Source of the DNA: Methanobacteriota archaeon
Lineage (GTDB): Archaea > Thermoplasmatota > Thermoplasmata > Thermoplasmatales > ARK-15
NCBI GenBank assembly: GCA_009758405.1
Contig: WSBC01000008.1
Span: forward strand, 16,705-80,704
Direction: 5' to 3'
Length of the DNA: 64,000 nt
Shown here: positions 1 to 64,000 of the stretch, piece after piece
How the letters are laid out: each line of letters starts with the position of its first letter
Position numbering within the stretch: the first letter of the stretch is position 1
The notes under the pieces: generated by a model
What the model saw: the letters and a program-made list of their open reading frames with translations, nothing else
Database searches by the model: none
Told to the model about the DNA's origin: nothing
Translations under genes and position numbers: made by a program

Positions 1-424
1 CTAGCTTTTGTTTCATTCCCTTTGAAAAATTTCCCACAGGATCATTTCTCCTTTCCCAAAGAGAAAATTTTTCAAGATAATACTTAATCTTCTCTTCCGC
101 TGATCTTTCATCCATTCCGTATAAACTAGAAAAAAATTTTAGGTTTTCAATGGCATTAAACCTTTCATAAAGTCCAGGATTTTCAGTTAATAAACCGCTC
201 ATCCCTCTAATCCTTTTTTTCTCCTCAAGAATGCTCATGCCATCTATGTATGCATTCCCCTCTGTAGGATTAATAATGCATGTGAGAATTCTGATTGTTG
301 TAGTCTTTCCTGCACCATTTGGACCTAGAATAACAAATATCTCACCCTTATTTATTTTAAGATTTATTCCCTCTATTGCTGTTACGTTATCAAAAACCTT
401 TTTTAATTCCACAATTTCTATCAT
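1..424 (-). CDS. ABC transporter ATP-binding protein (3' end runs off the window)
   Basis: Manual translation from ATG at 424: MIEIVELKKVFDNVTAIEGINLKINKGEIFVILGPNGAGKTT, with Walker A GPNGAGKT. Absent from the ORF track because it is truncated. Confidence 0.9.
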   Translation of the reverse strand, partial: MIEIVELKKVFDNVTAIEGINLKINKGEIFVILGPNGAGKTTTIRILTCIINPTEGNAYIDGMSILEEKKRIRGMSGLLTENPGLYERFNAIENLKFFSSLYGMDERSAEEKIKYYLEKFSLWERRNDPVGNFSKGMKQKL

Positions 425-588
425 TCTCTTTTGTTTAAATTTAAAAATGAATTTAAACTTTTGTAATATAATACTTCAAAAAACATATTTAAAAATATTA
501 TCAAATTTCTTTAAAAAAATCTTAAAATTGTTCTGATAACCCTTCAATCAAAAAATTTTTTATAAAAAGTTTGATTTAAATAAATTAA

Positions 589-662
589 CGGGCCCGTCGG
601 GATTTGAACCCGAGCCTGGGGCTCCGGAAGCCCCTATGCTTTCCGAGCTACACTACGGACCC
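589..662 (-). tRNA. tRNA-Arg(CCG)
   Basis: Reverse complement GGGTCCGTAGTGTAGCTCGGAAAGCATAGGGGC-TTCCGGA-GCCCCAGGCTCGGGTTCAAATCCCGACGGGCCCG folds as a cloverleaf; anticodon CCG; no encoded CCA. Confidence 0.93.
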
Positions 663-677
663 CGGTGAGTATAAATA

Positions 678-830
678 TTATTTCTTTTTAAATTCTGTGT
701 AACCGCACTTACCACATGTGTACCTGTCCTGATGCTCTGCAAGGAATACACCGGGACCACATTTAGGGCAGCTTTTCCTCTTTCTAATAAGTTTACCATC
801 CTTGATTTCATATAGCTCTCTCTTCTGCAT
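678..830 (-). CDS. rps27ae: 30S ribosomal protein S27ae
   Basis: Manual translation [50 protein letters not shown] (50 aa, Zn ribbon); follows S24e as usual. Confidence 0.95.
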
Positions 831-832
831 AC

Positions 833-1129
833 CTATTCACCTTTTTTCCCCTTCAATCCATGCCTTATCAAAATAAAATCGGGTTCTATCTTTTTAGCAA
901 AATCAACATTCTCATATATCTTGCAATATCCCTTTACAAGCTGCATACCGAAAGTTGTTCTCATTCTATCGATTATTACCCTTTCTATCTCGGCTCCCAT
1001 ATTCTTGCCAATTAGGCCCCTTACCTCATTTCTGGAGGGTGTTTTTTCCTTAGGATGTCTTACAACGAATTCTATCTCAGTCCTATGAAGGAGAGGATTC
1101 TCCCTCTTTGAAATTATTTCAAGCTCCAT
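833..1129 (-). CDS. rps24e: 30S ribosomal protein S24e
   Basis: ENPLLHRTE and TPSR motifs; conserved rpoE-S24e-S27ae cluster; start placed at MELEII. Confidence 0.93.
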
Positions 1130-1637
1130 CTTCAATCACCATCTTTTCAAATATTTCTTCCGTTCTCTTTTTAATATTTTCATCTACCTTTATCAGTGCT
1201 AGACCCATATTTGGTATCCCGTATATAATTGTAACGCCTAACTGGGCATAAAAAATACATACTAATGATGCTAGATCCTCCTCACCCACTACCTGGATTG
1301 CAGGAACGGAGTTTTCCAGTGAGTATTTTATAGACCTAAATAAATCGTAGGTAATATAACCTGGTGGATTTTTTACAATTATTCTATGCTTAAAAACATT
1401 AAGAAGTTTTTCATGAAACCTGATTCTCCTTGACTTAAGATCAAATATAGATAGTTTTGGTTTTATCCCTAAGTGAATAACTGTTTCTGTTGTTTCATCA
1501 CCGACACATATTAATTTTGTTTCATCTTCAACCATTTTGGACAATTCATTCCCCGAAAGAACCTTGCCCACAGGTTTCGAAAGCTCATCCCTCAGATAAT
1601 CAGGAAGTCTAAGCCTTTCACCTTGTTTTAATTGCAT
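1119..1637 (-). CDS. GTP-dependent dephospho-CoA kinase (DUF359)
   Basis: VGD, NPPG and GEEDLASL motifs; canonical position between spt4 and S24e. Confidence 0.88.
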   Translation of the reverse strand: MQLKQGERLRLPDYLRDELSKPVGKVLSGNELSKMVEDETKLICVGDETTETVIHLGIKPKLSIFDLKSRRIRFHEKLLNVFKHRIIVKNPPGYITYDLFRSIKYSLENSVPAIQVVGEEDLASLVCIFYAQLGVTIIYGIPNMGLALIKVDENIKKRTEEIFEKMVIEDGA

Positions 1638-1803
1638 ACTCGCCTTCCTTTGATTTTCCTATCTTTTTCGCAAGCAAAGATAGCTCAGGTTTTATTATAT
1701 AAATATATCCATCCCATTCGAGGGTAGTCTCACCACCACATTCTGGACATTTTAAATCCCTAGTTATTCTACCACATTTTCTGCACGCTCTAAGTTCCTT
1801 CAT
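1618..1803 (-). CDS. spt4: Transcription elongation factor Spt4 (RpoE'')
   Basis: ACRKC...CPECG Zn ribbon, G-x-YA C-terminus; downstream of rpoE. Confidence 0.93.
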   Translation of the reverse strand: MKELRACRKCGRITRDLKCPECGGETTLEWDGYIYIIKPELSLLAKKIGKSKEGEYAIKTR

Positions 1804-2368
1804 TCTTTATATCCTCCAGTTTCCCCAATCCTGGCTGCCTCATGGTCAGCCCTATCTTGCTTGCTGCAAGATTCTCATCGTTCAAGGATAAGGATACAAT
1901 TCTAACCCTTACCTTGTCCTTTACCCTCAGCTCTTTTTTTGTATCTTTTCCAATCAGCCTTTTTCCTTCAAGATCTATGTCAAACCTGTCATCCATTACT
2001 TGACTAATATGAAGAAGACCATCCAAAACCCCAAAGTTTATGAAGGCCCCAAAATTAGTTATGTCTGAAACTGTTCCCTCTACAACTTCCTGCATCTCTG
2101 GATGAAATACTATTGCCTTGTATTCAACCTTCTGGTAGACACCCCCATCCCCCGGTATTATTCTACCATCCCCCACCCTTTTTACTTCAAGTACAGCAAC
2201 AATAATGAACTTCCTCTCCTGGGGGTCCTGAACCTCTGTCTTTTCAAAGGACTTCACTCTTCCCTCTAGTTTCTGATAGGTAAGTTCGTTTATTATCTTG
2301 TCAGGATCCTCACCTAACATTGATGGGGGTATCCTTATTACATCCTCATAATCAAGTAACATATACAT
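1790..2368 (-). CDS. rpoE1: DNA-directed RNA polymerase subunit E' (Rpo7)
   Basis: GRIIPGDGG, S1 domain FGAFI...DGLLHISQV, KIGLTMRQPGLG. Confidence 0.96.
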   Translation of the reverse strand: MYMLLDYEDVIRIPPSMLGEDPDKIINELTYQKLEGRVKSFEKTEVQDPQERKFIIVAVLEVKRVGDGRIIPGDGGVYQKVEYKAIVFHPEMQEVVEGTVSDITNFGAFINFGVLDGLLHISQVMDDRFDIDLEGKRLIGKDTKKELRVKDKVRVRIVSLSLNDENLAASKIGLTMRQPGLGKLEDIKNEGT

Positions 2369-2448
2369 AATGGTACTACCTAAAACAATATGTTATTAAA
2401 TATTTTTCTTTGACAAATTTTATTAACCATCTATTATTATGAAAAAAT

Positions 2449-2691
2449 ATGAAGTTTGTTACATTTATAAATGCATATCCTGATAAATATTCGAATATGT
2501 TTATGTTATTGAAGAATATGCATGTGCCTGAAAATATAAAGATTGTTTCAAGTTATTTCATATTTGGAAAACCTGATGCAATGGTAATATTTGAATCTCA
2601 AGATGAGTCCACGGCATTCAAATTCGTAGAATCCTTTGCAGGTGTAGGGGATACTGAAACACACGTGCTTGTTGATGTGAACAGAACATGA
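2449..2691 (+). CDS. Small ferredoxin-fold protein (GYD/Lrp-ligand-binding-like), function unknown
   Basis: 80 aa with a FG-x-x-D-hydrophobic-FES pattern; stop overlaps the elp3 start (ATGA). Confidence 0.55.
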   Translation: MKFVTFINAYPDKYSNMFMLLKNMHVPENIKIVSSYFIFGKPDAMVIFESQDESTAFKFVESFAGVGDTETHVLVDVNRT

Positions 2692-4262
2692 TAGATGCTG
2701 GAAAGATTATAGCTGATTCTATTATTAATGGGGAAATAAAAACAAGGGAAGATTTTGAAAGATTAAAGGTAAAGATTGCAAAGGAGAACCACATGGCAAT
2801 ACCTAGAAACAGCGATATCTTGAAACACATACCGGAAGAACTTAGGGAAAAGTATTCCCATATAATCATTAGGAAACCATCAAGGACCCTCTCTGGTGTA
2901 GCAATAGTGGCAGCCATGACCTCACCTTTTCCATGTCCACATGGAAAATGCATCTATTGCCCAGGTGGTGTGGAATACAATACTGCCCAGTCCTATACAG
3001 GAAAGGAGCCCGCTGCCCTGAGGGCAATAATGAACGACTATGATCCATACAGGCAGGTAAAATCGAGGATAGAGCAGTTAAGGAGTATTGGCCACTCAAC
3101 GTCAAAAATAGATGCGATTGTAATGGGTGGAACTGTAACTGCTAGACCGGAGCAATATCAAGTTGAATTTGTCAAGGGTATGTACGATGCAATGAATGGC
3201 TTTGTTTCAGAAAATATAAATTTATCTAAATTATACAATGAAATTTCAGATAATAGGATGATTGGTCTCACCTTTGAAACTAGACCTGACTGGTTTTATG
3301 AAAGGGAGATTGATATTGCATTAGGTTTAGGTGTAACTAGAGTAGAACTTGGAGTACAGACGACATTTGATGATATACTTGAAAGGGTAAACAGGGGTCA
3401 TGGTCAGACGGAGGTAATTAGGTCTACACAACTTTCAAAGGATGCTGGTCTAAAGGTTGTTTACCATATGATGCCAGGTTTGCCAGGTTCAACACCCGAA
3501 AAGGACATTGAGAGCTTCAGGAAAATTTTTCAGGATAGCAATTACAAACCAGATATGTTGAAGATATATCCAACCCTTGTGGTCGAGAATAGCGAACTTT
3601 ATAAATGGTGGAGGGAAGGTATCTACAAACCATATCATGAAGAAGATTTTCTTGAAATTTTAATAGAGATTAAAAAGATAGTACCTAAATGGGTGAGGAT
3701 ACAGAGGGTGGAAAGGGACATACCTTCTCCATTGATAGTTGATGGAATAAAAAGGAGCGATATTAGGGAACTTGCATATAGGAAGATGAAATCCATGGGA
3801 TTGCACTGCAATTGTATCAGGTGCAGGGAGATAGGAAGGAAAATAGAGAGAGGTGAAATAACTGAGAATCCAAGGATAGAGATGTTAAGGGAGGATTACT
3901 ATGCCTCAGGCGGAAGAGAGATATTCCTATCCTATGATGATGTTAACAATGATGCAATAATTGGATACTTAAGACTGAGGATACCTTCAATTGATGCCCA
4001 TAGACCCGAAGTAAGGGATTCAAGCGCAATTGTAAGGGAACTGAAGGTGGTGGGAAAAGAGGTGCCCATTGATAAAAGATATGGTGATGCCTTTCAGCAT
4101 ATGGGATTTGGTAAGGGTTTAATGGAGGAGGCAGAGAGAATTAGCAGAGAAGAATATGGATTGAAGTATCTTCTTGTACTGAGTGGAATTGGGGCAATTG
4201 AATATTACAGAAAACTTGGTTATGAAAAATATGGCCCCTATGTAAGGAAATTACTGTATTGA
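2688..4262 (+). CDS. elp3: Elp3 tRNA uridine(34) acetyltransferase (radical SAM + GNAT)
   Basis: KPSRTLSGVA, CPHGKCIYCPGG, QSYTGKEPA, ETRPD, CIRCREIG, C-terminal GNAT QHMGFG. Confidence 0.96.
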   Translation: MIDAGKIIADSIINGEIKTREDFERLKVKIAKENHMAIPRNSDILKHIPEELREKYSHIIIRKPSRTLSGVAIVAAMTSPFPCPHGKCIYCPGGVEYNTAQSYTGKEPAALRAIMNDYDPYRQVKSRIEQLRSIGHSTSKIDAIVMGGTVTARPEQYQVEFVKGMYDAMNGFVSENINLSKLYNEISDNRMIGLTFETRPDWFYEREIDIALGLGVTRVELGVQTTFDDILERVNRGHGQTEVIRSTQLSKDAGLKVVYHMMPGLPGSTPEKDIESFRKIFQDSNYKPDMLKIYPTLVVENSELYKWWREGIYKPYHEEDFLEILIEIKKIVPKWVRIQRVERDIPSPLIVDGIKRSDIRELAYRKMKSMGLHCNCIRCREIGRKIERGEITENPRIEMLREDYYASGGREIFLSYDDVNNDAIIGYLRLRIPSIDAHRPEVRDSSAIVRELKVVGKEVPIDKRYGDAFQHMGFGKGLMEEAERISREEYGLKYLLVLSGIGAIEYYRKLGYEKYGPYVRKLLY

Positions 4263-4886
4263 ATCTATTATATTTTCCACTTCTTTTCTTGGTTTTTCAG
4301 ATTCATATATTGATCTTCCAATAATCAAAAAGTCAGCTCCACTTTCAATAACTTTTTTAGCATTACCCCCTTGTACACCTATTCCCGGTGCAAAAAGCTT
4401 CATATTGGGGAAATTTTTCCTATAAATCTCTATCCTTTCTGGCCTTGTCCCTGGAACTATAAAACCATTAACACCAGCTTGAACAGAGATCCTGGCAATA
4501 TCCATAGAGACAGGTTGAATAAATTCTAGGGCACCAGGATGGGTCATTTCCACAACAGAATAAACCTCTCCTGGGGAGAATGATTCCACCACAGCCCTTA
4601 TGGAATCACTGCCTGTAAACCCCTGAACAATTATACCTTCTGCACCATTCTGCTTTGCCAATAGTGCTATCATTTTATTAGTATTTGGTATATCAGCCAG
4701 TTTGAAATCACATATTACCTTTGTCAACTTTGATAAATCCCTTACAATGGAAATTCCTGAAGATAATACAAGTGGATACCCCACCTTGATACCATCAATT
4801 AAGTCTGATATTTCTAATGCAAGCATAAGTGCCTTTTCTCTGGACTCAATATCAAGTGCAACTATTATTCCACTTTTTTTCTCCAT
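4251..4886 (-). CDS. pyrF: Orotidine-5'-phosphate decarboxylase
   Basis: IVALD, DFKLADIPNT, PGIGVQGG, IIGRSIY. Confidence 0.96.
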   Translation of the reverse strand: MEKKSGIIVALDIESREKALMLALEISDLIDGIKVGYPLVLSSGISIVRDLSKLTKVICDFKLADIPNTNKMIALLAKQNGAEGIIVQGFTGSDSIRAVVESFSPGEVYSVVEMTHPGALEFIQPVSMDIARISVQAGVNGFIVPGTRPERIEIYRKNFPNMKLFAPGIGVQGGNAKKVIESGADFLIIGRSIYESEKPRKEVENIIDSIQ

Positions 4887-4924
4887 AAAATTGATAAATT
4901 CTACGTACATTTTAAATTTTGCAC

Positions 4925-6373
4925 CTATACCACACTGCCTAGCTGCCTCTTAATTATTGTATCCAGAATTTCAACAAACTCAATCTCCCTTCCCCGGGGA
5001 ATTGAGCCACCTGCTGCTACATTATGGCCTCCACCATTACCGCCCACAGCAATAGCAGCCTCCCTAATTGCTCTTGATAGATCTAGGCCCTTTTCTATTA
5101 GGGACCTTGGTGCCCTCCCTGATACCTTTATTGTACCGTACTCATTGTCGGCAAATCCTATTATTGGAAGTGAAGGATCCGCTATTCCAGAAGATAATAT
5201 TATTGATGCAATAGTACCTATCACTGTGTCTGGTATATTGCTACCTGCATTAAAATATTGTAGGTGTTGCATTTTATTAATTCCTATATCCTTTAAATAA
5301 TCAATTCCATCAAGTATGATCTTTCTATGTTTTTGAAGAAGGCCTACAGCCTTCCTGTATTCTACATCCCTATCTCCCTTTGCCACCCTAAAACCAGTAA
5401 TTGCATCTCCATATCTGCCACACGCATTAAGGAGCGTGGCAAACTCCTTTGCATCCCTTAAATATGTACCCTCCTCTTCTTTAATAAGTGTGTAAACCTC
5501 ACCTATCATTCTCTCCGCCATCATGCTTCCATAACCCGATGTTATTATATTTTTAACAAGGGAGCTAAGTATTTTCCTCTTCTCATCCTTAGTTAAGTCC
5601 ACCCACCTCCTCCAATTCTCACCATCCTTAAGGGGTATTGAAAGATTTTTGAGGAATTCTATTGCTCCCCTTTCATCACCCGTGATATTCGGTAGAATGG
5701 GATCTGATACATATTCAAGCATTTTGTATACAGGCCGTGTCTCCCTTCCAAAAAACCTTGCATCTATTTCTACCTTTAAAAGGCCAAATTCTTCTGCCTC
5801 CTTTAATATATATCTATTTGTTCCTGCAAGCTTTAAAAAGGCAATATCTTGGAGATCGCCTACTGCACCCACAATAGCAAGTGGACTCAAGTTTACATTC
5901 TTTGAATTAAGTTCCCTAGCAACAAGGTATGTCACACCTGCCCCGCTTATATCTATTCCTCCATCCTTACCAAAAAGATGGGGATTTAGCTGTAATATGT
6001 CATCTTTGCTTATTTCTTCAAAAAGATCCGTTAATGTTTTCCTCTTTTCTTTTGGAACAACAGGTATAAGATCACTCGGTGAGTGGTGGTCGGTAATAAT
6101 TACATTCATACCATGCATCTCATGAACCATCCCGCTTCCGAGGTCTGTAAACCAGTATAATTGGCTATTATTTTTTTTAATTTCATCAAGAGTACCAGGA
6201 TCTAGCTGTTTTAGAAAAATGACCTTATGGTTTTTCCCTATAGAATCCAGGGCTGAAGATGCAATAGCAGCTGAGGTAATGCCATCTGCATCTATATGAG
6301 AAACAATTAATATGTCATCATATTTTATGATTTTTTCCGCAAGTTTTTTAGCCTGTGTAAGATATTCCCTCAC
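4925..6373 (-). CDS. DHH/DHHA1 phosphoesterase, RecJ/Cdc45-like
   Basis: SHIDADG, FTDLG, TDHH, GGGHNVAAG motifs; GTG start. Confidence 0.9.
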   Translation of the reverse strand: MREYLTQAKKLAEKIIKYDDILIVSHIDADGITSAAIASSALDSIGKNHKVIFLKQLDPGTLDEIKKNNSQLYWFTDLGSGMVHEMHGMNVIITDHHSPSDLIPVVPKEKRKTLTDLFEEISKDDILQLNPHLFGKDGGIDISGAGVTYLVARELNSKNVNLSPLAIVGAVGDLQDIAFLKLAGTNRYILKEAEEFGLLKVEIDARFFGRETRPVYKMLEYVSDPILPNITGDERGAIEFLKNLSIPLKDGENWRRWVDLTKDEKRKILSSLVKNIITSGYGSMMAERMIGEVYTLIKEEEGTYLRDAKEFATLLNACGRYGDAITGFRVAKGDRDVEYRKAVGLLQKHRKIILDGIDYLKDIGINKMQHLQYFNAGSNIPDTVIGTIASIILSSGIADPSLPIIGFADNEYGTIKVSGRAPRSLIEKGLDLSRAIREAAIAVGGNGGGHNVAAGGSIPRGREIEFVEILDTIIKRQLGSVV

Positions 6374-6415
6374 ATTTACATCTAAACAGGATTTATTATA
6401 TCAAAATTTTGTTTT

Positions 6416-7585
6416 TTATTTTTCATGGTTTACTTTTTTAAAGAATTTCAATAATATAATAATTGAAGATATTTGAAGAATGATAATGTATAAAACAATT
6501 ATAAGAATCTGGTTAAAGAAATATCCAACAAATATGCTAGATATCAATAACCCGTATCCATAGGAGGTATTTAATGCTCCAAAAACTGACCCTCTGTGTT
6601 CCTCCTCAATATAACTGGCTACAACTGATCTTGTAACTGTATCGTTGATCCCAGTAAATGCACCAAATAATAGACCTAGGAGCATGAAAACTAAAATATT
6701 ATGAAAACTAACCATTGAAATGATTAATATTGCCAATATAGGACCAATAATTATTATTTCCTTTCCAATTTTATCATATGCTATGCCAAAGATAAAGCCA
6801 AATATACCTTCACCCACCATAGCAAGTGTGAATATTAATGTTACCTCATACTGTTCTAAAAATCCCTGAGCCAAAACCAGTATAAATGAGATATGGAAGA
6901 TTCCAGCTGCGCTTAACCCTATGCCAATAAAATAATACATGAGATGCCTCTTTTTAATTCCCCTCTCTATCTTTTTCCTAGGTTCAAAGTTTATCTCCTT
7001 TTTTGAATATTTATAGGAGACATATAAAGATAAAATACTCAAAGTTGCAGGTATTGCCAAAAATAGAAATGCATCTCTGTAACCGTAATTATAAAAAAGC
7101 ATCACGGATATTATTAAAGGGCCTATTACAGCACCTGCCTGATCGAGTAAATTCTGTAATGCAAATGAATATCCAATTCTGTTTTCAGATGCCACTGTTG
7201 AAATAACATAATCCCTTGGTGGAATTCTTGTTGCACGACCCATCCTCTCCATAATGATTAAGATTGATGCAATAATGTAATTATTCGCTAATGCAAGTAA
7301 TGGTACTGCAAAAAGATTGATTGTATAACCTAAAAACATCATCCCCCAGTAGTTTCTTGTCCTATCCGAAATCTTTCCTGAAACGGATCTGAATGAGTAT
7401 CCCAAAAAGTCTCCAATACCTATCACAATACCTAAGGCAAATACGGACCCACCAAGTACATATGTAAAATATTGTGGTATTATACTTCTTGCACTTTCGT
7501 AGGTCATGTCAGCGAAGAAACTCACTATACCTATCAGAATTATTAGCCTCAAATTTGGACTTATTTTCTTTATTCCCTTACTCAT
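6416..7585 (-). CDS. MFS transporter, third gene of the fluoride-riboswitch operon
   Basis: About 12 hydrophobic segments, motif A GKISDRTR, VSFFADMTYESARS N-terminus; start overlaps the upstream ORF stop (ATGAGTAA). Confidence 0.9.
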   Translation of the reverse strand: MSKGIKKISPNLRLIILIGIVSFFADMTYESARSIIPQYFTYVLGGSVFALGIVIGIGDFLGYSFRSVSGKISDRTRNYWGMMFLGYTINLFAVPLLALANNYIIASILIIMERMGRATRIPPRDYVISTVASENRIGYSFALQNLLDQAGAVIGPLIISVMLFYNYGYRDAFLFLAIPATLSILSLYVSYKYSKKEINFEPRKKIERGIKKRHLMYYFIGIGLSAAGIFHISFILVLAQGFLEQYEVTLIFTLAMVGEGIFGFIFGIAYDKIGKEIIIIGPILAILIISMVSFHNILVFMLLGLLFGAFTGINDTVTRSVVASYIEEEHRGSVFGALNTSYGYGLLISSIFVGYFFNQILIIVLYIIILQISSIIILLKFFKKVNHEK

Positions 7586-7958
7586 ATTTAAATTCACTTA
7601 GGATAGTGTACCTTTCTATTAGGTCATCAATTTCTTGATTTTTCCTAATTTCTCTAGAATTTTTTATTTTGTTCAAATTTAAAAATTGTGACATAAGCCC
7701 TGAAAGATTAAATGCAAGAACTTGATTTTCCTTTAATATTTGAAATATCTCAAATTTTAAAGCTGCTATTTTTCCTTCAATCTCAAAACTTTCCTTCCTA
7801 AGGTTCCATAACTTTTCCTTTTTTTCAAGATAATTTTTAAAGAGTTCATTTACTTCTTCCTGTGAAAATTTTTCATCCTTGCAGGGATAGGAAAATATTT
7901 CTACATAATTGATACCAAGCTCTTTCATAATATCTTCAACAAAATCACCTAAGGACAT
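7578..7958 (-). CDS. Hypothetical helical/coiled-coil protein (about 126 aa)
   Basis: ORF with a GGTGA Shine-Dalgarno before ATG 7958; overlaps both neighbours; no recognisable family. Confidence 0.65.
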   Translation of the reverse strand: MSLGDFVEDIMKELGINYVEIFSYPCKDEKFSQEEVNELFKNYLEKKEKLWNLRKESFEIEGKIAALKFEIFQILKENQVLAFNLSGLMSQFLNLNKIKNSREIRKNQEIDDLIERYTILSEFKYE

Positions 7959-8187
7959 TAATCTCACCCTCTAGCTCCTCAATATATTTTTTCATTATTT
8001 CCCTGTCCTTTTCAATTTTATTTTTTAAATTTTGATAATAATTAAGTGAGTATCTTTTTTTACTTATTTCCACCTCAAGCTTTGATATCTCCTCATCAAT
8101 GTATTTTATTTTTTCAATCAGGCAACTTTTAATTCTACATATTACTAGTGAATTATCCTGGCTTAGATTTACATTATTCCTTTCCAT
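7945..8187 (-). CDS. Hypothetical coiled-coil protein (80 aa)
   Basis: Heptad-rich ORF with SD-like AGGTTGAT; first gene after the fluoride aptamer. Confidence 0.65.
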   Translation of the reverse strand: MERNNVNLSQDNSLVICRIKSCLIEKIKYIDEEISKLEVEISKKRYSLNYYQNLKNKIEKDREIMKKYIEELEGEINVLR

Positions 8188-8209
8188 ATAATCAACCTTT
8201 TTTTATTTA

Positions 8210-8255
8210 GTAGGCGTTATCACCAAAAACTGGATTTAAGGCGAACGCCATCGCC
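8210..8255 (-). promoter_or_regulatory. Fluoride riboswitch aptamer (crcB motif)
   Basis: Minus strand GGCGATGGCGTTCGCC-TTAAA-TCCAGTTTTTGG-TGATAACGCCTAC. P1 GGCGA/TCGCC, pseudoknot GGCGTT/AACGCC, small P2 hairpin and terminal CCTAC match the known crcB consensus. TATA-like TTAAATA about 24 nt upstream; ATG 22 nt downstream. Confidence 0.9.
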
Positions 8256-8560
8256 TTTTTTCTATATAGATTTTTAATATTTAAGTATTTTGAATCACAA
8301 TTTTTTTTAGTTTTTAATATACTATTTAAAAAATGACTTTTATCACATAATTTGCTCGTAAAAAAATAATTGAATTTTAGTATGTAAAATAATTTTAAAT
8401 TAGCTAATTAAAAATAAAAATTATGGGCTTGATTTTAAAAAATTATAATTTGATCAAATCGCATTTTATAAAATTCTTTGTAAATTTAAGAATGGATTAC
8501 ATAGAAGATTTAGTTATCCTAAAATTTATTAGGTTTTTAACTTTAAAGATGAGCGTTAAT

Positions 8561-9847
8561 ATGGGTATCAATAGTTCTAATAATTTAATAAGTGAAAAAT
8601 TCATTGGTCTGGAAGAATACCTTACAAAGGGAAAGGGAATAGGAGGTAAGTTGAAGAGATCTCCGGAAGACTTTATAGTTGAAGAAATACCACTTGATAT
8701 AAAAAGAAAAAGTGATGGGAAAAATACAATAATTAAGGTGAAACTAAGGAACTGGGAAACAAACAGGTTTGTTATGAAACTCGCAAAGGAACTTAAAATA
8801 AACAGAAATTCAATAAATTTTGCTGGAACAAAGGATAAAAGGGCAATAACTGTTCAATACTTTTGTATCAGGGATTTTAATGGTAATCTGAAAATAAATC
8901 TCAAAGATGCAGAGATACTTGAATCCTTTAGGACAGATTATTGCCTTGACCTAGGGGATCTCTACGGTAACTTGTTTAAGATAGTGGTATCAGATGCTGA
9001 GGATGAAGGAAGAATAGAAAATATTCTTAAGGAGTTTTCTCCATACTTTCAATTCCCCAATTATTTCGGTGTACAGAGGTTTGGAAGTAGTAGGCCTGTA
9101 ACACATATAGTGGGTAAATTTATAATCCTTGGAAGGTTTGATGAGGCAGTAAGGCATTATATAGGCCTAACATTTGATTTTGACAGGAACCTTGAGGCAA
9201 GAAAATATTTTTTTGAAACCCTTGATCCTGAAGGTACACTCAGGTTAGCTAAGGGCAAGATGGATTATGAGTATATTTTACTGAAACATTTAATTGAGAA
9301 GCCAGGAGATTATGCTGGTGCAATTTCCAGGCTTCCTAGAAATCTAAGAATGATGTTCGTTCATGGTTATCAAGGTTATCTTTTTAACAAAATAATAAGT
9401 GAAAGGATTAGAAGATTTTCATTATTTCAACCAATGGTGGGGGACATTGTTTTGCCCGTAGATTCCCTTGGACTTCCAATAAATGAAAGGTACATTATGG
9501 TTACAAATGAAAATATTAATACAATTGAAAAAAAGATTATTGAAAAAAAGGCATACATTTCAGGCATACTTTTTGGAAGTGAGAGTAAATTTGCAGGTGG
9601 TGAAATGGGAGATATAGAAAGGAGTATTGTTGAAAAGGAAGGTATAGAGGAAAATATGTTTAAAATAAGGGAAATAAGGGAGATATCTAGCAAGGGAAGC
9701 AGAAGGGCACTTGCAGCACCCTTTATGGATTTTTCATATGGTGTGAAAAAAAATGATGTTTATTTTGAATTTAAGCTTTTCAGGGGTTGTTATGCTACCT
9801 CTTTTCTCAGGGAGTTTATGAAAAGGGATGTGCTTTATTTTTATTGA
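8561..9847 (+). CDS. truD: tRNA pseudouridine(13) synthase TruD
   Basis: EDFIVEE, FAGTKDKRAITVQ, GNLF, PNYFGVQRFG, GCYATSFLRE; start uncertain (8549 or 8561 more likely than 8423). Confidence 0.95.
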   Translation: MGINSSNNLISEKFIGLEEYLTKGKGIGGKLKRSPEDFIVEEIPLDIKRKSDGKNTIIKVKLRNWETNRFVMKLAKELKINRNSINFAGTKDKRAITVQYFCIRDFNGNLKINLKDAEILESFRTDYCLDLGDLYGNLFKIVVSDAEDEGRIENILKEFSPYFQFPNYFGVQRFGSSRPVTHIVGKFIILGRFDEAVRHYIGLTFDFDRNLEARKYFFETLDPEGTLRLAKGKMDYEYILLKHLIEKPGDYAGAISRLPRNLRMMFVHGYQGYLFNKIISERIRRFSLFQPMVGDIVLPVDSLGLPINERYIMVTNENINTIEKKIIEKKAYISGILFGSESKFAGGEMGDIERSIVEKEGIEENMFKIREIREISSKGSRRALAAPFMDFSYGVKKNDVYFEFKLFRGCYATSFLREFMKRDVLYFY

Positions 9848-11345
9848 TCTTTAACTCTGATAAATCCGAAATAAGATATCCCTTTCTTTTTGCAACTCTT
9901 TCTATTGTTTCTATGAATGACCAGTAAAATGGATAAATTAAATAGTAATAAAGATGCTCGTTGAAATAATTTCTGAGTATTCTTTTTCCCTGCCTTACAC
10001 CATGACTAAGACATAGTTTAAGAAGCTCCTGCTGGGTATCTGTAAGCTCATATGCCCTGTACCAATCCTTGTTCTTTAATATACCCATAGGCACAAAGAA
10101 CATGGGCATTATTATTGCCTTAAAATCCCAAAGTCTCTCCACAAGTTCTATTGTCTTTATTACATCCTCCTCTGTTTCCTCAGGAAGACCTACTATAAGT
10201 GTCATTGCAGGCACAAGCCCCGCATCCTGCATTACACCCGCAGCCTCAACAACAACATCTGGCCAATTCTTTGTTTCAAAGGGCTTTGCCTTATTTGGCA
10301 TTATTATTTCTGCCAGTCTTGGTGATCCTGTCTCTATCCCTATCTCTGCCCCCCACCAGTCCTGATCCTTTTTGATTATCTCAGAAACCCTTGTAAGCAT
10401 TTTATCATTTTTTTCACCTGCAAGTATTGCTGCAAGGCTGGCATGGCTCCAGGCGATTGTTTTATAGTATTTTTTTGTAAGTTCATGAAGCTTTATCAAT
10501 TTCTCAGTTTTTGGAATATAATCAAGGGATCCATATAATGGAACATCTTCAGCGTGAAGTATCCCCGATCTTACACCTTCTCTATAATTGACCTGAAGCT
10601 CCTTTTCAATCTTTTCATATGGATAAAATCTTAAAGCCCTAAGGGTAACAGAACAGAACTTGCAACCCCTTATACATCCTCTCATTATCTCAATAAGACC
10701 ATTAACACTTGCATGTTTAATCTCAGATATCTCCTCTATGGTTGGTGCATCTTTATTGTTCATAACCACAAATCTTGGCAATTCCTCATTGTTAATGGCC
10801 TTTTTAACAAGGTCTACAACTATTTTTTCACCCTCGCCGTCAACAACAGTATCTATACCCCATTTATCCATGAGATCCTTTCTATAATTCCATTGCCATG
10901 CAGAAGGACCTCCTGCAATTATCTTAATTCCTCTATTTTTTGCCCTTCTCACAGTATCAGATTCCATCAACCTTGCGAAAGATCTTGCATTTAATGGCTC
11001 CTCTTTAAATATTGAGGCAAAGGTAGAGGAGGGGGGACCAAAACCAAAATAATCGTGATGGGATAATAATAGCACCTTAGCATTATCAATATATCTATCC
11101 AGATAATCCGGATCCACTACAAGGGTGTCAATACCTGAATCCAGAAGTTTTGCCTCTATCTTCCTTATTCCATATGATGCCTGCCATGGAATTCCTTTTT
11201 TGTTCTTCATTTTTGGTGCAAACAAATAAAGCCAGAATTTTTCCGGAAAGAGTACAGGGACACCTGTGGCACCAAACCCCAGGAATTCCTTACCGTGGTG
11301 ATTGCTCATCATTGTTCTATCTGTTGTTATAATAACATCGGCCAA
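9816..11345 (-). CDS. B12-binding-domain radical SAM protein
   Basis: IIAGGP and GEGE (cobalamin-binding-like region), RGCIRGCKFC CxxxCxxC, GIETGS; TTG start. Confidence 0.85.
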   Translation of the reverse strand: MADVIITTDRTMMSNHHGKEFLGFGATGVPVLFPEKFWLYLFAPKMKNKKGIPWQASYGIRKIEAKLLDSGIDTLVVDPDYLDRYIDNAKVLLLSHHDYFGFGPPSSTFASIFKEEPLNARSFARLMESDTVRRAKNRGIKIIAGGPSAWQWNYRKDLMDKWGIDTVVDGEGEKIVVDLVKKAINNEELPRFVVMNNKDAPTIEEISEIKHASVNGLIEIMRGCIRGCKFCSVTLRALRFYPYEKIEKELQVNYREGVRSGILHAEDVPLYGSLDYIPKTEKLIKLHELTKKYYKTIAWSHASLAAILAGEKNDKMLTRVSEIIKKDQDWWGAEIGIETGSPRLAEIIMPNKAKPFETKNWPDVVVEAAGVMQDAGLVPAMTLIVGLPEETEEDVIKTIELVERLWDFKAIIMPMFFVPMGILKNKDWYRAYELTDTQQELLKLCLSHGVRQGKRILRNYFNEHLYYYLIYPFYWSFIETIERVAKRKGYLISDLSELKINKNKAHPFS

Positions 11346-11347
11346 AT

Positions 11348-11710
11348 TTAATCACCCCTAAAATTACTCAAATGATCCCTAATCCTTTTAAGCTGTTTTT
11401 CAAGTCCATCATCCTCCATTTCATCAATATTTCTTTTTAGCTGTCTTATAAATGACTCGTACATACAGTAAAGAAAATTGCCATTTAATCTATAAACAAA
11501 CCTATGCCTAAATCTGATTCTTTCGAGTATACCCTTTTCGCTTAGTTCTTTTGTTATCTTTGAAATAAGAGATCTGCTTAGACCAATCCTTTTATGAAGC
11601 ATGTAAACATCAACGGGTTCCTTATTCTCCATTATATTTTCTATAACAATACAATGTGTATCACTATAACCAAGCATATGTGCTATGTTTTTCCAATTTT
11701 GTTTTATCAT
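11348..11710 (-). CDS. Winged-HTH transcriptional regulator (TrmB/MarR-like)
   Basis: LHKRIGLSRSLISKITKELSEKGILER HTH; directly upstream of the radical SAM gene. Confidence 0.75.
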   Translation of the reverse strand: MIKQNWKNIAHMLGYSDTHCIVIENIMENKEPVDVYMLHKRIGLSRSLISKITKELSEKGILERIRFRHRFVYRLNGNFLYCMYESFIRQLKRNIDEMEDDGLEKQLKRIRDHLSNFRGD

Positions 11711-11771
11711 AACAAAACTTCCAATTTTTATTGGAAGTTGTATACTCTTTTTATATAAAAATTTTTACATT

Positions 11772-12083
11772 TCAGGATTTTAACTCTATTTCTATATGTA
11801 TACCATCGGGGATCTGTATTCTCATCAGCTGTCTTAATGCCCTTTCATCTGCCTCAATATCTATTAGCCTTTTATGTATTCTCATTTCCCACCTGTCCCA
11901 AGTAGCGCTTCCATCACCGCAGGGGGTTTTCCTTACAGGTACCACCAGCCTTTTTGTAGGTAATGGGACAGGTCCATGGAGTTCTACCCCTGTCCTTTGT
12001 GCGATGTTCTTTATTTCATTACATACCTCTTCTACCTTTTTATAATCATTCCCCGAGAGCAATATTCTTGCTTTATATACCAT
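11772..12083 (-). CDS. rps10: 30S ribosomal protein S10
   Basis: [33 protein letters not shown]; start MVYKARI after a GGTGA SD. Confidence 0.97.
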
Positions 12084-12106
12084 TTTATCACCAAAATATA
12101 AAAAAA

Positions 12107-13378
12107 TTAAGATGTTTTCTTTACAACATCGATGCATAGACCTGCAGCCACAGTAATCCCCATATCTCTCACGGCAAATCTTCCTAGCTGCGGTATCTCA
12201 GAGGATTTTTCAATTACTAACGGCCTGGTGGGTGTCACCTTTACTATTGCAACATCTCCAGTCCTTATGTAATCAGGTTTTTCTTGCTTGGTTGCATTTG
12301 TCCTTGGATCAAGTGTCTTAACAATTTCACTGATTGTGCATGCCACCTGTGCGGTATGAACGTGAAATACAGGTGTGTAACCTGGGCTTATCACAGATGG
12401 ATGATTTAGAACAACTATCTGGGCAGTAAATTCCTGTGCAACAGTTGGAGGATTATCCGGCTTTCCGCAAACATCTCCTCTCTTTATATCGTTTTTTGAA
12501 ATACCCCTTACATTAAAACCAATGTTATCTCCAGGCTCTGCTCTGGGCAATGGTTGATGATGCATCTCAATGCTCTTCACTTCCCCTGTCTTGTTTGCTG
12601 GCATAAATATAACTGTATCGTTAACATTCAGTACACCAGTTTCAACCCTTCCAACAGGAACTGTTCCTATTCCAGTAATTGAATAAACATCCTGAACAGG
12701 TATTCTAAGTGGCTTGTCTATTGGCTTTTCTGGAAGCTTTAGCATATCCAGGGCTTCGACTAGTGTAGGACCCTTATACCAGGAAAGATTTGGACTTGGC
12801 TTAACAACATTGTCCCCCACATATCCACTAATCGGAACAAATATTACATCCTTATAGCCAACACTCTTCAAAAGTTTTTCCACCTCTGCCTTAACATTGT
12901 TATATGCCTCTTGGCTATAGGGTGGTGTTGTTGCATCCATCTTGTTTACAGCAACTACCATTTGTGGTACACCAAGAGCCCTTGCAAGGAATATGTGTTC
13001 CCTCGTCTGTTCCTGTACTCCTTCCTTTGCAGATACCACAAGTATTGCTGCATCAGCCTGAGAAGTACCTGTTATCATATTTTTTACAAAGTCCCTGTGC
13101 CCGGGGGCATCTATTATTGTAATATAATATTTATTTGACTGGAATTCCTTGTGCGCCACATCAATCGTTACTCCTCTTTCCCTTTCTTCCTTTAGCCTGT
13201 CCATTACCCATGCAAACTCAAAGGTTGCCTTTCCCTTTTCAGCCGCCTCTTTCCTATACTGTTCAATAATTCTTGGATCTATTGCCCCAGTATCCAGTAA
13301 TAATCTGCCCACAGTAGTCGATTTTCCATGGTCCACGTGACCTATGAAGACCACGTTTAAATGTGGTTTATTTACCAT
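12107..13378 (-). CDS. tuf: Elongation factor 1-alpha
   Basis: [30 protein letters not shown]. Confidence 0.98.
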
Positions 13379-13560
13379 TTTTTTCCCTCCAGCAATGTAT
13401 TTAATATTCCAAAAACCCTATAACGACCTTATATTTAATCCTTTGTAAACACCCTTCAATACGCTTATTCATCAAGAAGATTGGTTGTCAAAAAATGTAC
13501 CGAAAATTTAATATCTTCTGTTACTTAATATCATATTACCTTCAAAAGAGGTAATGAGTT

Positions 13561-16215
13561 ATGGAGAAAAAAACAAGAAATGCAATAATAGCAATTATAG
13601 TGGTTTTAGTAGTAGTGGTGGCAGCCTTTGCGGCCATTGTTCTTTGGCCTACAACAACCCCCTCAGTATCTGTAAGTGCTTCCACACAGCTTGCACCAGT
13701 AGGCACACCAATAACATTTACGGCAATAATACCTTCGAGTATTTCCTCAAGTGTTACCGGTGTGAACTGGAATTTTGGTGATGGAACCACAGGAAATGGA
13801 ACTACAGTAACACATACTTACAACACTCCTGGAAACTATCTTGTATTCTTGAATGTAACTGAAAAAAGCGGTTATTTGAACAACCTTGGTAGCCTATTCA
13901 CTCTCACTATAACTTCACCAACAATAACAAATTCTGTTTATGCAGGGGAAATCACACAACCTGTTCTTACTGTAAACACCACACTTAATCCAAGTGCACC
14001 AATATTTAGTGTAAATGAGAAGGCTTATTTTGTTGGCTCCTATCTGCAGCCACCTACAGAGCCAAACTGGTCTTTGGCCTATTATATATTTAACTTTGGA
14101 GACGGTTCACAGAATGTCTTTCCAGTATACTATAACAACAGTTCAGGAGCATTTTTACCCGTGAATGTAACACATCAATATTCCTCCCCTGGATTTTACG
14201 TATTGAACTTCACCATAGTTACATACAATATAACGGAATTTGAGACGCACATTGTTAATGTTTCAGGGGTATTGCAATATCTTCCTTTAACGTACTTAAA
14301 CAGTGTTCTTGCTTCCCCTCAGCATCACGTAATCTCCACCTTGAAAACAATATATGTTTCAACATCAACCCAAAAGGCAAGTGTGCTTAAAGGCCCAGGA
14401 AATGTACCAAACCCGAATGTAATTCAAGTGGTGGAAGTGGTACCTGCAGGTCCTTACTCCTTTGATCCTCAGATAGACTATGAGACAGTTGGTTATGAAA
14501 TAATTGCCAATGTGTATGAAACCTTAATAGCATACAATGGCTCATCAACATCCCAGTTCGTACCAATTGTAGCAAAGGAAGTACCATCTCTTTCCAATGG
14601 CCTAATTTCACCAGATGGACTTAATTATACTTTTTATATAAGGCCTAATCTAACATTTGCAAATGGAGATCCACTCACAGTATATGACGTGTACATGAGC
14701 TTTGTTAGGGCACTTCTATTTGTTCAGGGTTCTCCCGGAACAGCCGACTGGATTCTTGCACAGGATCTATTACCAGGGGGTGGTTTCTTACCAGGATTAT
14801 ACACTAATGGCACAGCACTCTATCAGAATATAACCAGGGCAATAACATATAACAATCAAACACAGAGCATAACATTCCATCTTTTAAAACCGGATCCTGC
14901 ATTCCTTTATTATATTGCCTTTGCCCTCGGCTCAGGAATAGTTGATTATAAATGGCTGGCGGCACACGGAGCAAATATTACAATGACACCCTCAGGCCTC
15001 CTTTATTATACAAGGTTTGGTAATGAAATGAATTATAATAATTACATAAGGTACAATGCAATGGGTTCGGGGCCATATATGATACAAAGCTATCTATCAG
15101 GGCAATCCATAGTTCTTATACCAAACCCCAATTTCAAGCCAATACCTGGAGTACCAGGATATGATAAGATACCTACTTTAAAGGTATATATACAGTGGGT
15201 AAAGGACTACGAAACAGCCCTTCTAATGATGGAGAGTGGACAATCAGATATTACTACAGGTCTACCAACATCGGATTATCCAACTGTTGCTGCGCTTCAA
15301 GCCCAGGGAAAACAGAACATATATACTTTCCCAACACTAAGTGTATTCTTCTATAATTTTGTATGGAATGTGAACATTAGCCTTATGCAAAAGATATATG
15401 GTTCACAGTACCATATGCCTTACAATTACTTTGCAAATCCACTCGTAAGAAAGGCATTTGCATATGCATTCAATTACACAAACTACATAGATAACATAAT
15501 TGGGAATAAGATATACCATGCCAACTTTGGCTTCCATTATACGGGAATAATTCCTGAGGGAATGCCAGGTTACATACCTCCAGATAAACTCCAGAATGTT
15601 CCTGTTTATAATTTAACACTTGCAAAGAAATTTATGATGGAATCTGGTATGTACAATGTTAGTATTAATATACCAATTATAGTCTATGCAAGCGATCCTG
15701 TTGATTTTGCAGCTGCAAGCATGTGGGCAAGCAATTTATCAAAGATGGATCCAAACATACAGGCAACGCCTATATACCAGCCATTTGCTACAACAATAGG
15801 TTATATGGTTCCAGGAGAGAATCCAATGCCAATATATCTACTTGGATGGGCTCCAGACTATCCTTATCCTTCAGACTATGTAAATGCAATGTACCTTGAG
15901 AATGGAACATACCCGGGTGCAAATGGATGGAACTATACCAATCTAATGTCCTGGGGCTATAAGCAGGAGGCTCAGGAATGGAAGAATATGACTGATCTAA
16001 TACTGAAGGCAGACAGTACTTCAAACGTAACACTATCCCTTCAATACTTTGATCAGGCAGAACAGATAGCCGTTAACCTAACACTTTATGTATATACATA
16101 TCAGGCGAATGGCTTCTGGTATTATGCACCATGGATCCACGGTGTTGAATGGGAAGAGAACCCAATGATAGGTGGCGGTGGAGACACACTTTACTTCTAC
16201 CTAACAAAGGGATAA
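13561..16215 (+). CDS. Oligopeptide ABC transporter substrate-binding protein with N-terminal PKD domains
   Basis: N-terminal TM anchor; two WNFGDG/FNFGDG PKD repeats; SBP family 5 motifs (DPQIDYE, YETL, GSGPY, VRKAFAYAF, GWAPDYP). Confidence 0.9.
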   Translation: MEKKTRNAIIAIIVVLVVVVAAFAAIVLWPTTTPSVSVSASTQLAPVGTPITFTAIIPSSISSSVTGVNWNFGDGTTGNGTTVTHTYNTPGNYLVFLNVTEKSGYLNNLGSLFTLTITSPTITNSVYAGEITQPVLTVNTTLNPSAPIFSVNEKAYFVGSYLQPPTEPNWSLAYYIFNFGDGSQNVFPVYYNNSSGAFLPVNVTHQYSSPGFYVLNFTIVTYNITEFETHIVNVSGVLQYLPLTYLNSVLASPQHHVISTLKTIYVSTSTQKASVLKGPGNVPNPNVIQVVEVVPAGPYSFDPQIDYETVGYEIIANVYETLIAYNGSSTSQFVPIVAKEVPSLSNGLISPDGLNYTFYIRPNLTFANGDPLTVYDVYMSFVRALLFVQGSPGTADWILAQDLLPGGGFLPGLYTNGTALYQNITRAITYNNQTQSITFHLLKPDPAFLYYIAFALGSGIVDYKWLAAHGANITMTPSGLLYYTRFGNEMNYNNYIRYNAMGSGPYMIQSYLSGQSIVLIPNPNFKPIPGVPGYDKIPTLKVYIQWVKDYETALLMMESGQSDITTGLPTSDYPTVAALQAQGKQNIYTFPTLSVFFYNFVWNVNISLMQKIYGSQYHMPYNYFANPLVRKAFAYAFNYTNYIDNIIGNKIYHANFGFHYTGIIPEGMPGYIPPDKLQNVPVYNLTLAKKFMMESGMYNVSINIPIIVYASDPVDFAAASMWASNLSKMDPNIQATPIYQPFATTIGYMVPGENPMPIYLLGWAPDYPYPSDYVNAMYLENGTYPGANGWNYTNLMSWGYKQEAQEWKNMTDLILKADSTSNVTLSLQYFDQAEQIAVNLTLYVYTYQANGFWYYAPWIHGVEWEENPMIGGGGDTLYFYLTKG

Positions 16216-16218
16216 AAC

Positions 16219-16236
16219 ATTTTTTTTATTTTTTTT
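16219..16236 (+). terminator. T-rich tract after the SBP gene (probable archaeal oligo-T terminator/attenuator)
   Basis: Two long T runs immediately after the stop at 16215. Confidence 0.45.
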
Positions 16237-16293
16237 AATTAAGTATTAAATACATTATTACATTTATAGGTAAAAAAGGAGGCTCAGATTCTA

Positions 16294-17364
16294 ATGAAGC
16301 TTTCCACATACATAATTAGAAGGACTTTAATGTTAATACCAACATTGATTGGTCTGAGCATAATTGTTTTTGCCCTGAGCAGGGCAGGGGGTATAAACTT
16401 AGTTATATCAGCATATATAAACCCGCACCTCCCCTATCAGTTACAGAGAGAACAGCTCATTAATGAGTTTCATTTAAACGATCCAATTTGGGTACAATAC
16501 TATTATTATATGGTTGGATTGTTCCAAGGAAACTGGGGTTATACAAGGACCCCAATATATACAGGTCCTGTTACAGATGCAATTATGATATTTTTACCTA
16601 ACACCATACAGCTTGCTATAGTAAGTTTTATAATTGCTGTAATTATAGGTATACCTGCAGGACAGGCCTCGGCCGTTAGGAAGGATAGCTTTTTTGACCA
16701 GCTTACAAGGGTAATAGCATTTGTTGGGATATCATTACCTGTTTTTTGGTTGGCACAAATACTTAGCCTGGCCTTTGCAACAAAGACAATATCACCCTCC
16801 TTTGATATTCTTCCTCTAAGTGGGACTGTTGACCAGGTACTTATTGCAGGTGTTTCGTGGATAAATGCTCAGGGGATATCTAGCCCTACGCACGTGATGA
16901 TGATTGATGCCCTAATACATGGAAACCTGCCAATATTCTTCTCCGCACTGAGGCATGTAATACTCCCGGCAGCTACTCTTGCGTTCACAACAATTGCTGT
17001 AATAATGAGGTATATGAGGGCAAGCATGGTGGAAACACTCAACATGGATTATGTAAAAACGGCCAGGTCTAAGGGTATTCCGGAAAGAATAGTAATAAAG
17101 GTTCATGCAAGGAGGAATGCACTGATACCTGTTGTAACTGTCCTTGGATTAACTTTTGCAGGATTGCTTGCAGGTGTTGTTGTAATAGAGACTATATTTA
17201 ACTATCCGGGCATGGGGTACTGGACTGTTCAGGCAATGTTAAACTATGATACTGGGGGAATAATGGGCACTACCTTACTTTTTGGCATTATACTTGTTAT
17301 TGCAAACTTCATTGTTGACCTTCTTTATGCCTACATAGATCCAAGGATAAGGCTTGGTGAGTGA
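16294..17364 (+). CDS. Oligopeptide ABC permease (DppB/OppB-like)
   Basis: DYVKTARSKG loop, HARRNALIPVVT, IETIFNYPGMG. Confidence 0.92.
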   Translation: MKLSTYIIRRTLMLIPTLIGLSIIVFALSRAGGINLVISAYINPHLPYQLQREQLINEFHLNDPIWVQYYYYMVGLFQGNWGYTRTPIYTGPVTDAIMIFLPNTIQLAIVSFIIAVIIGIPAGQASAVRKDSFFDQLTRVIAFVGISLPVFWLAQILSLAFATKTISPSFDILPLSGTVDQVLIAGVSWINAQGISSPTHVMMIDALIHGNLPIFFSALRHVILPAATLAFTTIAVIMRYMRASMVETLNMDYVKTARSKGIPERIVIKVHARRNALIPVVTVLGLTFAGLLAGVVVIETIFNYPGMGYWTVQAMLNYDTGGIMGTTLLFGIILVIANFIVDLLYAYIDPRIRLGE

Positions 17365-18293
17365 ATATGTTTGATAAAATGAGTGATTCCTGGAAACCAA
17401 GAATTGAAAACTTTAAGATTACAATGAAAATACTTTTAAAGAGTCCTGCATCAGCAATAGGCCTAATAATTGTCCTCGTATATTTCATAATTGCACTCCT
17501 TGATCAAGTGGACCCGTATATCCTGGGGATCACTACTAACGTAAACACACTAATACCAAACTATGTAAATACAGCACCCCAGCCACCTAGCTGGCTTACT
17601 AATCCATGGGATTTTTCCCTTCCATTCGGTACAACTTACCCTGGGATAAACCTGTATGATGGTATTATTAAGGCAATAAGGATTGATATAGCCTTCTCCC
17701 TATTTGTAGTAGTATCAGGCGCAATTATAGGTATAGTGCTTGGTGTTTTCTCAGCCTTCTATGGTGGATGGTTTGATGAAATAATAATGAGATTAACAGA
17801 CATCTTCTTTAGTATACCCTACCTGGTACTTGTTATAGCACTTGGTGTTTTCCTTGGTAGGTCCCTGGAGATTCTTTCAATTGGATTAATAATATTATGG
17901 TGGCCAATATATGCAAGGGTAGTAAGGGGACAGGCATTATCAATTAAGGAGCAAACATACGTTGAGGCTGCAAGGGCATCGGGTGTTAAAAATAGCAGGA
18001 TAATATTTAGACACATTCTCCCGAATACAATGGCTCCAATATTTGTTCAGTTTTCCTTTGATCTTGCAACCATAGTACTTGCTCTTGCCACCCTTTATTT
18101 CATAGGCTTTGCACCGTCGAACTCCTGGCTTCCAGAGCTTGGATTTCTTTCAAGCATTGGTTATGAATATGCAATAGTTGGTGATTGGTGGACAATAGTT
18201 TTTCCAGGTTTTGCACTCATGATATTTGCCCTAGGAATGAACCTTCTTGGGGATGGACTTAGGGATGCTCTAGATCCCAGGTTAAGGAGATGA
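17361..18293 (+). CDS. Oligopeptide ABC permease (DppC/OppC-like)
   Basis: YVEAARASG, RHILPN, NLLGDGLRDALDPR. Confidence 0.92.
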   Translation: MNMFDKMSDSWKPRIENFKITMKILLKSPASAIGLIIVLVYFIIALLDQVDPYILGITTNVNTLIPNYVNTAPQPPSWLTNPWDFSLPFGTTYPGINLYDGIIKAIRIDIAFSLFVVVSGAIIGIVLGVFSAFYGGWFDEIIMRLTDIFFSIPYLVLVIALGVFLGRSLEILSIGLIILWWPIYARVVRGQALSIKEQTYVEAARASGVKNSRIIFRHILPNTMAPIFVQFSFDLATIVLALATLYFIGFAPSNSWLPELGFLSSIGYEYAIVGDWWTIVFPGFALMIFALGMNLLGDGLRDALDPRLRR

Positions 18294-18297
18294 TCCC

Positions 18298-19665
18298 ATG
18301 GAAAAGCAACCTTTATTGATTGTGAGGAATCTTAAAACACACTTTGTTACATGGAAGGGCGTAGTTAAGGCCCTGGATGGAATAGACCTTGAGATATATC
18401 CTGGGGAAACCCTGGGACTTGTTGGTGAAACTGGCTGCGGGAAATCAGTTACCTCCTATTCCATTATGGGTCTTCTTCCTCCCACACAGGGGACAATTGT
18501 TGAAGGTAGTATATTTTTCAATGGAATTGAATTAACAAAGAATGTTGGAAAGGATGTAATAATTAAATATAAAGGTAAGAAGGCAAAAATTAAGGTGAAC
18601 AGAAGAGCTTACAATAAGACACAGGATTTCCTGAACAAGATAAGAGGAAAGGAAATGAGTATGATCTTTCAGGAGCCAATGACAGCATTGAATCCTGTTC
18701 TTAGCATAGGCTACCAGCTTACTGAGCCTCTTATTCAGCATAAAAAATATGAACTAATGATGAGAATACTGGCCAGGCATACATTAGGGGATAAGGATTT
18801 TGAAGAGATTAAAAATGCTGTTTTTGGGGAGGAAAAAGAAAGATTAATGGAGCTCTCAAAAGATCCATTAAAATATGCCCTTATAGAACAGATAAAATCA
18901 ATATACTATAGGAAGGATTTAACATCCTTGCAGAAAAATGAGCTCCTAAATGAGCTTAGAAAGAAGAAGGGTATATCAAGGTTCCATCTTAGCGTATATA
19001 AAAAGATTGTTGAGAGCAAGTATGAGAGCATTTTTTTCAAAATTCCTCTTTTGAGCTCTTATCTTATGAGACCTCTTAGGGAAGAGGCAAATAAAAAGGC
19101 AATTGAACTCCTTAGAATGGTGAACATATATGAACCAGAAAGTCTCCTGAGTGCATATCCTCATGAACTAAGTGGTGGAATGAGACAGAGGGTAATGATT
19201 GCAATGGCCCTTTCATGCGATCCAAAACTCCTTATAGCGGATGAGCCAACAACCGCCTTAGATGTTACCACGCAGGCTCAAATACTAGATTTAATGAAGG
19301 ATTTGAAGGAAAGAACATCCGCATCAATACTATTCATCACACATGATCTAGGGGTGATAGCGGACATGGCTGACAGGATCTCTGTAATGTATGCGGGAAA
19401 CGTTGTTGAGAATGGTAATAAGATGCAAATATTCTATAATCCGAAGCATCCATATACTAGGGGTCTTTTAAGATCGGTACCGACTGAGGAGACCATGAAA
19501 TCAAAGCTCCATATAATACCTGGTTCAATACCAAATATGATAGATCCTCCCAAGGGCTGCAAGTTCCATCCAAGGTGTGAATTTGCAATGGATATATGCA
19601 GCAGGGAAAGGCCACCCATGAAGGAGATAGAGGAGGGCCATTATGTTGCATGCTGGCTTTATTAG
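18298..19665 (+). CDS. Oligopeptide ABC ATPase (DppD/OppD-like) with a long helical insertion
   Basis: [25 protein letters not shown]-terminal GCKFHPRC...VAC Fe-S motif. Confidence 0.92.
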
Positions 19666-19677
19666 AGGTGAATCAAA

Positions 19678-20961
19678 ATGGGCAACACTCTGATTGTTGG
19701 AAGGGGCCTTAAAAAGTTCTTTGAGATAAAGACAGGACTTTTTTCAAGGAAGAGATTAAATGTAAAGGCTGTTGATGGAGTGGACATAACTATAAATAAG
19801 GGTGAGGTAGTAGGTTTAGTGGGTGAATCGGGTTGTGGAAAAACTACCCTTGGAAGGCTAATTTTGAGATTGATAGAGCCCACGGATGGTGAACTTTACT
19901 ACAATCCATCTGAGGAGATATTGGAAAAGATAAAGAATGGTGAAAAGATTTCACAGGATGAATTAAAAAAATATTCCATATTTCATATGGGAAAAAATGA
20001 TGTTAGAGAACTAAGAAGGCATATGCAAATTGTTTTTCAGGATCCTTACTCTTCCCTTGATCCCAGGTATCTTATCAAGGACATTATTGCAGAGCCCCTA
20101 AGATCATTTGGATGGGATAGCAAGGATGCATACAGCAGGGTTGAGGAACTTCTAAAGAGTGTTGGCCTTGGACCAGAGTTTATGAACAAATTCCCACATG
20201 AATTATCGGGAGGTCAGAGGCAAAGGGTGGCAATTGCCAGGGCGCTTGCACTGAAACCAGAGTTTGTTGTCCTGGATGAACCTACCTCTGCCCTAGATGT
20301 CTCTGTTCAAGCGCAAGTTTTGAATCTCCTTGATGATCTTAGAAAGGAACTGGATCTTACCATGCTATTTATTTCGCACCACATCCTTGTTGTAAGGCAC
20401 ATCGCAGATAGAATAATGGTGATGTATCTTGGAAAAATAGTGGAGATTGCAGAGACAAAAGAAATTTTTAAGAATCCACTCCACCCTTATACACAGGCAC
20501 TTCTTTCTGCAGTACCTGTTCCTGATCCAAAAACTAAGAGAATGAAGATTCATTTAGAGGGGGAAGTACCAAGTCCAGTCAATCCTCCCAAAGGGTGCTC
20601 ATTCCATACAAGATGCAAATTTGCCTTTGAAAAATGCGGATGGACCGCGAATGAACTTGTGGAGTATCTAAGGCTTGTCATGGATCCTACAAGGAATGAA
20701 GAGCTAAAGGGTAATATTCTTGATGAAATTGAAATAGTTAGTGACACCGAACTAATAATGAGATTCAAAGAACTTGAAAATCCTGGAAACATAAGGGGTG
20801 TTATTGATAAGGAGAAGATAAACAATAATATCAGGGCCTTCTATGGTATAATGGGAATAGAAGCATCCGGTAAAGAAGTAAAAATAAAGCTTTACGAACC
20901 AAAGGTGCCTGAATTAAAGAATGTTGGTAATAATCATTTCGTTGCTTGCTTCCTCCACTAA
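19678..20961 (+). CDS. Oligopeptide ABC ATPase (DppF/OppF-like)
   Basis: [32 protein letters not shown]...VAC. Confidence 0.92.
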
Positions 20962-21401
20962 AGATTTCCTACCTTTTTTTTACAATATGCATAGAGAGCA
21001 TCATATAATGGGAACTGTAGCCTCATATTATCATAGTCATCTTTAGAAATTATTCTGAATCCTTCCGCTGCTGCCTCGAGACCTGCACCCTCCGGGGCTG
21101 GGTCCGGTATATCTGCATCCGCAGATCTTACTATCTTTGCCAGTTCAAGTATTGCAGGATCTTTTATTCCATATTTTTTTATTATTGCATCGAAGCTCAC
21201 ATATTCCTTTCCATTTTCTATATAATGCCCTAGTTCAACACCTGGTACATCAAATGGAATTGCATTTTCTTTCTTTGCCACTTCAAGAACCTTTTCTGGC
21301 TTGACAAAAAGGAATTCCGCATCTTCGTCAACAAAATTTTTAATAAGCCATGGACACGCAATTCTATCCACCTTTGCCCTTTCTCTTGTTACCCACTTCA
21401 T
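20958..21401 (-). CDS. ChrB C-terminal-domain (chromate resistance) protein
   Basis: [30 protein letters not shown]...PFD...FDAII...YDALY is typical of the ChrB_C family. Confidence 0.85.
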
Positions 21402-21541
21402 AGTTATTGCTAAACTTATTCACTATTTAACATTTTTTAATTATTCAGTATCTCCGAATGATTAAAATCTAGGTGTTTGGATATAATTAATATGGTAATT
21501 TGATGGAAAAATTTATTATTAGGATATACTTTATATATACT

Positions 21542-21694
21542 ATGAAAAAAGTACCTATTGTCCATGAAAATCATCTTGAGGTTTACAATATCACCGGATA
21601 TTTTACAAGGACTGTAACAAAATTTGGAAACAGTGCTAAGATAGATTGCCCTAAAGAATACCTTGGAAGAAAGGTAATTGTGGTTGTCTTATGA
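21542..21694 (+). CDS. DUF2080-type small transposon-associated protein
   Basis: VTKFGNSAKIDCPKEYLGRKVIVVV motif; inside the IS, stop overlaps the transposase ATG. Confidence 0.8.
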   Translation: MKKVPIVHENHLEVYNITGYFTRTVTKFGNSAKIDCPKEYLGRKVIVVVL

Positions 21695-22752
21695 GTTTGG
21701 TTGGGCGGTACATCCTTTCACTTCATACTCTTGAAAAATTTATAAATGATTCATTACATTTGATGAATCATTCAGACCATCTGAGTGGATTTTACTATAA
21801 CAAATATTTACTGAAAGCAACATGTTTGAATACTTACGTTTAAACTGTAAATAACAGGGCGGATTCATTGCATCTAGCAATAGAAAGGACAGGGATCAAG
21901 GATATAATGGATTCAATGTTCTCAAGGATAATGGCAATCACAAGGCCATTCAACTTCTCATATAAAAAGATAATGCTTGCATTTGATTACACTTACTGGG
22001 ATTTTTATGGAAAATCTAGCAATCCCTGGATAAGGGGATGGACAGGAGAGGATGGAGTAAATGGTAAATTCTATTTTCTTACGGCGAGCATGGTTAACGA
22101 TGATTTCAGATTGCCTTTGATATCCATACCATCAACGGTATTAGAGAAAATGTCAATAGAAATAACATCTTTATTGTAAGTTCTTAAGAGAAATTTCAAT
22201 AACATAGATCTTGTTTTATTCGACAGGTGGTTCTATACAAAAGAGTTGATGCTTTCACTGAACAGTATGGTTAACTATCTCATATTTGTGAGGAAGAATT
22301 CAGAAATAAGAAGAGAACTGGAATCGATGGAGATGGGTGAGAAAAAGATCAAACTTCTTGAATTCACATATTACAGGGATGGAAAGAAAATAAGTGATGC
22401 AACATATATAGCATTTCTAAGGAAGATATTTGACCACAGGACAGAGGAATACTATGATTGGGCATTTGCAACAAACTTAAAGGAGGTGAATCTTGATGAA
22501 ATAGTAGGGAAATACAAGATAAGATGGAGGATAGAGAATATATTTAGGGTGCAGGATGAAGCAACAATAAAGAGCAAATCCCTGAACATAAATGTAAGGT
22601 ATTTTCTGTTTGTGTATGAGCAGGTTCTGGAGGCAATATGGTATCTGTATTTCTCAAAGGAGATGAGCTTTAAGAGATTTATAATAGAGCTAAGTGAAAC
22701 CTGTTCAAAGATGGTGGATAACGAGGAGAGAAAAAGGAAAATTAGATCATAA
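21691..22752 (+). pseudogene. DDE transposase pseudogene (ISH3/IS4-like)
   Basis: One reading frame from ATG 21691 broken by in-frame TAA at 21841 and 22177; LAFDYT, LFDR(W)FY and YKIRWRIEN motifs. Confidence 0.85.
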
Positions 22753-23154
22753 ACAGTTATTGAGTTTATGATTTACGGGCCCATTTTCCTTTTTCCCTCA
22801 CCAGAAATTAATAGAAAAGTGACTCTTAAATCTTTAGTTAATTCGGAGATACTGTTATTAATAAAAAAAGTTCTTAAGAAATTTTTTCTAAGAAAAATAA
22901 TTTTTATTCATTGAGGAAAATGATAAATTCAATGGGGACCATCCTTGGATTCAATGTATGTAAGGATGATATAATGAGGTGCTTTGATATGAGGTATCCT
23001 CGACCCTTACATATAAGTGTGAACAATGTTATTAAATGTCTAAAAACAAAATAGATGATATAAATGGATAAATTACAAATTATTAAAAAATATTATATTT
23101 AATTACAATCTTTATTATCAAACTTGCATTTTTCTCTATAACCAGGTGAATAAA

Positions 23155-23247
23155 ATGAGTCCTGCAGATCTATTGTTCATGCTTGTTTCCGCAGCACTTG
23201 TAATGATAATGACTCCCGGATTAGCTCTTTTTTATGGGGGTCTTGTA
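23155..23247 (+). pseudogene. amtB: Ammonium transporter (AmtB) 5' remnant, interrupted by IS110
   Basis: GGTGA SD then MSPADLLFMLVSAALVMIMTPGLALFYGGLV; removing the IS restores GGLVRK (continues at 24612); the rest of the gene is missing. Confidence 0.85.
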
Positions 23248-23269
23248 GGTGTCATGAAAAAGGCTTTTT

Positions 23270-23456
23270 GACCACGATAACATGACGATGTTATTGTGAG
23301 AGTCGGAAAAGTGGTCGCCTTTGGTATTGACCTATAAAGGTCGTTTCCAAGGTTGACCACTTTTACGTCTCGACACTATACCTTGAAACAAAGGTGAATA
23401 GAAGATTGTCGAGATTTCCGACCCATAGGGCTCTCACGAACCACATAGAGGTGGTC
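23270..23456 (+). ncRNA. Putative bridge/seek RNA of the IS110 element
   Basis: Nested stems GACCAC/GTGGTC, GTGAGAG/CTCTCAC, GTCGGAAA/TTTCCGAC, AAAAGTGGTC/GACCACTTTT and TCTCGACA/TGTCGAGA. One arm holds ATAGAAGATTGT (23398-409), identical to the element's right end (24599-610). Confidence 0.7.
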
Positions 23457-23458
23457 TA

Positions 23459-24602
23459 ATGATAATAGGATTGGATGTATATAAGGATTTGGTATACGTG
23501 ACAAGAATGGAAAACGATGGGAAAATAACAGAACAATACGAAATGAAGAACAGTGAAGAATCATGGAACAAATTTGTAGGGTAAATACATATTAGAAATG
23601 CCTGAGATAGCACTTGAAGCATCCACATCTGGAAAGCATGTTGCAAGGATTCTAAGTTATGCAGGTTTTTCAGTCCACATTGCAGATCCAAAGAAACTAG
23701 CATTGATATTCAAATCATCTAAAAAGAATGACAGATCGGATTCAGAAAATCTTGCAAAATTACTTAGATTGAATGAATTTCCAGAGGCATATTTGCCATC
23801 AAGGGAATATGAAGAAATGAGGACACTGACAAGGCACAGAAAATACCTTGGTGAGGAGGTTGTTAGAATTAAAAACAAAGTGCACAGCATTCTATCATTG
23901 AATGGTATAAAGATAAAAGCCACGGACATATTTGGGAAAAAAGGCCTTAGTGAATTATCAAAATCTATAGAGAGGCTTAGTTACTCTGAAAAGATTGTTA
24001 TAAATGATATGCTAAAAAGAATAATTGACATAAAGGAAAGATCAGAAAAGATTGAAAATGAAATGGCAAAAATAGGCAAAGATAGAGAGGACGTAAAAAG
24101 GCTCATGACAATACCTGGGATAAATATATACATCGCAACTGGGATAATAGGTGAAATAGGGGATATTAATAGATTCAGGAATAAAGAGAGTCTAGCATCA
24201 TATGCGGGTCTAGTACCAAGGCAAGATCAATCTGGAAAAAATGATAGGAAAGGGCACATAACAAAGGAAGGGCCATCAATGTTAAGATATCTTTTGGTAC
24301 TAGCTGCACATACTTTGATAAAATACTCTAAGAAGATGAAGAATAAGTATCTCAGTTCAGTAAAGAGGATTGAGAAGAATAGGGCAATAGTAGCAATAGC
24401 AAGGATTCTCGCTGAAATGATATTCACTATGCTAAAAAAGAATGTTGATTTCGAGGATGAGATAATTCCATTAACTGAAAAGAAGGTAAAGAAAATGATT
24501 GAAAGAGCAAATTCGGGATCTGGAGAAATAAACATTCAGGAAAACATAAAATTAATATCATCTAAAGGATTTAGGTCATTGTCAACTAAGCCTTTTTCAT
24601 AG
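23459..24602 (+). pseudogene. IS110 DEDD recombinase/transposase, +1 frameshift near 23579-23581
   Basis: SD GAGGTGG, then MIIGLDVYKD... stops at 23582. Deleting one G joins it to the 334-aa ORF (ALEAS, KKNDRSD, TIPGI, SYAGLVP..QSG, GHITKEG, AIVAIAR). Confidence 0.88.
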
Positions 24603-24897
24603 AAGATTGTAAGAAAACAAAGAAAGTAATATCAACAAAAGATGAGACAGGTATGAAAATTCTTAAATATTTAAATTTGGAGAGGTTTCAATAGCGCCCC
24701 ATTACGATTATTAAGAAAAATCAGTAAAATAAAGGTTAATTTATCAATTTTTAATTTAAATCATGTAAACTTACGTCTTCATATTCTTTATTTTCTTTAA
24801 AATATACATCTCCTAATAACAACGTTTCCCAAGACATACTTATCCCTCCTATTTTTCAATTCCATAAGAATTCTTTCTCTGATATTCCATTACACCT

Positions 24898-25236
24898 TTA
24901 ACGCTTCTTTAGCTTATCCCCATCAACTTCAAAAATTTCATTAAATCGATTTCCTAACTCTTTCACATCAAATTTGGCCTTCCTCTTATAATCAATCAGA
25001 TAAATTACTATTACACGATTTTTTCTTTTCACATTCTCTGACCTGATTAATGCAACTACCACCTTTCCGTCTTCTAAATGCTTATCAATATAGATCTTAT
25101 TGTTAATTGCATACCCTTCAGACCAGCCAGGCCATACCTCTATTTTCTCGAGATTAGATAAATTCTTTATTAAAAGATTATGAAGACTGGTCCTGTTCAA
25201 TTTTTCCAATTTTTTTCATTTCTTTTAAATCCATCA
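24898..25236 (-). pseudogene. Orphan gene, A-run frameshift near the 5' end
   Basis: AGGAGGAG SD and ATG at 25236 are out of frame with the 103-aa ORF across an A tract near 25210-25217. Confidence 0.5.
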
Positions 25237-25237
25237 T

Positions 25238-25563
25238 TTAATTCTCCTCCTTTTTACAATTTTTATCATCCATCGTGTTTTGCACCAAAATAATAAGACC
25301 AAAGATCATCAGGACTGAAATAATTGCAATAAATGCATTGGCTAAAGCAAAAGGCTCAATCCCCAGTATCGTTACAAGGAACTCGAACCCCAGAAAGCCC
25401 ATGATCAGAAGAACAGGGAAGCCAGCCTATGCCACCTGAGACCGAACAAGAACCTGTCAAGTGTGCCTCGCCTGAATTCAGTATACTGCCAGAGCAGGAC
25501 TGCCAGGTCCAGGAGCAACAGCCCCAGCCCCGCAAAGGACAATAAAACTACGAACAGGTCCAT
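25238..25563 (-). pseudogene. Small membrane protein, frameshifted
   Basis: MDLFVVLLSFAGLGLLLLDLAVLLWQ... and ...GFPVLLIMGFLGFEFLVTILGIEPFALANAFIAIISVLMIFGLIILVQN lie in different frames; visibly higher GC than the flanks. Confidence 0.5.
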
Positions 25564-25569
25564 ACTGCA

Positions 25570-25859
25570 TCAGAAGTACCTGTATGATTTAAATAGATTT
25601 TCTGCAAAATCTTTTGCTTCTTCAAAGGTATCAAATTCCTTAATAACCTTATCATATGGATCGGACTTTATTTCACCACCAAAATTCCTAAAGAAGTAAC
25701 AAGCATAGACCTCAAAAACATTTTTCTCTAGATTTTTCTGATTGACAGGCGGAACCTTTTTAATAGATCTCCTTTTTCAAAACAATATCCAATATCATAT
25801 TCTACAACACTATAATCCGAATTTGGTTTTCTTATATTAAACTCCTTTTCATTCACCAT
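25570..25859 (-). pseudogene. Orphan gene, frameshifted
   Basis: GGTGA SD, MVNEKEFNIRKPNSDYSVVEYDIG... continues in another frame as ...NVFEVYACYFFRNFGGEIKSDPYDKVIKEFDTFEEAKDFAENL. Confidence 0.5.
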
Positions 25860-25877
25860 TTTTATCACCCCTTTTAA

Positions 25878-26486
25878 TTATCTCATTTGGTTATAACATT
25901 CATCTTTTAAATCTGGATATACTTCCGCTATCTTTTTCAATATCTTATTTTTCAATTTTATATAAGCATTAATCTTTCCTACCTTACCTTCTAGTTCTTC
26001 TAATAGATCTTCATAATTCGTCAAATTATGCCTTATGTAATTTACCATAATCCTGCTGAGGAAAGCATTATCAAGATCCTTTTCACTGAATATCATGTTT
26101 TCAATGTGGTCAATCGCACCTTGATGAAAATTGTAATTCTCAATGGCTAGTTTTTTAATTTTTTCTATTTCCATTTTTTCCACTTCAATTTCAATAGAAT
26201 CAATATATTTCAGAAGCTTACTTTCTTTCATCTTTGCTACTTTTTTCATTGCTTCGCTTCTTTTCATTGATTTTTCCTTTAATTCTAAGAAAATATCACT
26301 GCCCTCTATTCTGTTCACCCTCTTAATTAAATATAATTTCATTTCAGGGGCCTTCCTATAATATGGATTCCTTACAGTAAGGTCTGGATCACCCAATAAG
26401 CGTCTTATCATCGAGTCCGTCCAGCCCCTCGCCTTCAGCCCGGCCTTTGATATGTATTTTTTGTTAATTTTAGATTCCTCTTTCAT
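25878..26486 (-). CDS. Hypothetical protein of mobile-element type (202 aa)
   Basis: Intact ORF with GAGGAG SD; N-terminal LKARGWTDSMIRRLLGDPD...NPYY...MKLY motif; C-terminal VNYIRHNLTNYE. Confidence 0.7.
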   Translation of the reverse strand: MKEESKINKKYISKAGLKARGWTDSMIRRLLGDPDLTVRNPYYRKAPEMKLYLIKRVNRIEGSDIFLELKEKSMKRSEAMKKVAKMKESKLLKYIDSIEIEVEKMEIEKIKKLAIENYNFHQGAIDHIENMIFSEKDLDNAFLSRIMVNYIRHNLTNYEDLLEELEGKVGKINAYIKLKNKILKKIAEVYPDLKDECYNQMR

Positions 26487-26592
26487 CTCCTCGCTTCTTA
26501 TATCCTTAAACTGTATTATAAAAATTTCTGAATTTCATGGAGGACTTAGCACACAGAATTGCTCCGAAAAAAAAACTGGCTGGGGGTCCAGA

Positions 26593-26878
26593 TCAATATG
26601 ATATGTATATGTACGGTTTCTTGCCCTTTGCCTCTAGAGTCTCGCCCAGCCTTAAAAACTTGAGGATCGAAAATATAACATCTATTTCATATTCTATGTC
26701 TGAATAGTCAGAGATAATAACTGAAACACTCTCCAGTTTTTTTGTTCTTATCTGTTATTACCAAATGTTCGCCCATGGTTTCCACAATATTAGAAAAAAC
26801 GTCAACAATGCTCTTCTGTTCCTCCTTTTTATCAGTGCCATCCATTTGTTTTTCTGATGATTTTTTAATAGCTTCCAT
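26593..26878 (-). pseudogene. Orphan gene, A-run frameshift
   Basis: MEAIKKSSEKQMDG...ITDKNKK continues after the A tract near 26737-26743 as LESVSVIISDYSDIEYEIDVIFSILKFL in another frame. Confidence 0.4.
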
Positions 26879-27227
26879 TACTACGTTTTTTAAGGCATTT
26901 TCAGGTCAAAGAATGGAATACTGATACATGCGGATCTCAATGCTGTATATAACATAATAATGAAGGCATTCTTAGAAGCATTTGCAGACGGAATAGAGGG
27001 TATAGGGTTATACCCACGAAGTTTAAGCATCCCTGAGTTCACGGGGATGATAACTTCCAAAGGTAAATGTTAACATGGTTAACAGAAACCATAACCTGAC
27101 CCTTATGAAAATGGTATTCTCGAATTCATTGAGAAAGGAGAGAATATTACAGGTGAATCTTTACACGGGGAGTTTGAAAAATTCAAGAATATTATAAATA
27201 TACTGTATAATGTTGATGTTTTTGCGG

Positions 27228-27430
27228 GTTTTACTCTATATAGGCATAGATAGGTATGAATCACTATACCTATCATATCCAAAATAGAGCTTGGGTTTCA
27301 CAACTTCATATAACTCCCTCGCGAGTTCATCGGGAGTCTTCTGTTCCACCCCTGTCAGGAAGTACCCACCCACCAGCGTAGGCAAGATATTCGAATCCCA
27401 CCAACTTATCTGATGGGGAACTCCCTCCAT
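27228..27430 (-). ncRNA. Putative omega/reRNA scaffold overlapping the tnpB 3' end
   Basis: GC-richer tail with hairpins ACTCCC..GGGAGT, GATAGGTAT/ATACCTATC and CTCTAT/ATAGAG, ending at the element boundary. This is the known location of TnpB guide scaffolds; the 5' limit is approximate. Confidence 0.55.
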
Positions 27431-28504
27431 ACTCAGATACAGGTTGATTGATGCGTTGAGTTGTCTATCTATTGTTAACCCACAGTTCTTACACCTAAAT
27501 ACTTTGCTCCCATTCAGGTCTTTGTTGATACACCCACATCTGGAGCATTTCTTTGATGTGTACTCTGGTGGTAATTCAATGCAGTTGTTCACACGGTTCT
27601 TTATATTTTTCCAATCAGTGCGTGAAATTTGTCTGTTCCATAGCCTAGATGATCTATACATATTTTCTTTTCTTAAGTCTTCGAATCCGTTATTTCGGGC
27701 AACTGAATTTATTACCCTTGCAATTTCAACCTGATGTTTTCTTGCCCTGTTCCTTTCCCTTTTTGAATATTTTCTTGATACTCCTTTAGCTTTCTTTGAT
27801 TTTGATGCCTTCTTTTGTATGCTTCTTCTTTTTTCAAATGAAGATATATGTACTGTGGCAAGGGGTTTTGTATCTATCTTAATCCATCCTGCTTCTGGTG
27901 AATACCCATCAATTGAAAACATGTTCAAATCCCATGCTACCTTCTCTGCTAAATACTTAACATTATTCTTATTAGGTTCGTGTATTGGCAGATACAATTT
28001 ATCCAATGTGATTATAGGTTCCCCGATTCCACTTGAGGATATATTTTTAGGAAGCTTGAAATATCTTTTTGACAGGTCAAAGTAAATAAATTTTCCAGGT
28101 GAGATTGTCACTCTTAGTCTATCTCCTTCCAATTTACATAAGGTCTGCTTAACCCTTATAAACAGTCTTTTTGCTTTAGGGCATTTCATTTTTCTATTTC
28201 CTTTAACATAGTTCTTTTTCCAGGAATCCATTATTGAAAAAGCTGTTTTTAGTGCGGAATCAACCCAATGGGATGCATATTTCCAGTCTTTAAGGTATTT
28301 GTCCCTCAATTCTTTTTTAAATAGATTGTCCTTTCTGTAATTTGGAAGAATCCTAAACTGCTTTTTCCCCTCTATCTGAGTTTTTTTCCATTTTATACTA
28401 TCCCATATGTCTTCTAACATTGAGTTCAATATCTCATTATATGCTATAATCAGATCCTTGATATCTTCCCCCTTATCATGTTTGAGTGAATAGGTTTTTA
28501 GCAC
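27236..28504 (-). CDS. tnpB: TnpB (RNA-guided RuvC family) with variant RuvC-III
   Basis: AWDLN (RuvC-I), GFEDL (RuvC-II), YTSKKCSRCG...FRCKNCG Zn finger, DRQLNAS; GTG start overlapping tnpA. Confidence 0.9.
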   Translation of the reverse strand: MLKTYSLKHDKGEDIKDLIIAYNEILNSMLEDIWDSIKWKKTQIEGKKQFRILPNYRKDNLFKKELRDKYLKDWKYASHWVDSALKTAFSIMDSWKKNYVKGNRKMKCPKAKRLFIRVKQTLCKLEGDRLRVTISPGKFIYFDLSKRYFKLPKNISSSGIGEPIITLDKLYLPIHEPNKNNVKYLAEKVAWDLNMFSIDGYSPEAGWIKIDTKPLATVHISSFEKRRSIQKKASKSKKAKGVSRKYSKRERNRARKHQVEIARVINSVARNNGFEDLRKENMYRSSRLWNRQISRTDWKNIKNRVNNCIELPPEYTSKKCSRCGCINKDLNGSKVFRCKNCGLTIDRQLNASINLYLSMEGVPHQISWWDSNILPTLVGGYFLTGVEQKTPDELARELYEVVKPKLYFGYDRYSDSYLSMPI

Positions 28505-29075
28505 GTTCCACGACCTCCTTTTGCTTATGACTTCTTATTCCGTACAGTTTACCAGAAAAGTGAGAAATAATCGTAATTAGGTCCTCTAATAGTTCTTGTT
28601 GAGGTGGCTTTGCATCTGTTTGATTTATCACTTCAATGCTTGTTCCATGTTCTTCAAATACTCTTTTCAGTGTATCAAACCCGAACCTGGTAAGTCTGTC
28701 TTCATACAATATAACCACCTTATCCACTTCATTGTGTAAAATTTTATCCAAGAGTTTTAAGAACCCTTTTCTATTTTCATTTAAACCAGAGCCAATATCA
28801 GTTATTACTTCATGAACACCATATTCTTGTAGATATTTCACTTGTCGTTCCAAGTCATCTTTCTGCGTATTAGATGAAACTCTTGCATATCCAATAATGC
28901 TTCGTATACCTTTTTCTCCCTGCAACCTTCTGATTTCCGATTCGGGTATCCTCCTGCGACCGCCAGGTGTCCTTACAATTCTAATTTTTCCCTGCTTGTC
29001 CCATTTCTGAATAGTCCTAGGGTGAAGGCCGAGAAGTAAACATGCCTCTTTTAACGTATATAATCTTTCAGGCAC
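28476..29075 (-). CDS. tnpA: IS607 transposase TnpA (MerR-HTH + serine recombinase)
   Basis: YTLKEACLLLGLHPRTIQKWDKQG HTH; GYARVSS, DIGSGL, DRLTRFG, ELLEDL...FSGKLYG. Confidence 0.95.
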   Translation of the reverse strand: MPERLYTLKEACLLLGLHPRTIQKWDKQGKIRIVRTPGGRRRIPESEIRRLQGEKGIRSIIGYARVSSNTQKDDLERQVKYLQEYGVHEVITDIGSGLNENRKGFLKLLDKILHNEVDKVVILYEDRLTRFGFDTLKRVFEEHGTSIEVINQTDAKPPQQELLEDLITIISHFSGKLYGIRSHKQKEVVERAKNLFTQT

Positions 29076-29277
29076 AGAATATTATATGACAAACACCTAT
29101 ATAAAGTTATTTATTTTGAAACTGTTTGCTACGGCATACAGGATGGGTCCAAATTTCCTTAATATTAGAGATAAAAGTAATAAGATACCCTATCTAACAA
29201 GAACAAGAAGTCTAAAGGAATCAATTGATCTTGTAAAAAATAACTTTGAATTTCTTTGGGAGGAAAAATTAAAAAAA

Positions 29278-31491
29278 TTAAAGGCTTGAATAGTAGTCCT
29301 CATCGTAGGGCTCAGGTTTAAGCCCTTTCCTTTCCCTTATTTTTCTAACTACCTGATCCTGTAGCTCCCTTGGTACCCTCTCGTATCCTGCGTTTTCTGT
29401 GGACCAAAGTACCCTTCCGCTTGTTGCAGACCTTATTGCAGATGCAAAACCAAAGAGTTCAGCAACAGGGGCTTTAGCCACTATAGTTGTTTGATACTCC
29501 TCCTGTTCTATGCTCAATATCACGCCCCTTCTCTGCTGTAATTCCCTTGTAACATTACCTACCTCTTCGGTTGGCACATTAAGGAATACATTCTGTATTG
29601 GCTCAAGTAGTATTCTCTCAGCCTGGCACATTGCACCATATATTGCATTTCTTACTGCTGGGATTACCTGTGCTGGACCCCTGTGAATGCTATCCTCGTG
29701 TAGCTTTGCATCAACAAGCTTTACCTTAACACCATAAAGCTTTTCATTAGCAAGTGGACCCTTATCCACTGCCTCCATAAATGCCTGTTTAACAAGCTCC
29801 ATTGTCTCATTTAAATATTGTATACCCCATGTCATGTCTAGAAGAATATTGGGTCCCTTTATTACCTCCACCCTTCTTGCCTCCTCCTTATCAAGTCCTA
29901 GGTCCTCAAGCTTCTTTGATAGTGTTTTCTTATCCTTGAACCTATCACCCTGCTGCACCTCTCCTGAAAGTATTCCCTTCACAACATTCTCCTCAAGTGG
30001 CTCTACCTCTATGTAGAACCTATTATGTTTGTTCGGTGATTTGCCCTCAAATGGTCCTCCTTTATGATCCACTGTTTCCCTATAGACAACAAGGGGCTCA
30101 GATGTCTCTACTTCAACCTTATAATCGTTTATTATTCTATAAAGTGTTACTTCAAGGTGAAGTTCACCCATGCCGGAGATCAGATGCTCTCCCGTTTCCT
30201 GGTTTATCTCAACTTGTATTGATGGATCTGCCTTAGCAATGAGCCTTAAAACCTCTATAAGCTTAGGTAGATCCTTTGTATACTTTGCCTCTATAGCCAT
30301 TGTAACCACAGGATCGGAATAATGTTTCATTGGTTCAAAGGGCTCAATCCCTTTTATTGATGATACTGTTGATCCTGCTATAGCATCCTTAAGACCTACA
30401 ATTGCCGCTATATTTCCTGCCTTTATCTCATCAACTGGGATCCTGTCAGGACCAACAAGCATTGCAAGTTGCTGAACCCTATAGGTTCTATCACCCATAT
30501 CTGAAATATAAAGCTCATCACCCTTCCTCAATGTTCCTGAATAGACCCTACCCACTGCTACCTCACCTGCATGTTGATCCACAATTATTTTTGTTATCAT
30601 TATTACTGTGGGCCCCTTCGGATCTGCATTTAAAAGTGATTTTCCCACATCAGAGTTTAGATCTCCCTTCCAGATCTGGGGGATCCTGTATTTCTGTGCT
30701 TCTGAGGGATTTGGTATATGATGAACAACCATGTCAAGCACTACCTGATGAAGTGGCGATCTCTTTGAAAGTGTTTTCTGATCACCATTCTTTAGATATT
30801 CATAAACATCCTTAAACGTGATTCCATTCTTTTTCATTGAGCTAATGCTCAATGCCCATTTGTTAAATGCTGAACCAAAGGCAACAGTACCGCTCTCTAC
30901 CTTCACCTGCCATGCCTCCTTGAACTCCTGTGGGGCATATAGCTTTATCAACCTGTTTACATCTGTAATTATCTTTGCAAACCTCTTCTGCATTTCCTCA
31001 GCGTTAAGCTTTAGCTCGTTTATTAATCTATCAACCTTGTTTATGAAAAGTACAGGCCTTACCTTCTCCTTCATTGCCTGCCTTATTACTGTCTCAGTCT
31101 GGGGCATTACACCCTCAACGGAATCCACAACCAGTATTGCACCGTCAAGTGCCCTCAATGCCCTTGTTACATCCCCTCCAAAATCTACATGGCCAGGGGT
31201 ATCAATAAGGTTGATCAAATACTCTGTTCCATCCACCTCATGAACCATGGATGCCGCAGCTGCATTTATTGTAATGCCTCTTGCCTGTTCCTGTTCATCA
31301 TAGTCAAGAACAAGCTGTTTGCCTGCAAGCTCCTCACTCATCATTCCTGCCCCTGCAATTAGATTATCGCTTAGGGTTGTTTTTCCATGGTCTATGTGTG
31401 CAATAGTTCCAATGTTCCTGATCTTTGTTATATCATCCATTATTTTCGATGCTCTTCTAATGTTATCCTCTTTCCTTCCCACCTGTACCAC
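29278..31491 (-). CDS. fusA: Elongation factor 2
   Basis: AHIDHGKTT, DTPGHVDF, NKVD, diphthamide loop LHEDSIHRGPAQ; GTG start. Confidence 0.98.
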   Translation of the reverse strand: MVQVGRKEDNIRRASKIMDDITKIRNIGTIAHIDHGKTTLSDNLIAGAGMMSEELAGKQLVLDYDEQEQARGITINAAAASMVHEVDGTEYLINLIDTPGHVDFGGDVTRALRALDGAILVVDSVEGVMPQTETVIRQAMKEKVRPVLFINKVDRLINELKLNAEEMQKRFAKIITDVNRLIKLYAPQEFKEAWQVKVESGTVAFGSAFNKWALSISSMKKNGITFKDVYEYLKNGDQKTLSKRSPLHQVVLDMVVHHIPNPSEAQKYRIPQIWKGDLNSDVGKSLLNADPKGPTVIMITKIIVDQHAGEVAVGRVYSGTLRKGDELYISDMGDRTYRVQQLAMLVGPDRIPVDEIKAGNIAAIVGLKDAIAGSTVSSIKGIEPFEPMKHYSDPVVTMAIEAKYTKDLPKLIEVLRLIAKADPSIQVEINQETGEHLISGMGELHLEVTLYRIINDYKVEVETSEPLVVYRETVDHKGGPFEGKSPNKHNRFYIEVEPLEENVVKGILSGEVQQGDRFKDKKTLSKKLEDLGLDKEEARRVEVIKGPNILLDMTWGIQYLNETMELVKQAFMEAVDKGPLANEKLYGVKVKLVDAKLHEDSIHRGPAQVIPAVRNAIYGAMCQAERILLEPIQNVFLNVPTEEVGNVTRELQQRRGVILSIEQEEYQTTIVAKAPVAELFGFASAIRSATSGRVLWSTENAGYERVPRELQDQVVRKIRERKGLKPEPYDEDYYSSL

Positions 31492-31492
31492 C

Positions 31493-32056
31493 TTACCTTG
31501 CAGATGCCGCTATTCTTTCTACCTCTTCCTTCTTGGAGATAGCAAAACTTGACATATCATAGTTTGAGGCCTTTATTATCTCGTCAGCAAGGCATTCATA
31601 AATTGGCTTTGAACTCCTGAATGTACACTGCATGGCACCAAGGGCTAAATTCCTGATTGCAAGATCTAGTCTTCTTGATGCGGAAACATCAACCGCCTTT
31701 GGCACTGCCACACCACCCATCTTTAGCCTTGTTACCTCTTCTCTGGGAGCAGCATTCTCAATTGCATTAACCAGTACCTGCAGGGGGTTTTTCTTTGTCT
31801 TTTCATTAATGATCTCAAATGCCTTCATGACTACCCTATAGGCACTCAGCTTTTTACCTGTGTATTTTTCTGTCCTCATCATATTGTTTATTAATCTTTC
31901 AACAACATTCATCTCCTTTTTACCAAGGTGTTTCCTTCCATGCACACCATGCGTATGTAAAACATACCTTGGTTTAAGGTTAAGATATTTAACAAGACTG
32001 GGATCCTTTACCACTACCTCATCAGGATCGTATTTTCCAAATATGTATATCTTCAT
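31493..32056 (-). CDS. rps7: 30S ribosomal protein S7
   Basis: [43 protein letters not shown]. Confidence 0.97.
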
Positions 32057-32060
32057 TGGA

Positions 32061-32489
32061 TCACCTCACAGGCTTCTCCTTCCTGCCCTTAACAAGTTCC
32101 TTCAAGGATATTCCATTTACCTTTACTACCTTGTACCTAACACCAGGGATATCACCCTTTGATCTTCCTAACCTTCCCCCTATACCCTCTATAACTACTT
32201 CATCATGCTCATCAATATAGTTAATTGCACCATCTCCGGGGGCAAAGGCTGTCACCACTTTCCCATTTTTAATTAATTGTACCTTTACTGCTTTCCTGAT
32301 TGCAGAGTTTGGCTGCTTTGCCTCAATACCTATCTTTTCAAGAACAATTCCCTTTGCCTGTGGAGATCCCTCCAGAGGGTCACTTTTTTCTTTCAACTTC
32401 AATACCCTCTTCTTATAATACCTATCACTCCACCTTAACTTTTGCCTCGATTTCTTCAATTTTTTAGCTGTATATAATCCATTGGCCAA
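32061..32489 (-). CDS. rps12: 30S ribosomal protein S12
   Basis: [23 protein letters not shown]; TTG start after GGTGA. Confidence 0.97.
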
Positions 32490-32555
32490 ATTGGATCACC
32501 ATCTTTTTATTTTTATTCACTTGAATTAACAACCAGTATAAATAATCTATCATGG

Positions 32556-33077
32556 TTACCTGTTAAGGTATCCTATAAACTTGTGGAGAGGAAAACCATT
32601 GCTCCAGTGCATTATGTAATTGCCAGAACTTGTTAACTCAAGCTTTGGCAGGATCTTGTAAATGAGACCTATATTTCCCTTCACCTCCATTCCAGGAGGT
32701 GCAAAAAGTCTCCATGGATCACCCTGCACCCTCTTAAGCCTGTATGCATATATGGGAAATACACCAGCCCTTGAGGTAAGCTTTATATGGCCTATTATCT
32801 GTTCCTGGGCCCTGCCATTTGACATTGTAAACCTAATAACATCGTATATTGAGCTCTTCACCTCTATAGGGAATGAAAAATCATCCCTTATGGCAATTAT
32901 ATCTATACCGAATGATCCGGCGGCCCTTAAAACAAGAAATGGCCTTTCAGCTATTTTTAAATAAAGACCCTTCTCATATTCATTGAAGGACCTTACCATT
33001 TTTTCTATGAATTCCTTCTCACCCGATAGTATCTTTCTTAACTCCCTTTCATACACATTTCCTGCCATTTTTATCAC
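32556..33077 (-). CDS. hjc: Holliday junction resolvase Hjc (Thermoplasmata-type)
   Basis: GNVYEREL...RAAGSFGIDIIA...IEVKS PD-(D/E)xK nuclease pattern. Confidence 0.85.
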   Translation of the reverse strand: MIKMAGNVYERELRKILSGEKEFIEKMVRSFNEYEKGLYLKIAERPFLVLRAAGSFGIDIIAIRDDFSFPIEVKSSIYDVIRFTMSNGRAQEQIIGHIKLTSRAGVFPIYAYRLKRVQGDPWRLFAPPGMEVKGNIGLIYKILPKLELTSSGNYIMHWSNGFPLHKFIGYLNR

Positions 33078-34102
33078 AGCTCATCAAGATCCTTACCAAT
33101 TAGATCCGAAAGGTATCTATGGATGGATCTTATCCTTTCCACAGACCTTATCAATCCCTTCTTCCTATAATAATCAAGAATGTTTTCAAGTTTAATTTTT
33201 TTTGTTCCTGATATAAGATTATCGGCCTGGCAAACTATCTTCTCCTCAATAGTCTCAGGGATTAAATCTGTTTCAGGGAGCCCCAGCTTAATGGCCTCTT
33301 CACTTTCTATTCCACCACCCACATGCCTCTTCACAATGTTCACTATATCTTCAGGATATCCTAGAGATCTCAATATGAGTGCACCCGTGATTCCATGTGA
33401 AACACTATTATCCCTGGTCCTACCTATGTCGTGAAGGATTGCACCACATTCGAGAAGAGGAAGGTCTGCATTGCAGAGAACTCCTATCTTTAGTGCAAGG
33501 TCTGCCACAGCTATACTATGATCTATCAACTTTTCATCCGCACCCTGCTCCTTCAGGACCTTAATGCATTCGTCCCTGGTAAAAATCTTAACATTTTTAC
33601 CATTTTTTGATGGAACTACCCTCATTATTCCATTAAATCTCTTTTTTAATTCATTTCCTTCAAAATATCTGTCAAGAAATATTGCAAGTGCGGAAACCTC
33701 ACTGTGAGGCTGATTTGTAATAGCAACATTGAAATCTGCCATCTTGTAAACCTCGCCCGGGACCTTTTCAGAACCAACAATAATGAGCAAATCCCTATCC
33801 TTTGGGATTTCACTGATAATATCTTGGACAGGAATTCCATACATTGTAAGGTGTACCTTTACACCTTCAAAGGACTGCATATATTTTTTCCAGTTAATGC
33901 CAGTCTTTATGGTGAAATTTCCACCAAACCTTTCAGTAATGTCATTAACAGTTTTTTCAAGCTCAGCATCCCTTGTGTTAACTAGAATCTCATCAGCACC
34001 AAATGCCCTAGAAACAAGGCATACATGTGTTGTTACCCTTTTATCCCTTTGTGGTCTGTGCCCGAGCCTAAGTACAGAGATTCTCACCATCAAATCCACC
34101 AT
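33074..34102 (-). CDS. trm56: tRNA (cytidine(56)-2'-O)-methyltransferase fused to an HD domain
   Basis: LRLGHRPQRDKRVTTHV, VHLTMYG, VGSEKVP, NQPHSEV; C-terminal H...LHDIG...HG...H...QAD. Confidence 0.92.
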   Translation of the reverse strand: MVDLMVRISVLRLGHRPQRDKRVTTHVCLVSRAFGADEILVNTRDAELEKTVNDITERFGGNFTIKTGINWKKYMQSFEGVKVHLTMYGIPVQDIISEIPKDRDLLIIVGSEKVPGEVYKMADFNVAITNQPHSEVSALAIFLDRYFEGNELKKRFNGIMRVVPSKNGKNVKIFTRDECIKVLKEQGADEKLIDHSIAVADLALKIGVLCNADLPLLECGAILHDIGRTRDNSVSHGITGALILRSLGYPEDIVNIVKRHVGGGIESEEAIKLGLPETDLIPETIEEKIVCQADNLISGTKKIKLENILDYYRKKGLIRSVERIRSIHRYLSDLIGKDLDEL

Positions 34103-34548
34103 TATAGCCTGTCCATTGGTGGCTTTTCTATCTTCCTCTGCTTTACTTCCTCCTTTTCAATCTTTTCCTGTTTTGTCCCAAGGGAAAGGAATAAAAATAA
34201 TATTGAGAAAAAGGTTATGGCTGAAAGTATTATGGATGCAAGTGCCTCTAGGGCTATTAAGGGTATCAATATTTTTTCGTTGAAAAAGAAGAATATTATG
34301 AAGCCTGTAAGAACTATGAGTATCCCTGATAAGAAACTTGATATTGTTCCCTGGATATTTGTATATTTAGGAAGAAATAAAACAAAGGATGCAATACCTG
34401 AAGTTATTACGGGTAAAATAAAACCATAGATAGGTATATTGTATTGATAAATCAAATAAAGTGAAACGGCGGTGATGCCAATAAGTATTCCAGATATAAG
34501 GCCGAGAATTCCCCCTCCTATCCTTGAAAAGTATTCAAAAATATTCAT
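34102..34548 (-). CDS. Hypothetical membrane protein (about 4 TM)
   Basis: Hydrophobic ORF in an operon with overlapping neighbours. Confidence 0.7.
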   Translation of the reverse strand: MNIFEYFSRIGGGILGLISGILIGITAVSLYLIYQYNIPIYGFILPVITSGIASFVLFLPKYTNIQGTISSFLSGILIVLTGFIIFFFFNEKILIPLIALEALASIILSAITFFSILFLFLSLGTKQEKIEKEEVKQRKIEKPPMDRL

Positions 34549-35045
34549 AATTCCACCCTTTCTAGATCATGACCCCTTATTTCAAACTTTGAACTCCTTT
34601 TTATTATACCCTTCAGGAATGTAAGTGATACGTTAAGGGATGACTGAACATCACCAAGAAAGATTGATTTTTTATCCCCCATGATTTTTAATATTGTTTC
34701 TTCATATTTATATATTTCTTCATCACTCATTGTTGCTATCCTTATAATTTCTGGAAGCTCAACTATGGGCATTGTGATGTTTATCTGAACTGTATCATAA
34801 TATGCCTTGTAAGATTTTGTCCTCTGGCCATTCTCTCTTATTGTCCACTGGCTTTCAACAAGTTTTATCTTCTCTAGATAAAATAGTGCCCTTTTTCCTT
34901 CCTCGCCATACTTTTTTTCTATTTCTTCAATTGTCATCCAGTTTGAAATAAGGTCTAGAAATAAATTCTTTTTAATTTCTGTATCTGATGTATGAAAAAT
35001 TGCTACCATATCTGATGAATCATTAATTGCCTTTATCTTACTCAT
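34545..35045 (-). CDS. ArsR-like winged-helix protein (conserved archaeal)
   Basis: WMTIEEIEKKYG...ALFYLEKIKLVESQW pattern. Confidence 0.7.
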   Translation of the reverse strand: MSKIKAINDSSDMVAIFHTSDTEIKKNLFLDLISNWMTIEEIEKKYGEEGKRALFYLEKIKLVESQWTIRENGQRTKSYKAYYDTVQINITMPIVELPEIIRIATMSDEEIYKYEETILKIMGDKKSIFLGDVQSSLNVSLTFLKGIIKRSSKFEIRGHDLERVEL

Positions 35046-35104
35046 ACTGATCCCTTACCTATATGCAAAAGTTAAATATATATTTTGAGATTATTTTTAC
35101 CAGA

Positions 35105-35314
35105 ATGTTTGAATGTAAAATTAAAATTCATAGCGAAAATGCGCAGAAAATATTAAAATCTGTAGAGATTGAGAATAGGGGCTATGTGGAATCAAGAATA
35201 GAAGGGAATAAACTTATATTCGAAATAAAATCAAATAATTTTAAGAGTTTTTACAGGACTATAGAGGACCTTTTGGATTCCCTTTCCCTTTCTTTTAATA
35301 TTATGAAGGAATAA
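35105..35314 (+). CDS. KEOPS complex subunit Pcc1-like
   Basis: 69 aa, I..SVEIEN...IFEIKS....FYRTIEDLL pattern. Confidence 0.65.
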   Translation: MFECKIKIHSENAQKILKSVEIENRGYVESRIEGNKLIFEIKSNNFKSFYRTIEDLLDSLSLSFNIMKE

Positions 35315-35344
35315 TTTTTATATCTCCTTACAATTTTTTAATTT

Positions 35345-36229
35345 ATGGAACTAATCAGAGTAGGAAAGGTAAAAAAGGTTTATTCAGTAAATGAGAATGA
35401 ACTTCTTTTTGAATTCACCAACAATATTTCGGTTTTTGATAAAATAATACCTTCAGAAATACCAGATAAGGGTGCATCACTCTGTAGAACCTCAGCCCAC
35501 TGGTTTGAGGTATCGGAGAGTATTGGTATAAAAACACATTTTATATCTCTGGAAGGCTGGAATAAAATGAGGGTGAAGAGATTTAAGATTGTGAACAGAG
35601 GATCAAGGGAGCTAAAGAACTATTTAATTCCTCTTGAATTTATAACAAGATATTATGTTGCAGGATCCCTTTATGACAGGTTGAAGGATGGAAAGATTAA
35701 GCCCATGGATATTGGCATAAAGAATTTTAGATATGGCGAACCCTTGCCAGAGCCATTTTTTGAGGTAACAACAAAGTTTGAGGAACACGATAGAAATCTT
35801 GATTTTGATGAGGCAATGGAGATCTCAGGACTCGATAAAAAAGAATTGGAGGAAATAAGGGAAATAATATTGAAGGTGGATAAAAGAATAAACTCTGATG
35901 TAAAGGGCAGGGGTCTTATACACGTGGATGGTAAAAAGGAACTTGCCTTGGATTTTGAGAGGGTACCATATCTTGTTGATACCTTCGGAACAGCTGATGA
36001 GGACAGGTTCTGGGATCTAAAGGAATATGAGAGGGGGAATTTTGTTGAACTTAGTAAGGAGTTTGTTAGACAGTACTATAGAAGTATAGGGTATCATGCA
36101 AAATTGATGGAGGCTAGAGAAAAGGGATTACCAGAACCAGAAATACCTCCACTCCCAAATGATATGATTGAAAAAACAAGCCAGTTATATAAGGAACTTT
36201 ATGAAAAAATTACTGGAAAAAAATGGTAA
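35345..36229 (+). CDS. purC: SAICAR synthase
   Basis: GKVKKVY, ISVFD, IPLEFITR..VAGS, TTKFE, DGKKE, SKEFVRQ. Confidence 0.95.
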   Translation: MELIRVGKVKKVYSVNENELLFEFTNNISVFDKIIPSEIPDKGASLCRTSAHWFEVSESIGIKTHFISLEGWNKMRVKRFKIVNRGSRELKNYLIPLEFITRYYVAGSLYDRLKDGKIKPMDIGIKNFRYGEPLPEPFFEVTTKFEEHDRNLDFDEAMEISGLDKKELEEIREIILKVDKRINSDVKGRGLIHVDGKKELALDFERVPYLVDTFGTADEDRFWDLKEYERGNFVELSKEFVRQYYRSIGYHAKLMEAREKGLPEPEIPPLPNDMIEKTSQLYKELYEKITGKKW

Positions 36230-36244
36230 AAAAAATTAAAAAAT

Positions 36245-37177
36245 TTACTTCCTCTTCCTGAGGAAGAATGCAAGGGCTCCTACCACTATTATCACTGCCA
36301 CCACGGCACCTATTATCAATGGAAGCGTGTTTGATGGGGCTGTCGGGGATATAACTATTGTATCACCTGAGGCTGTTGCATAGCCCGGTGTGGTTATGGT
36401 GCTAGAAGGATCGTATACTATCTTCAGTGTATAATTACCGTTTAGTCCTGTATAAATACTGTTTGATATGCTCCAGTTTGCATAGAATAGTACATACTTT
36501 GATGCATTGTAGTAGAATGTTGTTGTATTTGTAGTTGGATCATAGGTCCTCTGCCATGAGGAGAGTGATTTTGAAAGCATGGTAAAATTCAATGTAGACA
36601 CATTGCTCATTTCGTTAAGCTTATCATTCTGATAATTTGATATCATTCCCATTCCGAAGAAATACTCGCCCATCTCATTAAGATCGTATTCTTCGCCATT
36701 ATGCGAGATTTTAAAGCTTCCTTTTACCTCAAAGGCTCTCCATGAAAGATTTACCTTTGTTTCGCTCTTTGTCTTATTGAATATACCTGATACCCAAAGG
36801 TTTATTGTGAGGAGCTTAGTTATAACAAGTGCAGTGGAGTTTCCATGTAAAACAAGGTTAAATGTAAGGCTCATATTATCCACTGATACATTATGGTACC
36901 TTGACTTGAGCCAGCCCTCCATAAAGGATATTGCCCAATCTGATGGATTTGTAAAGTTCTCGGTAAATGAGTATGAAATTGTTGTGCCATTGAGTTTCTT
37001 AGAAATTGCTCCACCGGCAGGATATGTGAATATCAGAGATGCCTCTGAGTTTAGCTTTACATTAGCCAGCCCCTTGTCCGGATATATTGTCACGTTGAGA
37101 TAACTGGCTGTTGCTGCAGGCACTGCTAGCGAAAGTAGGAATATAGATACTATCCCAACTACCAAAAGGTTTTTCAT
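36245..37177 (-). CDS. Secreted, C-terminally membrane-anchored surface glycoprotein, function unknown
   Basis: Signal peptide, many N-x-S/T sequons, S/T/P linker, TM helix plus RKRK. Confidence 0.75.
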   Translation of the reverse strand: MKNLLVVGIVSIFLLSLAVPAATASYLNVTIYPDKGLANVKLNSEASLIFTYPAGGAISKKLNGTTISYSFTENFTNPSDWAISFMEGWLKSRYHNVSVDNMSLTFNLVLHGNSTALVITKLLTINLWVSGIFNKTKSETKVNLSWRAFEVKGSFKISHNGEEYDLNEMGEYFFGMGMISNYQNDKLNEMSNVSTLNFTMLSKSLSSWQRTYDPTTNTTTFYYNASKYVLFYANWSISNSIYTGLNGNYTLKIVYDPSSTITTPGYATASGDTIVISPTAPSNTLPLIIGAVVAVIIVVGALAFFLRKRK

Positions 37178-37224
37178 AATTTAATCATTATTTATGTGAA
37201 TTTAAATATTTTGGTACAAATTTT

Positions 37225-38205
37225 TTACTTTAATATCAGCATAGCATCCCCAAAGCTATAGAACCTGTATTTATTCTCCACCGCAATTCTGTAAGCCTCC
37301 ATTATCCTGTCATAACCTCCATAGGCTGTAACAAGCATTATCAAAGAGGATTTAGGTATGTGAAAGTTTGTAATAAGTCCATCTGTTTTAAATTTAAAAT
37401 TATATGGTTCCTTTATAAATAGATCTGTCTCAGAATATCCAGGGATTATTTTTCCATTTATTGAAGAGGACTCTAGTGCCCTTATAACAGTAGTTCCAAC
37501 AGCAAATATTCTACCTTCAGTATTATTTAGCAAATCTGCTGTATCATTTGAAATATAATATAATTCCTTATGTAATTTTCCCTTTTCAATATCCTCATTT
37601 TTGATCTCCTTAAATGTTGCATAGGAAATATGAAGGGTAACATAGGCAATTTTAACACCCTTTTCCTCGATTTTTTTAATTAGATCCTCTGTAAAATGAA
37701 GGCCTGCAGTTGGTGATGCTATTGACCCATTAACCCTTGCAAAAACAGTCTGGTATCTTTCAGTATTTTCTATTTTTTCCTTAATATAAGGGGGTAATGG
37801 CATTTGACCATATTTTTCAATAATTTCCATTATTGGGGCATCAAAGTTAATTCTTGCCAATCCTTCTTCCTTTTCAATTACCTCGCCACTATATTCACCA
37901 ACTTTCAATATTGTACCGGGTTTTATATTTTTACCCTTAACTAGAAATGAGTTCTCATTTGGTGAGATTAGTAATAGTTCTATCTTGCCTCCTGTTAATT
38001 TTTTTCCATAGAGCCTTGCCTTGATTACCCTTGAGTTGTTAAAAACTAGAACATCTCCCCTTCCAAGGTAGTTGATTATTTCATAAAATAACTTGTGTTC
38101 TATTGTATTTCCAACTACCATCAATCTTGAATGATCCCTTGGCTCCACCGGCCTTTGGGCAATTAAATCCTTTGGTAAATAATAATTGTACCTTTCCAAA
38201 TCCAT
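37225..38205 (-). CDS. queA: S-adenosylmethionine:tRNA ribosyltransferase-isomerase QueA
   Basis: YYLPKDLIAQRP, VFNNSRVIKARL, PLPPYI, YQTVFA..GSIASPTAGLHFT, VGTTVIRALES, ITNFHIPKSS, YRFYSFGDAMLI. Confidence 0.93.
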   Translation of the reverse strand: MDLERYNYYLPKDLIAQRPVEPRDHSRLMVVGNTIEHKLFYEIINYLGRGDVLVFNNSRVIKARLYGKKLTGGKIELLLISPNENSFLVKGKNIKPGTILKVGEYSGEVIEKEEGLARINFDAPIMEIIEKYGQMPLPPYIKEKIENTERYQTVFARVNGSIASPTAGLHFTEDLIKKIEEKGVKIAYVTLHISYATFKEIKNEDIEKGKLHKELYYISNDTADLLNNTEGRIFAVGTTVIRALESSSINGKIIPGYSETDLFIKEPYNFKFKTDGLITNFHIPKSSLIMLVTAYGGYDRIMEAYRIAVENKYRFYSFGDAMLILK

Positions 38206-38283
38206 ATGTCATAAATAGATCCATTATTTTAAATCAATGTTTTTTGATGAAAAATATTTATATCTAATATATATATACTATCT

Positions 38284-39009
38284 ATGGAGGCCGTAATACT
38301 TTCAGGGGGCTTTGCAAAAAGACTATTGCCAATTTCTGAATTCATACCCAAGCCACTCCTTCCTCTTGGTGGAAGACCCATCCTGGACCATATTATTTCA
38401 AAAGTAAAGGCAATTGGTATTGAAAATATATATCTATCTGTAAATAAAAGATTTTCAGATCAATTTTTATATTACGCATCAAAAATTAAAGATGTTAACA
38501 TAGAGGTAATAGTTGAACCAACAAACTCTGAGGAAGAAAAATTTGGTGCAATAAGGGGATTGGGCTTTGCAATTGGAAATATAAAAAGGGATGATTATCT
38601 TGTAATTGCTGGAGATAACTATTTTGATTTTGATCTTTTGCCTATGAAAGAATTCTTTATTAAGAAAGAAAAAACAACGGTGGCCCTCTATGACATTGGG
38701 TCAACAGAAATGGCAAAAAAATACGGAGTGGTAAAGGTAGATAGTGATTTCAGAATTCAGAGCTTTGAAGAAAAGCCTATCAAACCAAAAAGCACATTGA
38801 TAAGTACAGGAATTTATATGTTTAAGAATGATTTGCCTGATATAATAAATAAATATTTAAAGGAAGGGGGAAATCCTGACCAGTTAGGTCATCTGATTGA
38901 ATGGATGATTAAAAATGATACTGTTTATGGCTTTCCTTTCAAGGGAAGATGGTATGATATAGGATCAATTGATATTTATAAAGAGGTTTTTAACAGTTTT
39001 GTTAAATAA
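38284..39009 (+). CDS. Sugar-phosphate nucleotidyltransferase
   Basis: ILSGGFAKRLLP...PKPLL, AGD, FEEKP, WYDIG. Confidence 0.9.
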   Translation: MEAVILSGGFAKRLLPISEFIPKPLLPLGGRPILDHIISKVKAIGIENIYLSVNKRFSDQFLYYASKIKDVNIEVIVEPTNSEEEKFGAIRGLGFAIGNIKRDDYLVIAGDNYFDFDLLPMKEFFIKKEKTTVALYDIGSTEMAKKYGVVKVDSDFRIQSFEEKPIKPKSTLISTGIYMFKNDLPDIINKYLKEGGNPDQLGHLIEWMIKNDTVYGFPFKGRWYDIGSIDIYKEVFNSFVK

Positions 39010-39129
39010 TATTTATCAGGTTTTTTACCTGCTCTGGTAAAACATAATTAACAAAAATGCTATGAAAAATTTTTAAAAATAACATTGTAAATATCTTTCT
39101 TTACCCACTAATAAGGGAGAGGTGAAATC

Positions 39130-41430
39130 ATGGATAAAGTAATGAAAAGGGATGGTACAATAGTCCCCTTTGATAGAAAAAAGATAACCACTGCAATTTA
39201 CAAGGCCATGAAGGCCACTGGCTTTGAAAATTACAACGAGGCTGACAGGCTATCCCAGATAGTTGTAAAAAGGCTGGAGGAAATGGGTCTGGAGGTACCT
39301 AAGGTAGAGGAGATACAGGATGTTGTTGAAGAGGTCTTGATGATCCAGGGTTATACAAATGTGGCCAAGGCCTACATACTTTACAGGGAGAGAAGGAAGA
39401 TAATCAGGGAAATTAAAAAGGCCTATGGTGTAAAAGATGACCTGAAGCTCTCCCTTAATGCAATAAAGGTTCTGGAATCCAGATATCTTCTTAAAAATGA
39501 GAAGGGGGAAGTGATAGAAACCCCGGGCCAGATGTTTGAGCGTGTTTCTAAATATATTGCACTCATTGACATATTATACGATGAATTGATATATGATATA
39601 AATGGATCCCAGAGGCCGTGGGAGGTAAAGGATGTAAAGGAGCACACACTTACCTACTGGGAATATGATATGATAAAGAGGGCATATTCCATAATGAATC
39701 TCGAGGGAAGAATGAAGGTGCCCTTTGAAAAGGTAATTTCAATAATAAATGAAAAGGAAAGAGAGATAGAAAAAACATCCATGGTTTTCTATGATTTAAT
39801 GAGCAAGAGATACTTCATACCCAACTCGCCAACACTAATGAATGCAAACACAGAGATAGGCCAACTCTCAGCCTGTTTCGTTATACCTGTTAATGATTCA
39901 ATGGATGGCATATTTGATGCTGTTAAATTTGCTGCTTTGATTCACAAATCCGGTGGGGGTACAGGCTTTTCGTTTTCGAGGCTCAGACCCAAGGGGGATC
40001 TGGTTGGTTCAACAAAGGGTGTTGCCTCTGGACCTCTTAGCTTTATGAGAATATTTGATGTAGCGACAGATGTAATAAAGCAGGGAGGTAAGAGAAGAGG
40101 AGCAAATATGGGGATTTTAAGGGTGGACCACCCAGACATACTTGAGTTCATAACGAGCAAGGATTCGGAAAATAAAGTACTTACAAATTTCAACATAAGT
40201 GTGGCAGTGACTGATGAATTCATGAGGGCGCTTGAAAATAATACCACGTATCCTTTAAGGAATCCCAGGAATGGTGAGGTGGTAAGGGAGGTGGAGGCGA
40301 GGCGTATATGGGATCTGATAGTTTCACATGCATGGGCAACAGGAGATCCTGGTGTAATTTTCATTGATGAGATTAACAGACATAACCCCACGCCACATTT
40401 GGGTGAAATAGAGAGCACAAATCCCTGCGGTGAACAGCCATTGTTGCCATACGAATCCTGCAATCTTGGATCAATAAATCTCTCACTTATGGTTGATGAG
40501 GATGGTAGCATAAACTGGGAAAGGCTAAGGCATGTGGTAAGGGAATCTGTTCATTTCCTTGACAATGTTATTGATGCTAACAAATTCCCATTGCCACAGA
40601 TACAGGAAATGACAAGGAAAAATAGAAAAATAGGGCTTGGGGTAATGGGATTTGCAGAGATGCTTATTAAGATGGGCATACCCTATAATTCTGAGAAGGC
40701 ACTTGAAACAGCTGAAAAGGTTATGAAATTCATTAATGATGAGAGCCACAGGATGAGTATGGATCTTGCTGAAAAGAGGGGAGTATTTCCTGCCTGGAAG
40801 GGCTCAGTATGGGAAAAGAAGGGAATAAGGATAAGAAATGCAACAACAACCACAATTGCTCCAACTGGTACAATATCCATTATTGCTGATACAAGTTCAT
40901 CGATAGAGCCTCTCTTTGCCCTATCGTTTATAAGGAATGTTCTTGACGGGGCACAGCTTTTGGAGGTAAATCCACTCTTTGAAGAATATGCAAGAAGGAA
41001 TGGTTTTTATAGCGATGAAATAATGAGGGAGATAGCAAAAACAGGTTCTATACAGCATTTAGATCTTCCTGAGGAGGCAAAAAGGATATTCGTTACTGCA
41101 TCCGATATAGATCCAGAATGGCATGTCAGGATGCAGGCATCTTTTCAGAAATATACTGATAATGCAGTAAGCAAAACAATAAATATGAGGAATGAGGCAA
41201 CTATTGCTGATGTTGAGAAGGCATACATGCTTGCATATAAGCTGAAGTGCAAGGGAATAACTGTATACAGGGATGGTAGCAAGAGTGTGCAGGTTCTAAC
41301 AAAGGGAACAGAGAAAAAGAAGGAGGAGAAAAAAATAGAGCTCGAATTTAAGCCTAAAGACACTGAGTTATTACAAGTTGATAGCACCTTTGACTCCGCA
41401 TGCCCTACAGGCAAATGTGAGCTATCATGA
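39130..41430 (+). CDS. nrdJ: Class II (AdoCbl-dependent) ribonucleotide reductase with ATP-cone
   Basis: VMKRDG ATP-cone, [48 protein letters not shown]-terminal CPTGKC. Confidence 0.95.
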
Positions 41431-42086
41431 AATCAATACAGCTTTACATGGACCTGCAGAAGCTTGGAATGGTAAATTCACACTTTTATCTTCACGACAA
41501 GAGGCTTGTTGTTACAAAAATAATAAACTATGATGGAGGTCACATAACATATATAGCTGAAATTAGCAGATCTGACTTTATAGATGAAAAAACAATAAGC
41601 TTAAAAAAGGAGGAAATAATTAAAAGATACTCCCTTGAAACATTTGAATTAATTTCTGTTGACAGAAAAAACAAAAATTATAAGGTTTTAATTGTTCAAA
41701 AATTACCCGATCTATTTTCTATGATTTACAATGAAATGAACTATAGTGCCTTTATTGTACCTCCAGTGATTGTAAGTAGCGAAAATATGATGGTGACATT
41801 ATTAGTGAAGGATGAGAAATTGGACTACCTCCTTCAATTCCTTAAAAAATTTGGAATAAACTATAGAATTATTAGGAAAACTATGATACCTAGGGAGAGG
41901 GGGCTTACGGTAAGGCAATGGGATGTTGCAATTACAGCAATTTCTATGGGATACTACTCAATTCCTAAGAAGGCAAAATTGAAGGACATTGCAAAAAAGT
42001 TTAAGATTTCTGTTCCTGCAGTTCAGAGGATCCTTAGAAGCGTAGAAATTAAAGCTATGGAGGAGTATTTTAATCCTCTATTATAG
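41427..42086 (+). CDS. HTH_10 (bacterio-opsin-activator-type) regulator
   Basis: C-terminal LTVRQ...A...[13 protein letters not shown]....S......LR..E. Confidence 0.85.
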
Positions 42087-42209
42087 GTCATTAGTAAAAA
42101 TATCATTATTTTTTCTATAAATTCTTTAATTTTATTTATATAAATATTGTAAAAAATTTCTAAAGTTACTAAAGAAAAATTTTATTTTTGAGTTTGGATT
42201 CTAAATTCA

Positions 42210-43292
42210 ATGCTAAGAATTAATGATGCTGATATAATATTAAAAAATGATCCTTTGAAAAAGATATATATTGAAATTACAAGTGGTTGTAATTTATCCT
42301 GTAAAATGTGTTACAGAAATTTTTGGAGTGATCCCGTTGGGAACATGGAGAAAAGAATATTCTATAAGGTGTTAGAGGATGCAAATGAATTTGATGAATT
42401 GAGTGATATACACTTTGGAGGCATAGGTGAACCATTATTTCATCCAAACTTTAATGATTTTCTAAAATCAATACCAAATAAGTATAATATTGAAATCTCA
42501 ACAAACGGTACTCTTCTAAATGAGATATATTCAAGAAAAATTGTGGAAAAGGGGGTTAAAATGGTTATATTTTCAATAGATTCACCTCAAGAACAGGGAT
42601 TTATGGACATAAGGGGAATTAAATCCAATATAATATACAGAAATATAGAAACTCTAAATAAGATAAAAAACGAAATGAGAAGTGATTTTCCCGAGCTTGA
42701 AATAGAGTTTGTTGCAATGCGTTCAAACATAGAATCACTTCCACAGATGGTAGAGGTAGCAGATTCCCTTGGTGTTTCCAAATTCCTGGTTTCCCATCTT
42801 CTACCACTTGATGAAAAATTGAAAGATGAGATTGTTTATAACACAAATGAATTCAATATATATTTTGATGAATTCATAAGGAAGGCAATGTCTAAAAGGA
42901 TAATGACAACAATGCCAGAATATTCACTAAAGACAGAGAGGATATGTGATTTTATGGAAAGAAGGAGCACTGTTATCTCATGGGATGGTGAGGTAATTCC
43001 TTGCTATAGATTCCTTCATGAGTATCCAGAGTATATTTTTGGAAGGAAAAAGACTGTAAAGAGATATTCCTTTGGAAATATAATGAAAAGAAGACTGAAG
43101 GACATATGGTACGGAGATGATTACAGGAAATTCAGATGGATAGTAAAGTCATCCCTCTATCCTTCCTGTATAGACTGCGTTTTTGCTGATAAAAAATGCA
43201 ACTTTGTTCTTGACACATCACTTGATTGTGAGGGTAATTCACCCTCCTGCGGTGATTGTCTCTGGTCTAGAAGGCTAATTCTCTGCCCCTAA
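42210..43292 (+). CDS. Radical SAM/SPASM protein, similar to tungsten-oxidoreductase maturases
   Basis: CNLSCKMC, GGIGEP, SPASM C...WDGEVIPCY, YPSCIDC...C...DC.GNSPSCGDCLWS. Confidence 0.8.
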   Translation: MLRINDADIILKNDPLKKIYIEITSGCNLSCKMCYRNFWSDPVGNMEKRIFYKVLEDANEFDELSDIHFGGIGEPLFHPNFNDFLKSIPNKYNIEISTNGTLLNEIYSRKIVEKGVKMVIFSIDSPQEQGFMDIRGIKSNIIYRNIETLNKIKNEMRSDFPELEIEFVAMRSNIESLPQMVEVADSLGVSKFLVSHLLPLDEKLKDEIVYNTNEFNIYFDEFIRKAMSKRIMTTMPEYSLKTERICDFMERRSTVISWDGEVIPCYRFLHEYPEYIFGRKKTVKRYSFGNIMKRRLKDIWYGDDYRKFRWIVKSSLYPSCIDCVFADKKCNFVLDTSLDCEGNSPSCGDCLWSRRLILCP

Positions 43293-43326
43293 ATATTTAT
43301 ATATTTAATTTTAATAATTTAAATCA

Positions 43327-45147
<1,821 letters not shown>

Positions 45148-45193
45148 TTATTAATACATTAAATTTAAATAATTGTATTTAATTGGGATAAAC

Positions 45194-46306
45194 ATGGATG
45201 TAATAAGGGGTTTCAAAGGAATTGGTTATTCTAAGTCGCTCAATCCGCTTGACCCTTACTTAACATTGCCATACGATGAAATAAAGGGTAAAAAAAGGTT
45301 AGAGTATTTAAAAAAGAGTAATTATAATTTTGTAAGAATAATTCTTCCAGAGGAAGGCGAAGATCCACTTTTAACCATAAGGTCTTTTATGTCTAAAAAG
45401 ATATTTGAAAGGGATAAGAAAGATAACATATACTTATTTGAACAGGAGTTTTATTACAGAAAAAGGAGGTACTTAAGAAGGGGATTCATTGCACTTCTCA
45501 ATTTAGACTATGCAAGGGAAAAGGTTCATCCTCACGAAAAGATTTTTCAAGCACCGATGATACAAAGGCTTAAGCTTTTGGAAAAAACTGGATTTGATCT
45601 CGAGCCAATTTTCCTTCTTTATGATGAAAGATTAGCCAAATGTTTTAGATTTGAAAATTTAGAATTACTTGCGTGGGGAGAAGAGCCTGCTGGAATAATA
45701 AACAGACTGTATTCATCAGAAATCAACTTCGATGGATGTGATGCTGGTGAATTTGTAATAGCGGACGGGCATCATAGGTTTTCAGCTGCTCTTGAATTTT
45801 ATAAAAATAAAAGTGTTGCTGGCTGGATTATGGCATATTTTGTAGATTTAAATAATGAATCTTTATTCATTCTACCTTCATACAAGGTAGTAAAGGGGGC
45901 TAAATTTAATATTAATGAATTAGAGGATTATTTCGATATTGAAAAGTTAGAAGGAACTTTTAATTTACTCAGAAAAAACGCATTTTTGATGCAAAGTAAA
46001 GAAGGTTCTTATATTCTTTATTTAAAAGAAAAAAGCGATTTACCTGAACCTGTTATATTTGAAGAAATAATTATGAAAAAGATTATTAGATTAAAAATAA
46101 ATGTTAAAAATGTAAAGACCTTTAGATCCGTTGATAATATTTCTTTGTCAAAAAATGACGTTTCATTTATTTTCAGACCACCTTCACCAAAGGAGGTATG
46201 GGATTTTGCTATAAAAGGTGGAATTATGCCTCAGAAATCCACATATTTCTACCCAAAAATTGCTTCTGGACTGAGAATTTTTGATAAAATTAATTTTTTT
46301 AATTAA
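45194..46306 (+). CDS. DUF1015 family protein
   Basis: PYD, PHEK, IADGHHR, MPQKSTYFYPK motifs. Confidence 0.85.
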   Translation: MDVIRGFKGIGYSKSLNPLDPYLTLPYDEIKGKKRLEYLKKSNYNFVRIILPEEGEDPLLTIRSFMSKKIFERDKKDNIYLFEQEFYYRKRRYLRRGFIALLNLDYAREKVHPHEKIFQAPMIQRLKLLEKTGFDLEPIFLLYDERLAKCFRFENLELLAWGEEPAGIINRLYSSEINFDGCDAGEFVIADGHHRFSAALEFYKNKSVAGWIMAYFVDLNNESLFILPSYKVVKGAKFNINELEDYFDIEKLEGTFNLLRKNAFLMQSKEGSYILYLKEKSDLPEPVIFEEIIMKKIIRLKINVKNVKTFRSVDNISLSKNDVSFIFRPPSPKEVWDFAIKGGIMPQKSTYFYPKIASGLRIFDKINFFN

Positions 46307-46328
46307 AAAGTAGTTTTAAGATACATTA

Positions 46329-46430
46329 TGCCGGGGCCGGGGATCGAACCCGGGGCCTTCGGATTTCCCAAGTCCTTTTTAAAAAAGGAACCCTATGAGT
46401 CCGACGCTCTACCAGCTGAGCCACCCCGGC
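46329..46430 (-). tRNA. tRNA-Met(CAT), elongator type, with a 29-nt intron at 37/38 (46365-46393)
   Basis: GCCGGGGTGGCTCAGCTGGTAGAGCGTCGGA-CTCATA-[GGGTTCCTTTTTTAAAAAGGACTTGGGAA]-ATCCGAAGGCCCCGGGTTCGATCCCCGGCCCCGGCA; BHB-like junction. Confidence 0.92.
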
Positions 46431-46431
46431 A

Positions 46432-47049
46432 TTATGTGAGCTGAGTTTGGGAAGGAATTGAAAGAAGGTTGGATTTCCTTACCTCTATTTTCTTAATGTT
46501 GTATACTGACTTTACATTCTTTTCAATGTCCTGAACAATCTTATCTGAGAGCATGTAATTTACAAACTCATAAAAATTCATTTTTGTTCCATTGTTTAAA
46601 ACAGCCTCTATTATCTTTTTCCTTATTGCACTTTTTAATGAAGAATTTATCCTTTTATCTGCAATGGCCGTAATCTTTACCCTAATTGTGTAACCATCTG
46701 ACGTTGTAACTGGGAATATTGCATCTATTCTAGATCTCCTTCTCCTTACCAGTCTTCTAATATAGTCCTGTGTAACATCGTGACCAATGAAATGTGTAAA
46801 TGCCTGATTCCCATCTATTTTATTTACCTTGAAATAAAGCTTAACATACTCCTTTTTAATATCCCCATTAATATTATATAGGGTTGTTTCTGCCACTCTC
46901 CCCATTACCTGTTCTGGAGTTTCAGCTGGCGTCTCGGCTATTTCCTTCAAACCAAGACTTTCAGGTGTAAGTATTTTGTACCAGCTCTTAGCCTTCCACT
47001 TATCCTTAATCTTTTTAGCAGCTGCCCTTTCCGAAACTTTCTGAGACAT
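46432..47049 (-). CDS. rps3ae: 30S ribosomal protein S3ae
   Basis: KDKWKAKSWY, GRVAETTL, DYIRRLVRRRRSRID, KIEVRKS; start at MSQK. Confidence 0.95.
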   Translation of the reverse strand: MSQKVSERAAAKKIKDKWKAKSWYKILTPESLGLKEIAETPAETPEQVMGRVAETTLYNINGDIKKEYVKLYFKVNKIDGNQAFTHFIGHDVTQDYIRRLVRRRRSRIDAIFPVTTSDGYTIRVKITAIADKRINSSLKSAIRKKIIEAVLNNGTKMNFYEFVNYMLSDKIVQDIEKNVKSVYNIKKIEVRKSNLLSIPSQTQLT

Positions 47050-47185
47050 ATATATGCACCAATTGAGATTAAAATCCATAAAGGGAGATGTTATTTAAAT
47101 TTTTTTGAGATTTTTAACTCTTATTCACCAAATAATATGGCCTAAAAATAGTTTATTGATATTAAAAATATTATAAAAAAAATTA

Positions 47186-48340
47186 TTAAAGTTTTGGAAC
47201 AAGGGCAGAGGCAATTGGGGATCCCCATCCTGTTACATAGTCCCAGCCAACCTGCGCATTATAATAGCCATTACTTGGTCCAGAGACAATGTCGTGGAAA
47301 TACTGCGAATAGCTGTTTGAGGAGGCAAGGGAATAGATTGTGGTTTGAACAAGCCCTAGACCGTGTCCCTGAATCTGGGCAGCAATTGCAATCAAACCTG
47401 CCCACTGTGGTGCACCTATGCTCGTTCCACCAAAGACATACCAGGATCCAGAATAATATACAGATACACCAGTGTTAGGGTTTGCATCGTATGCCACATC
47501 AGGAACGCCCCTATAATTGTTAGTTATTAGGGAAACAGACTTCTGGTATGATGGTTCTGAGAAATAAGAGCTTGAACCTCCACCAGATCCTGACCAGGTA
47601 GTTTCACCATTCCAGACGTTATTGGTTATTGTTAGGGTAGTACCTCCAACACTTAGTACATTTGGATCAGAAGCAGGGAAATTTACGGTAAGGGAGCTCG
47701 TTCCATCGTATGCTCCATTGTCGCCGGAAGAGGCAATAGGGGTGATTCCCTTAGATACAGCATATGAGAATAGTTGATCCCATTGATTGAGTATTGTTGT
47801 TGATGTCTGTGATTCCGCAGCACCAAAGCTCATTGATATTGCAACAACATTTGTGGAATTTGCCAATCCTACCGCATACTGTAATCCATTATATAGGTCT
47901 GTAAAACTTGCGCTTTTAACTACAACAAGATCAATTGTAGCACCAGGTGCTATTGCGTGTGCCCATTCAACATCAAGTGTAGTTTCCTGTGCCCAGCCAG
48001 TATTTTTTGTATTTACCTTACCCTCAGGATAGTATACATTAAGCTTAATCTGTGGAAGACCAAAATAATTATCGAAATAGTTAACATCATTTGTTATGCT
48101 AGAACTTCCATATGCATCAACAATAACTATTGTTGTTCCGATACCATCATAGCCCTGACTGATTAATGTATTAACAGAGTAGGCAGATTGCATTTGCTGT
48201 GGTGAATAACCCTGTGGGGAGCTTTGTTTTGCAAGAACTTTTGAAAATGGCGTTGCTGTCACATTATAGCTCAAAAAAATAGTGAATGGAACCAATAGAG
48301 ATATCACTACAACTATTGCAAAGATTTTTTTATGATCCAT
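47186..48340 (-). CDS. S53 (sedolisin/kumamolisin-type) serine peptidase lacking a typical prodomain
   Basis: Signal/anchor peptide; ETTLDVE (E/D), SSGDNG, GGTSIGAP (S), GWDYVTGWGSP. Confidence 0.9.
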   Translation of the reverse strand: MDHKKIFAIVVVISLLVPFTIFLSYNVTATPFSKVLAKQSSPQGYSPQQMQSAYSVNTLISQGYDGIGTTIVIVDAYGSSSITNDVNYFDNYFGLPQIKLNVYYPEGKVNTKNTGWAQETTLDVEWAHAIAPGATIDLVVVKSASFTDLYNGLQYAVGLANSTNVVAISMSFGAAESQTSTTILNQWDQLFSYAVSKGITPIASSGDNGAYDGTSSLTVNFPASDPNVLSVGGTTLTITNNVWNGETTWSGSGGGSSSYFSEPSYQKSVSLITNNYRGVPDVAYDANPNTGVSVYYSGSWYVFGGTSIGAPQWAGLIAIAAQIQGHGLGLVQTTIYSLASSNSYSQYFHDIVSGPSNGYYNAQVGWDYVTGWGSPIASALVPKL

Positions 48341-48372
48341 GATAACAGATAACAAAACACAATATAAAAAAT

Positions 48373-49443
48373 TTACACTTCTATCAAATCCTTTGGTGCT
48401 GTGGTGAGAACCTCTGCTCCTTCTCTCTTAACAAGAACATCATCCTCAATCCTTACACCACCAAACCCCTTTAAATACACTCCAGGTTCAACAGTCACCA
48501 CCATTCCTTCCCTCAAGATGAGATCAGATGATTGTGAAAGGGCTGGATGGTCATGAACTGCTAGACCTACGCCATGACCAGTTGAATGTATGAAAAGTCC
48601 CTTAAATTCTGTGGAATCTATGAAATTTCTAACCTCTGTGTCTACATCCTTCCCAGGTTTACCATCTTTTATTGCCCTTATGCCTATTTCCTGGGCCTCC
48701 TTTACCACTTCATAAATCCTTTTCTGCTTATCATTTCCACTTCCAAATATATATGTCCTTGTAATATCTGAATTATATTTTCTATATCTTGCACCGAAGT
48801 CTAAAAGCACAAAATCACCCTTTTTCAATTTCCTTGATCCAGAAAAATAATGTGGTTCTGCAGAATTTTCTCCGAATGCAACAATTGGAGTGAATGCATT
48901 TTCCTGTGCACCATTTTTCATAAGAATGTATGTTAGATATGCTGCAAGTTCATTCTCTGTCATTCCCTCTTTCATATAGTTAATTATTTCCTCTGCCGCA
49001 ATACTTGCTATTCTAGCTGCTTCTTTAATAAGTGATATTTCAAAATCATCCTTCACCTGCCTGAAGCTACTCAATTTAGAATCAATATCTAAGAATTCAA
49101 TTTCTGGGAATTTCGATTTTAAATTATTGAATTCCTTAATTGTGAATGTAGAATAGGATATGCCTATCTTCTTTTTATTTTCTAAAATCTGTTTTAAAAT
49201 TTCATCCTTCTCAGTATTCTTTTTGAAAATTCTTACATCAAGATTCGATTTTTTTGCAGAAGTTTCCTCAAGTTCACTGGTTATTATCACACTTTTTTCC
49301 TTATCTATAAAAAGATATGATCCCTCAAATATTCCAGAGTCAAGAAGCTTAGTAATATAGAAAAAATTCAGGTCTATGACAGGTTCGCCTTGATTATAAA
49401 TCAGTATTCCATCCATATCTTTTAAAAGATCACTCAAGTCCAT
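48373..49443 (-). CDS. Xaa-Pro aminopeptidase (M24)
   Basis: PH, DFG, SDITRT, HSTGHGVGL..H, TVEPG, GVRIEDD. Confidence 0.93.
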   Translation of the reverse strand: MDLSDLLKDMDGILIYNQGEPVIDLNFFYITKLLDSGIFEGSYLFIDKEKSVIITSELEETSAKKSNLDVRIFKKNTEKDEILKQILENKKKIGISYSTFTIKEFNNLKSKFPEIEFLDIDSKLSSFRQVKDDFEISLIKEAARIASIAAEEIINYMKEGMTENELAAYLTYILMKNGAQENAFTPIVAFGENSAEPHYFSGSRKLKKGDFVLLDFGARYRKYNSDITRTYIFGSGNDKQKRIYEVVKEAQEIGIRAIKDGKPGKDVDTEVRNFIDSTEFKGLFIHSTGHGVGLAVHDHPALSQSSDLILREGMVVTVEPGVYLKGFGGVRIEDDVLVKREGAEVLTTAPKDLIEV

Positions 49444-49531
49444 AATTATAGTAATGCCTTCTTATTATTAAAATTATTTTAAAACTAGTTGAATAAATTT
49501 ATTAAAAATGTTACATTATCAGCTTAGGAAA

Positions 49532-51270
49532 ATGAAAAAAATAAATGAGTTACCTTACCTTCAAAGATGGTTTATTTTAGCAACAATAATAGGGATCATT
49601 GCCGGTTTAGGGGCATTGCTTTTTTATTATGCAATCATTTTTTTCACCTATATTTTTATGAATGTTTTTTTGGGTATAATATTACCATCACCACTGGGAG
49701 AGGGAGGAAATCTAAGTTTTACAATTACTAATACTAGATATATACTCATTCCTATCTCAACCACAATAGGAGGTCTTATCTCTGGACTTTTAGTTTATAA
49801 ATTCGCCCCAGAAGCAGAAGGGCATGGTACTGATGCAGCAATAGATGCTTATCATAACAAGCAGGGTAAAGTTAGGGGTATTGTTATACCTATAAAGGTA
49901 CTTGCTTCCGCAATTACAATTGGTAGTGGTGGAAGTGCTGGTAGAGAAGGACCAACTGCTCAGATATCATCAGGGCTAGGGTCTATAATTGCTGACTTAT
50001 TGCATTTAAATCCTGAGGACAGAAGAAGAGCAGTTGCGGTTGGAATAGGAGCGGGAATAGGTACTATATTCAAAGCACCTATTGGGGGTGCCATACTGGG
50101 TGCGGAAATTCTGTATAAAAGGGATATTGAACCAGAAATAATATACCCCAGTCTAATTGCATCCGCCATTGGCTATTCCATTTTTGGATCTGTAGTTGGT
50201 TTCACACCAATTTTTGGTTACTATTTGGGATCATTCAATCCATTAAGATTACCATTTTATTTTATCCTAGGTGCTGTAACTGGACTATTCGCAATATTTT
50301 ATGTCAAAATATTCTATAAAATTAGATCATTTTTTCAAAAAATGAATATTAATAAATATTTTAAACCAGCAATTGGTGGTCTAATTGTAGGAATTATAGC
50401 CCTATTGTTTCCTGAGGTAATGGGTGTTGGATATGGATGGGTTCAGATATTTATATTAAATAAAATGAATATAATACCTTCATTTGGTCTACCATTAATC
50501 ATTATTCTTTTATTACTTCCATTTTTAAAGGTTCTGGCCACATCATTTTCAATAGGATCAGGGGTAGTGGTGGTGTTTTTGCACCTGGAATGGTGATAGG
50601 TGCATCACTTGGCCTTTTAATGGGAATTCTTTTTAATTTTATAGCCCCTAATATTGTTACATCATATGTACCATTTGTAATTGTTGGTATGCTTTCATTT
50701 TTCGGTGCTGCAGGTAAGGCTCCTCTATCTGTAATGATTATGGTGGTAGAAATGACTGGTAGTTTACAGCTATTACCTGCAGCAATGGTTGCTGTTGCAG
50801 TTTCATACATAGTGTCTGGAAATAATACAATCTATAGGTCACAAGTTCCAACAAGAAAGGATTCACCTGCGCACAAGGGAGAGTATAATACTCCTCTTTT
50901 ATCAACTATAAAAATATCTGACATCCCTTTGAAAGATATAAAGGTGAACTTAAATGATAAAATAAAAAATGCCAAGGATTTAATGGAAGAAAATTCCATG
51001 ATTTCTATACCAGTTGTCGATGATAAAAACACATATGTAGGTATTTTATATTTTAATGATATTATAAATTTAAATAATGAGGAGGTAAAAAAATATACTA
51101 GACCGAGCATAGCTTACATACATATTGATTCTTCTGCTGAAGATGCCTGGGAAATTATGAACCAGTTAAAATCAAGCTGGGCACCTGTGGTAGAGAAGGG
51201 AAGATTTTTAGGAGTTGTAACGATGAATGATATTTTAAATTTTTACAAAAAATTATCAAGGAATATCTAA
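49532..51270 (+). pseudogene. ClC chloride channel/antiporter with CBS pair, -1 frameshift at the G-run 50561-50564
   Basis: [23 protein letters not shown]. Adding one G restores [12 protein letters not shown] and fuses the 362-aa and 226-aa ORFs. May be an assembly error. Confidence 0.85.
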
Positions 51271-51849
51271 ATTGATTAATTTTTGTGTTAATTGTTTCCA
51301 AGCATCTTCAAGTGAAGAATTTGAGTCAATGTAAATATAATTTCTTATCTTAGAAAGATGTATGTAAAAATTTCTAACTTCTCTAAGATATTCTATTTTC
51401 TCAAAGTATTCTCTTTTTCTCGATTTTATTCTTCCAAGACCAATTTTTGGGTCAACATCCAAATAAATTATTATATCTGGTTCTAGGGAGAATGGCCTAT
51501 AAATATTATTCATATATTGATAGGCATTTTCATAACCATTCAAAAAATTTTTAAGCACTGCACCCTGGTATGCAAATGTTGAGTCCACATATCTATCACA
51601 TATCACCACATAACCAGAGGATAATTTTTCTTTTATTATTTTAATATGTTCTACTCTATCAGCCATAAAAATAAATATTCTAGTATAAATATCTAATTCC
51701 TTTTCCATAATGGATTTTACATCAAATATTATTTGTGTAGGCTCCTCCGTTAGATAAACATTTTTACCTGATTTTTCAAATTTTTCCTTAAGCATACTTG
51801 CAATTGATGTTTTTCCAGATCCATCTATACCCTCAAGGGTAATAAACAT
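51256..51849 (-). CDS. tmk: Thymidylate kinase
   Basis: FITLEGIDGSGKT, EP, ADR, CDRYVDSTFAYQG. Confidence 0.95.
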   Translation of the reverse strand: MFITLEGIDGSGKTSIASMLKEKFEKSGKNVYLTEEPTQIIFDVKSIMEKELDIYTRIFIFMADRVEHIKIIKEKLSSGYVVICDRYVDSTFAYQGAVLKNFLNGYENAYQYMNNIYRPFSLEPDIIIYLDVDPKIGLGRIKSRKREYFEKIEYLREVRNFYIHLSKIRNYIYIDSNSSLEDAWKQLTQKLINLDIP

Positions 51850-51905
51850 AAAAATGATAATGTTTTACCATAAGATTAATTTTATTGCAACCAATTATCT
51901 TTTCT

Positions 51906-53147
51906 ATGGATTTTGAACCTGGGGATCTCGTGGAAATAAAAACAAAAAAGGGTGTGTTCAGGGGAATTATGATGCCAAAACATGCTTTTAGTGGTGAGGA
52001 TATAATTATTTTAAAGCTTGAGAATGGTTACAATATAGGTATAAAAATGGAAGATGATACTGAGATAAGGGTAATTTCTAAAAGGACCTCCAGAGAAACT
52101 CATAGGGAAATAAAAAGAAAGGTGGATGGAATAGGAGTTTCAGTTCTTGGCACTGGGGGTACAATTGCAAGTTATGTTGATTATACCACTGGTGCTGTAA
52201 AGCCAGCCATTTCTCAGGAGGAATTACTTTTAGCAATTCCGGAGATAGAAGATAAATATAATATAAAAAGTAGAATAATTTTTTCAATACTTAGTGAAAA
52301 TATGAAGGTGGAACACTGGAAGATAATTGCAAAAGAAACATTCAAGGAATTTGACGAATCAAAGGGGGTAATTATTCCACATGGAACAGATACTATGGCA
52401 TATACTGCATCTGCCCTTGCTTTTATGCTGCAGAATTTACCATCTCCTGTTATACTAGTTGGTGCCCAGAGATCGAGTGACAGGCCAAGTTCAGATGCAT
52501 ACCTGAATTTAATATCTAGCCTAAAGCTTGTTGATACAGATCTTGGTGAAGTGGTAATTTCAATGCATGGATCAACCTCAGATACATACATACACGTTCA
52601 TAGAGGGGTAAGGGCTAGAAAGATGCATACAAGCAGGAGGGATGCTTTCAGGAGTATAAATGATAGGCCAATAGCTATAATTGGAAACGATGTTGTATTC
52701 ACAAACACATACAAAAAAAGATCTGGTCCAGCTGTATTAAGAACAGATATGGACGAAAAAGTTGCCTTAATTTACTACTATCCTAACATGGACCCTGAAA
52801 TAGTATATGATATAGGCTCAAGGATGCATGGTTTAATAATTGCAGGAACAGGGCTTGGACATGTATCAGAGGATATTATTCCTGTGATAAAGGACTTAAA
52901 ATCCAAGGGAGTTTTTGTTGGAATTACCTCTCAGTGCCTTTATGGTGCTGTTAATCTAAATGTTTATTCCACGGGTAGGGAGATGATACTTGCTGGAGCA
53001 ATACCATTGAAGGACATGCTTCCTGAGGTGGCATATGTAAAACTTATGTGGGTTCTTGCCAACCATCCGGGTGAAGAGGAGGAGAGGATGCTTGAAAACA
53101 TGGTGGGTGAATTCTCTGAGAGGAGGGTGGGGATAGAATATGTTTAA
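51906..53147 (+). CDS. gatD: Glutamyl-tRNA(Gln) amidotransferase subunit D
   Basis: KLENGYNIG, GTGGTIAS.VDY.TG, HGTDT, GAQRSSDRPSSD, KMHTSRRDAF. Confidence 0.96.
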   Translation: MDFEPGDLVEIKTKKGVFRGIMMPKHAFSGEDIIILKLENGYNIGIKMEDDTEIRVISKRTSRETHREIKRKVDGIGVSVLGTGGTIASYVDYTTGAVKPAISQEELLLAIPEIEDKYNIKSRIIFSILSENMKVEHWKIIAKETFKEFDESKGVIIPHGTDTMAYTASALAFMLQNLPSPVILVGAQRSSDRPSSDAYLNLISSLKLVDTDLGEVVISMHGSTSDTYIHVHRGVRARKMHTSRRDAFRSINDRPIAIIGNDVVFTNTYKKRSGPAVLRTDMDEKVALIYYYPNMDPEIVYDIGSRMHGLIIAGTGLGHVSEDIIPVIKDLKSKGVFVGITSQCLYGAVNLNVYSTGREMILAGAIPLKDMLPEVAYVKLMWVLANHPGEEEERMLENMVGEFSERRVGIEYV

Positions 53148-54963
53148 GGCGGGGTTGGAGATACACCAGCAGCTGGATACAAAAAAATTATTTTGTTCTT
53201 GTAACTCAAATCTAAGCGATAATGTGTTAGGTGAATTTACAAGGGTGTTGAGACCTGTGCAAAGTGAACTCGGAGAATATGATGCGGCAGCACTAATGGA
53301 GTCTATGAAAAAGAGGATGTTCATTTACCAAATAACTGAAAATTCCTGTCTTGTGGAAATGGATGAGGAACCACCGCATGATGTAAACATGGAGGCACTC
53401 GAGATAGCTATACTTGTCTCATTAATGTTCAATTGTAAGATTGTGGATGAAGTACATTTTATGAGGAAGATAGTAATCGATGGATCAAATACAACAGGTT
53501 TTCAAAGGACTGCACTTATTGGGATGGATGGTTATATAAACACCGAATTTGGAAAATTGAGCATTAAATCCATTTGCCTAGAAGAAGAGGCAGCAAGGAA
53601 GATAGATGAACATGAAGGTATTGCCATATATAGGCTTGATAGACTTGGGATACCTTTAATAGAGGTGACCACGGGTCCGGAGTTGAGATCGCCGGAGGAG
53701 GTGAAAAGGGCTGCCCAGATTATAGGATATGCATTAAGATCAACAAAGAAGGTAAAAAGGGGCCTTGGATCCATAAGACAGGATCTGAACATTTCAACAG
53801 ACGGTGAAAGGGTAGAGGTGAAGGGAGTTTCAAGGCTAAATCTCATAGAGAAGATTGCATACTATGAAATGGAAAGGCAGGCAATGCTTATTTCACTTGC
53901 AGAGGAGATTAAAAAGAGAAATCCACCCCTTGAAAAAATGGATATAATTGATGTTACTGATATATTTAGGGAGACAAATAGCAAGATAATAAAAAATGGC
54001 ATAAAAAAGGGTGATAAGGTCTTAGGTATAAGGGTTCCAGGTTTTAAAGGACTTTTAAAGAGTGATAGATACAGGTTTGGAAAGGAACTGGCAGAATTGG
54101 TAAGGGTAATTGGTGTTCCAGGGATATTCCATTCTGATGAATTGCCCAACTATGGCATAAATGAAGCTGAGGTAAATGAACTCAAAAAAAGGTTATCTGT
54201 TGGGAAGGATGATGCCTTCATAATACTAGTGGCTGATGAGGAAAAAGGGAATAAGGCAATGAAATATATGATTGATAGGATAAGAAACGCCATAAAAGGG
54301 GTGAATCCAGAGACTAGGGGACCAAGGGATGATGGTACTACTGAATATCTCAGGCCTTTGCCAGGAAGCGAGAGGATGTATCCTGAGACAGATGTGCCTC
54401 CAATAAGGATCACAATGGAAATGATTGAGAAAATAAGATCCATGCTTCCAAAATCCTATGAGGAGGCAATTATTGAAATTTCAAAAAAATATGGGATTTC
54501 TAAACAGCAGGCAGAGCAGATAATTGATGAAGAAATGGAGGATTATTTTTCAAGATTTTATTCCATATACCAGGACGGTAATACAGTTTTCAGGATACTT
54601 TTCAATATAATACCAGAGATTGAAAAGGAGGGCCTTGATGTTTCAAAGATAGATTATGATGTTCTTGATCAAATTTTCATTGCATTAAGAGAAGGAAGGA
54701 TATTGAAGGAGGCAGTTCCATATCTTCTCAAAATTTATATTGAGAAAAATTCACTACCCTTTGAAAATTTTAAACCTATGGAATTAAAGGAACTTGAGGA
54801 ATTTCTTGAAAAAATTGTAAATGAAAATATTGAGAAGATAAAATCAAGAAACTTAGAGGGTGCATTGATGGGGATTGCCATGGAAAAACTTTATGGAAGG
54901 GCGGATGGTGAAATGGTAAATTCTATTATAAGAAGAATTGTTGAAGGGAGGGAATTAAAATGA
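53140..54963 (+). CDS. gatE: Glutamyl-tRNA(Gln) amidotransferase subunit E
   Basis: GLEIHQQL..KKLFC, DEEPPH, RKIVIDGSNTTGFQRT, RPLPG..RMYPETD. Confidence 0.96.
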   Translation: MFKAGLEIHQQLDTKKLFCSCNSNLSDNVLGEFTRVLRPVQSELGEYDAAALMESMKKRMFIYQITENSCLVEMDEEPPHDVNMEALEIAILVSLMFNCKIVDEVHFMRKIVIDGSNTTGFQRTALIGMDGYINTEFGKLSIKSICLEEEAARKIDEHEGIAIYRLDRLGIPLIEVTTGPELRSPEEVKRAAQIIGYALRSTKKVKRGLGSIRQDLNISTDGERVEVKGVSRLNLIEKIAYYEMERQAMLISLAEEIKKRNPPLEKMDIIDVTDIFRETNSKIIKNGIKKGDKVLGIRVPGFKGLLKSDRYRFGKELAELVRVIGVPGIFHSDELPNYGINEAEVNELKKRLSVGKDDAFIILVADEEKGNKAMKYMIDRIRNAIKGVNPETRGPRDDGTTEYLRPLPGSERMYPETDVPPIRITMEMIEKIRSMLPKSYEEAIIEISKKYGISKQQAEQIIDEEMEDYFSRFYSIYQDGNTVFRILFNIIPEIEKEGLDVSKIDYDVLDQIFIALREGRILKEAVPYLLKIYIEKNSLPFENFKPMELKELEEFLEKIVNENIEKIKSRNLEGALMGIAMEKLYGRADGEMVNSIIRRIVEGRELK

Positions 54964-56744
54964 AGTATGTTCCAGATACATCAGTGATTATAAATGGAAA
55001 ATTTTTTGAACTTATTTCTTCAGGTGGTCATGAGGTGATCATACCTGAAGCAGTTGTTTCAGAGATTGAAGCACAGGCCAATAGGGGTCTGATGATAGGA
55101 TTTACTGGGCTTAAGGAAATGGAAAAAATTAGGGCACTAGAAAGAGAGGGTAAGATAAATTTAAGATTCTATGGTAAAAGACCTGAAAAATGGCAGATAG
55201 AAAAGGCAAAGAGTGGCGAAATTGATGAGATGATAAGACTCACCGCCATTGAAAACAATGCAATCCTTGTTACATCAGATTTTGTTCAGTCTAGTATAGC
55301 AAGAATAAAGGGAATTGAAGTAATATATATAGAAACAAAAAAAGGACCTTCAATTAAGATAGAGGATTTCTTTGACAAGGAAACTATGAGTGTACATCTT
55401 AAGGTAAACACAGTTCCCATGGCAAAGAAGGGTTCACCTGGAAGATTCAATCTTGTAAAATTATCTGATAATATAATGGATGAAATGGACCTCGAAGATA
55501 TTGCTATGGACATTGTGGAGAGGGCAAGAAGTGATACAAATTCTTACATAGAGATGGAGATGAAGGGAGTTACTGTTGTACAGCTCAGAGAATATAGGAT
55601 TGTAATAACAAGGGAACCCTTTTCTGATGGTATTGAGATAACCGCGGTAAAACCAATTGTAAAATTTAGTATAGAACATTATTCAATAGATGATAGGTTG
55701 CTTAAAAGGTTAAAGGAGAGTACCAGAGGTATAATAATATCAGGTGCGCCGGGAGCGGGTAAAACCACCTTTGCACAGGCACTTGCTGAAATGTACAGTT
55801 CCGAGGGAAAAATTGTCAAAACATTAGAGAGACCAAGGGATCTCCAGGTAAAGGATGAAATAACTCAATACACTGCCCTTGAGGGAAGCATGGAGAAGGC
55901 AGGAAATATACTCCTTCTTGTTAGACCTGACTATACAATATTTGATGAGGTAAGGTCCTCTGAGGACTTCCAGGTTTATGCTGATCTCAGGCTTTCTGGT
56001 GTGGGGATGGTGGGGGTAGTTCATGCCACAAGACCTGTTGATGCCATACAGAGGCTTATAGGCAGGATAGAACTTGGAATGATACCGCAGGTGGCGGATA
56101 CATTTATTCATATAGACTCTGGTGAGATAAAGAATGTGTACTATCTTGAATATACTGTTAAGGTTCCCTCTGGAATGAGGGAGGAGGATCTCTCAAGGCC
56201 TGTAATAGAGGTAAGGGATTTCTATAAAAATTCACTTGAATATGAGATTTATAGCTTTGGTGAACAGGTGGTAGTAGTACCTGTTAAGGGCGAAAGAGGG
56301 AGAATATATGAACTGGCCGAAGAAAAGGCACAGGAGATTTTAAAAAGGCATATTGGGTCAGGATTCAGGCTAGAGATTACTTCCCCCAATAGCATGAATT
56401 TATATGTACCTGGATATAAGATACCAGAATTGATAGGAAAAGGTGGGGAAAACATAGATAGACTTGAAAGAGTAATAGGGCTTCACATAAATGTTCTACC
56501 TTACACAGGCGGAGAAAAAGAAAAGATTAATTTAATCGTACAGAAAAAAAAGGATTATTTATATCTCATTGTGGAGGGTGAATATGGTGGCAGGGAAGGG
56601 GCAATAATTGCAGATGATGATGTTCTATTTTCAGGTGTGCTATCAAGGGATGGTATAATAAAATTAAAACAAAATTCACCACAGGGTAAGGCTGTTCTTC
56701 AGGCCCTGGGAGAGGGAAAAAAATTGTACTTTAAACCCTGGTAA
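54960..56744 (+). CDS. PIN-domain ATPase PINA (PIN + VirB11-like ATPase + KH)
   Basis: [44 protein letters not shown] motif. Confidence 0.9.
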
Positions 56745-57213
56745 ACTTCTCAAAATATTTATCCTTGAGCGCATACTGCCGTACCTTTATATCGCTCTCA
56801 ATCAAAATAAGCTTTGCAAGGTCATCAGGGTATCCTTCAGAATATATTATCTCCTTAATTCCTGCGTTTATTATCATCTTAGAGCAAACAACACAGGGGT
56901 GGTTTGTTACGTATATCACAGAGTCCTTTACGCTAACACCATGAACGGCTGCCTGTATTATTGCATTCTGTTCAGCATGGAGACCCCTACAAAGCTCATG
57001 CCTTTCACCGGAATTTATTCCCAGATCCTCCCTTATACAACCTGTTACCTCGCAGTGTGCAAGGCCGGATGGGGGTCCATTATAACCGGTGGCTATAACA
57101 TGCTTATCCTTAACAATTACTGCCCCTACCTTCCTCCTCAAACATGTTGATCTTGAGGCTGCAAGATATGCAATCCTCATGAAATACTCATCCCAATCCG
57201 GTCTAGCTTCCAT
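56731..57213 (-). CDS. dCMP deaminase
   Basis: [34 protein letters not shown]. Confidence 0.92.
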
Positions 57214-57241
57214 AAAAAAGGAAATGATTACTTATTAAAAT

Positions 57242-57715
57242 TTATTTCCAAATCTGTTTCTCATACTCGTTTAAAAAATCATCTATCTGAACTTTATTCT
57301 CCATTGCATAAATTAGCGCAAGTGTCTCTATTGTAAAATATTTATTTTTCTGTCTCATCCTGTTTATGTCGCCTACAATCTCATTCCTTTTTTTGCCTGT
57401 GCTCTTCTCTATCCTGTCTATTATTCTCTTGAACAGATCCTCCCCCTTTTCTTCCTTTATTTCAAGATCTGCCTGGGTAAGCTCAAAATCTATTGGTACC
57501 TCTATATCCTTCATAGAAAATTGTGGGGTATATGTATCCCCAGATTTTTTAAGCAAATTTAACCTCACGGATACATCAAGGAACTTTTCGACAAATGATG
57601 GTTCCATCCACCTGTTTTCAAATGCAATCACCCTAACAAAATCTTCTTTTTTCAACTCCTGCTTTCCTGTTTTCTTTTGAACAAGGAATATTGCCACCTT
57701 TAATTTATCTATCAT
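57242..57715 (-). CDS. DUF2240-like conserved archaeal protein
   Basis: RWM....FLD, EVPIDF, DLFKRIIDRI pattern. Confidence 0.7.
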   Translation of the reverse strand: MIDKLKVAIFLVQKKTGKQELKKEDFVRVIAFENRWMEPSFVEKFLDVSVRLNLLKKSGDTYTPQFSMKDIEVPIDFELTQADLEIKEEKGEDLFKRIIDRIEKSTGKKRNEIVGDINRMRQKNKYFTIETLALIYAMENKVQIDDFLNEYEKQIWK

Positions 57716-58164
57716 TTTTCCACCAGCCTCCCATCCATTACTCTAAATCTTTTGGGTGCGTCTACCTCAAGATCGGTTATAACAATTTTCCCACCTAAGG
57801 ATATGAAAATTTTTAATAAATTTTCATCATTACTTTTTAATGCAATATTATCAGTAACTTCAATTATTGAATATAGGAATTTTTCATCCACCTTCCTTCC
57901 ACCAAGAACTGCTATTTTTGCACCGGTCAAAATTATATCGTAGACATCATCCTTCCATCTTATGTTTGATTCGAACCAGATATCATAAACCGAAGTAAGT
58001 TTCGATAGTAACTTTAGATTAATATCCCTACCCCTGAATGAGTTTGTGTCAACCATATATATTTCCCTTTGCTTGATCTTTTCAATGAATTCCTTTATAG
58101 ATGCATAACCTTTGATCCCCTTCTTTTCAAGGTAAAATATATCAATTATATTTTGCTCCATCAT
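57712..58164 (-). CDS. HisA/HisF-related truncated barrel protein
   Basis: IYMVD, IWFESNIRWKDDVYDIILTGAKIAVLG resembles the phosphate-binding half-barrel; start at MMEQN is inferred. Confidence 0.55.
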   Translation of the reverse strand: MMEQNIIDIFYLEKKGIKGYASIKEFIEKIKQREIYMVDTNSFRGRDINLKLLSKLTSVYDIWFESNIRWKDDVYDIILTGAKIAVLGGRKVDEKFLYSIIEVTDNIALKSNDENLLKIFISLGGKIVITDLEVDAPKRFRVMDGRLVEK

Positions 58165-58192
58165 TTTATATATACATTCTCCATATTTATAC

Positions 58193-58987
58193 TCAGCGAT
58201 CCCTTCTAGGCCAGAAATCATATAAAAATAATGATAAAACAATGATTGTAAGTGTAATACCAAGGTAAACATAACTCATTGTTGGTATATCATTCGTTTG
58301 CCCCACTAAAATCAATTTAATATCCCCAAACCATGGTAACCATCCAGTTGCTATCCCGTATATCATGGATAGAGTTATGGGCCTGGGGGCAATACCCACA
58401 TTCTGGTCAGCAGCATAGTATGCAATATCCGGATATATGATGTTTGGATCCATTATTCCTGAATTTGCAAGATTATTGTCGCCCATAGTAATAAATCCAT
58501 CCTCACCAATGAATTTTGATAGGTCTACAACAAGATTTCTATCTGAAAAACCCATGTTCATTATTACCACTTTGTAACCAATTATTTCAAGCCATTTACC
58601 TGCTTTACTTTCACCCCTGATATGAAAAATAGGTCCATTCCAGGTGATATAAAATATTGCCCTATGAATAACAGGTATTGTATTAGGCTCAGGATAATAT
58701 AATATAACATTGCCAAAGTCGCCGTAGGTACTATAGTTTATTTCTCTACCTTCCACGTATGTTATTATTTGGCTTACATTTGTTACCTTCTTTGGTATAA
58801 TGATATCCCCTGTATTTATTACACCCCATGTAAAATCATTTCCGTGCTGCATACTCGAAGATTCTATTATTGTAAGTGGTGGCCAGATACCTGAGTAGAT
58901 GTAAAGTCCTAAGAAAATTATTCCTATAATGGATACTGCAATAACTATGCTTTTCAAAGTGTCCTTTAGATTATCTTCTTTATCCAT
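58193..58987 (-). CDS. Signal peptidase I (S26, archaeal type)
   Basis: TM helix then IESSSMQH, GDII, VIHRA, ITMGDNN. Confidence 0.9.
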   Translation of the reverse strand: MDKEDNLKDTLKSIVIAVSIIGIIFLGLYIYSGIWPPLTIIESSSMQHGNDFTWGVINTGDIIIPKKVTNVSQIITYVEGREINYSTYGDFGNVILYYPEPNTIPVIHRAIFYITWNGPIFHIRGESKAGKWLEIIGYKVVIMNMGFSDRNLVVDLSKFIGEDGFITMGDNNLANSGIMDPNIIYPDIAYYAADQNVGIAPRPITLSMIYGIATGWLPWFGDIKLILVGQTNDIPTMSYVYLGITLTIIVLSLFLYDFWPRRDR

Positions 58988-59285
58988 AACATATTTGTAA
59001 AACCATATTGTTTTAAAATTTTTTCCATGATTAGCCTAGTAGAATTTTTTTAAAAAATAATTTATTATATTTTCATTCTCTTTAATTACATATGAATATT
59101 GTATACCAAAAATTTCATTATTACTTCCTTTATTGAATTATTCTTATTCATCTGATTGAATCCCTAGACTTCCTTTTAATTAATGTACTTTTTCTATTAA
59201 TTACATCTATAATCCTTTAATTTAGATATGAATCCTTATATTTATGTTTTAAATAATATTTTTGTACTTGCATTTAAATCCATCA

Positions 59286-59410
59286 ATTAGCCCAATGAAG
59301 GACTGAAAGGGCCATCAATTGAAGCAATGATCCAGTAAAAATATGGGGAGCAGATGATGGTAAGTAGGATCCTTAAATAGGATTTCTACAAAGCCCCATG
59401 GTTCGCTAAT
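59286..59410 (+). ncRNA. Candidate structured ncRNA (HgcC/omega-RNA-like)
   Basis: GC-richer island in an AT-rich spacer; closing stem ATTAGC/GCTAAT, GCCC/GGGC, CCATCA/TGATGG, GTAG..TCCT/AGGA..CTAC, pseudoknot ATGGGG/CCCCAT; UGA/GA K-turn-like motifs. Confidence 0.6.
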
Positions 59411-59477
59411 AAAATTACATTAATAATAAAAAACATGAACAAAAAGATTTTTAAATCCGTATACAAATTCAAAGGAG

Positions 59478-61844
59478 ATGAAAACAATTCCAATAATCTT
59501 GGCTGTATCTTTATTAATTATTGTAAATTTTCAATTTTTGCAATTTTATTCCAATCTACCATTAAATTTAAATGAAAATTCAACATCCTTATTGATAGGA
59601 TATTCAGGGAATAGTGAAGATCTAATACATTATCTTAATTCATTCAAATTAAATTATTATGAATTAGGTCAATATTTCCTCATAAGCGGCTCAAATGGAG
59701 AGATTATTAGTGAAATGAGCTCAAAAATACCTTATTATATTGCAAATAAAATATTTTTTTCTAAACAAGGATTAAAGGTAATTCCTGCCTTATCAAATTC
59801 TAATGATCCGTATACAATTAGTGATATAATCTCGGCCTATGGTATACCATTAATTGGATCATGGGGCAAAAATTTTACAGGTGTGGTTCTTGTTCCCTAT
59901 GGTGACCCAAATTTATTTCAGAACTTGAATAATTTTGATTCAAAATTTAACATAAAAAAAGGGAATATTTCTGTTCAATATTTCCCATCACCTCCAAGGA
60001 CATTTCCATCCGGCTGGATAGAGGAAACAGATCTTGATGTGGAGGTAATGCATGCTGTTGCTCCAGATGCTAGTATAATTGTATTTGTAACCAAGGATGA
60101 TAACTCAACAACACTTGAAATGGCATTGAATTATATCATAGAAAATCACCTTGGTGATGTGGTTTCTATGAGTTGGGGAGGACCAGAGGTACAGGTTTAT
60201 GATCCTTTCTTTCATTCAACAATTTTTAAAGCTGCTGAAAATGGAATTACTCTCGTAGCCGCTACAGGCGATTCAGACATAGTAGAATATCCTGCAAGTG
60301 ACCCATATGTACTTTCTGTTGGTGGAACTTCACTTTATCTCAACAATGGAAAATATTATTTTGAAAGCATATGGAGCAGTAGTGGTGGTGGGAATAGTAC
60401 AATATTTAAAAAGCCTATTTGGCAGCAAGGTGATGGATTATATTCATTAAGTGGAAGGGGTGTGCCTGATCTCTCAATAGATGCAGACCCTTCAACGGGC
60501 GTTTATATTTATTCTGGAGGATTGGTGGGTATGGGGGGTACAAGCCTCTCCGCCCCATTATTATCAGGGATTATACTTGATTTGGATTCAAAAATTGGTT
60601 ATCCCCTTGGTTTCTTTACACCTCAGTTGTATTATATGTATGAAAATTCTCATATGAAGTATTTTCATTCAATATTTTTAGGCCATGGTTTTTCATCTGT
60701 ATGGGAACCGCAGATAGGCCTTGGTAGCCCTATTGTTAATAACTGGACTTTTCAAAAATTAAGATTTTACACGGGTGTTTTTCTAGGGAATTATTCAAAT
60801 GTTAATTCATTTGGCTTCAAGGTAAGAGGAATTGATAAAATACCGTATCATAATGATGATGTTTTCTCCTTTACTGTAAATATATCAGGTGAATATAATA
60901 TTTCCATAGGATATATGATTCCTGAAAAAATGTTTTATTATTCTTATGATAATGAAAGAATTTTTCTAACACCGGTCCAAAATAATACTCTCTATTCTTT
61001 GAAAATTTATACTACCAATTCTACAATAAAAATAAATGAATTATATTTTAGAATCCCAAGGATACCTTCAAATTTCTCTCTTTATTCATTTGCCATTGTA
61101 AAAAGTGGTGAAGGGTTTTATACAAATCTTGGACCTGTAGAATTTAGGGATTTCTACATAGAAATTCAGAATAAAAATTATTATCCATCTAAAATATTAG
61201 CAATTAAAGGGAATGGTTGCTATGGAGCATTCGAATTACCCTTTATCTATAATGATTTTGTTATAGGAGATGTGGGAAATTTTTCTGAAGATATATTATG
61301 GCCAAGAAATTTTTCATATTTGTCTATGAATAGTCTTGAGGTGAATGAAACAAGCATAGGAACGTTACCCTTTGTTGTCGGTGCTGGTACCACTGAAGAT
61401 CCATATATAATTACAGGGATAATGGTAAAAGGGACGGTAGGTATATCAATCGATTTGAAAGGTAGTATTTTACTTAATAATATAATTGTTAATGCATTCT
61501 ATGGAATAATCAGTGAAGAGAGTAATATTATTACAGTAAAAAATTCTAAAATAACTTCTATTATGGGTTTACAACTTGTAAATTCTAAAATCTATATATA
61601 CAATTCTACGATAATTTCTTTATTTTCCACAGTTACATCATTTTCTACAATATTTGTTAAAAATAGTAAAATTTATTCCCTTATAGCTTTTTCTACATTT
61701 TTTGATTATATAAATATTGAAGATTCATGGATAATTTCACCGATTCCATTTGATGATAATTATTTTTTTAATATTTTGAATATTATTTTAATTTTATTAA
61801 TAATTATCACCATCTTTCTTGTGAAAAAACTTAAGAAAAACTAA
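59478..61844 (+). CDS. Membrane-anchored S53 peptidase with C-terminal extension
   Basis: Signal peptide; ETDLDVE, ATGD, RGVPD, GGTSLSAP, GLGSP; GAGTTEDPYII followed by I.NS.I repeats and a C-terminal TM helix. Confidence 0.88.
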   Translation: MKTIPIILAVSLLIIVNFQFLQFYSNLPLNLNENSTSLLIGYSGNSEDLIHYLNSFKLNYYELGQYFLISGSNGEIISEMSSKIPYYIANKIFFSKQGLKVIPALSNSNDPYTISDIISAYGIPLIGSWGKNFTGVVLVPYGDPNLFQNLNNFDSKFNIKKGNISVQYFPSPPRTFPSGWIEETDLDVEVMHAVAPDASIIVFVTKDDNSTTLEMALNYIIENHLGDVVSMSWGGPEVQVYDPFFHSTIFKAAENGITLVAATGDSDIVEYPASDPYVLSVGGTSLYLNNGKYYFESIWSSSGGGNSTIFKKPIWQQGDGLYSLSGRGVPDLSIDADPSTGVYIYSGGLVGMGGTSLSAPLLSGIILDLDSKIGYPLGFFTPQLYYMYENSHMKYFHSIFLGHGFSSVWEPQIGLGSPIVNNWTFQKLRFYTGVFLGNYSNVNSFGFKVRGIDKIPYHNDDVFSFTVNISGEYNISIGYMIPEKMFYYSYDNERIFLTPVQNNTLYSLKIYTTNSTIKINELYFRIPRIPSNFSLYSFAIVKSGEGFYTNLGPVEFRDFYIEIQNKNYYPSKILAIKGNGCYGAFELPFIYNDFVIGDVGNFSEDILWPRNFSYLSMNSLEVNETSIGTLPFVVGAGTTEDPYIITGIMVKGTVGISIDLKGSILLNNIIVNAFYGIISEESNIITVKNSKITSIMGLQLVNSKIYIYNSTIISLFSTVTSFSTIFVKNSKIYSLIAFSTFFDYINIEDSWIISPIPFDDNYFFNILNIILILLIIITIFLVKKLKKN

Positions 61845-62033
61845 TTTAAGCAATTGATATTCTCTATTTTACTTATGCCTACTTGAAAAAAGTTTGTAAT
61901 TAATGTATCCTCTTCCTTTACATAAATTTTTTAAAGTCTATCCCTTATTCAATTGTTTTCTTATTTCAGATAAGTTATACAAAAAGTTAAAAAAAGAATG
62001 AAAATATTTAAATATAAGATTGCATTATTATGC

Positions 62034-62086
62034 AATTGATCACGCTGATGCCCCTCCTCCCCTTTTATTGTATGATCAATTTTTTG
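62034..62086 (+). ncRNA. Candidate small hairpin RNA with a C-rich loop
   Basis: TTTAAATA at 62007-14; stem AATTGATCA/TGATCAATT enclosing CCCCTCCTCCCC; ends in a T tract. Confidence 0.4.
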
Positions 62087-62293
62087 TTGGGAACTTTAGG
62101 GTTTTATTGGGTAATTTTTTTAATGATATCAAATAATCATTCTAATTCATATTTTGAAATAAATGACTTGTATTTCTTCCATGAAAAAAATCTTTTAAAA
62201 TCGATAAGTTATTTATGCTAATTTTAAAATATTTTAAATAAAAAATTTCTCAATCCTTAAATTTTATATACATTAATAGTATTTTCATTACTA

Positions 62294-62388
62294 CCCGGCT
62301 TAGCTCAGTGGTAGAGCGGCGGACTGTAGTGGGAAAAATTTCCGCCGTGGTTATCCGCATGTCCCCGGTTCGAATCCGGGAGCCGGGA
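62294..62388 (+). tRNA. tRNA-Tyr(GTA) with a 23-nt intron at 37/38 (62330-62352)
   Basis: CCCGGCTTAGCTCAGTGGTAGAGCGGCGGA-CTGTAG-[TGGGAAAAATTTCCGCCGTGGTT]-ATCCGCATGTCCCCGGTTCGAATCCGGGAGCCGGGA; C1-G72 tyrosine identity pair. Confidence 0.92.
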
Positions 62389-63032
62389 TTTTTTAAAATA
62401 AAAATTTCCGATCTTTCAATTTATTTTTCATATATTAAATCTTTTTTTTAGATAAGAGTTATGTGGAGCTTTTTAATTATTTGCTTTTTTTGCATTTTGA
62501 TATTAATTTAATTTTTTCCTTACAATATCCGCTACTATTTTTATTATTTTATTCTTTTTTCATATAAAAGGTTGGTAATTTTTGCATTCATTTTTCACAT
62601 AACTCTTTATTACTTTGTTCTTGCATTAAAATATATAATATAAATTATATAATTTATGTCAAACCATAACTCATCAGCATCATTAAAAATTTAAAACCTG
62701 AATATTCTTTTATTTTTAAGCATATTTAACCCTCTATTAAAATTATGATTTTTCAAAATTTTCTTTATTTAACATACAAATATGTCCTTGAATTATCAAC
62801 TTAATAATATTATAAAAATTATTTAGTAAAATTTACTGAAAAAAATTAAATAGTGAATAGATATATAAGATATAGATAAGTATGATATATAACATAAATT
62901 CTATTTATATATACAATATTCCTGAAAAGCCTGAGTTGAAAAAAGTTTATCTTTTAAAAATTTTCAAGAATCATGTTATAAAGGTATTTCTCAAATTGGT
63001 TTAATGATAAATTCAAAGTGGTGATATAATAG

Positions 63033-64000
63033 ATGAATGGATATCTTAAAAAAATTATAGCTTCTAGGGCTCTGCTTAGTTATAGTTATGGTTTTCTTAA
63101 TGTTTTACTTAGCTTATATTTAAAATCCTTAGGTTTTTCTTTTCTCTCTATTGGTATAATTTTAGGAACTGCAATAATAATTAATGCAATTCTTGCACTT
63201 TTTTTGTCTATGATTGCGGATCATTATGGTAGGAGAAATTTTCTAATAATTCTCTTTGTATTTTTTAGTATTTCTGCATTCCTTTTTCTTTATACAAAAA
63301 ATCTTTTTATCCTTGCGCTACTCTCAGGACTGGGGGGATTTACTGGAACTGGTGGAGGGCCGATAGGTTCTGGTGGACCCTTTGGAGCCATACAGAGCGC
63401 AATGATAACAGAATATACAAAGAGAGAGAATTTTTCAAAAATATTGGGGATTGCATCAGCCATAGGCATGATATCTAGTGTTCTTGGATCTTTCACAATA
63501 ACTGCTGTTGAAATATTTGGTATAAATGTATATTTATTATTTTACATTGCATCGATCCTTGGAATCTTGGCAGCTGGGATTACAGTCTTTATTAAGGATA
63601 CTGGACTAAGGTCTAAGCATATACTTCCAAAAATTTCATGGAGAAACATTATTAAACTTTCATTACCCACAATACCTTCAGGAATAGGTGCAGGATTAAT
63701 AAATCCTATATTTTCTCTCTGGTTTTCTTTGAGATTTCATCTTACTCCGGGTCAGATTGGAATTATTTTTGGCATTGCCAATATATTCACCACTATTATG
63801 ATGCTTTTAATTCCTATGATAATTAAAAAGGAGAGTGAACTTAAGACGATTGTTTGGTCAAGGGTAATTGGTTCAATATCGCTTTTACTTATTGCATTTA
63901 GTCCTTTTATGTTATTAACTGCATTATTATATATTTTAAGGAATGGCTTTCAAATGGGGGCAATACCCATTAGACAATCATTCTCAATGGGAATAGTGGA
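63033..64000 (+). CDS. MFS transporter (runs off the window)
   Basis: Manual translation MNGYLKKIIASRALLSYSYGFLNVLLSLYL...MIADHYGRR (motif A)...GGGPIGSGGPFGAIQSA; GGTGA SD upstream. Confidence 0.88.
   Translation, partial: MNGYLKKIIASRALLSYSYGFLNVLLSLYLKSLGFSFLSIGIILGTAIIINAILALFLSMIADHYGRRNFLIILFVFFSISAFLFLYTKNLFILALLSGLGGFTGTGGGPIGSGGPFGAIQSAMITEYTKRENFSKILGIASAIGMISSVLGSFTITAVEIFGINVYLLFYIASILGILAAGITVFIKDTGLRSKHILPKISWRNIIKLSLPTIPSGIGAGLINPIFSLWFSLRFHLTPGQIGIIFGIANIFTTIMMLLIPMIIKKESELKTIVWSRVIGSISLLLIAFSPFMLLTALLYILRNGFQMGAIPIRQSFSMGIV

Follow-up and report, generated by a model that had tools for sequence, protein, structure and literature searches.

Organization of the locus

The DNA analyzed here, referred to as the window, is a stretch of 64,000 nt that carries on its minus strand a fluoride riboswitch aptamer followed by two small genes, ORF1 and ORF2, and a transporter gene of the MFS type (Table 1). 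A sequence-only reading of the same DNA had described three overlapping reading frames, and they do overlap, ORF2 with ORF1 by 14 nt and the MFS gene with ORF2 by 8 nt. The aptamer occupies the 5′ leader of a gene on its own strand, with 16 nt between the aptamer end and the ORF1 ATG. A TATA-like box lies farther upstream, within the 235-nt divergent spacer that separates the TruD gene (8423, plus strand) from ORF1. In the 1.30 Mb assembly this is the single RF01734 copy.

Table 1. Features of the riboswitch operon, with window coordinates
Feature	Position	Strand	Basis and remarks
TATA-like box TTAAATAT	8277-8284	-	Read from sequence; P1 starts about 22-29 nt downstream
Fluoride riboswitch aptamer (crcB motif RNA)	8204-8264	-	RF01734 covariance match and covariation
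Shine-Dalgarno-like AGGTTGAT	8191-8198	-	The ORF1 ATG (8187-8185) follows after 3 nt; presumably where the expression platform acts
ORF1 (80 aa), a small coiled-coil protein of the cytoplasm, predicted to pair with ORF2	7945-8187	-	18-member alignment, complex prediction
ORF2, 126 aa from the ATG at 7958	7578-7958	-	ORF call, family searches, AF2 model
MFS_1 transporter, 389 aa from the ATG at 7585	6416-7585	-	Pfam MFS_1 (PF07690)

Fluoride aptamer and expression platform

The aptamer recognized by eye in the sequence-only reading is confirmed by the Rfam covariance model, which scores it at 51.2 bits (gathering score 34) and covers model positions 1-64 of 64 (E 2.8e-11 in the 64,000-nt window, 1.3e-13 in 301 bases). 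P1 and the pseudoknot together have nine base pairs; across 18 related loci these give 162 cells, every one of them a standard pair. Both sides have changed in 37 of these cells, affecting five pairs. The observed covariation score is reached by 0 of 500 shuffles, a count that is not a probability because the alignment of 18 loci holds related sequences, and slid controls are 42-58% paired. By its sequence, the element is a genuine fluoride aptamer. Archaeal members of the class have reportedly been noted since Weinberg et al. in 2010.

The Shine-Dalgarno (SD)-like AGGTTGAT begins 5 nt past the end of the Rfam match, or about 12 nt past the last conserved aptamer base, which is the distance given by the earlier reading. 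A GGTG-type SD stands at the same aligned position in most of the 18 loci. The leader contains no terminator hairpin, as had also been observed, and offers no space for one. The RF01734 class includes translational examples. Here, too, the expression platform is probably translational, and the aptamer probably lies at the very 5′ start of the transcript. In its full-length match, its compensated P1 and pseudoknot, and its place in the 5′ leader of a gene on its own strand, the element resembles the rest of its class; it differs in having no terminator and in probably starting the transcript.

Fold predictions suggest how such a platform might work. In the window's own leader, the predicted unpaired probability of the SD rises from 0.52 in the free fold to 0.85 when the aptamer is blocked, a weak effect, and the fold itself is not better than shuffles (z -1.39). 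At the seven loci of family f5, the SD and start region are complementary over 10-12 nt to the 5′ half of the aptamer and pair with it in the minimum-energy fold. The unpaired probability of the start codon also increases at the f5 loci when the aptamer is blocked, the start codon being mis-assigned in some rows. A long-range pairing between sequence 5′ of the aptamer and the start codon, present in the minimum-energy fold, was rejected as a platform because it is not better than shuffles and its 5′ arm is probably upstream of the transcript start.

Aptamers without CrcB across the order

Fluoride aptamers are common in the order to which the window belongs: RF01734 matches at E ≤ 0.001 occur in 46 of 61 genomes, and matches at or above the gathering score in 34. 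These counts come from covariance models, which were used because a regular expression recovered only 21 of 30 known loci. CrcB (PF02537) was found above its cut-off in none of the 61 genomes, against 11 of 14 positive control genomes. A CRCB profile matches neither ORF1, ORF2, nor the MFS protein, nor anything in the window's genome, which is 88.8% complete.

CLC-F exporters combine a CLC fold with CLC-F selectivity residues and usually lie behind a fluoride riboswitch. The operon contains no CLC gene. The one CLC of the genome, at 49508-51270 of the window, lacks an aptamer and is broken across two frames; among solved chains it matches Cl-/H+ exchangers best.

What the aptamers precede was read at 30 loci. 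An ORF1-like and ORF2-like pair follows in 18, and an operon with a PF00146 membrane subunit in the other 12.

A conserved pair of small genes

ORF1 has no Pfam family above cut-off, and ORF2 has no Pfam match. Relatives of ORF2 number 42 copies in 36 of the 61 genomes. For 30 of these copies, in 30 of the 36 genomes, an aptamer lies 39-393 nt upstream on the same strand, and an ORF1-like gene precedes ORF2 in all 18 loci read. This position directly behind the aptamer bears out the proposal that the small proteins are linked to fluoride, and it marks both ORF1 and ORF2 as fluoride-linked by genomic context. The remaining 12 of the 42 matches are not behind an aptamer, and ten ORF2-like loci checked, without aptamer or distant, contain no RF01734 match at E ≤ 1.

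The link to the transporter is looser. Co-occurrence of the pair, the aptamer, and the MFS gene in related genomes, proposed earlier as a check, is borne out for the pair and the aptamer; the MFS gene comes next in only 6 of the 16 loci with readable downstream sequence, and in the other 10 the pair has no adjacent transporter. By gene order, the small-protein pair is the conserved core of the operon, and the MFS gene is optional.

Predicted structure of the ORF1-ORF2 pair

The AF2 model of ORF2 (pLDDT 82.9) consists of two short N-terminal helices, a single 67-residue helix spanning residues 33-99, and a C-terminal helix. The C-terminal module is conserved, with G87 and Y117 invariant. Predictions agree with the earlier description of both small proteins as coiled coils. 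A search of the PDB with the ORF2 family profile returned generic coiled coils only, such as GCN4 fusions; Foldseek against the PDB gave nothing at E ≤ 0.001 for either ORF2 model, and the ESM Atlas, which includes the ORF2 sequence, gave no usable match.

Complex prediction, one of the checks suggested alongside the sequence-only reading, came out in favor of a partnership. Three runs gave scores of 0.66, 0.68, and 0.68 against 0.06 for the best control, the controls being unrelated natural proteins and not other coiled coils, which dock easily. Of 80 solved complexes, 58 attain the score mark used, as do 2 of 110 mismatched pairs. With author-built alignments as input, at least 91% of contacts recur from run to run, and the partner pLDDT is at least 84. 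The prediction for ORF1 and ORF2 is thus a heterodimeric coiled coil with parallel helices, in a register that places ORF2 residue n opposite ORF1 residue n-16.

Such a pair might be a fluoride-induced DNA-binding transcription factor that activates fluoride genes elsewhere, the MFS gene being one cargo gene among others. Behind the aptamer the pair is often found by itself, which would suit a regulator. Moreover, ORF2 relatives of the f5 type carry about 20 extra N-terminal residues, modeled as one or more strands and two helices, and the top Foldseek rows for this model are rich in ribbon-helix-helix (RHH) repressors (CopG, PutA, ORF56, omega, and Reg576; rmsd 1.4-4 Å over 33-43 columns). 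Weak PSK_trans_fac matches appear in 3 of 18 family members, with a best E of 9e-4. However, none of this RHH-type support is significant: Foldseek gave E values of 2-7 and nothing at or below 0.001, and the Pfam scores fall below cut-off. The window's ORF2 has no N-terminal strand in its model and no RHH profile match. In the f3 forms, ORF2 is reduced to its C-terminal module (63-69 aa) and ORF1 to 41-54 aa, yet the aptamer is still upstream; therefore, the conserved function cannot reside in an N-terminal DNA-binding domain. On balance, a role as transcription factor appears fairly unlikely.

Homology to the tail of DUF6062 proteins

Calling the small proteins orphans, as was done at first, does not hold, since both have relatives. 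A search of 1.84 billion proteins brought up 74 representatives of ORF2 at E ≤ 1e-3, and its relationships extend to DUF6062 (PF19538), an uncharacterized double Cys-Cys-Cys-His family. The profile of ORF2 aligns with that of a DUF6062 tail at an hhalign probability of 97.8% (E 7.9e-13, 113 columns), with the LSG and YLF motifs kept; the fusions aligned are P0190, P0152, P0159, and P0153. The aligned tail falls outside the Pfam domain, and the C-terminal module of ORF2 is the only part that aligns. At the level of sequence profiles, some DUF6062 proteins end in a C-terminal tail homologous to ORF2.

DUF6062 genes are themselves associated with the riboswitch. A same-strand upstream aptamer is present in 44 of 79 metagenome loci (model R1), and all 20 of the aptamers rechecked at DUF6062 loci pass the Rfam gathering score. 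At two loci (L150 and L165), riboswitch-controlled DUF6062 proteins carry an ORF2-like tail; 9 of the 10 closest tail-fusion loci (L151-L159) have no aptamer. Like DUF6062 proteins with a coiled-coil tail, ORF2 is found behind fluoride aptamers and beside the same MFS subfamily. Unlike them, it has no Cys-rich core, and it has a separate partner in ORF1, whose family was not detected in the bacterial operons. DUF6062 was found in none of the 61 genomes of the order by a search that was positive on G339. No mention of DUF6062 was found in the literature searched. What is new is the two-gene form found in archaea and the homology that connects it with the tail of DUF6062.

The MFS transporter and its subfamily

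The third protein matches PF07690 with 110.2 bits against a gathering score of 33.4 (E 1.3e-31). Its subfamily is spread across bacteria and archaea and is marked by the motifs FADMTYE(G/S)ARS, ERxGKAIRxPPRD, and LDQxGAxxGP. An RF01734 match that reaches the gathering score lies upstream on the same strand in 10 of 80 genome loci of the subfamily, and by record titles these 10 come from several phyla; the aptamer is absent within 2.5 kb in the other 70. Recurrent neighbors are CrcB, DUF190, pyrophosphatase, Na+/H+ exchangers, Usp, and DUF6062, and the aptamer-bearing loci often also contain CrcB-DUF190, DUF6062, Na+/H+ exchangers, or Usp. Homologues with 28-34% identity directly follow or flank DUF6062 in five loci (L219, L178, L186, L226, and L150). 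In the G046 operon, the aptamer is followed by two MutS_V genes and then, in last place, by an MFS homologue. By this recurring context, the MFS protein is fluoride-linked beyond the present genome, and fluoride export by it is plausible.

Should the transporter be a general solute or drug exporter with no fluoride role, its position behind the riboswitch would be incidental. The 70 of 80 loci that lack a nearby aptamer would fit this reading, as would the decay of the gene in relatives, where MFS copies contain in-frame TAA codons (two in G002, one in G003). Its best NCBIfam matches are drug-efflux models, all far below threshold, and the nearest solved structures are NorA, LtaA, MFSD1, and YajR-type proteins (E 1e-8 to 1e-3, with half the protein covered). 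Yet 10 aptamer-bearing loci out of 80, spread over several phyla, are far more than chance would give for a motif of 64 nt, and the subfamily keeps returning to the fluoride-associated neighbors named above. The share is also of the same order as the proportions of Fluc genes (about 15%) and CLC-F genes (about 30%) under riboswitch control, as given in the part of the source available (PMC11139923). A transporter unrelated to fluoride is accordingly quite improbable. The distant matches and the MFS_1 profile do resemble proton-coupled MFS efflux proteins such as NorA, LtaA, and YajR, whereas the window's subfamily has invariant charged motifs of its own.

The relation between the transporter and the pair also has to be considered. 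The sequence-only reading had suggested that the small proteins are accessory subunits, and in its strongest form this would make ORF1-ORF2 a subunit or gate in the cytoplasm that is dedicated to the MFS protein encoded with it, the three together forming one fluoride export machine. The overlapping reading frames speak for it, and so does L150, where a DUF6062 protein with an ORF2-like tail is directly followed by an MFS gene of the window's subfamily. Two different MFS_1 lineages, alike only remotely (24% over 88 aa), follow the pair in the two families f1 and f5 (g8); this recurrence could reflect a shared machine, while the distance between the lineages, together with the 10 of 16 loci where the pair has no adjacent transporter, contradicts accessory subunits as a general reading. 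A homologue of this MFS protein at E ≤ 1e-20 is present in 10 of the 61 genomes, against 36 with ORF2, and in G002 the pair is intact beside the interrupted MFS gene. A dedicated three-protein machine is decidedly improbable.

Bacterial members of the subfamily often share one operon with CrcB (L127, L126, and L080). This arrangement argues for a complementary role of the MFS protein as much as for a redundant one; therefore, a plain second fluoride exporter is not the sole reading.

Proposed mechanism

The reading we prefer, to which we give a slightly better than even chance as a whole, is that the operon is induced by fluoride and that its three products belong to a branch of the fluoride response that is widespread yet undescribed. 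The aptamer would stand at the 5′ end of the mRNA and most likely act on translation initiation. In the absence of fluoride, the SD and start region could pair with aptamer strands; on fluoride binding, P1 and the pseudoknot would lock these strands, and ORF1 could be translated. ORF2 and the MFS gene would be translated next through the overlapping stop and start codons. As a cytoplasmic parallel heterodimeric coiled coil, ORF1-ORF2 would form the fluoride-controlled core in this acidophilic archaeal order. The pair may act by binding another macromolecule, and would be neither an enzyme nor a transporter. The MFS protein would be an optional add-on; its likeliest role is that of a proton-coupled exporter easing fluoride stress by moving either fluoride itself or a solute that accumulates under fluoride.

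Fluoride is particularly toxic at low pH, where it passes into cells as HF. Extreme acidophiles have an inside-positive membrane potential. A bolder version builds on this potential: ORF1-ORF2 (in bacteria, DUF6062 with the same tail) and the MFS subfamily might constitute a third prokaryotic fluoride-resistance system, in which a proton-coupled MFS exporter is gated or targeted by the fluoride-induced coiled-coil module. In extreme acidophiles it would replace Fluc channels, because the membrane potential would pull fluoride inward through a passive anion channel. We regard this extended version as improbable.

Relation to known fluoride systems

The crcB motif RNA is known from archaea and has varied gene cargo, including mutS, K+/Cl- transport, and formate hydrogen lyase genes in the accessible parts of two studies (PMC2864571, PMC7266159). 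The cargo described here differs from these, as well as from CrcB and CLC-F. Both CrcB/Fluc and CLC-F were themselves recognized by following riboswitch cargo, according to the available portion of one account (PMC7266159), and the two are usually mutually exclusive, as far as the accessible text of another goes (PMC11139923). Like Fluc/CrcB and the CLC-F F-/H+ antiporters, the MFS protein is riboswitch-controlled by position and might plausibly relieve fluoride stress; unlike them, it has an MFS_1 fold, and its subfamily shares several bacterial operons with CrcB. Literature searches combining the fluoride riboswitch with MFS or Thermoplasma terms returned no description of these genes; the supplementary lists of Weinberg 2010 and Baker 2012 might name the families.

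In an acidophile order whose 61 searched genomes yielded no CrcB, the riboswitches thus point mainly to a two-gene coiled-coil cassette without a known family. Together with DUF6062 and the MFS subfamily, ORF1-ORF2 would make up a widespread and undescribed fluoride-linked gene set that spans both domains. How CrcB-less acidophiles tolerate fluoride, and whether a further class of fluoride transporter exists, become testable questions. As a separate observation on the surroundings of the cassette, an HU-type gene adjoins it in one genus.

Aptamer and operon structure

The Rfam fluoride riboswitch model (RF01734, crcB motif) matches upstream of the operon at 51.2 bits against a gathering score of 34, covering all 64 model positions, and this aptamer is the single copy in the assembly (1.30 Mb, 34 contigs, 88.8% completeness). 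The covariance model thus bears out the aptamer proposed in the sequence-only reading. Two further features described there also hold: the three downstream ORFs overlap (see table), and the 16-nt leader between aptamer and ORF1 start codon, which contains AGGTTGAT, is too short to leave space for a terminator hairpin. A TATA-like TTAAATAT lies 22-29 nt upstream of P1, inside the divergent spacer between the operon and a TruD gene; if it is the promoter, the transcript would start with the aptamer.

Features of the window considered in this part
Feature	Position	Strand	Remarks
Fluoride aptamer	8204-8264	-	RF01734 match
ORF1	7945-8187	-	80 aa
ORF2	7578-7958	-	126 aa counted from its ATG; overlaps ORF1 by 14 nt
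MFS_1 transporter	6416-7585	-	389 aa; Pfam E 1.3e-31; overlaps ORF2 by 8 nt
CLC gene	49508-51270	+	Two frames, broken near 50590; 362 aa + 226 aa
tRNA gene	46329-46430	-	Intron of ~31 nt
tRNA gene	62294-62388	+	Intron of ~26 nt

Covariation was analysed in 18 aligned leaders preceding ORF1-like genes. The nine pairs of P1 and the pseudoknot keep standard pairing in 162/162 cells, with both sides changed in 37 (P1 examples are GGCG/CGCC, GGUG/CACC and GGAG/CUCC), and slid controls are paired in just 42-58% of cells. None of 500 shuffles reaches the covariation score; as the leaders are related sequences, this shows that the structure is conserved and is not to be read as a probability. Judged by this covariation, the riboswitch is evidently under selection in this lineage.

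Expression platform

In seven leaders of family f5 of the order, the predicted minimum-energy structure has the SD and start codon paired to the aptamer 5' half (AUGGGG.CCCACC with GGUGG.UCCCUAU). When the aptamer is blocked, the unpaired probability of the start codon rises, e.g. from 0.00 to 0.62 and from 0.06 to 0.63, in a computation that assigned start codons wrongly in some rows. As modelled, the f5 leaders are a plain translational ON design. The window's leader shows a weak effect (SD-region unpaired probability 0.52 to 0.85, through pairing of CGCCU with AGGU), and in the folding test its fold is not better than shuffled sequences. Translational control would, with moderate confidence, be the likeliest platform for the window's operon; it is chosen because of the ON design of the f5 leaders, the window's own leader effect being weak. 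Fluoride would then turn translation on.

Riboswitch cargo in the order

RF01734 matches occur in 46 of 61 same-order genomes at E ≤ 0.001 and in 34 of 61 at or above the gathering score. Among 30 aptamers whose downstream sequence was inspected, 18 have a small ORF1-like gene next and an ORF2-like gene behind it. Another 12 precede an operon that opens with a PF00146 NADH-dehydrogenase-subunit-1-type membrane protein and continues with more membrane subunits (L009, L011, L014, L017-L019, L021, L025, L028, L029, L032 and L005). This operon type corresponds to the "formate hydrogen lyase"-type cargo already known for the fluoride motif (PMC2864571, PMC11139923). The riboswitch class itself is known, and a preprint notes crcB RNA expression in G-plasma and Ferroplasma (10.1101/538918).

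CrcB or CLC follows the aptamer in none of these 30 cases. CrcB (PF02537) exceeds the cut-off in 0/61 genomes of the order (control genomes positive in 11/14) and is absent from the window's genome at 88.8% completeness. The dominance of the ORF1-ORF2 cassette in the riboswitch cargo of an order where CrcB was not found is new; no description of these fluoride-linked genes was found in the literature searched. The genome's sole CLC gene has no aptamer, and among solved chains it matches canonical Cl-/H+ exchangers best. Its second piece extends into the C-terminal cytoplasmic part; a frameshift or else a misassembly would account for the split. Two tRNA genes of the window each have an intron past the anticodon loop, the usual situation in archaea.

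Distribution of the ORF1-ORF2 pair

The two small proteins had been regarded as orphans, a status that tblastn and alignments refute: both have related genes across three families of the order. Neither protein is matched above cut-off by any Pfam or NCBIfam model. An ORF2 profile of 18 sequences retrieves 74 representatives at E ≤ 1e-3 (23 at E ≤ 1e-10) from 1.84 billion proteins, and finds 22 of 301 genomes in the wider class, mainly of this order. Within the order it marks 42 places in 36/61 genomes. Thirty of these places, each in a different genome, follow a same-strand aptamer at a distance of 39-393 nt; the remaining 12 comprise three tandem paralogues without a riboswitch, three unlinked paralogues and six weak matches. 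At E ≤ 1, RF01734 is found in 0/10 loci of non-linked or more distant ORF2 relatives.

In three genomes (G019, L008 765-1464; G032:C80:7666-8007; G041:C58:18856-19197) the controlled pair is immediately preceded by a riboswitch-less ORF1'-ORF2' pair, a tandem arrangement that would combine a constitutive with an inducible copy. In family f3, ORF1 is shortened to 41-54 aa and ORF2 to 63-69 aa, so that ORF2 consists of its C-terminal module alone, with the aptamer still upstream. In genus g3, a bacterial-type HU DNA-binding gene (PF00216) lies downstream of the cassette (L040 1023-1292; same place in L041 and L042); a gap of 185 nt lies between them, and the HU gene probably stands on its own.

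Co-occurrence of the pair with the aptamer and the MFS gene had been suggested as a check; the 30 linked places display the first. Of 16 loci with downstream sequence, 6 have a transporter behind the pair: the window's MFS type in G000, G002 and G014, and a second MFS_1 type, with only 24% identity over 88 aa to the first, in G050, G019 and G023. By coordinates the window's type is also present in G015. Ten of the 61 genomes carry a homologue of the window's MFS at E ≤ 1e-20. Some copies bear in-frame TAA codons, two in G002 (L046, G002:C83), where the adjacent ORF1-ORF2 pair is intact, and one in an unlinked copy of G003 (G003:C8:10489-11622). Given these counts and stops, the pair is the conserved part and the MFS gene comes and goes.

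Predicted structure of the pair

The AlphaFold2 model of ORF2 (53-row alignment, mean pLDDT 82.9) has two short N-terminal helices, a helix at 33-99 and, after a loop, another at 108-122; Foldseek returns no match for it at E ≤ 0.001. Structure prediction, suggested earlier as a check on the complex, supports binding of ORF1 to ORF2. The runs score 0.66, 0.68 and 0.68 against 0.06 for the best control, the controls being proteins other than coiled coils. The mark for such scores is reached by 58/80 solved complexes and 2/110 mismatched pairs, a calibration that is only rough because the prediction used custom alignments. Contact agreement between runs is at least 91%, and partner pLDDT at least 84. 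The predicted contacts run in parallel register (ORF2 81/ORF1 65, ORF2 43/ORF1 27), and the ORF2 C-terminal helix packs back on the pair. ORF1 and ORF2 may thus form a cytoplasmic heterodimer acting through partner binding. The partner could be a protein target; the main alternative is DNA.

Homology to the DUF6062 tail

Longer matches of the ORF2 profile (P0152, P0159, P0190 and P0153) combine an N-terminal DUF6062 domain with a C-terminal tail that aligns to ORF2. Profile-profile comparison aligns ORF2 10-122 with DUF6062 tail 258-387 (probability 97.8%, E 7.9e-13), keeping the invariant glycine of LSG and tyrosine of YLF, and the similarity goes beyond coiled-coil composition.

A metagenome scan with the fusion proteins gave 79 DUF6062 loci (L150-L228). 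A same-strand upstream aptamer is present at 44 (our covariance model R1, E ≤ 0.01), in 22 cases within 88 nt of the DUF6062 match; 20/20 R1 aptamers re-scored with the Rfam model exceed the gathering score. L150 and L165 hold riboswitch-controlled DUF6062 proteins bearing the ORF2-like tail; among the 10 closest fusion loci, however, 9 (L151-L159) show no aptamer. Operon content from the 38 operons read includes a prenyltransferase-like protein (12 loci), enolase (9 loci) and MFS proteins (at least 8 loci), and further a Na+/H+ exchanger, Usp, TauE and a small HEAT-repeat protein. A two-helix membrane peptide of 71-78 aa occurs in three DUF6062 loci.

DUF6062 was not found in the 61 order genomes by a search validated on genome G339, and no mention of it was found in the literature searched. 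Behind a conserved aptamer, then, stands a conserved two-gene cassette homologous to a module of another fluoride-linked family. This homology, as read from the alignments, is new, and so is the archaeal form: a stand-alone DUF6062-tail homologue with a separate partner.

The transporter subfamily

Relatives of the MFS protein share invariant charged motifs (FADMTYE(G/S)ARS, ERxGKAIRxPPRD, LDQxGAxxGP), and the subfamily is found throughout bacteria and archaea; at least 549 loci were confirmed. Among the best 80 of these, 10 have a same-strand upstream RF01734 match at or above the gathering score, under Freyarchaeota, Nitrospirota, Rhodospirillales, Bacteroidota, Chlorobi-type, deltaproteobacterial, cyanobacterial and Fervidibacter-type labels; the subfamily is tied to fluoride aptamers in many lineages. 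Gene orders include aptamer, CrcB, DUF190, MFS (L127, L126 and L080, one with a pyrophosphatase); aptamer, Na+/H+ exchanger, Usp, aptamer, MFS (L085); and aptamer, MFS, DUF6062, Na+/H+ exchanger (L087). Homologues of the window's MFS with 28-34% identity (E 1e-38 to 1e-64) stand behind or beside DUF6062 at L219, L178, L186, L226 and L150. In genome G046 of the order (L069, G046:C22:6500-11600, -), two MutS_V ATPases and then an MFS of this subfamily (33% identity) come after a weak aptamer, which at 28.9 bits does not reach the gathering score. Linkage of the subfamily to fluoride sensing is therefore strong, and its sharing of operons with CrcB speaks against plain redundancy with a fluoride channel.

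The MFS protein may export fluoride or a fluoride-stress solute, driven by the proton gradient. In extreme acidophiles the membrane potential is inside-positive, so a passive anion channel like Fluc would not expel fluoride and a proton-coupled carrier would; proton-coupled MFS export fits this physiology. The closest solved structures are distant (MFSD1, LtaA, NorA and YajR, E 1e-8 to 1e-3). In a Freyarchaeota-labelled MAG (L120 2963-3945), a second aptamer of 45.2 bits lies directly after the MFS gene and is followed by a prenyltransferase-like gene of the same family as in the 12 DUF6062 operons.

Follow-up and report, generated by a model that had tools for sequence, protein, structure and literature searches.

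To our knowledge, no RNA guides other than bridge and seek RNAs determine both recombination partners. The elements that carry them have been divided into two groups that differ jointly in RNA position, end repeats and guide order, according to PMC11208160 and PMC11187229. PMC11187229 also names exceptions: an upstream NCR in ISMtsp17, which is related to IS1111; long NCRs on either side in ISHvo10 and ISAcp5; and sTIRs in two IS of a deep-branching IS110 group. We examined a locus in a 64,000-nt stretch of a Thermoplasmatales contig (the window), in which positions 23249-24603 very probably (roughly 0.85) comprise a single copy of an IS110-family insertion sequence of the Thermoplasmatales, with a left end encoding a bridge (seek) RNA that guides a DEDD/serine recombinase. 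The features of the locus are as follows.

23146-23248, + strand: 5' remnant of amt, the left target (weak match to Pfam PF00909); its last two bases, AG, are the left core
23249-23253, + strand: left terminal extension GTGTC, the right donor half, predicted to be read by the 5' guide of arm 2
23254-23266, + strand: left sub-terminal inverted repeat ATGAAAAAGGCTT, an exact inverted repeat in 19/19 elements
23276-23295, + strand: 5' hairpin (helix 1), all 8 pairs compensatory in 74 distinct sequences
23296-23437, + strand: body of the bridge RNA, helices P1 and P2 enclosing arms 1 and 2 (covariation)
23309-23362, + strand: arm 1, predicted target-binding loop (guide/flank co-variation)
23369-23413, + strand: arm 2, predicted donor-binding loop (pairing with the left end, identity with the right end)
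23459-23584, + strand: recombinase, first 41 codons, with the first catalytic Asp in GLDVYK (ORF, motif alignment)
23598-24602, + strand: recombinase, remaining 334 codons, with E, D..D and the GL.P....SG serine (Pfam, NCBIfam, motif alignment)
24588-24600, + strand: right sub-terminal inverted repeat AAGCCTTTTTCAT, overlapping the last codons of the recombinase gene
24601-24605, + strand: right terminal extension AGA (24601-03) and right AG core (24604-05), from the G102 copies described below and metagenome contigs
24606-24740, + strand: right flank, a second, unrelated site that is not amt (metagenome contig, homolog search)

The protein agreed with the initial annotation of the locus as an IS110 element. 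The recombinase matched Pfam families PF02371 (Transposase_20, C-terminal; 2.1e-25) and PF01548 (DEDD_Tnp_IS110, N-terminal; 1.5e-13) and scored 214.8 bits against NCBIfam model NF033542, 'IS110 family RNA-guided transposase' (cut-off 140). Among PDB entries, its C-terminal domain matched the ISCro4 (4e-9) and IS621 (3e-7) transposases. We aligned 12 relatives, 10 named references and the two ORF pieces of the window (24 rows). The motifs G.D..K, E, K.D..D and GL.P....SG, with residue roles as given in PMC11208158, were conserved in 90% or more of these rows, and all of them lay within the two window pieces.

Element ends and the state of the window copy

Both ends of the element were fixed by a related genome (G102) that carries three identical copies with unlike flanks. 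In each of these the left junction read exactly AG followed by ATGTCATG and the right junction CATAGA followed by AG, and AG was all that the junctions had in common, i.e. a short core at both junctions with no duplication beyond it, as expected of the IS110 family. In the window this core corresponds to the dinucleotide AG at 23247-48 and 24604-05. By a count of our element table, AG stood directly before the left end in 55 of 68 elements, and metagenome contigs diverged from the window copy at 23246/47/49 on the left and at 24604/06/07 on the right. The sub-terminal inverted repeat of the window copy was 13 bp long and exact (23254-66 with 24588-24600); all 19 elements with both ends displayed an exact repeat of 9-14 bp, the sequence of which co-varied between subfamilies. 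Amongst these 19 the repeat was offset from the left end by 5 nt (6 nt in two elements) and from the right end by 3 nt, and in 17 of them adding the 2-nt core to the 5 nt on the left, with the 3 nt on the right, gives the 7/3 extensions of IS1111-like elements. The initial annotation had described about 210 nt of 5' non-coding DNA, and 210 nt (23249-23458) do precede the ATG at 23459; the stop codon lies 3 nt ahead of the right core, a layout shared with the narrow IS110 group.

The window copy is a frameshifted relic and a chimera of two insertions, with junctions from two different sites. One extra G in the GGG run at 23579-81 shifts the frame and stops the recombinase after 41 codons. On the left, the element cuts the amt (ammonium transporter) gene after about 35 codons. 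An intact amt ortholog, 76% identical, is present in the congener G002, and one metagenome contig continues amt past 23249; the rest of the gene was not found in the element's own genome, which is 88.8% complete. The right flank (24606-24740) was considered as the continuation of amt and rejected, given that no homolog was found in the 15 family genomes searched and that its alignment to G002 amt was unconvincing. In another metagenome contig the same right flank follows a left sequence unlike that of the window copy, with the join at 24604. The mismatched junctions are most simply explained by recombination between two copies, deleting the DNA in between. The close copies for the right end of the window's subfamily were themselves truncated (L003) or degenerate (L016). 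As biology the window copy is ordinary, a broken relic that marks the deletion of an ammonium transporter gene.

An active copy would require that the extra G is an assembly error and that the mismatched flanks reflect an off-target ('half-match') insertion. Every other sample has GG where the window has GGG, with metagenome contigs showing one base fewer at 23579 in all four runs examined, and the RNA of the window copy scored 150.9 bits with our RNA model (R1, below), as good as intact copies. Half-match insertions have been reported for IS621 in a preprint (10.64898/2026.08.31.748434), and the right flank of the window copy repeats 5 nt of the arm 2 guide past the core, with a chance of about 0.002 by base composition. 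However, each flank adjoins a different partner in other samples, which a single insertion is unable to produce, and the missing remainder of amt likewise argues against activity, which we consider unlikely.

Left-end RNA and its two loops

The left end folded at -81.4 kcal/mol compared with -50.8 +/- 4.1 for shuffled sequences (z = -7.5), and none of 200 shuffles folded as well. The 5' hairpin ATAACAT/ATGTTAT of the initial annotation was found at 23277-83 and 23288-94, and the two long arms with internal loops that it had described lie inside two closing helices, P1 (23296-302 with 23431-37) and P2 (23303-08 with 23416-21). A covariance model of homologues, proposed earlier as a check, revealed strong compensatory covariation. 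In alignment A3, which was fitted to the model and so favours structure, 88.9% of cells were paired, as against 34-44% in controls with slid partners, and both-sided changes occurred at 38 of 47 pairs; the independent MAFFT alignment A2 gave the same picture (88.2% of cells paired, both-sided changes at 19/47 pairs). The 5' non-coding end is structured, and the structure is real. A scan of 22900-24900 against Rfam 15 at E <= 10 returned five matches, all at chance level and far below gathering scores, indicating that the RNA is covered by no curated family.

Model R1 matched 57 of 151 Thermoplasmatales genomes and 3 of 151 in a sample of the phylum, two of the latter inside the order. In all 81 matches followed by a recombinase gene, the RNA was situated upstream of it. 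Three complete genomes, G102, G048 and G033, each carry between 3 and 7 matches. At E <= 1 with filters off, the model gave no match at ten named-relative loci (ISAtu7, ISShdy1, IS5075, IS4321, IS1618, IS5708, ISBth13, ISKpn2, ISEc45 and a Halanaeroarchaeum element), indicating that its reach is confined to its own clade. An archaeal, probably thermo- or acidophilic host had been surmised from the sequence, and both the Thermoplasmatales genome and the sources of DNA near-identical to the window copy, mainly hot-spring and vent metagenomes, agree with this. A description of the family was not found in the accessible literature on archaeal IS110 bridge RNAs and Thermoplasma; Supplementary Table 5 of PMC11208160, Supplementary Fig. 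2 of PMC11187229 and the cluster lists of 10.64898/2026.10.21.760802, all closed supplements, may already contain it.

Co-variation with the element's own ends points to arm 2 as the donor loop of the bridge/seek RNA. Its 5' guide GACAC (23372-76) pairs with the left end GTGTC (23249-53), a complementarity already noticed in the initial annotation, and across 51 elements 231 of 255 such positions were pairable, spread over several co-varying classes. The 3' guide AATAGAAG (23397-404) is the right end plus core, and the corresponding 7-mer was identical to right end and core in 15/19 elements, with one A/G position changing jointly. The proposal of a bispecific guide RNA in the left end, with arm 2 reading the donor ends, is thereby supported, and the donor-site covariation suggested as its check is present. 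The 5' donor guide shares positions with the basal helix of this arm and leaves the core uncovered. The copy of the right end reported in arm 2, ATAGAAGATTGT at 23398-23409, is indeed identical to 24599-24610, but as a 12-letter 'donor copy' it holds for the seven letters that are element end and core and fails for the other five, which are flank. A handshake between arm 2 and the right flank, comparing 3 nt past the core with the first 3 flank nt, gave no signal (22/57 vs about 18 expected).

Arm 1, judged by its co-variation with insertion flanks, is probably the target loop, with a 5' side (23317-27) complementary to core and right flank and a 3' side (23344-52) equal to the left flank, AG and one handshake base. 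On average the 3' side matched 3.26 of the 7 left-flank positions (1.87 expected), a value reached in none of 10000 permutations (n = 50), with identity at positions -1 and -2 of 72% vs about 32%. For the 5' side, at least 6 of 8 positions fitted the right flank in 11/19 elements compared with 2.7% of mismatched pairings, and 49 of 50 elements start with the base that follows AG in arm 1 (the handshake). The guide/target covariation proposed as a check was thus found on both sides of the insertion. Natural insertions often fit the target loop only partly (mean 3.3/7 on the left, 5.3/8 on the right). The window copy's loop fits its own flanks poorly (3/7 left, 3/8 right); its fit to the original amt right flank of the metagenome contig was 5/8 by eye. 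Both the window copy and L018 have AT instead of CT at the end of the arm 1 5' guide, which makes pairing with the G of the core impossible. Two sites with one mismatch to the predicted target of the window's arm 1 occur in its own genome, inside unrelated ORFs, and both are unoccupied.

These matches support a guide order of the IS1111 type, opposite to that of IS621. The initial annotation had read the resemblance of GGTATTG in arm 1 to GGTCTTG in the flank as the target guide, implying the IS621-like order. The letters do agree as described, but the 5' match lacked family-wide support (mean 2.93 vs 2.78 expected, p = 0.13, n = 54), the second test of the IS621-like order was null too (p = 0.57, n = 19), and under an IS1111-type order the GGTATTG/GGTCTTG match is not the target guide.

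Contigs assembled from hot-spring RNA libraries contained the RNA part at greater depth than the gene. In two runs, 23327-23441 displayed word depths of 21-26 and 81-89 compared with 7.5 and 8.7 for the gene, although such contigs may hold DNA, and strand and true ends are not readable from them; in one contig a sequencing adapter adjoins 23305. Together the contigs point to an RNA of about 23305-23441. The RNA contigs extend into the gene too, the structure lies directly upstream of the ATG, ending about 20 nt short of it, and a Shine-Dalgarno-like GGAGGTG follows. All of this would suit a cis element, either a leader governing how well the transposase mRNA is translated or how stable it is, or a platform to which the recombinase binds at the DNA level. 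A leader, however, leaves unexplained why loop letters track both the insertion flanks and the element's own ends. Among copies more than 90% identical, the loops are the most variable part (with loose ends at 23320 and 23327), whereas the helices are kept by compensatory change. We therefore regard a purely cis-acting structure as quite improbable, and the data leave room for a dual role in cis and as a guide.

The remaining alternative, the initial model of a 5-nt core or duplication TTGTA combined with IS621-like RNA polarity and an arm 1 whose 5' side reads the left target in sense, is in our reading already refuted and retains next to no probability: TTGTA does stand on either side of the element (23243-47 and 24607-11), and the 12-nt identity of arm 2 with 24599-24610 and the 6/7 agreement of GGTATTG with GGTCTTG are as described, but the repeat is private to the window copy (at least 4/5 letters in that register in 1 of 19 two-junction members), the G102 copies share just AG, the metagenome contigs part at 23246-49 and 24604-07 instead of 24611, and the polarity tests were null. 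The circle junction predicted on this model (...AAGA-TTGTA-GGTGTC...) falls with its core, and the proposed empty site GGGGGTC-TTGTA-AGAAAAC is wrong, as amt continues directly after 23249 in both the metagenome contig and the G002 ortholog.

Proposed mechanism and relation to known groups

Taking the guide RNA reading as the preferred one, the RNA, with its two arms inside two closing helices that follow a 5' hairpin, would direct recombination at the AG core (CT on the other strand, as in IS621), whereby the circularised element (right end - AG - left end) would be joined to a target in which AG stands between left flank and right flank. In arm 1, the 5' side is the complement of the coding strand over AG and about 8 nt of right flank, and the 3' side repeats 4-5 nt of left flank, followed by AG and by the handshake base, which is the element's first base. 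In arm 2, the 5' side would pair with the first 5 nt of the left end, and the 3' side repeats the final 5-6 nt of the right end and then AG. By analogy with the work on IS621 and seekRNAs, the recombinase would presumably bind and require the RNA, with circle formation and strand exchange proceeding as in those systems.

A widespread archaeal family that mixes the characters of the two published groups bears on which of these are mechanistically coupled, and on whether long repeats serve end recognition independently of the RNA. In practical terms, it offers dozens of natural guide variants and insertion sites from thermoacidophiles, candidates for robust programmable recombinases. Tentatively, and at somewhat less than even odds, we propose that the Thermoplasmatales elements form a third architectural class, with an upstream RNA, a non-IS1111 transposase, and donor ends and guide polarity of the IS1111 type. 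Should this be so, RNA position (upstream or downstream of the gene) would be separable from the way the recombination site is oriented with respect to the RNA, the family would show by which route the two known groups diverged, and it would be a source of naturally diversified, heat- and acid-adapted programmable recombinases.

As IS621 and ISCro4 are described in PMC11208160 and PMC11208158, the Thermoplasmatales elements share with them the DEDD and serine recombinase, an RNA encoded by the left end ahead of the gene, two internal loops of which the first is for the target and the second for the donor, and a 2-nt CT/AG core. In RNA terms the resemblance extends to a 5' side of N7-8 followed by CT and a 3' side of N4-6 followed by AG and a handshake base. 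On the same descriptions, the guides are inverted relative to IS621, the Thermoplasmatales 5' side being complementary to the coding strand whereas that of IS621 pairs with the bottom strand, and the core read along the gene is AG instead of CT. In the narrow IS110 group (IS621, ISEc21) the bottom-strand match, which has the sense of the left flank, lies 5' of the top-strand match in the RNA, an order that both of our tests failed to recover (p = 0.13 and p = 0.57). Sub-terminal repeats are absent or 2-3 bp long in that group, compared with 13 bp in the window and 9-14 bp in all 19 Thermoplasmatales elements. The Thermoplasmatales RNA further differs from the described IS621 RNA in its multi-branch fold through two closing helices and in a 5' donor guide that overlaps a helix and skips the core, and alignment of the proteins was limited to the C-terminal domain.

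The IS1111/seekRNA elements (ISEc11, ISKpn4, ISPa11; IS4321/IS5075), as portrayed in PMC11187229, resemble the Thermoplasmatales elements in other respects, including sub-terminal inverted repeats (theirs of 11-13 bp), terminal extensions that reach 7 bp on the left, once the core is assigned to that end, and 3 bp on the right, and the order of the guides in the RNA. In contrast, the IS1111 RNA lies downstream of the gene and the Thermoplasmatales RNA upstream; in IS5075, IS4321 and ISKpn2 the repeats were located 60 nt ahead of the ATG and 221-252 nt past the stop. The proteins also differ, in size (about 375-385 aa in Thermoplasmatales vs 330-350 aa in IS1111) and in descent, as a clade anchored on IS5075 and IS4321, and including ISKpn2, ISShdy1, IS1618 and IS5708, excluded all 12 Thermoplasmatales rows (100/100; branch length 2.8) in a 22-row tree that was built without IS110, IS621, IS1111, ISHvo10 and ISMtsp17 sequences and carries long-branch warnings for ISEc45, ISBth13 and ISAtu7. 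The combination of sub-terminal repeats with an upstream RNA, rightly called atypical at the outset, thus departs from the IS110/IS1111 dichotomy as drawn in PMC11208160 and PMC11187229. ISMtsp17, ISHvo10, ISAcp5 and the other exceptions, as described in PMC11187229, indicate as the Thermoplasmatales family does that NCR position and sub-terminal repeats are not strictly coupled, and the family may be one of these exceptions or a relative of them.

Fold, family and occurrence of the left-end RNA

The 210 nt from the left end of the element to the ATG fold at -81.4 kcal/mol, against -50.8 +/- 4.1 for shuffled sequences (z = -7.5), and none of 200 shuffles folded equally well. The sequence bore out the features described in the initial annotation: the hairpin, two looped arms, 12 identical nucleotides at 23398-23409 and 24599-24610, GACAC complementary to GTGTC, and a sub-terminal inverted repeat. 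An Rfam search with this region returned no matching family. Twelve homologous left ends of relatives were aligned (column identity 65-70 %), and a structure of seven helices was drawn, comprising the 5' hairpin, two closing helices (P1 and P2) that enclose both arms, and a basal and an apical helix in each arm. In the MAFFT alignment, 88.2 % of cells were paired, with both-side changes in 19 of 47 pairs, whilst slid partners reached 35-46 %. The covariance model R1, made from this alignment and structure, found about 140 places in the order, spread over 57 of the 151 genomes sampled; in a phylum-wide sample it matched 3 of 151 genomes, two within the order and the third weakly. When 81 R1 matches (74 distinct) were aligned to the model, a procedure biased towards the structure in a way that the MAFFT count is not, 88.9 % of cells were paired (slid, 34-44 %) and 38 of 47 pairs displayed compensatory change. 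The helices were therefore upheld by a covariance model of homologous elements, as the initial annotation had proposed to check.

Near-identical DNA was identified in 14 DNA runs, each with 25-57 % of the sampled words; most were labelled as hot-spring or hydrothermal-vent metagenomes, and the rest as sediment or hypersaline lake. Two hot-spring RNA libraries yielded contigs whose word depth over 23327-23441 is 21-26 in one library and 81-89 in the other, compared to 7.5 and 8.7 over the recombinase gene in the same libraries. Both contigs end at 23441, and a full sequencing adapter adjoins 23305 in one. Such contigs are blind to strand and true ends, and such libraries can contain DNA; with that qualification, they fit an abundant RNA of about 137 nt containing both arms. 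This putative RNA is comparable to the short seekRNA form reported to be more abundant than its precursor (PMC11187229).

Element ends and guide assignment

In the complete genome of a relative (G102), three copies share an identical RNA; their flanks differ on both sides, and the sequence common to them runs exactly from AG|ATGTCATG to CATAGA|AG. By hand count, 55 of the 68 elements parsed had AG directly before their left end; of the 76 distinct rows, contig ends truncated 2, and in 6 the left end was unrecognisable. Independent evidence came from metagenome contigs with other flanks, whose match to the element begins at 23246 and 23247 on the left side and ends at 24606 and 24607 on the right. 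One contig carried the left flank to 23249 and then continued into sequence like amt, the ammonium transporter gene at the left flank, as does the intact ortholog of a congener (G002). These observations place the core at the dinucleotide AG (23247-48 and 24604-05) and the element proper at 23249-24603. TTGTA, previously taken as the core and repeat, does not share the register of the conserved termini, and a repeat of this kind was seen in 1 of 19 elements with two junctions, that of the window alone. In all 19 elements with both ends, an exact inverted repeat of 9-14 bp lies 3 nt from the right end and 5 nt from the left end (6 nt in two elements); the repeat sequence co-varied among subfamilies. 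Adding the 2-nt core to the left side gives these offsets a 7/3 geometry.

Loop letters of each element were compared with its own flanks, with mismatched element/flank pairings as the null. The 3' side of arm 1, read in the same sense as the left flank, agreed at a mean of 3.26 of 7 positions versus 1.87 expected, and 0 of 10000 permutations were as high (n=50); identity was 72 % at -1 and -2, 52 % at -3 and 46 % at -4, where about 30 % was expected. This side goes on with AG and one further base, which is the element's first base in 49 of 50 cases (45 A/A and 4 G/G, in two subfamilies) and behaves like the handshake position reported for IS621 (PMC11208158). The 5' side of arm 1 corresponds to AG and the right flank read in reverse complement: taking the best of three registers for observed and null alike, at least 6/8 matched in 11 of 19 elements, whilst the rate among 328 mismatched pairings was 2.7 % and none of 10000 permutations reached the observed level. 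The clear cases were the loci L044 (10/11) and L042 (9/11 right, 5/6 left). In arm 2, the 5' side was pairable with the first five left-end bases at 231 of 255 positions across 51 elements, in the co-varying classes GACAT/ATGTC, GATTT/AAATC, GACAC/GTGTC, GACTT/AAGTC and GACCT/AGGTC, whilst the 3' side exactly repeated the right end and core in 15 of 19, an A/G position shifting jointly in both.

Since loop letters follow the flanks and ends of their own elements, the designation of arm 1 as target loop and arm 2 as donor loop was borne out, and the suggested check for guide/target covariation gave a positive result on both sides of the target. The IS621-like guide order implied by the same annotation was not recovered, this assignment being null across the family (p = 0.13, n=54; p = 0.57, n=19). 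In both loops, the predicted guide complementary to the coding strand stands first.

The RNA-library contigs begin to mismatch the window at 23320 and 23327, giving different letters in the arm 1 5' guide (23317-23327), and guide-variant metagenome contigs were otherwise at least 90 % alike. A changed arm 1 guide in such close copies looks like the pattern that natural reprogramming of the target guide would be expected to leave.

Two further features of the loops were observed. In the window (23326-23328) and at locus L018, the arm 1 5' guide ends in AT-T where the family has CT-T, which leaves it unable to pair with the core's G; at the handshake position, too, both copies have G. At loci L041 (1298-1457, - strand) and L043 (1713-1872, + strand), a second, divergent R1-type RNA (44.9 bits) and a strong one face each other head-to-head, about 45 nt apart. 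The left flank of the divergent element is the reverse complement of its neighbour's left end, suggesting that one subfamily may insert at the ends of another.

State of the window copy

Pieces of the recombinase gene in the window
23459-23584, + strand, 41-codon ORF, recombinase piece 1
23598-24602, + strand, 334-codon ORF, recombinase piece 2

The element belongs to the IS110 family. The two ORFs are pieces of one recombinase, separated by a one-base shift in a GGG run (23579-81). The 334-codon piece matched Pfam Transposase_20 (2.1e-25), DEDD_Tnp_IS110 (1.5e-13, without the first 51 profile positions) and NCBIfam NF033542 'IS110 family RNA-guided transposase' (214.8 bits, cut-off 140), and between them the two pieces contain every catalytic motif (D, E, D..D and GL.P....SG). 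As the recombinase of relatives is a single uninterrupted frame, and contigs covering the site lack one base at 23579 in 4 of 4 public runs compared with the region, the frameshift is private to the window copy or else an assembly error.

The host genome (G000) is a Thermoplasmatales MAG of 1.3 Mb in 34 contigs, 88.8 % complete, with one copy of the element. Two more IS110-family transposase remnants, about 40 % identical, are present (G000:C2:4051-4638 and G000:C1:79342-79599). Neither has an R1 match, the window element being the sole R1 place in the genome, and they were therefore assigned to a different subfamily. Some 500 nt upstream of the element, a 168-codon ORF at 22246-22752 (+ strand) matched DDE_Tnp_1 weakly (E = 4.8e-4, 20.4 bits, below the cut-off of 23) and is probably what remains of another insertion sequence, unrelated to the first. 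The region thus resembles a patch rich in IS.

The target predicted from the window's target loop is TTTCCA-AG-ACCAAAGG, which the flanks of this copy suit poorly.

Fit of flanks to the window's target guide
Left flank (...GGTCTTGT-AG): 3/7
Present right flank: 3/8
Original amt right flank, from another sample: 5/8, by eye

The amt gene (window 23146-23248) is cut off after about 35-38 codons, and a search of its own genome (88.8 % complete) did not recover the rest. The right flank (24606 onward) had no homolog among 15 related genomes, and in another sample the sequence that precedes it, up to the join at 24604, is a different one. Together, these data indicate that the DNA right of the element comes from another site than amt, through IS-mediated deletion or rearrangement. 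The simplest account would be recombination between a copy in amt and another copy at a second site, with deletion of the intervening DNA, leaving a single chimeric copy that then gained an extra G, or whose G was mis-called by the assembly. Flank bases 24606-10 prolong the identity with arm 2 (chance by base composition about 0.002), an extension with no family-wide counterpart (22 of 57 matches versus about 18 expected); by analogy, half-match pairing as reported for IS621 (10.64898/2026.08.31.748434) is one possible origin. Elsewhere in G000, two sites with one mismatch to the predicted arm 1 target (G000:C1:134421-134436 and G000:C20:67483-67498, both - strand) are unoccupied and lie inside unrelated ORFs.

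Relationship to known IS110 and IS1111 elements

Archaeal IS110 recombinases are known, with 662 counted in 2,835 archaeal genomes in a preprint (10.1101/2024.06.21.599552); IS110 transposases are listed for Cuniculiplasmataceae (PMC5155288), and large bridge-RNA surveys cover archaeal genomes (PMC11208160; 10.64898/2026.10.21.760802). Neither a full-text literature search nor the survey texts read gave a description of the Thermoplasmatales RNA family or its combination of features. The seekRNA paper names as exceptions ISMtsp17, ISHvo10 and ISAcp5, together with two IS with repeats from a deep IS110 branch (PMC11187229). The interest of the family lies chiefly in the evolution and mechanics of bridge recombination and in its value as a source of thermoacidophile enzymes.

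In a maximum-likelihood tree of 22 rows (four omitted: two G102 duplicates and two mis-started ORFs), 12 Thermoplasmatales proteins fell outside the IS5075/IS4321/ISKpn2/ISShdy1/IS1618/IS5708 clade (100/100, branch length 2.8), loosely with a Halanaeroarchaeum element, ISAtu7, ISBth13 and ISEc45. Because the tree is without IS110, IS621, IS1111, ISHvo10 and ISMtsp17 and three reference branches are long, placement of the transposase outside the IS5075/IS4321 clade is provisional.

The IS1111 family is defined by sub-terminal repeats of 11-13 bp, extensions of 7 bp left and 3 bp right, and a downstream non-coding region, and its guide order is reported as the reverse of that in IS621 (PMC11187229). 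Loci of IS5075, IS4321 and ISKpn2 displayed the classical layout, with the repeat located 60 nt upstream of the ATG and 221-252 nt downstream of the stop. The Thermoplasmatales elements resemble IS1111 in their sub-terminal repeats and 7/3 geometry, but their RNA lies upstream of the gene. At an E. coli plasmid locus (L135), ISEc45 has an exact inverted repeat of 11 bp, located 298 nt upstream of the ATG and within the gene's last 42 nt; this would be the same layout of upstream non-coding region and sub-terminal repeats, a chance match being possible. Compared to IS621, the loops are isomorphic in RNA terms (5' side N-CT, 3' side N-AG plus handshake base), and what sets the two apart is how the recombination site is oriented with respect to RNA and gene. 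The Thermoplasmatales family is a variant within bridge-recombination systems rather than a new principle.
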